Counted from the first letter of the stretch, positions 1 through 43,007 are shown. The stretch: DNA of 43,007 bases from Parcubacteria group bacterium (GCA_016176785.1 JACOWN010000011.1:1-43007), one strand, 5' to 3'. Translations and numbers: made by a program. The notes: generated by a model from the sequence alone, not told the origin.

Positions 1-348
1 CGCGGCCGAAACGCCGGCGACATTCAAGACCAGCTTCTTTCCGGCATCATGCGCGACGCGCACCATTTGCGGCAAATGATTTTCGTAATACGGGATGCCG
101 CCGTTCGGCATACCGCGCGAGTTTACCGTAAAGAGCAGACTGTCGGTGTCGCTCCGTTGTTCATAATACGTCACGCCTTGATTTTCCGGACGCGGTGACG
201 CCGTTACTGAACCAACGACGATCGCCGCGATCGATGTGCGGGCAAACTTCTCGACGTCTTCAAGCGTCCTGCATGTTCCGGCGGCGTTTATGATCGGGTG
301 TTCAAGGTCCATTCCCGCGAGCGTTACCGCGAGGTCCCCGGTATCCAT
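1..348 (-). CDS. pyrD: Dihydroorotate dehydrogenase family protein, N-terminal part (runs off window start)
   Basis: Hand translation MDTGDLAVTLAGMDLEHPIINAAGTC...GSVTASPRPENQG...VNSRGMPNGG matches PyrD N-terminal motifs (NAAG, T..PR.GN, NS.GxPN). Confidence 0.8.
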   Translation of the reverse strand, partial: MDTGDLAVTLAGMDLEHPIINAAGTCRTLEDVEKFARTSIAAIVVGSVTASPRPENQGVTYYEQRSDTDSLLFTVNSRGMPNGGIPYYENHLPQMVRVAHDAGKKLVLNVAGVSAA

Positions 349-464
349 AGCGACCCCCACGAGCCAACTGACACAAACTCGCCGAAGTGTATAACAAACA
401 ACAAAAAAAGCAACTCCTTGCGATAAGCAGGACGAACCAAAACTCTTTGACTTTTCTAACGTGA

Positions 465-536
465 TGCGAGCGGAAGGAATCGAACCTTCGGCCTCTGTCT
501 TATCAGGACAGCGTTCTGCCACTGAACTACGCTCGC
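465..536 (-). tRNA. tRNA-Ile (GAU), CCA not encoded
   Basis: GCGAGCG acceptor stem, D arm, anticodon arm CTGTC-CTGATAA-GACAG, T arm GAAGG-TTCGATT-CCTTC. Confidence 0.95.
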
Positions 537-603
537 GCACAAAGCACTATTGAAATTTAAAAATTATTTTCTTTTTGACCGAACGAACCATTTATGCCGA
601 TGA

Positions 604-659
604 TATCAGGACAGCGCCTGCCTGCCGTCAGGCAGGTTCTGCCGCTTGACTACGCTCGC
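604..659 (-). pseudogene. Degenerate 5' half of tRNA-Ile carrying a 20-bp palindromic insertion
   Basis: Matches 501-536 with a few substitutions, interrupted by CCTGCCTGCCGTCAGGCAGG at 617-636; no T arm or 3' acceptor strand. Confidence 0.8.
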
Positions 660-782
660 AAGAAAGAAAGGGCACGAAGAAAAAACTCTGCGCCGACACA
701 ACGTATGGTAGCAAAAAACCGGCCATAGCGCAAAGAAAATTCGCTTCTCTGTTTCTTATATTTTCTGTGTTACAATGCCGCT

Positions 783-1667
783 ATGAGCCAGGAAAAAATT
801 ATCGGCATTTATCACAAAGATTGTCTTGACGGCACGACGGCCGCGGCGGTGCTTTTGAAAAAATTTCCCGACTGCCTGCTTGTTTCTCTTTCTCATCGCT
901 ACACCGAGGGCGATGTGGAGCGGGTCCTCCAAAAAACAACTCGCGAGACAACCGTCTTTATTGTTGATTTTTCTTTGCGGGAAGGACACACGGAGAAGCT
1001 CATGCAAACGGCACGGGAAGTCATCAACATTGACCATCATGTCGGCGCCGAGGAAAAATTGCGCGCCCTCGCCGAACGTCATACGGGGTTCACGTATGTT
1101 TTTGACAACAGCCGTTCCGGCGCCTCGCTGACGTGGGTGTATTTTTACGGGGAAAAAAACATTCCTCAAATTATTCTCTTTGTTGAGGACTCTGACCTCT
1201 GGCGTTTCTCGTTCGGCGACAAGACGCGCCATGCCGCAAGTTACCTCTACCAATTTACGGAAAAACCGAAAGAGGTGCTCGGTTTTATGGAGCGAGGCGA
1301 TGCGGCGATAAAAGAAATACTTGAAAAAGGGAAAGTGTTTTTTGAGTATCGCGAATACCTCACCGATATACTTATGAAAACCGTCCTGCCGGTGATGATC
1401 AATGTCGGCGGGCATATCGTTCCGGCGCACAATTCTCCCGAGTTCCTCCGTTCAGACGTCGGACACAAACTGGCCGTTGAGCTCGGAAAAACGGTCTCGA
1501 CGTTCGTTATAGACAATGATTCCGTACGCCTTCATTTCCGCGGGGATGCGGCGTATAGCCCGTCCGCGCTTGAACTTGCCAAACTGCTTGGCGGCGGGGG
1601 GCATAGAAATGCCGCGGGCGCTCAAGTGCCGCTCAAAGATTTCTGCGGGATGATCGTCCCGCGCTAG
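783..1667 (+). CDS. DHH/DHHA1 family phosphoesterase (nanoRNase-like)
   Basis: YHKDCLDG, IVDFS, IDHH, DSDLW and C-terminal GGGGHRNAAG motifs. Confidence 0.9.
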   Translation: MSQEKIIGIYHKDCLDGTTAAAVLLKKFPDCLLVSLSHRYTEGDVERVLQKTTRETTVFIVDFSLREGHTEKLMQTAREVINIDHHVGAEEKLRALAERHTGFTYVFDNSRSGASLTWVYFYGEKNIPQIILFVEDSDLWRFSFGDKTRHAASYLYQFTEKPKEVLGFMERGDAAIKEILEKGKVFFEYREYLTDILMKTVLPVMINVGGHIVPAHNSPEFLRSDVGHKLAVELGKTVSTFVIDNDSVRLHFRGDAAYSPSALELAKLLGGGGHRNAAGAQVPLKDFCGMIVPR

Positions 1668-1687
1668 AGGAGAGAGATAAAAAGTTC

Positions 1688-1717
1688 AGCCGGTCTTCCG
1701 AAGAGGAAGACCGGCTG
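1688..1717. terminator. Hairpin terminator between convergent genes
   Basis: CAGCCGGTCTTCC / GGAAGACCGGCTG inverted repeat. Confidence 0.7.
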
Positions 1718-1738
1718 TTGAGGTTGGGGGGCGATGTG

Positions 1739-2143
1739 TCAGGCGACTTCCCCTGCCGCCTTGACGCGGTTGTGGCGGGGGAAGGTGGCGATGACGCGAA
1801 GCCTGCTCCGCCGCAGGAGACCTGCGGCGGAGACGACGGCGGCCATGGCGGCGGCGGTCAGGAGCAGAACTGCCCCCTGCATCGCCGCCGCGGCGATGAA
1901 ATACGCTTCCGTCGCGTTCGCCGCGGCGCTCTTCGCGGCGGTCGCCGCGCCCGCCGCGAGGTAGAACTCCGCCGCGCCGACGACGAACGCGACGGCGGTG
2001 ACGAACGCGACGGCGGCGACGACCGCGGCGCTGTAGAAACAGCGCCCGACGACGGCGGCGACGACCGCCGCGATTGTGATCGCGGAGGGCGCGCCCACCG
2101 CGATCAAAAACAGAAAATCGAAGGACCTCATCTTCACCTCCAT
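1739..2143 (-). CDS. Hypothetical Ala/Val-rich membrane protein
   Basis: Hydrophobic ORF with an internal 18-bp tandem repeat (about 1981-2030), upstream -10-like hexamer and downstream hairpin. Confidence 0.45.
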   Translation of the reverse strand: MEVKMRSFDFLFLIAVGAPSAITIAAVVAAVVGRCFYSAAVVAAVAFVTAVAFVVGAAEFYLAAGAATAAKSAAANATEAYFIAAAAMQGAVLLLTAAAMAAVVSAAGLLRRSRLRVIATFPRHNRVKAAGEVA

Positions 2144-2209
2144 ATCAGATTGTACTTATTTTATGATAGCATATATTATACTCTTTGTCAACATATCCGA
2201 GAGCATCCG

Positions 2210-2248
2210 AAAAAGCGGCTGAAATGACCTTATTTCAGCCGCTTTTTT
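2210..2248 (-). terminator. Terminator of the 16S transcript
   Basis: AAAAAGCGGCTGAAAT...ATTTCAGCCGCTTTTT, downstream of the 16S 3' processing strand. Confidence 0.75.
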
Positions 2249-2393
2249 ACCCTTTGCTTCACTAAAAAATCCTCTCTTTTGTTCCGTCCTGTCCCCTGAT
2301 CTCGACTTAGAGCTCCGAGACCAACACTCTTTTTTAGCCGCAAAGCGGCTTTCAACCTGGTCGCCATCCCGCGCAAGACGCGGAATGGAAATA

Positions 2394-4032
<1,639 letters not shown>

Positions 4033-4131
4033 AAATGGACAGAACAGAACAAAAGAAAGGGTTTCCTTTTGCTGTTCGTTATTTGATTGTCAAGGTTCGC
4101 AATTCAAAAGTGCCCATCGGGCACGTACCTT

Positions 4132-4159
4132 AGTATACCGAACGGTTTACTTTTGGCAA
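4132..4159 (-). promoter_or_regulatory. Sigma70 promoter of 16S gene
   Basis: TTGCCA-16 bp-TATACT, followed by boxA-like GAACCTTGACAATC (4085-4098). Confidence 0.75.
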
Positions 4160-4230
4160 GTCCGCCGGTGCGGACGTGTGCACACTATACCATGCATGAA
4201 GCCGCGCCGCAATCCAACAAAAAAACCGGC

Positions 4231-4602
4231 CTAGTGTTGGCCGGGGCTTTGCGCGCGTGCGCGCCGTTTTTCATTCATATGGAAACCGAGAAAGAGCAGG
4301 CCGACCGAACAACTGAACGCGGCGAGGGCGTAGACGATGCCGAACCAGAACAAGGCGCCGATGCTTGCCGCGTTAAGAACGGCGCTCGCGAAAAAGACCG
4401 ACACATACCGGCCGTACCGAAAGATGCGCGCATAGTGCGGCAGCGCCGGCCACCACACGAACCAGAACGCGGGCGCCGCGGCGCCGAGCGGGTCGCTCAT
4501 CATGAGAACCGGACCGTACCAAAAATTGACTGCCGCCGCATGGACGAAGGACGATGCGAGGCAGAGCGCAAGAAGCGTCGTTTTTGTTTTCGGCTTGCGC
4601 AT
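4231..4602 (-). CDS. Hypothetical membrane protein
   Basis: Several hydrophobic segments; starts 9 nt after the E2 stop codon. Start uncertain. Confidence 0.55.
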   Translation of the reverse strand: MRKPKTKTTLLALCLASSFVHAAAVNFWYGPVLMMSDPLGAAAPAFWFVWWPALPHYARIFRYGRYVSVFFASAVLNAASIGALFWFGIVYALAAFSCSVGLLFLGFHMNEKRRARAQSPGQH

Positions 4603-4610
4603 GGCCGCTC

Positions 4611-5474
4611 TTAGAAAGACGCTTCGTCGCGGATGAGTTTCCACAAAGCGGACGGCGATTCTTGGCTCTCAAAATACTGCGCAATCCGCGCGAGCATGCG
4701 CATCGGGAGCGCGCCGTCGCAGACGCGGTGGTCTATTCGGAACGCAAGCCGCGTAAATCGCCGTCGCGCGTCAAGTCCCGACTGTATGAGCGTCAGGTTG
4801 AAAAGAAAAGACGTCGGGCGAATGCGGTTCTCGTCATCACGCGTTGAGGGAACGGTTGAGTGCGGCGCCATGTCGCCCAAAGCGCCCGTATTGTTGAAAG
4901 TGACGCCGAGATTTCGGCATTCCTCAAGCGTTATGAGCCCTTGTTTTGCGCGGCAAATGCGGTCGTTGACCGTTGCGGCAAGCTCAAGGAACGAGAGGAG
5001 CTCTGCGCGCTCTATGACCGGCATGACCAGCACCTCGTCGCCGTCCTTGCAGGGGACGTTCACGGCAATACCCATGCTGACGCCGTTCAAGAAACAGACC
5101 TGCTCCGTTGCGGCATCCCAATACGCATTCAGCCGAGAAAATGCGGGGCGCGCGATGAGCCGCGCCGCGAGGTACATGAAAAAATAATCGTACCGGAGCG
5201 GGAGCCGCGCGAACGAAGCGAAAGCTTCCCGCTCCCGCGTTACAAACGCAAAGAGATCGGTCACTTCAAACTGCTTCGTCATACCCCCGCCCGTGGGAAT
5301 CTTCGCACTCTCGGTCATGAGCCGCGATTGTTCAAGGCGAAGCGGGTGCGGCGCGGCCATGCGGCCGCGCCGCACAAAATCGTCCGCCGCAATCTGGGGG
5401 TTCCGCGCGGACCCGCCGTTTGAGTGCCACTCCGTTTCGGTCGTTTCGGGAGGAAATGCGCCTTTGCTGGCCAT
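4611..5474 (-). CDS. 2-oxoacid dehydrogenase E2 acyltransferase, catalytic domain only
   Basis: LVMPVI, TFNNTGALG and DHRVCDG motifs; downstream of E1 alpha/beta; no lipoyl-domain motif. Confidence 0.8.
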   Translation of the reverse strand: MASKGAFPPETTETEWHSNGGSARNPQIAADDFVRRGRMAAPHPLRLEQSRLMTESAKIPTGGGMTKQFEVTDLFAFVTREREAFASFARLPLRYDYFFMYLAARLIARPAFSRLNAYWDAATEQVCFLNGVSMGIAVNVPCKDGDEVLVMPVIERAELLSFLELAATVNDRICRAKQGLITLEECRNLGVTFNNTGALGDMAPHSTVPSTRDDENRIRPTSFLFNLTLIQSGLDARRRFTRLAFRIDHRVCDGALPMRMLARIAQYFESQESPSALWKLIRDEASF

Positions 5475-5579
5475 GCGAAAGCCCTTTCTTCACAACAGGT
5501 TCTACCACTTGTTGTAACACGAAAACGGAAAAAGAAAAAAGACGCCCGAAGAACGGACGTCATTTCCAGCAGTAGTGAA

Positions 5580-6635
5580 TTAAAATGAGAGAACATGCCG
5601 CGCGGCGTTGAGAACCCGTTCCGCCGTCGGCATCTGCAGATGCTCCATGCGCGGCAGCGGCATGACGGTGTCGTACGCCGTCACCCGCTTCACGGGCGCT
5701 TGAAGCGACGTCAGGCCTTCGTCGGCGAGCCGCGCGGCGATTTCCGCGCCGAAGCCGCCGGTAAGCGTCGCCTCGTGAACGATAACGCACCGACCTGTTT
5801 TCTCCACGGAACGGAGAATGGTTCCAAAATCAAATGTCGGTCCGAGCGTTGCAACGTCAACGACATCCGCGCTCCTTCCTTCGCTCGTTTCAAGCACGCG
5901 CGCCGCTTCAAGCGTTTCCCGCATCATGGCGCCCCACGAAACGAGCGTCAGCGCGTCTCCTTCGCGGAGCACGAACGACGTGTCAAGCGGAAGGGCAATT
6001 CCGTCGTCTTCCACCGTCTCAAAAAATGAGCGATACTCCCGTTTCGGTTCCAAAAAAACGACGGGGTCCGGATCGCGCACTGCGGCGAGAAGAAGACCGT
6101 ACGCCCGTTTCGGGGAAGACGGCACAACGACGCGGATCCCCGGCAAATGCGCGAAAAGCGCTTCGGTGCTTTCCGAGTGATGCTCCGGAGCGTGGATTCC
6201 GCCGCCATAGGGCATGCGAATGACGAGGGGGCACGAAAGAACGCCTTCGGTCCTGTTGCGAAGCCGCGCCGCATGACACAACACTTGGTCAAGAGCGGGC
6301 GGGCAGAAGCCCATGAACTGGATTTCAACAACGGGCCGAAGCCCCATCGCCGCCATGCCGACAGCGGTTCCGATGAGCATTGATTCGGCGAGCGGGGTGT
6401 CAAAGACGCGGCGTTCGCCAAAACGCTTTTGCAGCCCTTCCGTTACGCGGAACACGCCGCCGTTTACGCCGACATCCTCGCCGAAAAGGAGCACGTTTTC
6501 GTCTTCCTCAAGGACGCGCGCAAGCGCAAGCCGCACCGCCTCAAGAATAGTCCGCTCGTTGGGAACGCGTTGCTTCGTTCTCTCGCCCTGCTTCAACACG
6601 CCGACAACGGTGTCTGTTTCGGGAACGCCGGTCAT
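5580..6635 (-). CDS. pdhB: Pyruvate/2-oxoacid dehydrogenase E1 beta subunit
   Basis: FGEDVGVNGGVFRVTEGL, FDTPLAES, EIQFMGF, HHSES, DPVVFLEPK. Confidence 0.93.
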   Translation of the reverse strand: MTGVPETDTVVGVLKQGERTKQRVPNERTILEAVRLALARVLEEDENVLLFGEDVGVNGGVFRVTEGLQKRFGERRVFDTPLAESMLIGTAVGMAAMGLRPVVEIQFMGFCPPALDQVLCHAARLRNRTEGVLSCPLVIRMPYGGGIHAPEHHSESTEALFAHLPGIRVVVPSSPKRAYGLLLAAVRDPDPVVFLEPKREYRSFFETVEDDGIALPLDTSFVLREGDALTLVSWGAMMRETLEAARVLETSEGRSADVVDVATLGPTFDFGTILRSVEKTGRCVIVHEATLTGGFGAEIAARLADEGLTSLQAPVKRVTAYDTVMPLPRMEHLQMPTAERVLNAARHVLSF

Positions 6636-7738
6636 GGCGCGTCTCCTTTCTCGCGAATGAATTCTGCTTTTTGCCGCGCAACCGATGGCGGCAATGACGC
6701 GTAGAGGTGGTCAAACATTGCCGCGCATTGCCGCGGCGCGTCTTTGACAATGCGGAGGTATGCGTCCTTCTCCGCCTCAACGCCCGCCTCTATGCTCGCG
6801 CAAATTTCCGCGTCGTCTTCTCCCCGCAACATGCCGCGCGAGGTGAGAAACGCGCGAAGGCGCGCGATCGGTTCGCGTTCCGTGGCCGCACTTACTTCTT
6901 CCACGCTCCGATACCGGCCGGCACTGCCAGCGTCCGCGGTCGTGTGGTCGCCGAGGCGATACGTTTCTGCCTCAACAAGCACCGGACCTTTGCCCGCGCG
7001 CGCCGCCGCGCACGCCTCGCCGAGAATGTGCCGGACCGCGATGATGTCGTTGCCGTCAACACGCACACACGGCATGCCGAACGCTACCGCTTTTTGGGCA
7101 AGCGTCGGGGCGGCGGTTTGTTTCTGACGAGGCACGGAAATTGCCCACTGATTGTTGGAAATGACGAACACGACCGGCGCCAGAAAGACGCTCGCCCAGT
7201 TGAGCGCTTCGTAGAAGTCGCCTTCCGAAGTCGCTCCGTCCCCAAGCGCGCAGACGGCGATGCGGCTTTCGCCGCGATATTTGAACGCGAACGCGGCGCC
7301 GGCGGCGTGGAGGGCATGCGTCGCAATGGGGATGCAGACGGGAAAATTCCCGTGCCGCGCGATCTCTGCGCTGCCGCGTTCGTCGCCGCCCCAAAAAAGA
7401 AAGAGCGCCTGCAATGGAACGCCGCGCATAAAGAGCGCGCCGCCTTCACGGTACTGCAAAAGAAAGACGTCATCGGACCGCATGACGCTCCCGATGGCGA
7501 CGCTCACCGCTTCCTGCCCAAGGACGCTTGGATAGGTGCCGAGTTGGCCGGTTTTTTGCAGATTGACCGCTTTTGCGTCAAAAACGCGCGCCAATACCAT
7601 CCACCGATACATCGAGAGAAGTTCGGAAGGGTCCTCGGCAAACGGCGGAAGCGGCTTTTTCACCACCGCCCCGCGTTCGTCAAGGAACCGATGAAGATGC
7701 AGGTCAAAGGTGACTTTTCCAATGCGGGTCCCGCTCAT
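6632..7738 (-). CDS. pdhA: Pyruvate/2-oxoacid dehydrogenase E1 alpha subunit
   Basis: GQEA, YRE, TPP motif GDGATSEGDFYE...NNQWAIS, TYRLGDHTTAD. Confidence 0.93.
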   Translation of the reverse strand: MSGTRIGKVTFDLHLHRFLDERGAVVKKPLPPFAEDPSELLSMYRWMVLARVFDAKAVNLQKTGQLGTYPSVLGQEAVSVAIGSVMRSDDVFLLQYREGGALFMRGVPLQALFLFWGGDERGSAEIARHGNFPVCIPIATHALHAAGAAFAFKYRGESRIAVCALGDGATSEGDFYEALNWASVFLAPVVFVISNNQWAISVPRQKQTAAPTLAQKAVAFGMPCVRVDGNDIIAVRHILGEACAAARAGKGPVLVEAETYRLGDHTTADAGSAGRYRSVEEVSAATEREPIARLRAFLTSRGMLRGEDDAEICASIEAGVEAEKDAYLRIVKDAPRQCAAMFDHLYASLPPSVARQKAEFIREKGDAP

Positions 7739-7814
7739 ATCGCACCTTTTTTCAAGAGTTCTTCTGCCCCAACTTTCCCACGATGCCGATAAAAAATCAA
7801 CCGAGCGTCCGCAT

Positions 7815-7843
7815 GAAAAAGCCGCCCCTGAGGAGGCGGTTCT
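7815..7843 (-). terminator. Rho-independent terminator
   Basis: GAACCGCC-TCCTCAGG-GGCGGCTTTTT on minus strand. Confidence 0.6.
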
Positions 7844-7867
7844 AAGAAGTTGGGGAGGACGGTCAGG

Positions 7868-7993
7868 TCAGTCGAAATAACCGGCGGAGACGAGCGCCTT
7901 CATGAGGCGCCAGAAGAGAACCGGGTCTCCGGTTCTCTCCGAGAGTTCGCGAAGCTCCGGCCGGAGCTTCGCGGTACGCGGATTTTTGTACAT
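7868..7993 (-). CDS. Possible 41-aa small protein within a structured ~200-nt transcript (could be ncRNA)
   Basis: MYKNPRTAKLRPELRELSERTGDPVLFWRLMKALVSAGYFD; upstream TTGACT-17-CATACT promoter, downstream terminator. Confidence 0.4.
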   Translation of the reverse strand: MYKNPRTAKLRPELRELSERTGDPVLFWRLMKALVSAGYFD

Positions 7994-8056
7994 TGGTCAA
8001 ATCTCCGTATTTTTGCGCTCGGCATAGTATGACAAACTCTCAGAGAATAGTCAAGG

Positions 8057-8629
8057 TTATGTCTTGACACGGCGCTCCCGCGCGGCGATTTCTTTCATGA
8101 CGCGGTCAACTTCAGCAAAGAGTTCTTCGCGGGTGCCGTCGTTCCGTATGTGAAAATCCGCTTGCGCGATGACGGCTGCGATATTTTGTTTTGCGGGATC
8201 GGTCGCGTGCATTTCCCGTTCTTCATCGGCGCAAAATGCGTCAAAAGAAACGCCATCCGTTGAGCTCCCGCGTTTTATGACGCGTTCATACCGAGTGCGC
8301 GGCTCTGCATCAACGGCGATCAGATAAAAACCGTCGGCGCGCTCAAGCGCGCCGACTTCGCCCGGCGTACGCACCGATTCAATGACCGCATCGCCGCCCT
8401 CTCTCTGCGCTTGGCGATACAGTGCCAAAGCGAGATACCCCGGCCCGTAGCGTCGGCGCAGATCATTACCCACGTGAACCATCGTATCGCGGGACACCGG
8501 CAGATCGCGGCATTCTATCTCTTTCACTAAAAAATCCCGCACGGAATAGTGCCGGAATCCGCGCCGCACGAGACGCGACACAACCTCCCCCTTGCCCGCG
8601 CCGAGCGTTCCGGTAATCCCGAGTATCAT
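8057..8629 (-). CDS. P-loop nucleoside/nucleotide kinase-fold protein (dephospho-CoA/adenylate kinase-like)
   Basis: MILGITGTLGAGKG Walker A, VIESVR..GEV, ADFHIRND; start overlaps secF stop (ATGA). Confidence 0.8.
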   Translation of the reverse strand: MILGITGTLGAGKGEVVSRLVRRGFRHYSVRDFLVKEIECRDLPVSRDTMVHVGNDLRRRYGPGYLALALYRQAQREGGDAVIESVRTPGEVGALERADGFYLIAVDAEPRTRYERVIKRGSSTDGVSFDAFCADEEREMHATDPAKQNIAAVIAQADFHIRNDGTREELFAEVDRVMKEIAARERRVKT

Positions 8630-9558
8630 GCGTCTTTCGGCCGCCCCATAAGAGCCAAAAGCGGCGCGGCCAAGAAGAGCGACGACCACGTGCCGGCGAT
8701 AACACCGATCGAGAGGACGAGCGCGAAGTTTTGCGTTGCCGCGCTGCCGATGAAGTACAGAGCGAGAAGCGCGAAGAGCGTCGTGAGGGAGGTGTTCAAA
8801 GAACGGCCGTACGACTGGTTCAAACTTTCACCGACCGTTTCTTCAAACGGTTTTTCAAGCCCCGCGTCATGGTTGCGGCGCAGATTATCGCGCACGCGGT
8901 CAAAAACGACGATGGTGTCGTTCACCGAATAGCCGAGAATGGCAAGAAGCGCCATAACGAACAGGGCGTCTATCTGCGCGTCAATAAAACGGCTCCCCAA
9001 AAACGCAAAAAGGCCGGTGGGGATGATAACGTCGTGTAGCAAGGCAACGACAGCGACGGCGCCGTAATGCCATCCGCGAACGCGGATGGTTTCTTCCTCC
9101 CCGAGCGCGGCGCCGGATGCTTTCCGAAACGCAAAAGCGAGATAAAGGATAATCGCAAGCGCGACCGCGCCTATCGCGATCCACGCTTTTCGCTTCATCT
9201 CTGCTCCGATAGACGGGCCGACCAAACTATATCGCTCTTCAACGAGCTGGTCGCGCCCCTCGGCAGAGAGCGCGCTGATGAGCCGAGAGCGTTCGTCCTG
9301 CGCGAGCGCCCTTGCGCGAATGATATAGCCGCGTTCCCCCGCCTCTTGCACCAATGCATCCGAGAAACCCGCCGCCGTGAGGCGTTCATGCATGAGGCGC
9401 ACATCAGGCCGCGCGTTCACGTAGTTCACTTCAGTGATAACGCCGCCGCTAAACTCAATGCTGGGGTTTAATCCCCACCACAGCATCGCAAAAAGCGCGA
9501 ACGCGACAAATGCGCCCGAGATTGAGAAAAAAAGCGTTTTGTGGCGAATGACGAACAT
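8626..9558 (-). CDS. secF: Protein translocase subunit SecF
   Basis: SIEFSGG, VGPSIG, LLHDV, GYSVNDTIVVFDRVRDN, RSLNTS. Confidence 0.95.
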   Translation of the reverse strand: MFVIRHKTLFFSISGAFVAFALFAMLWWGLNPSIEFSGGVITEVNYVNARPDVRLMHERLTAAGFSDALVQEAGERGYIIRARALAQDERSRLISALSAEGRDQLVEERYSLVGPSIGAEMKRKAWIAIGAVALAIILYLAFAFRKASGAALGEEETIRVRGWHYGAVAVVALLHDVIIPTGLFAFLGSRFIDAQIDALFVMALLAILGYSVNDTIVVFDRVRDNLRRNHDAGLEKPFEETVGESLNQSYGRSLNTSLTTLFALLALYFIGSAATQNFALVLSIGVIAGTWSSLFLAAPLLALMGRPKDA

Positions 9559-9569
9559 GATCGGTCCGG

Positions 9570-10892
9570 TTATGAAGCCGGCGTCTTCGCATTTTCGGGT
9601 CTGAGACGGAACCCCGACCCGAAAAACACGCCGCCCGTCGTTTGGCTCCCCGCGAGCGCGCGCAACAAAACCCGCGTTACGGTAACGGCGGTTATCATGG
9701 AAACGAGAACGCCGAGGCCGAACACAAGCGCAAAACCCTTGACAATGCTCGTCCCGAACCAAAAGAGAATAACGGCGGAAATGATGCTCGTCACGTTGGC
9801 GTCGCGGATCGCTTGCCATGCGCGATCAAAACCGTTCCGGATCGCATCCGGCAGCGGCGTCCCGCCGCGCAATTCCTCCTTGAGGCGCTCAAAGATAAGA
9901 ACGTTCGCGTCAACCGCCATGCCGACAGAGAGGATGAAACCGGCAATGCCGGCCGCCGTGAGCGTTACGGGAATAAGTTTAAAAAGTGAAAGCATCAATA
10001 CGACGTACGAAAGCAGCGCCAACACGGCAATGAGTCCGGGCGCGCGATACCAAAGAATCATAAAAAGGCCGACTGCGAGAAGGCCCGCTACGCCCGCTTT
10101 GATGCCTTGGTCTTTGACGGATGCGCCGAGCGAAGCGCCGATCGTTTGGCTCCCCAGGAGTTCAATGGGTACGGGCAGCGCTCCGGCGTTCAAACGACCG
10201 ACGAGCGTTTTCGCTTCTTCAGGCGTGAATCTGCCGGTGATCTCCGCATCGCCGCCGCGAATTTCTTCCTGAATGACCGGCAAAGAAATGGGCGCGCCGT
10301 CAAGAAAGATGGCAAGCACTTCGCCCGTATGGTCGCGCGTGATGCGCGCAAAAAGGTCGGCGCCCTCGCTCGTAAAACCAAGCAGAACGAGCGGCTCGCC
10401 GGTCGTGCCGTTAAAACCGACGGAGGCGCGTTTGACAAAACGTCCCGTCAGACCGGTCGGCTCAAACGACGCATTCTCCCCTTCGCCGCGCGCGAGCTTA
10501 AACTCAAGCACGGGCGTTTGCCCTATCATGTCCACTGCGCGGTCAATGTCGGTCACGCCCGGAAGTTCAACGATGAGGCGATATTCTTTTTCATCGGATA
10601 TGAAACCGGCGGTGCGTTCGGTCTGGACGTTCGGCTCCGCAACGCCAAAAAGATTGACGCGCCGCTCAATGACGTCACGAAGCGATTCCATTGAAGCGGT
10701 AACGTCTCCCGACGCAAGCGCATTGATGTCCGCGCGATACACAAGATGCGTGCCGCCGGAGAGGTCGAGCCCGGTCTTAAACGGAAATCTTGAAAAAAAT
10801 CCGCCACTCGCCTGTTCCGAAGCAAATAAAAACCAGCCGACAAGAAGGCTGAAAAAAAGAACCCCGACGGCGGAAAGACGAGTCCACAACAT
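9570..10892 (-). CDS. secD: Protein translocase subunit SecD
   Basis: GLDLSGG, RRVNLFGVAEP, LNAGALPVP, GMAVDANVLIFER, IRDANVT. Confidence 0.95.
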   Translation of the reverse strand: MLWTRLSAVGVLFFSLLVGWFLFASEQASGGFFSRFPFKTGLDLSGGTHLVYRADINALASGDVTASMESLRDVIERRVNLFGVAEPNVQTERTAGFISDEKEYRLIVELPGVTDIDRAVDMIGQTPVLEFKLARGEGENASFEPTGLTGRFVKRASVGFNGTTGEPLVLLGFTSEGADLFARITRDHTGEVLAIFLDGAPISLPVIQEEIRGGDAEITGRFTPEEAKTLVGRLNAGALPVPIELLGSQTIGASLGASVKDQGIKAGVAGLLAVGLFMILWYRAPGLIAVLALLSYVVLMLSLFKLIPVTLTAAGIAGFILSVGMAVDANVLIFERLKEELRGGTPLPDAIRNGFDRAWQAIRDANVTSIISAVILFWFGTSIVKGFALVFGLGVLVSMITAVTVTRVLLRALAGSQTTGGVFFGSGFRLRPENAKTPAS

Positions 10893-11277
10893 CACTAGAG
10901 ACAATACCGCGAAATACCCGCCGATGCAACACCGATGCACCGCGCCGCGATCCCGCCCGCGGCAGTTATGCTTTGACAAACGGAAGAGGAGTTTTTACGT
11001 TTAAGAGAGGCGTAAGGAGGCGCTCCGCCCATGCGTGTTGCCCCCGCAAAGCCGACCGCGGAAACGCACAATCCGCCGCACGGATCCCCGCGGTATGCGC
11101 ACAAGAAAATCGGCCCGAAGCATTACGAACGCTGTTGTGAAAAATATGAACGCGCAGAAACCCCCGTCAACACGGGGTGCCGCGGCTTAAAAATAAACCT
11201 GTATGCGTGAAGCATGCGGGTTTTTTACAAACCAAGGCGCAGCAAAAAAGGGCGCAGGTGGCGTTAGACAACCGAAA

Positions 11278-12084
11278 CTATGCGCCGAAAAACGCCGACA
11301 CGAGCACGAGAACCCCGAAGAAAATCGCAAACGGCCCCCACGGAATGCGCCGCGCAAAAGAGAGGAGCGCGTGAATGGTCGCGAGACCGAAAAGAAAAGA
11401 GAAGAGAAGACCGACCATTGCGGTGCCGGTGAAAACAAAATTATTGATGTTCAAAAAGATATTGCCGAGAAGCACGATCGGAATGGAGAGCAGCATAGAA
11501 AGGCGGAGCGCCTCGGTGTCCTCAAACCCGCGCATTAAAAGCGCGGAAACGGTGAGGCCCGAGCGCGAGAGGCCGGGCAATACGGCGAGCCCCTGCGCAA
11601 TGCCGAGCAGTATGTCGTCCTTCCACGAAAGCGCCGCGGAGTCCTTTTTCGAGTATCCGATATGCCGCGCCCGTATCTGTATAACGCCCGTTGCAATGAG
11701 AAAAAGGCCGAGCGCGACGGTAAATCCTTCGGCAACGACCGGCACAAAGCGTTCAAAATATATGACGCCGCGCAATATGGCGAATCCGAGAATGCCGCTC
11801 AAAAACGTCGCGAGCGCGAGAAAACGAAGCTCTCCTTTGGTGTGCGGATTGTTCGGATCATAGAAAAAAATGCTCTGCGTCAGACGTTTAACGTCTTTCC
11901 AAAAATAAAGCACCGCCGCAAGTACCGTTCCTAAGTGAAGAAAAAGCGCAAATTGAATGATATTGGACAAACTGCCGAGATTCTTAAAAAAAGTCATCTC
12001 AAGGAACGTAATGGCCCCTTCCGAGCTGATCGGAAGCCATTCGGTGATTCCCTGTACTGTGCCGAGAACAATACTTTCAAACAT
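11278..12084 (-). CDS. uppP: Undecaprenyl-diphosphate phosphatase
   Basis: QGITEWLPISS, LHLGT, AVLPGLSRSG. Confidence 0.9.
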   Translation of the reverse strand: MFESIVLGTVQGITEWLPISSEGAITFLEMTFFKNLGSLSNIIQFALFLHLGTVLAAVLYFWKDVKRLTQSIFFYDPNNPHTKGELRFLALATFLSGILGFAILRGVIYFERFVPVVAEGFTVALGLFLIATGVIQIRARHIGYSKKDSAALSWKDDILLGIAQGLAVLPGLSRSGLTVSALLMRGFEDTEALRLSMLLSIPIVLLGNIFLNINNFVFTGTAMVGLLFSFLFGLATIHALLSFARRIPWGPFAIFFGVLVLVSAFFGA

Positions 12085-12120
12085 AATTTTTAATTGGCCT
12101 ATTGGCCTACATCCTCCAAC

Positions 12121-12158
12121 CTGTGGATAACTCAAGCCAAGGACGGTCCTTTTTCAGC
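12121..12158. repeat. DnaA box + REP-like palindrome unit
   Basis: TGTGGATAA 12122-12130 and AAGGACGGTCCTT 12139-12151; 35/38 identical to the reverse complement of 28729-28766. Confidence 0.85.
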
Positions 12159-12993
12159 CTTTGTTTGTAAGCAAAAGCAGGTTTTTGAACAGCATGGCGA
12201 CGGTAATCGGGCCGATGCCGCCGGGAACGGGGGTAAAAACGCTCGCTTTCTCCGCGCATGCGGGATCCGCGTCGCCCGCAAGTTTTCCTCCCTGTTTACC
12301 CCGCTCTGGCGGGGTTTCGCTGGTCGCCGCATCTAAAATCACGACCCCTTCTTTCACGACATCGGGCGTAATGAGCCCCGCCCTTCCCGCGCCGGAAACG
12401 ATAATGTCCGCATCTTTGGTGTACGCGCCGATGTCAGGCGTTCTGCTGTCAAGCACAGTGACTTTTCCCCCTTCTCGGCGCAACCAAACCGCAGCGGGCG
12501 CGCCGACGAGCCGTCCCTTGCCGATGATTACGACGTTCTTATTTTTAATTGTAACATTATTTCTTTCCAAAATCTCCCGAAGCGCGGCGACAACGGGAGG
12601 CACAATGCGGGACCGCCCGTCTTGAAACATCCGCTGCGATTCCACGGAGAGCATGTCGGGGTCGGCGTGCGGCGGGATGGCGTCAAGCACGCGAGCCGTG
12701 TCAAGCGTGTCCGGAAGCGGCAACTGAACTATAACGCCGCGATTCCCGCCCATTGCAACGCCTTCGACGTCAGACGCAAGACGCAGCGTGGCGATACCGT
12801 CGTCATATCGCCGTTCTTCAACCGTAACGCCGACATCGGACGCAAATTTTTTCTTGACGCTCAAAAATCGCTCCGAAACCGGATTATCCCCGATTATAAA
12901 AACAAAAAGCGTCGGTGGCGCCGTTCTTTCCGCCACCCGCGCTTTGAGCTCTTCTTTTATTTCTGCCGCGATTGCCCTGCCGTCAACGATCAT
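12154..12993 (-). CDS. folD: Methylenetetrahydrofolate dehydrogenase/cyclohydrolase
   Basis: IVDGRAIA, GVIVQLPLP, GRLVGAP, TPVPGGIGPITVAMLFKN. Confidence 0.93.
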   Translation of the reverse strand: MIVDGRAIAAEIKEELKARVAERTAPPTLFVFIIGDNPVSERFLSVKKKFASDVGVTVEERRYDDGIATLRLASDVEGVAMGGNRGVIVQLPLPDTLDTARVLDAIPPHADPDMLSVESQRMFQDGRSRIVPPVVAALREILERNNVTIKNKNVVIIGKGRLVGAPAAVWLRREGGKVTVLDSRTPDIGAYTKDADIIVSGAGRAGLITPDVVKEGVVILDAATSETPPERGKQGGKLAGDADPACAEKASVFTPVPGGIGPITVAMLFKNLLLLTNKG

Positions 12994-14216
12994 TTTTTCA
13001 GTATAGCATCAATTTTTGCGGCAATCTTTTTCATATCTTTTTCTTTCACGCCGCGAGTTGTTTCCGCAGGCGTGCCGAGGCGGATGCCGGAAGGGTCCAT
13101 TGGTTTCCGCGTATCAAAAGGAATGGTATTCATATTCACAATAATCCCCGCTTTTTCCAGACGCTCACTCGCTTCTTTACCGGAGATACCGCGGCCCCTC
13201 ATCCACGTATCAATGAGAAGAAGGTGCGAATCCGTTCCGCCGGAAACAACGCGCCACCCGCGCTTCTGCAGTTCTTCGGCGAGCATGCGCGCGTTTTTCA
13301 CCACCTGTTTTGCGTATTTTTTAAACGCCGGAGTATCCGCTTCCTGAAGCGCGACCGCCGCGGCGGCAATTTGATTCAAATGCGGCCCCCCTTGAAGCCC
13401 GGGAAAAACGGCTTTGTCAATTGCTTGCGCAATCGTAACTTTTGAATTTTGAATTTTACGTTTTGAGTTTGTTTCGGATTTCGGATTTCGGATTTCGGAT
13501 TTTCTTGAAAAGATAATTGCGCCACGCGGTCCGCGAAGCGTTTTGTGCGTGGTCGTTGTCACCACATCGGCGTATTTGAAAGGAGACGGATACGCGCCGC
13601 CCGCGACAAGCCCCGCGAAGTGCGACATATCAACCATCAGATACGCGCCGACTGCATCCGCAATTCCTCGAAATTTTTTAAAATTAATTTTTCGCGGATA
13701 TGCAGTAAATCCCGCAACGATAAGATGCGGCTTTTTTTTCTTCGCCACCCGCAAGAGCTCGGCGTAATCAAGCCGCTCCGTTTTTTTTGAAACGCCGTAC
13801 GGCACTTGTTCCCACAGCTTCCCCGTCGCCGACACGCCGTGTCCGTGCGTCAGGTGTCCGCCGTGCGAGAGCGTCATGCCCATGATTTTTCCTCCGGTCG
13901 GCACGAGCGCAAGGTAGACCGCGAAGTTCGCGGGCGAACCGGAGTACGGCTGAACATTCGCGTGCCATTTTTTAGGAGAAAGTTTGAAAAGTTTAAGCGC
14001 GCGTTCCTCGCAGAGCCGCTCCACCTCATCCGATATTTCATTCCCGCCGTAATAGCGCTTCCCCGGATATCCTTCGGCGTATTTATTGGTGAAAACGGAC
14101 GCAAGCGCTTCGCGCACATCGTCCGACACATAATTTTCAGACGCGATCAAATTCACGACGCGTTTTTGACGCCGCTCTTCCCGCCGTATCAGGCGCTCCG
14201 TGCGTTTGTCTTTCAT
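12990..14216 (-). CDS. glyA: Serine hydroxymethyltransferase
   Basis: LIASEN, NKYAEGYPGKRYYGG, GGHLTHG, TTTTHKTLRGPRG, GIRLGTPA. Confidence 0.97.
   Translation of the reverse strand: MKDKRTERLIRREERRQKRVVNLIASENYVSDDVREALASVFTNKYAEGYPGKRYYGGNEISDEVERLCEERALKLFKLSPKKWHANVQPYSGSPANFAVYLALVPTGGKIMGMTLSHGGHLTHGHGVSATGKLWEQVPYGVSKKTERLDYAELLRVAKKKKPHLIVAGFTAYPRKINFKKFRGIADAVGAYLMVDMSHFAGLVAGGAYPSPFKYADVVTTTTHKTLRGPRGAIIFSRKSEIRNPKSETNSKRKIQNSKVTIAQAIDKAVFPGLQGGPHLNQIAAAAVALQEADTPAFKKYAKQVVKNARMLAEELQKRGWRVVSGGTDSHLLLIDTWMRGRGISGKEASERLEKAGIIVNMNTIPFDTRKPMDPSGIRLGTPAETTRGVKEKDMKKIAAKIDAILKK
13441..13503. repeat. 7-bp-period tandem repeat inserted in frame in glyA
   Basis: TTTGAAT x2, TTTACGT, TTTGAGT, then TTTCGGA x4 (13472-13499). 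Confidence 0.85.
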
Positions 14217-14271
14217 GGGGATGTAATCTGTATATCACACGCGCCGCAAAACACAATCAACGGCCAGACCG

Positions 14272-15396
14272 TTAGGCAATAACTATTTCGCCCTGCGCTT
14301 CGTCGCGTTGCGTAAAACGACGATACCTTCGCATGCCCATTAGCATGCCGAGCCCCGCAAATTCGGTCACCAAATGAGACCCGCCGTAGCTCATAAAAGG
14401 AAGCGGCGTCCCAGTAACCGGCAAGAGCCCGATGTTCATGCCGACATGAATGACGGCGTGGCTCATTAAAAAAATGGCAAAACCAATGCCGAAAAGAGCT
14501 TCAAAGTTCGTGGCGCCGGCCATGGCTGCCGCAATGATGCGCCAGAGAATGACGCCAAAAAAAAGAAAAAGGAGCGCAACCCCGACAAAACCCCACTCCT
14601 CGGCAAACGCGGCAAAAATAAAATCGGTTTGGTACTCGGGCAAAAATTTAAGCCGCGATTGCGTGCCGTATCCGACGCCTTTTCCGAAGAATCCGCCGGA
14701 CCCGACCGCGATCGTTGACTGGTATGCGTTGTACCCCGCGCCGCGAATGTCGGTCAAGGGATGGATAAACGTCAGAATGCGCTGCTGCTGATACTCTTCA
14801 AACACGAATGACCACAGGAACATGAATGCGGCTGCGCCGCAGACGATAACGAGCGCGAGATGTTTCCACGAGACGCCGGCGAACATGATCATGCCGAGCC
14901 ATATCAGAACGATGATGATGGCGGAACCGAAATCCGGCTGCAGAAAAACGAGCGCGAAAGGAACGAATGCATAAAATCCGGAAACGAGAATGTGGCGCAG
15001 ATGCGCGATCTCAATATGCCGCCGCGAAAAATATTTCGCGAGCGTTGCGATAACGATGAGTTTTACGGGGTCGGACGGCTGAAGGGTGAACCCCCCGAAC
15101 TCAAACCAGCTTTGCGCTCCCCGAACCGTTTGCCCGATGATGAACAAAAGAAGCAGCACCAGCACTGAAACGAGAAAGAGCGCGACGATGACCCCGGTGC
15201 GGTTTAAGAATCGCCAGTCCACGGTGCTCGCCACAAAAAAAACGGCGACTGCGATGCCGAGCCACGCGATCTGCCTGCTGAAAAAATAATCCTCGCCGAC
15301 AAACGAGTTCATCGTAACAAGCCCCGCTCCGACGATCGGGAACAGGGCGGCAAAAAGGATCCAATCAATGGGGCTAGAGGCGAGAAACCGTGACAT
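14272..15396 (-). CDS. rodA: SEDS family peptidoglycan glycosyltransferase RodA
   Basis: GAQSWF, QPSDPVK, QPDFGS, GSGGFFGKG, LPEYQTDFIF, LPFMSYGGS. Confidence 0.9.
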   Translation of the reverse strand: MSRFLASSPIDWILFAALFPIVGAGLVTMNSFVGEDYFFSRQIAWLGIAVAVFFVASTVDWRFLNRTGVIVALFLVSVLVLLLLFIIGQTVRGAQSWFEFGGFTLQPSDPVKLIVIATLAKYFSRRHIEIAHLRHILVSGFYAFVPFALVFLQPDFGSAIIIVLIWLGMIMFAGVSWKHLALVIVCGAAAFMFLWSFVFEEYQQQRILTFIHPLTDIRGAGYNAYQSTIAVGSGGFFGKGVGYGTQSRLKFLPEYQTDFIFAAFAEEWGFVGVALLFLFFGVILWRIIAAAMAGATNFEALFGIGFAIFLMSHAVIHVGMNIGLLPVTGTPLPFMSYGGSHLVTEFAGLGMLMGMRRYRRFTQRDEAQGEIVIA

Positions 15397-16147
15397 TGAG
15401 GCGTGGAATAATGTCTATGCGCACCGGCCGTTCTGAAAATGGCGCGGGCCACAAAAACGTGATGCCGCGCTCGCTTTCGCGCGGAAGAAGGTCAACCTCG
15501 GTCTTTCCCACGGCAATGACCGTCTCGCGAGCGTCAAAGAGCAACGCAACGACCGTTATGCCGCGCGCGTCAACGAGCGACTGATTTGCGAGCGTTGCCG
15601 TAAGGCGCGGCTTTCCGTCCCTGTCATCCATGCGTTGATTCCGGACGGCGATGGTCGGTTTTTCGACGGCTGCCGTCCGCCAGCCGGTCTCCCCCTCGGC
15701 GGTGAAAAATATCCGCTGCGGAACGCGGGCGCCCGTTCCGATGCGCGGTTCGTAGACGGCAAATTGCTCATTGGGATTCGCGAACGTTTCGCCGCGGCGT
15801 TCCGCGATCAAGATATTTTCTGCGTCGTACAGTTTGAAGGAATACGCGAACTGCGGGAGTCCGGCGAGCGGGTTGGGATTTTCAACGAGCGCCACGGCGT
15901 CATAGACGCCGTCGCCGACGCGCGCAAACCGGCTCCATAATACAACGAGGTCCGCCACGCGGCTTTCGCAGACGGCGGAACACGGCCCGCCGCAGTCAAT
16001 ACCTTCTTCCCCTTGGTTCTGAATGCCGTCCGTGCAGCTCGCCGGACGATTGAAATAGGAAAAAAGCGGCACGCTGAAGAGCGCGGCCAAAAAACCCGCG
16101 ATCAGCAGAAAGTATACGAGTCGCCGTTGTGCAGCCCAGGAGCGCAT
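15374..16147 (-). CDS. Membrane-anchored hypothetical protein with Cys-rich motif
   Basis: N-terminal TM helix, CTDGIQNQGEEGIDCGGPC, beta-rich C-terminal part. Confidence 0.8.
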   Translation of the reverse strand: MRSWAAQRRLVYFLLIAGFLAALFSVPLFSYFNRPASCTDGIQNQGEEGIDCGGPCSAVCESRVADLVVLWSRFARVGDGVYDAVALVENPNPLAGLPQFAYSFKLYDAENILIAERRGETFANPNEQFAVYEPRIGTGARVPQRIFFTAEGETGWRTAAVEKPTIAVRNQRMDDRDGKPRLTATLANQSLVDARGITVVALLFDARETVIAVGKTEVDLLPRESERGITFLWPAPFSERPVRIDIIPRLNVTVSRL

Positions 16148-16235
16148 AGTGAGGAGCGTATTCTTTCATAGTAGCAAAAGAGGGCGCTCCCCGCCAAATG
16201 CGGCTATCATCGCCCCAACTTTTTTGAAATCTTTG

Positions 16236-16342
<107 letters not shown>

Positions 16343-16415
16343 CAAAGATTTCAAACAAATTCAAAACGAGGGCGCTCTGCCGCATCGTGCGGCGTGCTTC
16401 CCTCATTTCCTAACA

Positions 16416-19507
<3,092 letters not shown>

Positions 19508-19686
19508 TATTAGGAAATGAAGAAATCACGAACGACGCCTCCACTTCCCTTTTGTCAACGTCCTTTCCTGTCGCCCTTTCTGGAATTAAAAAACCGCCGA
19601 AGGGCGGTGAACCGACCACTACAAAACATCGGGTCTTAATCACCGCTTTTTTCTTGCTGATTATATGTCTTCATCATGTCCCCTCC

Positions 19687-19714
19687 ATTATAGCCGAGGC
19701 GAATATAATGTCAA
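19687..19714 (-). promoter_or_regulatory. Sigma70 promoter of 23S-5S unit
   Basis: Perfect TTGACA-16 bp-TATAAT; boxA-like GGACGTTGACAAAA at 19550-19563; DnaA box at 19765-19773. Confidence 0.85.
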
Positions 19715-19795
19715 GAAAGTCCGAGTTCGCCGCTTTTTCGCGGCAGTTTCCTCTTCCTGGGGAGTTATCCACAGAAAACGCCGGGGTCCGTATCG

Positions 19796-19825
19796 CAAAA
19801 CCCCGCTGCGTACAGCGGGGTTTTG
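19796..19825 (-). terminator. Rho-independent terminator
   Basis: CAAAACCCCGCTG-CGTA-CAGCGGGGTTTTG. Confidence 0.75.
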
Positions 19826-19844
19826 AGGAAGAAACTTTTTATGT

Positions 19845-20534
19845 CTATCGCTCGTGGGTTATGTCTTTTTGCAGTTTGTTCATGAACTTTCCGGCTGCGT
19901 CCTGTCCGCCAAAGCCAAACGCCAAACCGAGCGCGATTGCAAACGCAACCACGACGCCGGTAAAGAGCGTCTGCGCGAAAAATTCAGCAATACCGAGCTG
20001 TGAAAGCGCGATCAATACGGCAAAAATCCACACCGACCATTTCGCCAAGCCCCCAAGGAGCCCGGCGGCTTCGACTTCGGCTGCCCTCGCCGCACCGACG
20101 ACCAGCTTCCGAAGCGCGTCGCCGATCACCGCTGCGATCAACAAGATAAGCGCGGCGGCAATGACTTGCGGCAGATATGCGAGTACAACCTGCTGCAAAA
20201 AGACGTTTACCTGAGTAAGACCAAGAACATCGAGCGTTGCCACCAAGAAGACGACGAGGACGAACCATTTGACAAGTTCGCCGATGAATCGTCCCGAGTC
20301 AAGCCGAAAACCGGCCCGACCCAATACATCTTCAATGCCGGCGCTGCGAAGCGCAGTGTCGACGCGAAGCGAATGTATAACTTGAGCGACAACGCGACCC
20401 AAGAGCACGCCGATAACCCAACCGACGACAAAGATAACCAAGGCGATCACGAGGCGGGGGACGAAATCAACTGCCCCGAACCAAATCCCTTGGAACGACT
20501 GGGTTAAGACGGAACTCCATGTCTCAAACAACAT
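19845..20534 (-). CDS. TM-helix repeat protein (CmpX/MscS-associated family)
   Basis: FVPRLVIALVIFVVGW and YLPQVIAAALIL repeats, ALGLAFGFGG. Confidence 0.8.
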   Translation of the reverse strand: MLFETWSSVLTQSFQGIWFGAVDFVPRLVIALVIFVVGWVIGVLLGRVVAQVIHSLRVDTALRSAGIEDVLGRAGFRLDSGRFIGELVKWFVLVVFLVATLDVLGLTQVNVFLQQVVLAYLPQVIAAALILLIAAVIGDALRKLVVGAARAAEVEAAGLLGGLAKWSVWIFAVLIALSQLGIAEFFAQTLFTGVVVAFAIALGLAFGFGGQDAAGKFMNKLQKDITHER

Positions 20535-20783
20535 AGGTGGTAAATGCCCTAAAAGAGAGCGGGGTCAGAAAAACGCTTGCCCGGCTTCTCCTTTAGAAAA
20601 AATGCAATAAATTAAGCCTATAACGATGACCGTGCGGGTTCGGCGCTTGCCGCGCGTACTTGCGCACCCACAAATGAAAAAGCACGTTCGACCTTAAGTT
20701 AACGTAGTACTCTATAAATAATACCACCTCTGCCCGGTGGTTGTTGGGATGCCTGTGGATAACCGTGTTCGGCGTGTAAGGCC

Positions 20784-21419
20784 TTATCGCGGCAAGAGAG
20801 GCGGGACGCCGATGCGGTCAATGAGTTTTTCGTGTGGAAAATCAAGAATATCGCGCACAAATTTGTCGTAAATGCCGATGCGATAGAGGAACTCGGTCGT
20901 CGGAAAAACGGCGTAGCGGAGTTCTTTGCCCATTTCGGCTTCAAGAAGACGCATGGCCGGCAGGATATTTTTCCGTTTCAACGCATCGCCGACGATCAAG
21001 AGGTCTATCCTGCTGTAGTCGGCGTGAATAAAAACACCCGTAATGATGAGGAGCTTTATGTTTCCTGCGCCGCGGAAACGGGAGATAACGGAGCGGCGGT
21101 CAAATGTACGGGTGCTGGTGAGAAGAGCCCGAAGCGGCTCGAGGTACGGAAAACGCTCATCAAGCGCAAGGCCGCGAACCCATTTTTTGGCAGTCGCCGC
21201 ATTTTTGCCGCGCTTTTTCTGTATCTTGCGGATCACGCTCTGCCGCTTGATAAACCCGACGGAATGGAGCCGCGCGAGCTCGCGGCGCGCAATCTGGCTT
21301 TCAACTTTGCTTTTCAGGCGCACTTCCCCGACCGCGAACACTTCGTGCGGGTTTAAGAGGAAAAGGCGCATGATTTTTACGCGCGCGGGGCTGTCAAAGA
21401 GTTTGCTGAGCGTTTCCAT
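20784..21419 (-). CDS. Winged-HTH plus nucleotidyltransferase-like hypothetical protein
   Basis: LSKLFDSPARVKIMRLFL HTH start; TGVF...IDLLIVGD, LEAEMGKELRY. The upstream ORF extension is repeat-derived. Confidence 0.75.
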   Translation of the reverse strand: METLSKLFDSPARVKIMRLFLLNPHEVFAVGEVRLKSKVESQIARRELARLHSVGFIKRQSVIRKIQKKRGKNAATAKKWVRGLALDERFPYLEPLRALLTSTRTFDRRSVISRFRGAGNIKLLIITGVFIHADYSRIDLLIVGDALKRKNILPAMRLLEAEMGKELRYAVFPTTEFLYRIGIYDKFVRDILDFPHEKLIDRIGVPPLLPR

Positions 21420-21477
21420 TGCACCTATTGTACGTTCCGTGTCCGCAGGTGTCATGTTGCATGACGGTGCAAAACAT

Positions 21478-21543
21478 TGTGGAAAACTCGCAAAAGGACC
21501 GTCCTTTTTCAAAAAAGGACGGTCCTTTTTGAGGTTATCCACA
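21478..21543. repeat. Two REP-like palindromes bracketed by DnaA boxes
   Basis: TGTGGAAAA 21478, AAGGACCGTCCTT 21494, AAGGACGGTCCTT 21515, TTATCCACA 21535. Confidence 0.85.
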
Positions 21544-21552
21544 GTTCGCTGC

Positions 21553-21984
21553 TTATTTGAGCGTCACCGAGCCGCCAACGGCTTCAATTTTTTTCTTCAC
21601 CTCCTCTGCCTCGTCTTTCTTAACCCCCTCTTTCAAAACTGACGGGGCGGCGTCAACCAAATCCTTCGCCTCTTTAAGGCCTAAACCAAACGCCTCCTTC
21701 AACACCTTAATGACCTGTATCTTTTGGTCACCGGCTGACGAAAGCTCAACGGTAAAAGACGACTTCTCCGGCGCCGCAGCGGCCTCTCCGCCCACCGCGC
21801 CCGCCATCATCGGCATTGCGGCCATCACTTGCGCCGAAACGCCGAATTTCTTTTCCAAAACCTTTACCAATTCCGACAGATCCAAAACGCTCATCGTCTC
21901 TATTTTTTCGATAAGGTCTTTGAATTTCGCCGGCACTTCTATGTTTTCGTTTTCCGCTTCCGATGTTGTTTTTTCTTCAGACAT
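21553..21984 (-). CDS. rplL: 50S ribosomal protein bL12
   Basis: [34 protein letters not shown]. Alternative start 21993. Confidence 0.96.
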
Positions 21985-22034
21985 AAGTCCCATTCTTATT
22001 TTGACATTTGATAATCGTTCGCGTGTGCCGCGCG

Positions 22035-22556
22035 TTACACTCTTGAACGCGCGATTTGGTCAAGCGCACCGACGAGCGAGCGAAGCGGCCCGTTCAAGAC
22101 GGTGACTGCGCCGCGCATTGGTGCACTCAGAACCCTGACAAACTGGCCGTAGAGCTCTTCACGGCTCGGAATAAGCGCGAGGTTTTTCACCTCGTCGCCC
22201 GTGATGTAGCGCGCTTCAAAAATGCCCCCGACCGGCATCACCGCATCCTCAAGTTTTTTCTGGAATGCGGCAATGTTCTTCGCGGCCGCCATCGCGTCAG
22301 AGCTGTAGGCAAGCGCGATTTCTCCTTCAAGCGCCGGCTCCGTGCCCGTGACACCGGCATCGCTCAACGCGCGGCGCAAGAGCGTTTTTTTCGTTACGGT
22401 ATAGCCGACGCCTTTTTCCCGAAGGCTCTGCCGCATTTCGTTTGCATTGGCGACCGTGAGGCCCTTGAAATGCACGAATACCACCGAGCCGGCGTTCCGC
22501 ACGATATCGCCGAGCGCTTTGACGACCGTTTCTTTTTTCTCGCGTGTGACTGCCAT
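22035..22556 (-). CDS. rplJ: 50S ribosomal protein uL10
   Basis: [37 protein letters not shown]. Confidence 0.95.
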
Positions 22557-22637
22557 GATGTATCAACCAACAAAAAATGCCCTGCTAAGGGCCGGAGATA
22601 GTATCCGCAACGGCGCTTGCGCGCCGTAGACGGTCGA

Positions 22638-22705
22638 CCTGCCTCGGTGGGGCTGGCGTGTGCGCCGTTTGATCCCGCCCTGCGGGACCCCACTGTCTCC
22701 GGCTG
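22638..22705 (-). promoter_or_regulatory. L10 leader autoregulatory RNA
   Basis: CCGGAGACAGTGGGG...CCCCACCGAGG kink-turn pattern upstream of rplJ. Confidence 0.8.
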
Positions 22706-22817
22706 ATAATCGGAGTATACCGGTATGGCGTATTTTGTCAATTGCGGCTTCGCCCGCCCCCGCCGCATAATGCGGGGAGGTCTCTGTGCCTTACCATACC
22801 GAGAAAGGAAGACGCCC

Positions 22818-23591
22818 GTGAGGATTTCTGCGGCCCTCTTATGCCTTTGCGTGGGTATTCTGTATGGAGTAGCGCCTCAAACTGCGGCTGCACACATCGC
22901 GACATGTCCCGCCCCGCCTTCTTTGAAAAGTTACAAATCGGTCGTTTGGATCGGCGCGTACGACAAGGCGGGGGATGCTTCGGTATGGCACGCCACCGCT
23001 TTTGCCCTCACGCCGTTCTTCTTGGTAACGAACGCTCATGTTGCCGAGGGGTTGAAAAGAGCGGCGGAAGCAAGAGGCAGTACTGCATCAATTACCGGCT
23101 GGATACCGGCAGTCGTTATAACATACGACGCATACCGAACGTCCAACGGCAGCGCAGTGCACACTCCAGACAGATACTTTACCGAAGTGCGCATTGCCCT
23201 CAACGACACGCCTCACGATATTGCCGTGCTTGAAGTTAAGGTGCCGCTTTTTGACATAGAACCGGTTACGTTCGCGCCCCACGGACCGGCAACCGCCGAA
23301 GCTGGCTTTGCCATCGGGCATCCGGAAAACAGCGCGTTTGCCGTCGTTGACCTTTCTTTCATTGCGCCATACAACCCTGCGGAGAACTCAACCATCATTT
23401 ATATTACGAACGCTTCGGGTATTCCGACGCCGTTCGGGCAGGGGTCATCCGGCTCGCCGCTTTTTAACTGCCGCGGCGAGGTTGTCGGCATTAATACGCA
23501 CGTCTTTTCCACCAACCCTATGGGACAAGGAACGCACCACTTTGCGCTTTCGAGCGCCGTGCATTATTGGCGTGAAAAAGTTGGACGATGA
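22818..23591 (+). CDS. Secreted trypsin-like serine protease
   Basis: Signal peptide, TNAHV, DIAVL, GSSGSP catalytic triad. GTG start inferred. Confidence 0.88.
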   Translation: MRISAALLCLCVGILYGVAPQTAAAHIATCPAPPSLKSYKSVVWIGAYDKAGDASVWHATAFALTPFFLVTNAHVAEGLKRAAEARGSTASITGWIPAVVITYDAYRTSNGSAVHTPDRYFTEVRIALNDTPHDIAVLEVKVPLFDIEPVTFAPHGPATAEAGFAIGHPENSAFAVVDLSFIAPYNPAENSTIIYITNASGIPTPFGQGSSGSPLFNCRGEVVGINTHVFSTNPMGQGTHHFALSSAVHYWREKVGR

Positions 23592-23604
23592 CAAAATAGC
23601 AATC

Positions 23605-23632
23605 GGCCGTCGCTTCCGCGACGGCCTTTTTT
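23605..23632 (+). terminator. Rho-independent terminator
   Basis: GGCCGTCGC-TTCC-GCGACGGCC-TTTTTT. Confidence 0.8.
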
Positions 23633-23635
23633 CCG

Positions 23636-23714
23636 CCAAGGACGGTCCTTTTCGAGTTTATCCACAGAAACTGTCGATAAGTTTGTGGATAAAACAGAAA
23701 AGGACCGTCCTTTT
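23636..23714. repeat. 79-bp REPIN-like cassette, copy A (palindrome - 3 DnaA boxes - palindrome)
   Basis: Exact reverse complement of 24193-24271; boxes at 23658, 23672 (1 mismatch), 23684. Confidence 0.92.
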
Positions 23715-23717
23715 TGG

Positions 23718-23970
23718 CTACGGGAGCAAATCTGCCGGATCGGTTGTCGGCGATCCGCAGTTGGTGCAGGAAATCGTATTGCTACCGACGCCCTTCACGT
23801 CAATTTCATTTCCGGAGAAGGTAATATCCGATAACGATACACTTGTGTTTTCCGCATACACTCCCGCTGCCGTCGTGCCGATATTTTTCTCGGTATGATT
23901 GCGGATCGTCGTATCGGACACAGAAACGTTCGCCGCGCCGTTGAGCCGCATGCCGTATTGGTAATTGTTT
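23718..23970 (-). pseudogene. Orphan C-terminal fragment of a beta-helix-like protein
   Basis: IENNYQYGMRL...VSVSDTTIRN...GVYAENTSVSLSDITFSGNEID pattern; no convincing start of its own. Confidence 0.5.
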
Positions 23971-24084
23971 TCAATAAGCGCGCGCGTCGGGGTCAAAATA
24001 AATAACGGCATACCACACCCCGACAGCGACGAGAATGATCGCTATGAATCCGACACCAAATTTGATCGCGGAGCTATTGAACAT
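23971..24084 (-). CDS. 37-aa single-TM small protein
   Basis: MFNSSAIKFGVGFIAIILVAVGVWYAVIYFDPDARAY; upstream TACAAT. Confidence 0.55.
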   Translation of the reverse strand: MFNSSAIKFGVGFIAIILVAVGVWYAVIYFDPDARAY

Positions 24085-24168
24085 GGTCGGGGGGGTTAAT
24101 GTTCACCATTGTAGCGCTTATCCAAGCGAATGAAAGTTTACATTTGCCAGCTTTTGTCACATAAACAA

Positions 24169-24271
24169 AAAAGGACGGTCCTTTTCTGTTTTAAAAGGAC
24201 GGTCCTTTTCTGTTTTATCCACAAACTTATCGACAGTTTCTGTGGATAAACTCGAAAAGGACCGTCCTTGG
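24169..24271. repeat. 79-bp REPIN-like cassette, copy B, plus 24-bp tandem duplication
   Basis: 24193-24271 is the inverted copy of A; 24169-24192 repeats 24193-24216. Confidence 0.92.
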
Positions 24272-24281
24272 CTATTGGTTG

Positions 24282-24446
24282 TTAGCGGTCTGATGTTGAT
24301 GTCGTTGACACGGGGACAACGGGAGATGCTTCGGGAAACGCGCTGCGGGCCGAGCCGGCAAAGAATGCGCCGGCGAGGCCGAGCAGGACAAGGAGGGCAA
24401 AACCGGAGACAAAATGCCAAAAAACTTTTGATTCCAAAATATCCAT
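24282..24446 (-). CDS. 54-aa single-TM small protein
   Basis: MDILESKVFWHFVSGFALLVLLGLAGAFF...; TGGTACAAT 6 nt before ATG. Confidence 0.6.
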   Translation of the reverse strand: MDILESKVFWHFVSGFALLVLLGLAGAFFAGSARSAFPEASPVVPVSTTSTSDR

Positions 24447-24450
24447 CGTT

Positions 24451-25194
24451 CTATTGTACCACAACCGCGGCCTTCGCCGGCGCCTGTTTTTCCCAATCCA
24501 TTGAATCAAGGTCGCCCCGTTCTTCGCGTTCAAGCGAAGCGAGCCACAGGTGAATAAAATCGCGAAAATCATTGACATTTTTAAAATAATTATGCCAAAG
24601 TGCCGGATCGCGGTTTACAATCGCCCCCTCAGGCCTCGCCGTGCCAACAAAGTCAAGATAGCTTGATGACGTATAGCGCTCCAAAAATGCCCGCGCCGTT
24701 TCTACGTCGCGGATCCCCGATTTCCACTCGGGGTCAATGAGCTTTAACGGATTCAGGTGGATATATGCGAAAAGGTACTCAAAATATGACTCTTTTGCAA
24801 CGAGCATGGCCTTAAACCTCCCCTCAAAAAGCGTGCCGGTCCGTTTGTATTTACGGTTGAAATACATGGCGTACGCCGTCCCGAGCTTTTTCATAAATTG
24901 GGAAATGCCGCCCGGGACCAGCTCGTGAAGCAAGAGGTGGTAATGATTCGGCATAAGACAATAGGCGCCGATATCGGTGAGCTGCTCGCCGCGCTGCTCC
25001 TTAAAAACCTCGGTAAACGGCCTCCCGCGCTCAAAGAATCTCTTGACATCAAGAGATTCGGTGCTGTTGCAAGCATATAAAAGCCCCATAAAACGGAGGT
25101 GGTCGTTTTTCTCGCTGAAAATAATGCGTCGGTCGGCGCCGCGATTGTACACATGATAGAACGAACCCTTGAGAAACGGGGCTTTGCGTTGCAT
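24451..25194 (-). CDS. REP-associated tyrosine transposase (RAYT, Y1 HUH family)
   Basis: YHVYNRG, AYCLMPNHYHLLL (HUH), YFNRKYKRTGTLFEGRFK, YIHLNP (catalytic Tyr), SSY; flanked by palindromes; no tnpB. Confidence 0.92.
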   Translation of the reverse strand: MQRKAPFLKGSFYHVYNRGADRRIIFSEKNDHLRFMGLLYACNSTESLDVKRFFERGRPFTEVFKEQRGEQLTDIGAYCLMPNHYHLLLHELVPGGISQFMKKLGTAYAMYFNRKYKRTGTLFEGRFKAMLVAKESYFEYLFAYIHLNPLKLIDPEWKSGIRDVETARAFLERYTSSSYLDFVGTARPEGAIVNRDPALWHNYFKNVNDFRDFIHLWLASLEREERGDLDSMDWEKQAPAKAAVVVQ

Positions 25195-25240
25195 ATATAC
25201 CCCCCATGCTAGCGATTTGGGGAGATTAGTAAACAGGGGG

Positions 25241-25272
25241 CTGTGGATAACTCACAAAAGGACCGTCCTTGG
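25241..25272. repeat. DnaA box + REP-like palindrome upstream of RAYT
   Basis: TGTGGATAA 25242-25250, AAGGACCGTCCTT 25258-25270. Confidence 0.88.
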
Positions 25273-25281
25273 CGGGAGACG

Positions 25282-25309
25282 ACAAAACCCCGCGGAAGCG
25301 GGGTTTTGT
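25282..25309 (-). terminator. Rho-independent terminator
   Basis: ACAAAACCCCGC-GGAA-GCGGGGTTTTGT. Confidence 0.8.
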
Positions 25310-25343
25310 GTCAATATTCTGACTGATTTGACCGAGGGCGTTT

Positions 25344-26519
25344 TTATTCGCCAAACACTTCTTTCATCTTTGCGCGCGTTCCCGGACCAACCAAGCCATA
25401 TCCTGTCGTTTCGGGGGTTCCAGAAGAGACGATCCCGTACTTCTTTTGGAACTTCTTCACCGCATTCTCCGTTGCCGCGCCGTAGAAGGTTGTTTCATTG
25501 CCGGCAGAGCCGACGCCTGACGCGGCAATGCGAGTATCAGCATCAGAGTTCAAGAGCTGCTGGAGGCGTTTAACGTCTTCGCCGGTCGTTCCGCGTGTCA
25601 AGGTGCGGGTAAAGACGGGGGATACGCTTGCCGCAACCGGAGACGGCTGGGCAACCGATGCCGCGGGCACGCCGCTGAAGACATTCTCAAGCTTTGCGCG
25701 TGTCTTGGGGCCCACTTCACCGTATCCGGGATCGCCCGGTCCGGCAATTCCATACTTCACCTGGAACTTCTTCACCGCATTCTCCGTTGCCGCGCCGTAA
25801 GAGTTCAAGAGCTGCTGGAGGCGTTTAACGTCGCTGCCTTCCGAACCGCGGCTCATCCCCTTGGAGAATACTGCCGAAACCGCGGGCGCTTGCTGGGCAA
25901 GCACAGACCTCGCCGCCACCGCTTTATCCGCCGGAATGACTCCGAGCGCGATGAAAAGTTCAACGATCTTTGAGAGTTCGCTCGCAGCCGCGCTTACTGC
26001 CGCCGATGCCGCTGTCGTTGCTGCGGGAGCGGCAGCCGCCACCGTTGAGGCCGCGGCGCTACCACCACCGCCTCCTCCTCCACCACCGCCTCCTCCACCA
26101 CCGCCTCCACCCGTGGTACAAACCGCCGAGTTAGGGGTGACCGTAACGGTTACCGTCTCAGAGCCAGAACCAGGCCCCGCAAGAACGAGAATAGAATTCG
26201 ACGAACTACAAGTGAACGATTCTACACGGTTTGAAGGGCTTACCGTAAAGGTGTTTCTTCCGGTCGTCGTAACTGACATAGCTGCGCCGGGGGGCATGTC
26301 CACCGTAAAGTTTCCACTGTTCACGGTAATGGACTCCACGCCCGATTCGGAAACGGTCATAGTGACGCTGTTCGAAACAATCTCCGTCCCCGACTGCAGA
26401 ATTGCATCGTTGTTTGCGGCAAATGCAATGAACGAGATTGAAAGAAAGCTCACCAAGAACGTCAGGCAACAGACATACAGCCAGGATTTATCCGAATTAG
26501 CTTGATAATGAACTTTCAT
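25344..26519 (-). CDS. Secreted protein with poly-Gly linker and two peptidoglycan-binding domains
   Basis: Signal/TM segment; L.RG..G.DVKRLQQLLN...YGAATENAVKKFQ...G.VGP.TRAK twice. Confidence 0.85.
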   Translation of the reverse strand: MKVHYQANSDKSWLYVCCLTFLVSFLSISFIAFAANNDAILQSGTEIVSNSVTMTVSESGVESITVNSGNFTVDMPPGAAMSVTTTGRNTFTVSPSNRVESFTCSSSNSILVLAGPGSGSETVTVTVTPNSAVCTTGGGGGGGGGGGGGGGGGSAAASTVAAAAPAATTAASAAVSAAASELSKIVELFIALGVIPADKAVAARSVLAQQAPAVSAVFSKGMSRGSEGSDVKRLQQLLNSYGAATENAVKKFQVKYGIAGPGDPGYGEVGPKTRAKLENVFSGVPAASVAQPSPVAASVSPVFTRTLTRGTTGEDVKRLQQLLNSDADTRIAASGVGSAGNETTFYGAATENAVKKFQKKYGIVSSGTPETTGYGLVGPGTRAKMKEVFGE

Positions 26520-26573
26520 GGGGTTGATACATTTAATTAGCAAAGTAATAGATCATTCTACCAACTGCCTACC

Positions 26574-27764
26574 TTATATCGGCTGGCACTCTCCTGCTTC
26601 AACCTTCAAACTGATACCGCTTGCATCCGCCCCAGGTGTTGATGTCGCGTAAATCCTGATAATAACGCCGCTCGTAGATCTCATTTGGATACATGACCCG
26701 ACGTTGGTTCCGCTTGAGTGGAGTTTCAAGGAGGTGGTCCCGGGAGAACCGGCGTGAATGCTTCCCAAAACGCCGAGGTTTGCGGAAAGCGCGGGGCTGG
26801 TTGTTCCTATGCCGAGCGCGCTGCCGAGCACTCCATCAGCGCCGATCGTCGTCGTCGCAAACGTACTCGCGGACACGGTCGTTGTCGCATATCCCGCAAT
26901 GCTGAATACTCCGATTCCCCGGGTTGCAACGGAAAACGAATTCGTCGTAGATGCATTTCCGGTGAGGATAATCGCATCGGCAGCATTATTGCCCAAAGTC
27001 ACGGCACCGTTTGCGGTAAGAGCACCGGTCAGGGTGGTTGCTCCAAGGACGGACAAAGCATCGTCTGTCGTCTCCACAACGCCGACCCCCAAACCTCCGG
27101 TACCTATATATACGTCGCCAGTCACGTTTAATCCGGTTACCGACGGGGTGGTAGATGCGATATTGACCGTGCCCGCCTGGTCAACAGAGAAGACCTCAAC
27201 GCTTTCATCATACACGGCAATTAAATCCGCCGTTTGCGCGGAGCCCTTTGAACCCATAATGGCAAGGGGAATGGATGTCGTCGTCGTTGAGTTCAAGAGA
27301 AGCACTGCATTTCCGCTAAACGGCGAAGTGATCGGGACCGTTGTGGTGCCCAGTGTCATGTACGCCTTTGCAATTGTGTTAAATCTGACGCCGTTTGAAT
27401 CACTTGCAAGGATAAGACCGCCACTCGCATCCGTTGACGAAGCAACGGACATCCAATCGGTTCCGTTATACACGCGGATAACTCTGCGCGCGGTATCCCA
27501 GTAGAGAGCTCCCGCCGCATCGCCTGTCGGGTCGGATGCCGCGTTATCGAGAGCCATTTGGTCGTAGAAAAATGCTTTGCCGGTAACCGAAAGGGTGCTT
27601 GTCGCAAACACGCTTCCCGTTACCGTTACATTTCCTCCTGTTGAAATATTCGTGCTGATCGTCGTCGCCGCCGAAACAACGAGCGCGACGAACATGACGG
27701 AGAGAACGACCGAGAGCGTAATGGAATAAAAACTCTTGTTTCTAAATAATTTGCTAAAACTCAT
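26574..27764 (-). CDS. Secreted Ser/Thr-rich surface protein
   Basis: Signal peptide ending VSA, ATTISTNISTGG, GIGTTSP, C-terminal Cys pair. Start uncertain. Confidence 0.8.
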   Translation of the reverse strand: MSFSKLFRNKSFYSITLSVVLSVMFVALVVSAATTISTNISTGGNVTVTGSVFATSTLSVTGKAFFYDQMALDNAASDPTGDAAGALYWDTARRVIRVYNGTDWMSVASSTDASGGLILASDSNGVRFNTIAKAYMTLGTTTVPITSPFSGNAVLLLNSTTTTSIPLAIMGSKGSAQTADLIAVYDESVEVFSVDQAGTVNIASTTPSVTGLNVTGDVYIGTGGLGVGVVETTDDALSVLGATTLTGALTANGAVTLGNNAADAIILTGNASTTNSFSVATRGIGVFSIAGYATTTVSASTFATTTIGADGVLGSALGIGTTSPALSANLGVLGSIHAGSPGTTSLKLHSSGTNVGSCIQMRSTSGVIIRIYATSTPGADASGISLKVEAGECQPI

Positions 27765-27954
27765 AGTGCGAAACTTTTGAGAGCCCTTCCGGGTTCTCAT
27801 TAAAAGCAGCATTAACAATAATAAGCGACTAATAAATTGACCTGCGAAACTCTACAGCAACAGAGCGCCATCGCGCGTATTGCTGTAGCGTGGTACTTTT
27901 TCAATTATACTTTTAATTATACTTGAAAAAACAAATAAAAGTGTGGATAACTCA

Positions 27955-27993
27955 CACAAAACACCCCGAGCCATTGGCACGGGGTGTTTTGTG
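27955..27993 (-). terminator. Terminator with adjacent DnaA box (27942-27950)
   Basis: CACAAAACACCCCG...CGGGGTGTTTTGTG. Confidence 0.75.
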
Positions 27994-28001
27994 TGTTGTT
28001 G

Positions 28002-28691
28002 TTAGACGCCGAGATTTTTGAGGAGCGTCTTGATGACTTCGCTATCCGGGCGCGCAACCATGCTGCGATTGAGAAACGCCCTTGCTTTTTCCTCACTGCG
28101 AACAACTTCAAGGTAAAAATCAACAACTTGCGGATATAAGTAGTCAAGACCCGGATTGTTTTCTACCGCCCGAAGAAAATTGGCCTCAGCGCGAGCTTGA
28201 TCATTAAGGTAATAAGCATATAAAACGCCAAGATTGGAGAAAGAAAGCGAATTTTGAGGACGCAGGGCACTTGCATATTCCCACGCCTCCAGCGCGCCAT
28301 CGTAATCCTCGATTGATTTACGGAGCAGCCCAAGATCCATCCAATCATTGAAAAGGCTCGCGTCTTGACTTAAACGGGCAGAAATATCCTTGATTTGGCT
28401 GGCTATCTCGTCTTTGCGCACTAATTGTTGAGGAATGTTGACCGGCCTGTCTAAGTTCGGTACGGGGAGCGCGACATGATCACTTGCCGCTCCGGTGGCA
28501 CTACCCCCAGCAGTAGTATCAACCACTACTTTGGGAATCTCTATAGTACCTCCTTGTCCAACACCAGCAACAGGGACGTCTGATTGAGTTAGCACGGGCT
28601 CTTCTTTTTTTGTGCCGAAATAGATAAAAAGCCCGACAAAACCGATAAAAATCGTAAAAACCGCAACGAAATACAAAGTTTTTCTACTCAT
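28002..28691 (-). CDS. Membrane-anchored TPR protein
   Basis: N-terminal TM; WMDLGLL...DYDGALEAWEYA...P.NSLSFSNLG TPR pattern. Confidence 0.8.
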   Translation of the reverse strand: MSRKTLYFVAVFTIFIGFVGLFIYFGTKKEEPVLTQSDVPVAGVGQGGTIEIPKVVVDTTAGGSATGAASDHVALPVPNLDRPVNIPQQLVRKDEIASQIKDISARLSQDASLFNDWMDLGLLRKSIEDYDGALEAWEYASALRPQNSLSFSNLGVLYAYYLNDQARAEANFLRAVENNPGLDYLYPQVVDFYLEVVRSEEKARAFLNRSMVARPDSEVIKTLLKNLGV

Positions 28692-28728
28692 ATAGTGTAT
28701 ATTCTATATATTTATTCATATTTTGCAA

Positions 28729-28777
28729 GCTGAAAAAGGACCGTCCTTGGGGTGGGTTATCCACAGTTTTTTCCACA
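28729..28777. repeat. REP-like palindrome + two DnaA boxes
   Basis: AAGGACCGTCCTT 28736, TTATCCACA 28757, TTTTCCACA 28769. Confidence 0.88.
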
Positions 28778-28809
28778 ACAAAACCCCCGCAAATTGCGGG
28801 GGTTTTGTC
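28778..28809 (-). terminator. Rho-independent terminator of the large surface-protein gene
   Basis: ACAAAACCCCCGCA-AAT-TGCGGGGGTTTTGT. Confidence 0.8.
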
Positions 28810-28851
28810 TAGCCCATCCCTTTCGGGAAGCACAAGGCGGCTAAAGAAAGA

Positions 28852-31800
28852 TTAGTGAGTGAACACCTGCGTCGGGAGATCTTGGCCAACGCTCGGGAAT
28901 CCGGGGAGACCGTAGCTGTTCGTCCAGTCAACCGCTTTGTCAGACGCGGCCGCCGCAGTTATGGTCGTCGTTGAGTTTGGCGACCAGATGAAGCGGTCGG
29001 TCGTTGAGGCAGAACCCTCAAGGGCGTCAACCGGCCCCAGATGAGCGGCTGCGTTAAAGAACGAATTATCTCCCTGGACGTCTTTCGGTTCAGCGGTGTC
29101 AGACAACAGAGCAACCGCAAGGGTTTCCGTGTTGCTTGAGGTGAGCGTGGTCAGTGTTGACGCGCGCAATCGGAAATCTTTGGACGTTCCTGCGGGAATG
29201 ACACGGTCAACTGCCGCCGCGTCAAACTCTATCCTTACTCGCTCATTTCCACCAGCGGCACCGACACCAGCAACCCTGTGGGACGTCGTTCCGATGCCCG
29301 TCGCATTGACGGCACCCGAAGGACCAAAGAGCTGGATCCCCGAAACCGTGTGAACTCCGACGACAGTAAAGTCAAAGGACAGCGCGGAAATCGTTACATC
29401 CCGACCCGCCGCCGCAGTCAGCCGCACAGAATAGAGGTCTGAACCAGCGGAGAGCGAACGATTGGGGTTATAGGTTGTCGTCACATCGGAGACGGTAATC
29501 AATCCGCGATAAATCTTCACCGCGTTTGCGGCAGTATCGCCGCTTGTGCCGCTAATCGTCACACCGGAGTCGGCGCCGGTCGCGTAGTTGCCGTTCAAGC
29601 CGTTATTGTCGCCGTCATAGTTAACGGAGAGCACCGCGCCAAAGGCGCCTGCGGAACTGTTTATGTCTTGCGCGGCAAAGTCGCCTTTAACCGTAAGCGT
29701 GACGGAGTTTGACTTGTCAACCCGAACCGGAATGGTCAGGGTAGAGGTCGCGTTGTCAAGGTTTGCACCCAGACCGAACTGCGCCTCGCCGACTTTCGCA
29801 GAGCCGTTCCAGATTGACACTTTCTGACCAAGCAGGTCGTTCGTCGTGTTGGACGCGGTATTGCCAAGCGCAAGAGCAATCCCCTTAATGTCAACCGGTT
29901 CGGTTGAATCGGCTTCAAAGCGATACTTCGCGAGCACCACATCCGTTGCGCCCGCTTGTGCTGCCTTGAACAAGACGGAGGTGTCGTCCGTAACGGTGTA
30001 CGAACCGTTCGCTGAAGCGGTCATTACCTGGCCGTTTGCCTCGTTGAATACCTCCGCGATGGTCTGTCCGGAAGTGACACCTGATGCACCGGTGAAGCTG
30101 GCGTCTGCGTCAAGACCCCACCAATACTTAGAGGTAACTCCGGTTTTAATATCGCATCTCAGAGACAGCGTCTTCGCCGTCCCTTTCGGAAGAATAAGGC
30201 CTGTTCCGTCAAAGGTAAGGGAGGTTGACGACGCCGTATCGCCTGAAGCCGGATTCTTCACGTTTGAACCGGTAGTGAGCGATGATGCGCTTGCCGTGAT
30301 GCCGTCGTACAACTGGCAGTTCGTAATGTGCGTCCTGTCACCGCTGTTCGTGTCAAAGTAAAGCGGCAAGGATGTCACGCGTATGTCTTCGCCAGACTGG
30401 CCGGCGTCAAGGATATACCGCGCGAATTCAAACTGCCGCGCACCAGCGATAATTGTACGCGCGGTCGGTTGCGCAGAAACAGACACCTCAAATGAACCCG
30501 CCTTGACTGTCTGCGTTGCGCCGGTAATCGCGGATGTCGGCGCCGGAGTAATCGTGTTGCCGGTTACTTGGCCGGTAACGGTCGTCCAGTAAGAAGTTGA
30601 ACCAGGCGTCGTTGACGCGGCAACGGTGTTGTTCGTAACGAAGTCGGTGCCGAGCTTTGCTTTCAGGATGATATTGGTAATACCTATCGGGAAGGTAACG
30701 GTATCGGTCAATGTAATTGAGCCGCTGTTCGCGGTTGCACCGGCACCGTCAGCCGGTCCCGCGAGGACCGCGCCATTCGCATCGGTCAGTATAACGTTCG
30801 TAACATCGGCAAGACCGAGGGCCGATGCGGTTCCCGTCAAGGTAAAGTCAAACACCATAGAAGCAACTGAGATCGGCTCGCCCTTTACGTCAACGGTGAA
30901 GCCCGCGATCGGCTGGTCAGCAAGGTTCACCGCAATGTTCTGTGCAGGAACTCCCGCCGTCCACGAGGAAACGTTCATCGTGCCGTTCGAGATGGTGACT
31001 TGCGCCGCATCGTAGTACGGGTTGTTGGTCGTGCAGAATGCCGCGCCGTCCGTGCTGCAAGAAGAGTCCGCAAACGGTGGTGTAATGCCGAACCCATACG
31101 TATTGCCAACTACATGAACGTCCGTTCGACGATCAATGTCAAAGTCAATTTTTCGAGCCGAGCCGCCGGTAACGTCCCCTTTAATGCTGATATCTTTGCT
31201 GAATCCTTTCTTCATGAGGATTCCGCCTCCGGGGAATACGGTCGTGTAGTAACGTCCGTCCCGAACGGCATCGTAGTTCACTCCGTCAAGAATAATCTTA
31301 ACGTTGGCGATGTCGTCCACCGAAGCGGATTCCGACTGATACCACCTGATTGATTTCAGTGTAAGGTCTTCAGCTGAGCCGGCGGTCAATTTTACGCTTG
31401 AGAACGTATAGCCGGTCGTGCCGATCTCTTTCGTCTGGCTTGAGCCCGGGTCAAGAGAACCACGCGCCACGGTTGAGATTGAACCGATGGAAAGCGACGA
31501 GTTTACCGTGTGCGAAGTGCCGACGATGGGGAACGAACCATGGACGGTCGCTGAGGTATTTACAGCCATCACCGTGAGTATGGGTGTTTCTCCCGACTCA
31601 CCGGAAAGGTTTGTGGCGGTGTCCATGTTGGCGCCCACGATAATCGTCTTCGTCGTCCCTGCGAGAACCGTGAAGTCGCCGCCAACCGTTACTTGGTGAT
31701 TTGAGTTCAAGGTTTTCTCAATCCCGATGAGCGTGCCGTCTTCGTTCATAAGCACGATGCCGGTGAACGATGTGTCAGCCGCAACCCCCTGCCTCTCAAC

Positions 31801-32493
31801 CAGTATGCCGTTGACGACAACGTTGCCGTCAGCGCTTGCGGTCAGGTGAATTTTGGTGAACGGAACCCGCGACGCGCCTCCTGGCGCCAGAGAACCCACC
31901 GGCTGGTCAGTCGCCTTCGTGACGGTAAGTCCCGTCCCTGCAGGCGTCACCACCGGAGTTGTCGGGGTTGTCGTTGTCGGGGTTGTCGCGGCTGCGCCGG
32001 AACACAAGGCGTTCGCCTTGACGCGGGATGAGGCGCCGAAATAACCGGTTCCTGCCGAGAGGCCGACCGGCGTCAGCACTTCAGACGCGTATTTGTTCTG
32101 GAACTTCACGACTGCCGCTTTTGTAGCGGGACCGAATGTCGATGTCTCATTGCCCGCAGAACCCGCGCCGCTTGAAGCAACCATGGTGTCGGACATTGAG
32201 TTCAGAAACTGCTGCAGCTTCTTGACGTCGTCACCCGTTGCGCCAACCGTGAGGTTGCGCGCCCAGGTGTACGGACACGCCGTAGAAGAAACGGCCGGCG
32301 TCTGCTGGCCAAGCACCGAGCGTGCCTGCGCCGCCTTGTCCGCGGGGATAACCCCCAACGCGATGAAAAGTTCCACAAGCTCGGAGAGCGATACTGCGTA
32401 GGCCGCAGGAACCGCCACGACACCGAGGAACATCATCACCGCAACAAGGACGCTGACCGTCTTTGCCGTAGAAGAAGATGTAAGATAACTCAT
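28852..32493 (-). CDS. Large secreted S-layer-like protein with N-terminal peptidoglycan-binding domain
   Basis: 1213 aa, signal peptide, NLTVGATGDDVKKLQQFLN...FGPATKAAVVKFQ, then Thr/Ser/Gly-rich beta-sandwich-like repeats. Confidence 0.85.
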   Translation of the reverse strand: MSYLTSSSTAKTVSVLVAVMMFLGVVAVPAAYAVSLSELVELFIALGVIPADKAAQARSVLGQQTPAVSSTACPYTWARNLTVGATGDDVKKLQQFLNSMSDTMVASSGAGSAGNETSTFGPATKAAVVKFQNKYASEVLTPVGLSAGTGYFGASSRVKANALCSGAAATTPTTTTPTTPVVTPAGTGLTVTKATDQPVGSLAPGGASRVPFTKIHLTASADGNVVVNGILVERQGVAADTSFTGIVLMNEDGTLIGIEKTLNSNHQVTVGGDFTVLAGTTKTIIVGANMDTATNLSGESGETPILTVMAVNTSATVHGSFPIVGTSHTVNSSLSIGSISTVARGSLDPGSSQTKEIGTTGYTFSSVKLTAGSAEDLTLKSIRWYQSESASVDDIANVKIILDGVNYDAVRDGRYYTTVFPGGGILMKKGFSKDISIKGDVTGGSARKIDFDIDRRTDVHVVGNTYGFGITPPFADSSCSTDGAAFCTTNNPYYDAAQVTISNGTMNVSSWTAGVPAQNIAVNLADQPIAGFTVDVKGEPISVASMVFDFTLTGTASALGLADVTNVILTDANGAVLAGPADGAGATANSGSITLTDTVTFPIGITNIILKAKLGTDFVTNNTVAASTTPGSTSYWTTVTGQVTGNTITPAPTSAITGATQTVKAGSFEVSVSAQPTARTIIAGARQFEFARYILDAGQSGEDIRVTSLPLYFDTNSGDRTHITNCQLYDGITASASSLTTGSNVKNPASGDTASSTSLTFDGTGLILPKGTAKTLSLRCDIKTGVTSKYWWGLDADASFTGASGVTSGQTIAEVFNEANGQVMTASANGSYTVTDDTSVLFKAAQAGATDVVLAKYRFEADSTEPVDIKGIALALGNTASNTTNDLLGQKVSIWNGSAKVGEAQFGLGANLDNATSTLTIPVRVDKSNSVTLTVKGDFAAQDINSSAGAFGAVLSVNYDGDNNGLNGNYATGADSGVTISGTSGDTAANAVKIYRGLITVSDVTTTYNPNRSLSAGSDLYSVRLTAAAGRDVTISALSFDFTVVGVHTVSGIQLFGPSGAVNATGIGTTSHRVAGVGAAGGNERVRIEFDAAAVDRVIPAGTSKDFRLRASTLTTLTSSNTETLAVALLSDTAEPKDVQGDNSFFNAAAHLGPVDALEGSASTTDRFIWSPNSTTTITAAAASDKAVDWTNSYGLPGFPSVGQDLPTQVFTH

Positions 32494-33134
32494 AAGAATC
32501 GTGTAATAATCGCAACCTCCTCCCTTTCACGGATGTTCCATGAAGAGAAAGGGATTGCAAGGCGCGGAGTTTACAGTCCTCGGTTATTGCTAAAGGTTGA
32601 GGACCGAAAACTCCAGCCAGAAATAATTGCGACTTAACTAATAATTACCTAATAAATCCAACCAATCATCGAGAGTAAAGTTCGGACGAGCACCGGCGCA
32701 CTCGCAATCGATCGTGCGCATTTTTATTTTTACGCGTGCCGTACCGCGTCCTCCTCTCTGGCGAGACGCCGTGATTTCTCTCACGACGCGCCGCCGCTTC
32801 CTTGCTACCGAAATACTTTGGATACTTCGACCAATATATTTGTAATGTCGATGGAACCCTCCCGTGCACAAATTGTAAAAGTAACATGTGCGCTTGGAGC
32901 GTTTCATCAATCAGACAAAATTACATAAATTAATAATCTTACCGCCGATGTCTGTCTCACGCATAAAAACACAGTGTGGTGTTTTTGCGTGTTTTTAGGT
33001 CAGTCAGTCGTGCCTTTTTAAATTGTCAAAGTCCTCCCAATTCTTCCTTCTCAGACGAGCGTCATAGAAAAACACTGGGCTCGTTCAAACATAACAGAAA
33101 GAAACTGCACTCATTCCAGTTTCTCCTTTCATCA

Positions 33135-33162
33135 ATTATAGTACGTCAATACACCCTTGCAA
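33135..33162 (-). promoter_or_regulatory. Promoter ~640 bp upstream of the S-layer-like gene
   Basis: TTGCAA-16-TATAAT with DnaA box at 33171-33179. Confidence 0.6.
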
Positions 33163-33410
33163 AACAAAAGTGTGGATAACTAACACCATCAATTTTGCAG
33201 AGCGCAGAGCGAACCGTATCCGGCGGAACTCTCCGCAAAATAGGCCCCCTTGCACTTGCACCCCATCGTATAAGAAAACGGCACTGCGTCAATGTTTACT
33301 TCGTTTTTATTTATGGTGCTATATTTTTCAATGTTATGTGCCGTTTTATCGTTATTTTTAGGCATTTCTTAGGATCCCGAGAAACAAAACCAGCGCTATG
33401 GACAATTTCG

Positions 33411-34205
33411 CTATACTTGTTTTTCAACGCGGAAATACGTACTCCACCTTCTCTCCCCCTCACGCCGGATACTGCCCTCCCCTATCAGTTCGTTGAGTTC
33501 GCGCTGGATCGTCTTCTCGCTGCACCCGCGTATAACAGCGGTTATGTCTTTTATATTTATTCCCTGGCGAGAATCTAAAAGACGAATTATTGACTCTCTC
33601 CTTTGTTTTTTGTCTTGATTAGCAACGTTGCTACCGATTATTTTTCCATCTGTATAGGACAAACCAGTATCATGTCCTTTATACTGTCCTTTACGTCCTT
33701 TATGATACGGGGCTGTGTCTTGGGAGTATTTTATCGCGTCTCTGACGTCTCCGTCTTCTGTCGCTACCGAAAAAGAAACATTTTTCGAGGCAGCGAGCCG
33801 GTTGCGACAGGAACGACATAATTCGCCAACGATACGATGTTCATTTTGAAGGATTGAGAAATGGGAAAGAGACAAAAATCGCAGATAAACGGAGGTTTGT
33901 AACACCCTTAGCAACCGATCTGATGATGCTTCGAGGTCGCTGTCATCCGTTCCCAACCGGCCATGCGCGCCAAAAGATGTCGCGGCGATGAGGAACTCCA
34001 TCGCCGCGCCCCGCAACTCCCACTTAAGCGGCTCTTTGTCGTTTATGTGGTCTAAAAGGACATAAATAGCGAGAACGAGACGGTTTGTCTTTTTAAAAAT
34101 AAAAGACATCTCCGGGTCGTTATTAAAAAACGTGATTGTTTCTACGAGTTTATCTGCGTCTTTTATATGTCTTTTATATGTATCTGTGTACGTCTCAAGT
34201 CGCAT
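33411..34205 (-). CDS. Hypothetical protein with C-terminal DeoR-like winged HTH
   Basis: RRESIIRLL...NIKDI...CSEKTIQRELNELI...EGERRWSTY; N-terminal helical bundle. Start uncertain. Confidence 0.75.
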   Translation of the reverse strand: MRLETYTDTYKRHIKDADKLVETITFFNNDPEMSFIFKKTNRLVLAIYVLLDHINDKEPLKWELRGAAMEFLIAATSFGAHGRLGTDDSDLEASSDRLLRVLQTSVYLRFLSLSHFSILQNEHRIVGELCRSCRNRLAASKNVSFSVATEDGDVRDAIKYSQDTAPYHKGRKGQYKGHDTGLSYTDGKIIGSNVANQDKKQRRESIIRLLDSRQGINIKDITAVIRGCSEKTIQRELNELIGEGSIRREGERRWSTYFRVEKQV

Positions 34206-34476
34206 AGGAGTTTCTTTTACAATTTTTGCATGTCTTATACTGTCCATTATAGTGGCGCTGGTATGTCTGTCTAATTGACTAGGTTTTCGCGGTGTATTCA
34301 AGATTGTTTTTATGTGTTTCTAAGGCGGCGTGTAAGTCGCTGTTCCGGAGAATTTTGGGGTTGTGCGGCTCAAGGCGTGCGAAACGGATTCCGCACGCGT
34401 TCTCCTCCGGCGCTTCCTGCCCAGCGCGCCGCCTCTTCGCCGTTTGTTTTTTGTTTTATGTTAAAATGAATATGTT

Positions 34477-36798
34477 ATGGCGCGGAAAAGAAAAAAGTAT
34501 GAAGAAGACGCGGAAGAAGAGGTTCGTATTTTCTTTAGCATGAAGGAGGAAACGCGACACTGGATCCTTTCCGTCGCTTCTTTTGCGGGCGCCGCTTTTT
34601 TTCTATTGGCGGCATTCGCGCAAGCTGGGGTTGCCGGAAACCAGATGTATGAGTTCCTGGCGCGCATTCTGGGTATCGGCTACTACCTCGTACCGGCCGT
34701 CTTTTTAATCCTCGGCACCGCGCTCATCAGGACGCAAAAGACCACGCTGGTGTGGACATCGCTCATCGGCGCGATGCTGCTTTTTTTGTCGGGGCTCGGC
34801 CTCCTCGCTCTCCTGCGGGACGCGGGAGGGATGCTCGGAGCGGCGTTAAACAAACCCCTGCTTTCGTTTTTTGATTTTTATGCGACGCTTGTGATCCTCG
34901 GCGCGGTCCTCGTTATCGCGCTTCTTATGATCTTTGACGCGACGCCGTCGTTTGCGTGGTTGTCCGCGCTTGGAGAATATGTGAGGGGCATGCGAGGAAA
35001 ACGCGACGACGAACTCTCCTCGGGAACGACCATTGACGGCATCCTCTCCGAAGAAACGGGACCCAGCGATGCAGAGGCGCCGGAAGACACCGGCGCAGAA
35101 CCCGTCAGCCAGAACGCGATCTCGGACAGAGGAGAGGATGCCGCGACTCCCGTCCTTGCGGGACTCAATCCGTTCACCCGGCAATCGAAGCGCCCCCCGC
35201 ACACGCTCCTCTACGCCAATTACGCCCCGCCTCCGCTGTCGCTTTACGAAAAAGATCGCGGAAAGCCGGGGGTCGGCGACATAAAAGCAAACGCGAACAT
35301 CATCCGGCGCACGCTCCAGAACTTCGGCATCAGCGTTGAAATGGACGAAATATCGGTGGGGCCATCCGTCACGCGGTACGCGCTCAAGCCGGCGCAGGGA
35401 ATCAAATTGTCCCGCATCGTCGGTCTTCAGAACGACCTTGCGCTTGCGCTTGCCGCCCATCCCATCAGAATAGAGGCGCCCATTCCCGGTCGTTCGCTCG
35501 TCGGCATTGAAATCCCCAACACCGCGAAGACCACCGTCGGTCTTGCGACGATCTTGGCGGAAGATGATTTCGCCCGCGCGGCACGGCCGCTTACGGTCTC
35601 GCTCGGCCGCAATGTTACCGGCAAGCCGCATTTCGGCGATCTGGGGAAAATGCCGCACCTTTTGATCGCGGGAGCGACCGGTTCGGGCAAGTCGGTCGCC
35701 ATTCACGCAATCATTGCGTCGCTTCTCCAGCGCAATTCGCCGGAGAATCTCCGGTTTATCATGATTGACCCGAAACGCGTTGAGCTCACGCTCTATAAAC
35801 CGATTCCCCACCTTTTGACGCCGGTCATCACTGAAGCGAAAAAGGCGATCCTTGCGCTTAAATGGGCCGCCAAAGAAATGGAGCGGCGGTACGATATTTT
35901 GGAAACGGAGTCGGTGCGCGATATCGAGTCGTACCACGCTACTGTCGTTGAACCGGCATATGAAAAGGAGCGCCGCCGCACGCGCGACGCGGGCGATGCG
36001 GAGGGCAAAGATGTCTCGTTGCCGGAACGGATGCCGTATATCGCCGTCGTCATGGACGAATTGGCGGATATTATGAGCGCCTACCCGCGCGAGCTTGAAG
36101 CGGCCATCGTGCGCCTTGCGCAAATGTCGCGCGCCGTCGGCATCCACCTCATCCTTTCCACACAGCGCCCGTCCGTCAATGTCATCACCGGTCTTATCAA
36201 AGCGAATATCCCGACGCGCATGGCGTTCCAAGTCGCGTCACAAACCGACTCGCGGACCATCCTTGACATGGGCGGAGCGGAAAAACTTCTCGGCGCGGGC
36301 GACATGCTCTATTTGTCCGGAGAAATGTCAAAACCGGTTCGTTTGCAGTCCGCCTTTGTCTCCGAAGACGAGATAAAGCGCATCGTGAAATTCATAGAAA
36401 AAAACACCCCGAACGCGCTTGCTGACGATTTCAGTTTTGCTTCCGCGGAGGAAAACGGCGCATCGCTTCTTGAGTCAATGGCGGCAAACGAGGATGAGGA
36501 TGGCGATGAGTTATACGAAGAAGCCCGCGAGACGGTCGCCGCTGCGCGCAAGGCGTCAACAACATTCCTCCAGCGGAAGCTTCGCGTCGGATACGCGCGC
36601 GCGGCGCGTTTGATGGACCTTCTGGAAGAACGCGGCGTGGTCGGCCCCGCAGACGGCGCGCGGTCACGCGAGGTGCTTATCGGCAAAGACGAGGGGTACG
36701 GCGAGCCCGCGACACCTCCCGACGAATATGGCTCCGTCCCTCGCGACGAGCGGCGGGGGTCATCCGAGGAAGATACGGAACGCAACGCGGACCTTTAA
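34477..36798 (+). CDS. ftsK: DNA translocase FtsK/SpoIIIE
   Basis: 4 TM N-terminus, RIEAPIPG, HLLIAGATGSGKS, DELAD, TQRPS, gamma domain LQRKLRVGYARAARL. Confidence 0.97.
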   Translation: MARKRKKYEEDAEEEVRIFFSMKEETRHWILSVASFAGAAFFLLAAFAQAGVAGNQMYEFLARILGIGYYLVPAVFLILGTALIRTQKTTLVWTSLIGAMLLFLSGLGLLALLRDAGGMLGAALNKPLLSFFDFYATLVILGAVLVIALLMIFDATPSFAWLSALGEYVRGMRGKRDDELSSGTTIDGILSEETGPSDAEAPEDTGAEPVSQNAISDRGEDAATPVLAGLNPFTRQSKRPPHTLLYANYAPPPLSLYEKDRGKPGVGDIKANANIIRRTLQNFGISVEMDEISVGPSVTRYALKPAQGIKLSRIVGLQNDLALALAAHPIRIEAPIPGRSLVGIEIPNTAKTTVGLATILAEDDFARAARPLTVSLGRNVTGKPHFGDLGKMPHLLIAGATGSGKSVAIHAIIASLLQRNSPENLRFIMIDPKRVELTLYKPIPHLLTPVITEAKKAILALKWAAKEMERRYDILETESVRDIESYHATVVEPAYEKERRRTRDAGDAEGKDVSLPERMPYIAVVMDELADIMSAYPRELEAAIVRLAQMSRAVGIHLILSTQRPSVNVITGLIKANIPTRMAFQVASQTDSRTILDMGGAEKLLGAGDMLYLSGEMSKPVRLQSAFVSEDEIKRIVKFIEKNTPNALADDFSFASAEENGASLLESMAANEDEDGDELYEEARETVAAARKASTTFLQRKLRVGYARAARLMDLLEERGVVGPADGARSREVLIGKDEGYGEPATPPDEYGSVPRDERRGSSEEDTERNADL

Positions 36799-36816
36799 GC
36801 ATTGCCTTCCGCTTGT

Positions 36817-37167
36817 ATGCACGCCGCACCGTATGCACTGCGCATCAAAATGGGAATCGCCGCAATTGCGGCGATCATCGTCTTTGGCTATGCTTACAAC
36901 AGGTCGTATGCGCTCATTGCGGGACCGCAGATTGAAATCTCTTTTCCGCCGGACGGCGCAACGCTCAATGAATCGCTCGTCACAATCACGGGACGAGCGA
37001 CGAACATTACCGCGCTCACTTTGAATGGCCGCGAGATCTCGGTTGCGCAAAACGGGCGCGTGAGCGAGACGGTACTTCTTTCATACGGTTATAATGTCAT
37101 CACATTCCGCGCGCGGGACCGCTTCGGACGAAATGCGGCGGCGGTTCGGCATGTGGTGTATAAGTAA
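36817..37167 (+). CDS. Membrane-anchored small Ig-like protein
   Basis: TM helix, [35 protein letters not shown]. Confidence 0.75.
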
Positions 37168-37196
37168 ATGGTCGTCAGATACGCATTTCATTTGCT

Positions 37197-38198
37197 ATGC
37201 CCCAAAAAATAAAAAAAGACGAGACGGGACTTGAAGACACGCTGAAACTGATCCAAACAAAATTCGGCGAAGGCGCCATTATGAAGCTCGGCGAACATCC
37301 GCGCGTTGACATCAACGCCGTTTCAACGGGTTCGATTGGCCTTGACGCCGCGCTCGGTGTCGGCGGTCTTCCCCGCGGGCGCATTATAGAAATCTTCGGC
37401 CCCGAATCATCCGGCAAAACAACGCTCGCGCTCCACTGCGTCGCCGAAGCCCAAAAACAAAACGGCATCTGCGCCTTTATTGACGCCGAGCACGCGCTTG
37501 ACCCGGAATACGCGAAAAGGGTCGGCGTCAAAACGGGGGATCTTTTGATATCGCAGCCCGACACCGGAGAACAGGCGCTTGAGATTACTGAGAGTTTGGT
37601 CCGCTCCGGCAAGGTGGATGTCATCGTGATTGACTCTGTCGCCGCGCTCACGCCGAAAGACGAGATTGAAGGGGAAATGGGCGCCCAGCACGTCGGCAAA
37701 CAGGCGCGCCTCATGTCTCAAGCGCTCCGCAAACTTACGGCGATCACCGCAAAAAGCAAAACGATAATTGTCTTCATCAACCAGATACGGATGCAGATCG
37801 GGGTTATGTTCGGAAATCCGGAAACCACGCCGGGCGGCAAGGCGCTCAAATTCTACACATCGGTGCGCATTGACATGAGACGTATCGCGCAAATTAAAAA
37901 GGGGGACGAGGTCATCGGCGCGCGTCATCGGGCGAAAGTGGTGAAAAACAAAGTCGCCGCTCCGTTCCGCGTGGCTGAGTTTGACATGATGTACGGCGAA
38001 GGCATATCGCGGGAGGGAGAACTTCTTGCGCTCGGCGAGAAATTCGGCGTGGTGAACAAATCGGGAAGCGCGTATGCGTTCGGAGAGGAGAAACTGGGAC
38101 GGGGGTACGATGCGGCGCGACAATTTCTCCACGACAACGCGCCGGTGCAAAAAGAGCTGTTGAAAAAAATACGGGCGTTGCTTGAGGTAAAACATTGA
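37197..38198 (+). CDS. recA: Recombinase RecA
   Basis: [41 protein letters not shown]. Confidence 0.98.
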
Positions 38199-38216
38199 AA
38201 CGGCGGTCTTTCGGAA

Positions 38217-38260
38217 TAAACAAAACTCGTTCCGCGTGCCGGCGGGACGAGTTTTGTTTA
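38217..38260. terminator. Bidirectional terminator
   Basis: TAAACAAAACTCGT...ACGAGTTTTGTTTA between convergent genes. Confidence 0.75.
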
Positions 38261-38292
38261 TTACAATTAGGCAATACGCGAGGAACTGCGGA

Positions 38293-38625
38293 TTACATCC
38301 GAACAGCGAGCGGCGAGCGCGAGAAAAGACGGCGCGTTGCGACATCACGGACGAACCAGATGCCCACCATTACCACAAGCAGCGAGAGCAAGTATGTCGT
38401 GAGTTCGGTGTTGGCGAGAGCCGATTCAAAAAACGCATAATTCGCGTTCAATCCGTGCGCAGCCTCCTGCCAGTTCGTGTATACCGACGCAAATGAAACA
38501 TGCGCCGACATCTGCCAGAACAAAACCGCTACGATCGCGCCTTTCACGGTGGCGCTCTGCGCAAGCCGCCTCACCAACCAAATGAGGTATACCTTGCGCA
38601 TGATTTGTTGTGATATCTGTGACAT
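38293..38625 (-). CDS. Small membrane protein downstream of ECF sigma (possible anti-sigma)
   Basis: Two TM segments; position directly after the sigma gene. Confidence 0.7.
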   Translation of the reverse strand: MSQISQQIMRKVYLIWLVRRLAQSATVKGAIVAVLFWQMSAHVSFASVYTNWQEAAHGLNANYAFFESALANTELTTYLLSLLVVMVGIWFVRDVATRRLFSRSPLAVRM

Positions 38626-38660
38626 AAAAAATATGAAAACGAAACGGCGTTGCTAATTAT

Positions 38661-39257
38661 TTACGACGAGTCGGCGATGCGCGCTTCTATCTTTTTGAAC
38701 TCCTTTTTCGCGCGGTGGATGCGCGTCTTCACGGCCGAGATGGAAACGCCTTCAAGCGCGGCAATCTCTTTCTGCGGCATGCCGTCAATGAAGTGAAGTT
38801 TGAGCGCGCGTGAAAGTGCGGCCGGCATGCGGACGAGCACGGAGGCGACGAAGTCGATCGTCTCCTTCTTCGGTTCCGTCGTATCCGGCAGAGATTCGTA
38901 AAATTCGGTATCTATATCGACGAGCGCCTCCCCATCTTTCTTTAACTTCTGGTAGTAGGTAAAGGTTGTATTCATGAGGATTTTATATCCCCACGACTTA
39001 AACGAAGCCCCCTCCTGCACCTCAAACCGCGCGGCGTTCATATAAATCTTCAGGAAGGTCTCTTGCACGATATCGTCAACTTCGTCTCGGTTGCCGACGA
39101 TGCCCCGCACCTTGTTCCGAAACGGGCCCTCGTACCGCCTGACGATCTCTTCAAAAAGCGAGGGGGAAGAAACCGACGCAAAGAGCACTTCCTCGTCACG
39201 CAAGGAAGCCGGCGGCGTCTCATCGTCGAGGAGTCGTCGTTTTTTTGATGGCGACAT
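38661..39257 (-). CDS. ECF-type RNA polymerase sigma factor
   Basis: FEEIVRRYE, DDIVQETFLKIY, SFKSWGYKI, EIAALEGVSISAVKTRIHRAK. Confidence 0.92.
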   Translation of the reverse strand: MSPSKKRRLLDDETPPASLRDEEVLFASVSSPSLFEEIVRRYEGPFRNKVRGIVGNRDEVDDIVQETFLKIYMNAARFEVQEGASFKSWGYKILMNTTFTYYQKLKKDGEALVDIDTEFYESLPDTTEPKKETIDFVASVLVRMPAALSRALKLHFIDGMPQKEIAALEGVSISAVKTRIHRAKKEFKKIEARIADSS

Positions 39258-39483
39258 AGGATGTTGCTATACGAGTACCATACCACGCACGGCGCATTCT
39301 TTCAACCGTCGGGGCAGTTTTGCCGAATTGCATCTCTGCGTATGAGAACGCGCGCAAGAACGGGAAGATTTCCAGAAAACAGAGCGTAACGCTTCAACAT
39401 AAAAAAGTCAATGGCCTTCGCCGCGCGGGTTGCGAAGACGCTTATTTTTGCTATGCTTTGCACCAGACCTCGGGAGGCAAACA

Positions 39484-40056
39484 ATGATGGCGCGGTTCTG
39501 TCTGCTGCGCGTTTGTTTCGTTTGTTTTTCCGCCATCCTTGCAAGCGGCTGCGGCGCCATCACCCCTTCGCGCTCGGAGTTTACCGGAGCAACCCAGGAA
39601 ACGATCGACCGCGCGCGCGTTACCTTGATCGGCTCATCGTCCGAGTCGCTTGAGAAACGCGGCATTTCGGCGGATACGCCGGGCGTGCGGGAGATCCCTT
39701 ATACCTCCATCCCGGCGGCAATTCTGGGAGAGCGCCTCGCGGCATCGTACAAAGAGCTCCTGACGAGCGAAACGCGAGCGTGCCTGGACCTGAAAAAGCG
39801 GTGCCGTGCGTATGTCGTTGAACGCCGCATGCGCGCGCTTGACAACATCGCTTCCACCATACCGCGTCTTTTAAACATTAAAGACCATTACGTCGGCGAA
39901 GAAGAACACGAATTGGTCATTTTGATAATTGAGGACGACATCGTCGTTGACGCATTCATAACGCCGCACTCAAGAAAGCCGATCGAAACGAAGGACAGCG
40001 ACTGGCTCCGGCCATTCAAGGGCGTCACCAATTTGCGGGGACTCACAAACTTTTAG
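39484..40056 (+). CDS. Hypothetical lipoprotein
   Basis: Lipobox LASGC after a hydrophobic stretch; followed by a hairpin at 40062-40080. Confidence 0.7.
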   Translation: MMARFCLLRVCFVCFSAILASGCGAITPSRSEFTGATQETIDRARVTLIGSSSESLEKRGISADTPGVREIPYTSIPAAILGERLAASYKELLTSETRACLDLKKRCRAYVVERRMRALDNIASTIPRLLNIKDHYVGEEEHELVILIIEDDIVVDAFITPHSRKPIETKDSDWLRPFKGVTNLRGLTNF

Positions 40057-40108
40057 ACAACAAGCCACCGCCGGTGGCTTTTTGATGCGTGCGCGCACAT
40101 ACGGTGCC

Positions 40109-40291
40109 TTATTTTGAAAGATACGGCAAAAGTCCCATGAAGCGCGCGTTCTTCACCGCTTGCGCGATGGTGCGCTGGTTTTTTGCCGAAACGCCCGTTA
40201 TTCTGCGCGGCAAAAGACGCCCGTGCTGGTCAAGAAACTTCTTGAGTGTCTCGGTGTCCTTGTAATCAATGTGTTTGTCGCTTCGTATCAT
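40109..40291 (-). CDS. rpsR: 30S ribosomal protein bS18 (short)
   Basis: IDYKD...LKKFL...LPRRITG...QR.IA.AVKNARFMGLLPY. Confidence 0.95.
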   Translation of the reverse strand: MIRSDKHIDYKDTETLKKFLDQHGRLLPRRITGVSAKNQRTIAQAVKNARFMGLLPYLSK

Positions 40292-40349
40292 GGATAGTAC
40301 GGGGTGGCGAGGTTTTGCAAAAACGCCCGCGCGCCTTTCGCTTTACGCA

Positions 40350-40802
40350 TTAAAACGGAATGTCTTCCGGATTAACATCCTCCGCCGGATATTCAATGGT
40401 ATCAAGTTTTTCCTCTTTCGGCGCCTCAGAATCCGCCGGCGGCCGACGATTGTCGCCCTGCTCGCCTCCTCGTGCGCTCCGCGGCCCCAGTTGGATGCGG
40501 TCGGCGACGATCTCGGTCCGATACCGCTTTGCGCCGCTCTGGTCATCCCAGCTGCGCGTCTGGAGCCGCCCCTCAACGAGCACGGAGCTTCCTTTTTTCA
40601 AATACTGCGAGGCAATCTCCGCCTGCCGCCCGAAGGCGACAATGTTGTGGAACTCGGTTTGGTCCTGCTTATTGCCGCTCTGGTCGCGCCATACGCGGTT
40701 CGTCGCGACGCCAAAACTCGTAACGGCGCGTCCCGACGGCAACGAACGCAATTCGGGGTCGCGCGTCAAATTTCCCAAAATAAACACCTTATTGAGATAC
40801 AT
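40350..40802 (-). CDS. ssb: Single-stranded DNA-binding protein
   Basis: NKVFILGNLTRDPELR, VEGRLQTRSW, C-terminal EDIPF. Confidence 0.97.
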   Translation of the reverse strand: MYLNKVFILGNLTRDPELRSLPSGRAVTSFGVATNRVWRDQSGNKQDQTEFHNIVAFGRQAEIASQYLKKGSSVLVEGRLQTRSWDDQSGAKRYRTEIVADRIQLGPRSARGGEQGDNRRPPADSEAPKEEKLDTIEYPAEDVNPEDIPF

Positions 40803-40831
40803 AGCGTAAAGTGTGGCTAATGGGCGAATAA

Positions 40832-41389
40832 TTATTCAACAACGAGCCCCTCAATCGTCTTATCAATATCCTCTTCTTTCAGCGAGGGGAGTGTCGCGCG
40901 CCGCTCACGCGGCTCGTCTCCCCGCTGGCTCGCGGACGTTCGCGATAAAAATGCCATGGTACGCGGCGCCATTATCGGTTTTGTGAGCGTCGCGTGCGTG
41001 ATAAGGAAGCGAAGAACTTTTTCGTTCGCGGCGAGCGCGGCGCGGAATGCCGCAATGTTCGCGGGCGGCATTTTAAACTTTATCCATCCAAAATATGCGG
41101 AGGCATATTGCACGCGTGTTTCCGCGCCGCGCTTGAACGCGGGCACAAATGCGATGGGAAACGCAAGCCGGACGACGCGCGGCATTTCATCGGATACGAC
41201 AAGACCGCCAAGTTTTTCCAGCTCGTCCTTCACGAGAGTCACTTCGGCGCCGATCCCCTCCTCGCCGACCGTGGGCACGATGTGGTACCCGAGTTCATAG
41301 AGCCGCGGTTCGGCTTCGGGGGCGTCATCGTTCGGATTAAACGCCTCCACAGATTCCTTATCCGTGTGCGCCGTTTCTTCGGTAATCAT
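40832..41389 (-). CDS. rpsF: 30S ribosomal protein bS6 with terminal extensions
   Basis: YELGYHIVP, RLAFPI, AYFGWIKF, VLRFLI; rpsF-ssb-rpsR order. Confidence 0.9.
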   Translation of the reverse strand: MITEETAHTDKESVEAFNPNDDAPEAEPRLYELGYHIVPTVGEEGIGAEVTLVKDELEKLGGLVVSDEMPRVVRLAFPIAFVPAFKRGAETRVQYASAYFGWIKFKMPPANIAAFRAALAANEKVLRFLITHATLTKPIMAPRTMAFLSRTSASQRGDEPRERRATLPSLKEEDIDKTIEGLVVE

Positions 41390-41396
41390 GGCGGAC

Positions 41397-41425
41397 ATGG
41401 TAGCAAAAGCGCGGCGCAAAGTCAA
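41397..41425 (-). promoter_or_regulatory. rpsF promoter, leaderless geometry
   Basis: TTGACT-17-TACCAT with extended TG, 7 nt before ATG. Confidence 0.7.
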
Positions 41426-41439
41426 AATGAGCGGGCCCG

Positions 41440-42246
41440 TTACGCGATCCGAAAAAGCTTCATCGCGTTGCGCACGAGATTCGCCGCAACGTCTTCCGCC
41501 GCCCCGCCGCGAACCGCCGCAATGCGCTCAACCACCTTACCGACGTAGATCGGCTCGTTCCGTTTTCCGCGGTAGGGCGCAGGAGCGGCAAATGGCGAAT
41601 CTGTTTCCGGAAGAATCATGTCAAGCGGCGCGGAGCGTATGACTTCGTCGTAATCGCGCGCGAAAGTGATCGGGCCGGCAAACGAGAGCATGAATCCCAT
41701 TTCAAGAAACTGCCGCGCCACCTCAAGAGAACCCGCAAAAAAATGCGAAGTGCCGCGGAGTTTTTCTCCCGCCGCGCGCGCATGCGCGCGAAGCATGAGA
41801 AGCGCGTCGTCGTACGCGTCGTGGCTTCCTTTTGAACTCCGTATGTGGAGCATAAGCGGGAGGTCGTGCTCAACGGCGAAATCAATCTGTTGCTCAAACG
41901 CGTCTTTTTGTTTCCGCTTTGCCTCGGCATCCGTGCTCGCAATGCGAAAATAATCAAGACCGCATTCGCCGACGCCGACAACGCGCTCTCGGTGCACGAG
42001 GGCGTGATATAGTTTCTCATCAAAAACTTGCGTTGCCGTCTCCGAAGGATGAAGACCGACTGTCGCGAAGATACCCTCGCTCCACAGAGAAATCGCCTCA
42101 ACCGCTTCGGCGGAATCCGCCTCATCCGTCCCGACGACGATTGCCCAAACCCCCGCGCCTTTCATTCGTTCAATCACGTCAAAGCGGTCTTTGTCGTAAG
42201 AAGAGAATTGCAGGTGGCAATGCGTATCAATATATTTTGGGTTCAT
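41440..42246 (-). CDS. tatD: TatD family hydrolase
   Basis: IDTHCHL, GLHP, GECGLDY, LHIR, HFF, ETDSPF, GKRNEP. Confidence 0.95.
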   Translation of the reverse strand: MNPKYIDTHCHLQFSSYDKDRFDVIERMKGAGVWAIVVGTDEADSAEAVEAISLWSEGIFATVGLHPSETATQVFDEKLYHALVHRERVVGVGECGLDYFRIASTDAEAKRKQKDAFEQQIDFAVEHDLPLMLHIRSSKGSHDAYDDALLMLRAHARAAGEKLRGTSHFFAGSLEVARQFLEMGFMLSFAGPITFARDYDEVIRSAPLDMILPETDSPFAAPAPYRGKRNEPIYVGKVVERIAAVRGGAAEDVAANLVRNAMKLFRIA

Positions 42247-42267
42247 GGATGCTTTACCCTCTTTACC

Positions 42268-42292
42268 CTATTCGCTTATTCGTACGAATAAG
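42268..42292. repeat. 25-bp copy of the palindrome core flanking the ArsR gene
   Basis: CTATTCGCTTATTCGTACGAATAAG identical to 42653-42677. Confidence 0.9.
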
Positions 42293-42322
42293 ACATACTG
42301 CTTCAAAATGACGGCCGGCAAT

Positions 42323-42583
42323 CTACAGAGTTTTGATGAGGGCGTGGAAAATCCGTGTTCGTGGTTTTACTAGACGATAAAACATTTGCAGCCCCCTTTG
42401 GTCTTTCTGAACTATGTCCGCGGCCGATAAAACAGAAAGATGCTTTGAGGTTGACCGAAACGAGAGATTGATTTCTTTGGCAATCTCCCCGACTGACGTT
42501 CCGGGCTTCTTTTTGAGATACCTGATGATGGCTAAACGACGCCGGTTCGCCAAAGCCTTTAATGTTCGTTCCAATTCGCGCAT
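42323..42583 (-). CDS. ArsR/SmtB family HTH regulator
   Basis: LKALANRRRLAII...SVGEIA...STSKHLSVL...FYRL; no Cys. Confidence 0.9.
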   Translation of the reverse strand: MRELERTLKALANRRRLAIIRYLKKKPGTSVGEIAKEINLSFRSTSKHLSVLSAADIVQKDQRGLQMFYRLVKPRTRIFHALIKTL

Positions 42584-42643
42584 GTTATTCGGTGTTATAT
42601 GCCCATTATACCAACTCAGGCATTCTTGTCTCCCTTGACCCCC

Positions 42644-42693
42644 CACTCCCAACTATTCGCTTATTCGTACGAATAAGCGAATAGTTGGGAGTG
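42644..42693. repeat. Perfect 50-bp palindrome
   Basis: CACTCCCAACTATTCGCTTATTCGT|ACGAATAAGCGAATAGTTGGGAGTG. Confidence 0.95.
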
Positions 42694-42865
42694 CCGTTAT
42701 GGCCGCCACCATTTAACTTCGAGGGACCGACCGGAAGGGCGTTGCGCTCACGTGCGAGTATCCCGCTGTAAAAAGGAGAGGGGCATGCCCTCTTCGCATC
42801 AAGAAAATATAAAATGAGAGGTGCGTCGGATACAACGGGGTCGTGCCCCGTTTTGTAATACCCCG

Positions 42866-43007
42866 TCATTTTCGAGCAAATAATGTTTCCGGCATTTTGT
42901 TTTCTCCAATCGCCGCTTTGATGGTTGCCGCCGTTTCCGGCATAAAGGGAGTCAGCATGTGAGCAACCTCCATGAGCGCCCCGACGAGGTATACGATATC
43001 GTTCTGC
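42866..43007 (-). CDS. metG: Methionyl-tRNA synthetase, C-terminal end (partial)
   Basis: ...MLTPFMPETAATIKAAIGENKMPETLFARK*; the metG-tatD neighbourhood is common. Confidence 0.75.
   Translation of the reverse strand, partial: QNDIVYLVGALMEVAHMLTPFMPETAATIKAAIGENKMPETLFARK

Follow-up and report, generated by a model that had tools for sequence, protein, structure and literature searches.

How does a transposase-related gene come to be surrounded by short palindromes that are paired with what appear to be binding sites of the replication initiator DnaA? This question is raised by a 43,007-nt stretch of DNA from a Parcubacteria group bacterium (the window), in which a preliminary description had placed ten copies of the palindrome AAGGACSGTCCTT at six intergenic loci around a gene of RAYT type. 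The host is a tiny groundwater bacterium of the group Patescibacteria, whose genomes are about 0.5-1 Mb.

Here palindrome denotes the 13-bp perfect sequence AAGGACSGTCCTT, which is very short, with a stem of 5-6 bp around one central base, and box denotes the perfect 9-mer TTATCCACA, which we take to be the DnaA-box consensus and which the 9-mers next to the palindromes fit. The consensus is quoted as TT[AT]TNCACA in the part of Quentin 2018 (PMC6006769) available to us. All ten palindromes were recovered at their positions in the window (Table 1), where 0.01 would be expected and 0 of 100 shuffles reached 10; perfect boxes number 12 against 0.09 expected. At each of the six loci, indeed, a palindrome and a perfect box are separated by 7-8 bp. 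The whole genome (544,107 bp in 18 contigs) contains 27 exact palindromes and 39 perfect boxes. In the genome-wide scan of motif spacing that had been proposed, a perfect box was found at a 7-8 bp gap from 19 of the 27 palindromes, against 0.07 expected when boxes are placed randomly in ~57 kb of intergenic DNA with crude ORF calls, and 21 of the 39 boxes belong to such units. With one box mismatch tolerated there are 28 units, taking in 26 of the 27 palindromes; the 9-mer is exact in 21 units and has one mismatch in 7, and the mismatched variants are few and recurrent (TGTGGAAAA was seen 5 times).

The unit forms a discrete segment of ~38 bp. As described before, the units at 12121-12158 and 28729-28766 (reverse complement) are identical at 35 of 38 bases, and this likeness ends at the unit borders. 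The claim that box and palindrome spread as one unit is upheld by the 28 units here and by 130 units in a related genome, G121. Spacers vary, with ~16 forms in 21 type-A units, box and palindrome being nearly invariant, and units group into subfamilies with common spacers and sharp borders. A second box-like 9-mer lies in direct orientation 11-12 bp upstream in 7 of the 28 units; at the unit 28736..28765 it is TGTGGAAAA, 12 bp further out. The 27 exact palindromes form 20 loci, all outside long ORFs and mostly 3' of genes (13 tandem, 5 convergent and 2 divergent layouts, on a crude ORF call), as with the doublet directly downstream of rplL at 21478..21543, and 9 of the 20 loci are of doublet type. 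Short, intergenic and present in many copies, these palindromes have the character of REP/REPIN repeats. Shapes of A-run, hairpin and T-run also occur, for example at 21494-21527. The flank of the free box at 27942, TGTGGATAACTCACAC, resembles box and spacer of the unit at 25242.

Table 1. Coordinates of repeat units, boxes and the RAYT-like gene in the window
Feature	Position	Strand	Details
Single unit	12122..12151	+	box 12122-12130; 8-nt spacer; palindrome 12139-12151
Inverted doublet, palindromes inside	21478..21543		TGTGGAAAA (1 mismatch) 21478-21486; palindromes 21494 and 21515; perfect box 21535-21543
Inverted doublet, boxes inside	23638..23712		palindrome 23638; box 23658; box 23684; palindrome 23700
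Solo palindrome and inverted doublet	24171..24269		downstream of RAYT gene; solo palindrome 24171
Inverted doublet of this locus	within 24171..24269		palindrome 24195; box 24215; box 24241; palindrome 24257
80-nt inverted repeat, 100% complementary	23635..23714 and 24193..24272		left and right arms; 478 nt between arms
RAYT-like Y1/HUH gene	24451..25194	-	247 aa (P0001)
Single unit	25242..25270	+	box 25242-25250; palindrome 25258-25270; 48-76 bp upstream of RAYT start codon
Free perfect box, no palindrome	27942..27950	-
Single unit	28736..28765	-	palindrome 28736-28748; box 28757-28765
Further free boxes	19765, 20754, 33171

Folding as single-stranded DNA separates doublets from single units. 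Inverted doublets form long hairpins, with -19.6 kcal/mol (z -6.5) at 21478..21543, -30.2 kcal/mol (z -10.3) at 23638..23712, where the two boxes pair together in the stem, and -32.4 kcal/mol (z -9.0) at 24171..24269. Single units reach -4.1 to -5.5 kcal/mol (z -0.2 to -1.0), no better than shuffles, which makes it uncertain that they are recognized as hairpins.

The preliminary description took the gene for a RAYT, and the protein of 247 aa agrees with this. It matches Pfam Y1_Tnp (E 9.5e-9, 35.9 bits against a 23-bit cut-off), the residues H84 and H86 of the HUH motif and Y144 are invariant among 37 aligned homologues, and the AF2 model (pLDDT 87.7) has as its best PDB match 4er8_A, the E. 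coli TnpA-REP (Foldseek, E 5.3e-6). Fold, HUH motif and catalytic Tyr are those of a Y1 HUH nuclease. Since its score of 42.2 bits is under the cut-off of 80 for the NCBIfam equivalog REP_Tyr_transpos (NF047646), the clade being divergent, we call the protein RAYT-like. The C-terminal 70 residues are conserved across the clade (W157, SSY177-179, W217) and include a conserved helical domain at about residues 150-225 (domain model pLDDT 75). As stated in the preliminary description, some RAYT-like proteins with a Bac_DnaA_C-like C-terminus are in print, in the part of Quentin 2018 (PMC6006769) seen. No such helix-turn-helix was detectable in this protein, in agreement with the preliminary description: of 37 homologues, 0 matched Bac_DnaA_C, HTH_23 or HTH_28-like families at E up to 5, comparison with the host DnaA by hhalign gave a probability of 2%, and the C-terminal domain model had no PDB fold match at E below 4.9. 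These three results argue against membership of Quentin subclass 2.1.2, with its Bac_DnaA_C-like HTH. A longer fused form of the RAYT was looked for and none was found, which is weak evidence.

The gene is of low copy number and is flanked by the genome's own dispersed REP. It has units on both sides, 48-76 bp upstream and 182 bp downstream, and 6 of the 27 palindromes of the genome lie within 1.7 kb of it. Besides this gene there is one paralogue, 35% identical, on contig 9, which has its own REP family of 15 box-free copies. RAYT homologues are present in 84 of 151 genomes of the same order (our survey set, this genome being G000), and the palindromes that flank them in other genera are species-specific and have a design of AAGG-N5-CCTT type. 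A common 11-mer between the two 150-nt flanks was found at 15 of 30 RAYT loci, against 1 of 26 shifted controls. Since AAGGACSGTCCTT borders the gene, and similarly designed palindromes of their own border its homologues, we read AAGGACSGTCCTT as the REP of this RAYT, in agreement with the preliminary description. By homology to E. coli TnpA-REP, the enzyme would act on the palindrome.

Data from the 151 genomes indicate that the pairing with boxes is recurrent. Perfect boxes range from 5 to 147 per genome (median 17), and TTATCCACA is commoner than its reversed control in 143 of the 151 genomes, which implies use of the motif throughout the group. The pattern AGG-N5-CCT lies within 13 nt of a perfect box in one orientation in 17 of 151 genomes (1 match in total for the reversed-pattern control) and in the other orientation in 13 (2 control matches); such composites, in either orientation, occur in 23 of 151 genomes against 3 control matches in all. 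RAYT is present in 18 of these 23, and a composite lies within 100 nt of the RAYT gene in five genomes. Counts by orientation are 10 and 3 in G027 and 6 and 3 in G066. In the 0.7-Mb genome G121, which contains 184 palindromes AAGGGGWCCCCTT, 130 of 147 perfect boxes are 5 nt from one. In several genera the box is joined to differing palindromes, and it remains exact when the palindrome changes. RAYTs coupled to boxes are dispersed over the tree (7 changes for 8 rows, against a shuffled mean of 7.2); together these features fit a conserved host reader. Moreover, spacing and orientation differ between genomes, with 7-8 nt here, 5 nt in G121, and 3 nt with reversed orientation in G027, and thus a fixed RAYT-DnaA geometry or complex on DNA is unlikely.

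Coupling is optional across the RAYT clade. The earlier statement that the palindromes are always coupled to DnaA boxes stands for this genome, but fails in the clade: AAGGACSGTCCTT without a perfect box within 14 nt occurs in five genomes (13 copies in G113, 10 in G149, 7 in G027, 5 in G081 and 5 in G117), and a perfect box is absent from the 220-nt flanks at 22 of 30 RAYT loci. In G066 (99% complete) there are ~9 composites and no Y1_Tnp match, suggesting that RAYT was lost or that the composites are independent of RAYT. No insertion or empty-site polymorphism of units was seen in public contigs, because these break at repeats.

The host has a single, canonical DnaA of full length with DnaA_N, Bac_DnaA and Bac_DnaA_C (domain IV, 96.9 bits), and its stretch GGRDHTTVIH is identical to that of the solved DnaA 8btg_A. 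The genes dnaA and dnaN are on contig 3, and the AT-rich spacer between them, which holds only imperfect boxes, is the likely oriC. The units of the window were rejected as oriC or a second origin; they are dispersed and have no AT-rich element.

Taken together, we favour, at a probability of roughly 0.55, a RAYT-linked REP/REPIN family in which the second and optional module is a DnaA site, recognized in trans by the canonical DnaA of the host. According to this model, the repeat unit would consist of two modules, the enzyme's own palindrome (AAGG-N5-CCTT design) and a consensus DnaA box 7-8 bp away, and the box would be copied as part of the unit rather than being a pre-existing target. Its reader would most likely be the host's single DnaA and not the RAYT. 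In spreading, the family may distribute putative high-affinity DnaA sites through intergenic DNA, and would have more than doubled the genome's stock; inverted doublets could give long hairpins, the stem of which would contain the box in double-stranded form, an arrangement by which DnaA is known to load helicase onto ssDNA at the A site of the ABC primosome. If DnaA binds these boxes, the consequence that we rank first is DnaA titration or replication-linked control, from which the host would benefit, and the second is that the element may be helped to obtain single-stranded DNA or priming.

Three other explanations have to be weighed. The reader of the 9-mer may instead be the RAYT or its C-terminal helical domain, with the 9-mer as a guide, cleavage or anchoring site and its identity with the DnaA box as convergence or mimicry. 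Y1 transposases such as IS608 and TnpA-REP do rely on conserved sequence placed close to the hairpin at a set distance, the composite is often directly at the RAYT gene, and the conserved C-terminal 70 residues have no function assigned. Related Y1 proteins also carry a Bac_DnaA_C-like domain, in the part of PMC6006769 seen. However, Pfam (37 members), hhalign and fold search found no HTH or DnaA_C in this clade, RAYTs with the same palindrome do without the box in 5 genomes, and the box stays exact although RAYTs are ~50% identical and palindromes differ. In addition, coupled loci are scattered on the tree, and their orientation and spacing vary between genomes. We therefore regard reading by the RAYT as unlikely. 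Functionless hitch-hiking, in which a founder REP lay by chance beside a DnaA box in each genome and the pair was amplified together, seems improbable to us as well. With perfect boxes abundant throughout the 151 genomes, a founder may have been next to one by chance, and an optional box with lineage-specific spacing and orientation is in line with it. Nevertheless, the 23 genomes, against 3 control matches, would require many independent events with different palindromes. Against passive carriage also stand a box that is almost invariant here while the adjoining spacer is free to vary, one-mismatch variants that are few and recurrent, and tandem boxes at 11-12 bp that resemble DnaA arrays.

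The units may instead be non-mobile bipartite regulatory or terminator sites, with a duplex palindrome for a dimeric regulator (or a bidirectional terminator) beside a DnaA operator, and the RAYT-like gene as one regulated neighbour. A 13-bp perfect palindrome is typical of dimer sites, single units are weak folders as ssDNA, units lie mostly after genes, A-run, hairpin and T-run shapes occur, and composites persist in G066 without a Y1 gene. This explanation is harder to reconcile with palindromes that change together with the RAYT homologue from genus to genus and lie on both of its sides, with a paralogue that has a separate REP of its own, with unit subfamilies of common spacers and sharp borders, and with the 80-nt, 100% identical duplicated doublet beside the RAYT gene; we consider it the least probable.

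In the two-module reading, a replication-initiator site is carried as a module of a REP-type repeat, and such a pairing has arisen, with different palindromes, in related bacteria. We found no description in print of REP repeats coupled to DnaA boxes. Compared with RAYT/REP/BIME/REPIN systems (E. coli TnpA-REP, 4er8; Pseudomonas REPINs), the family has the same type of Y1/HUH enzyme, a gene of low copy number that lies between short palindromes of its own, palindromes that are intergenic, dispersed, and both single and in hairpin-forming inverted doublets, and a repeat family for each paralogue. It differs in the second module, which is the DnaA-box consensus, in a very short palindrome whose single units fold weakly, in a protein with an extra conserved C-terminal helical domain and a sub-cut-off NCBIfam RAYT score, and in a Patescibacteria host with a ~0.5-1 Mb genome.

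Chromosomal DnaA-titrating loci, such as E. coli datA and the DnaA-box clusters of B. subtilis, are few fixed clusters. By analogy, the boxes here lie outside oriC in numbers that may be able to sink DnaA; they differ in being dispersed, as part of a repeat family, and in their number, which varies greatly among relatives, from 5 to 147 per genome. According to the accessible part of PMC6127211, the ABC-primosome A site has a DnaA box in the stem of an ssDNA hairpin, where bound DnaA recruits DnaB-DnaC and allows priming. The predicted folds of our doublets, with a double-stranded box in the stem, resemble this site. The A site, however, was defined in vitro as one element of a plasmid or phage, whereas the repeats here are chromosomal and number in the dozens. 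The linker of E. coli BIME-1 often carries an IHF site (PMC3333891, as far as its available text goes), so that the REP pairs of BIME-1/RIB-RIP likewise have the site of a host DNA-binding protein within the repeated unit; unlike there, the predicted host factor here is DnaA, the site is a perfect consensus, and it accompanies unrelated palindromes in several genera.

Finally, the subclass 2.1.2 of TnpA-REP-like Y1 proteins (the 'TIRYT' group) has a C-terminal Bac_DnaA_C-like HTH; in the part of Quentin 2018 (PMC6006769) at hand, no REPs are found near their genes, the flanking repeats are unlike DnaA boxes, and neither Parcubacteria nor Candidatus taxa appear. As far as that text goes, both cases tie Y1 REP-type enzymes to DnaA-type DNA recognition, and in both the catalytic Tyr is followed by a conserved serine motif, which in our protein is SSY177-179. 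The DnaA-like part, however, is in the protein there, and here a perfect box is in the DNA repeat.

All 10 copies of the palindrome AAGGACSGTCCTT that the preliminary description had placed in the window were recovered at the same positions, where 0.01 would be expected, and the perfect DnaA box TTATCCACA occurs 12 times there against an expectation of 0.09. Reading of individual loci showed an oriented unit, running from TGTGGATAA through 7-8 nt into the palindrome. The genome around the window (G000; 544,107 bp in 18 contigs, 92% complete, with the window as contig 16) was scanned in full, which gave the exact palindrome 27 times and the perfect box 39 times. The coupling of the two motifs extends over this genome: a perfect box lies 7-8 bp from 19 of the 27 palindromes and 21 of the 39 boxes belong to units, compared with 0.07 expected under random box placement in ~57 kb of intergenic DNA. 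When one mismatch in the box is tolerated, 28 units are found and 26/27 palindromes are covered, the variant boxes being TGTGGAAAA (n = 5) and TGGGGATAA (n = 2); tolerance of two mismatches in the palindrome adds only three more repeat-like copies. The two distant loci from which a common spread of box and palindrome had been proposed do have 35 of 38 bases in common, with sharp borders.

Units take four forms, namely single, box-palindrome-box, and two kinds of inverted doublet, one with boxes innermost and one with palindromes innermost. In G000, singles account for 11 loci and the other three forms for 9 altogether; boxes abut head to head in pairs at three loci, and in 7/28 units a second 9-mer resembling a box stands 11-12 bp upstream in direct orientation. 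Among 21 type-A units, ~16 different spacers separate box from palindrome, and the two motifs themselves are almost invariant. Folded as single-stranded DNA, single units are no better than shuffles, and doublets reach -19.6 to -32.4 kcal/mol (z -6.5 to -10.3) with both boxes paired in the stem. Judged with a crude longest-ORF caller, all 20 unit loci are intergenic, with 13 tandem, 5 convergent and 2 divergent gene contexts against a background of 223, 68 and 68; at least the divergent call at 21494 is false and comes from a spurious ORF that overlies rplL. Ordinary terminator hairpins adjoin several units.

Every genome compared is a metagenome bin, a kind of assembly that often collapses or breaks repeats. 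The window stretch appears in seven public-run rows from three studies, with no RNA run listed among these rows; Logan contigs from four runs end at repeats, the shorter side of a repeat joint being only 32-33 letters long, and neither empty sites nor insertion alleles were seen in them. One contig of a public run (X6), at a low depth of 3.5x, connects position 23715 with 24193 on the opposite strand, its shorter side being 172 letters; this hints at both orientations of the segment between the 80-nt arms listed in the table. Contigs of two other runs (X1 and X2) carry 12 additional letters behind window position 27932, and the free box at 27942 lies ten bases off. Elsewhere in the window, the 16S gene is separated from 23S-5S by ~12 kb of protein genes, and the 16S and 23S matches (1638 and 3090 nt) run ~100 and ~165 nt beyond the Rfam model lengths, suggesting possible insertions in both.

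Coordinates of the RAYT genes, associated repeats, likely origin and rRNA matches
Feature	Location	Strand	Remark
RAYT gene	window 24451-25194	-	247 aa; Pfam Y1_Tnp match
80-nt inverted repeat	window 23635-23714 and 24193-24272		100% complementary; copies whole doublet beside RAYT gene
ORF between the 80-nt arms	window 23718-24011		97 aa, weak beta-helix match; in the 478 nt between arms (whole 23635-24272)
RAYT-like paralogue	contig 9: 74884-75564 (locus L002:1321-2001)	+	226 aa, 35% identical to RAYT
Copy of paralogue REP	contig 9: 75060		in frame within paralogue's own CDS; variable loop
AAGGACSGTCCTT within RAYT ORF	G081:C8:10800-10812		another genome
AAGGACSGTCCTT within RAYT ORF	G147:C23:2847-2859		another genome
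AT-rich spacer between dnaA and dnaN	contig 3: 22836-23081		likely origin
rRNA match (Rfam)	window 2395-4032		
rRNA match (Rfam)	window 16236-16341		
rRNA match (Rfam)	window 16412-19501		

The proposed RAYT-like identity of the gene is supported by its Pfam match; its NCBIfam score of 42 bits is below the RAYT cut-off of 80 bits there. Across 37 aligned homologues, H84 and H86 of the HUH motif and Y144 are invariant, and W157, SSY177-179 and W217 are conserved in the C-terminal part. The AlphaFold model (pLDDT 87.7) has E. coli TnpA-REP on a REP hairpin (4er8_A) as top match, followed by IS608 TnpA and ISDra2 TnpA. The earlier view that this protein carries no DnaA-C-like HTH also stands: neither Pfam, NCBIfam and hhalign nor two fold searches found such a domain, and a Pfam scan of the 37 homologues gave 0/37 matches to DnaA_C or HTH families at E up to 5. 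Moreover, comparison of the RAYT profile with the DnaA of G000 by hhalign found no likeness, the C-terminal 98 residues modelled alone (pLDDT 75) had no PDB fold match, and no fused or longer RAYT forms were found among proteins of 434-2000 aa, which is weak evidence.

The paralogue on contig 9 is flanked by a REP that differs from the palindrome of RAYT, a strong hairpin TGTTCAACA-N5-TGTTGAACA (N5 = CCCGA) with 15 copies in G000 that are not box-coupled. According to PMC6006769, the known pattern is that each RAYT enzyme goes with one repeat family. In two further genomes (see table) the palindrome AAGGACSGTCCTT also lies within the RAYT ORF, and many aligned RAYT homologues have KGRSF or GRS in the same loop; this looks like an in-frame uptake of the enzyme's REP into its own gene.

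Database searches with RAYT gave 1881 matches, and the best 120 of these are mostly 216-281 aa and include the names Parcubacteria, Paceibacterota, Nomurabacteria and Vogelbacteria. Of the 151 genomes sampled from the window's order, 84 carry a member of the clade. Most of 30 RAYT loci inspected are bordered on at least one side by a short palindrome that is particular to the species but keeps to this design (for example AAGGTCCGACCTT, AAGGTTCAACCTT and TAGGTCGGACCTA), and an 11-mer common to both 150-nt flanks occurs at 15/30 loci compared with 1/26 shifted controls. Sequence evidence by itself could not tie the palindrome to RAYT more firmly. A perfect TTATCCACA lies within ~25 nt of the flank palindrome at 8/30 loci, the window's own included. 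These box-coupled RAYTs are scattered on the tree, with 7 changes for 8 rows and a shuffled mean of 7.2 on a weakly resolved topology; no clustering into a box-specific RAYT subclade appeared on this tree, in which 13 of the 27 inner branches are open.

Another genome, G121, provides a second, stronger case, with 184 palindromes AAGGGGWCCCCTT and 147 perfect boxes, 130 of the latter with a gap of exactly 5 nt to the palindrome. Its units are single, box-palindrome-box or arrayed, and its RAYT shares 51% identity with the window's RAYT. Smaller composite families occur in G027 (10+3), G066 (6+3) and G090 (4+1). More generally, AGG-N5-CCT and a perfect box lie no more than 13 nt apart in 17/151 genomes in one orientation (one match in total for the reversed control) and in 13/151 in the other (two control matches). 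A box joined to different palindromes has arisen or been kept in several genera. RAYT is present in 18/23 genomes with composites and 66/128 without (Fisher p 0.02, with related genomes treated as independent although they are not). A Y1_Tnp match is absent in G066, G068, G096, G060 and G130; G066, which is 99% complete and of the same order, nonetheless has ~9 composites of palindrome and box (AGGACGGTCCTC...), either an orphan repeat population or an enzyme-independent composite. The preliminary description had the palindrome always coupled to the box, and this fails beyond G000: the identical palindrome AAGGACSGTCCTT occurs in 15/151 genomes, and in G113, G149, G027, G081 and G117 it is found in 5-13 copies each without a perfect box within 14 nt. 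Composites of the G000 type were found in none of the 40 nearest relatives, and the exact composite across 185,579 species genomes occurs in only 6 stretches from 5 other assemblies.

The single DnaA of G000 has the full domain set, and in domain IV it shares the stretch GGRDHTTVIH without any difference with the solved DnaA 8btg_A, which we take to be the Bacillus subtilis protein. YabA, SeqA and Hda-type families and a second Bac_DnaA gene had no match in this 92% complete genome. Because dnaA and dnaN, with an AT-rich spacer between them, lie on contig 3, an oriC inside the window was ruled out. This spacer has imperfect boxes only (TGTAGATAA, TGTGTATAA and TTATGCACA); G000 has its perfect boxes in repeats instead. 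TTATCCACA is above the reversed control in 143/151 genomes (median 17 vs 4), and therefore DnaA boxes outside the origin are a general feature of the order. In box density, computed with rounded genome sizes and with related genomes treated as independent, G121 (~210 per Mb) and G000 (72 per Mb) are the top two of the 151. Free boxes outside units number 18 in G000 and 17 in G121, which is an ordinary level. Repeats can dominate the DnaA box counts used for origin finding in these genomes.

The box belongs to what is copied. If palindromes had instead inserted beside pre-existing boxes, these boxes would serve as target sites; we reject this as the main cause because G121 has 130 boxes in units compared with a median of 17 per genome, and because units share spacer and borders. 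Since the palindromes vary by genus, the 9-mer is exact and RAYT has no detectable DnaA-type domain, the simplest reader of the box would be the conserved host DnaA, which presumably binds it. We do not think that RAYT and DnaA act as one fixed complex on DNA, because the box can be missing and each lineage has its own spacing and orientation of it; the two are more probably tied in a looser way.

REP/RAYT systems are widespread, and their benefit to the cell is still debated. In our case, two observations make us lean towards a benefit of units at each locus, which may be a DnaA sink or replication-linked control: the spacers vary against motifs that are near-perfect, and composites persist in an enzyme-less genome. 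By analogy with the A site of the ABC-primosome, a doublet hairpin with a double-stranded box could give the element helicase loading or priming on single-stranded DNA. A more far-reaching reading, to which we give about one chance in five, is that REPs of streamlined Patescibacteria were co-opted to seed consensus DnaA boxes over the whole chromosome, forming a dispersed, copy-number-tunable DnaA sink that would replace the missing Hda, SeqA or YabA, with doublets doubling as DnaA-dependent helicase-loading sites on single-stranded DNA. If so, replication control would depend partly on a repeat population maintained by RAYT. The box in the unit is exact and reaches 130-fold amplification in one genome of 0.7 Mb; it offers a concrete connection, open to testing, between the replication initiator and a domesticated transposase system in uncultured cells with tiny genomes.

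The coupling had been put forward as having no prior description; we found none in the open-access literature searched, nor any report there of REP-type repeats carrying DnaA boxes. The sole paper found in that literature to join REP, REPIN or RAYT to DnaA boxes is Quentin 2018 (PMC6006769). RAYT/REP/REPIN systems are among the closest known ones. In Quentin et al. (PMC6006769), a Y1 subclass with DnaA_C has the link on the protein side without a matching DNA site; unlike that subclass, our system has the matching DnaA site on the repeat itself. A REP repeat carrying a site for a host protein is described for E. coli BIME-1, which has an IHF site (PMC3333891), and the doublet hairpin with its double-stranded box resembles the A site of the ABC-primosome as presented in PMC6127211.
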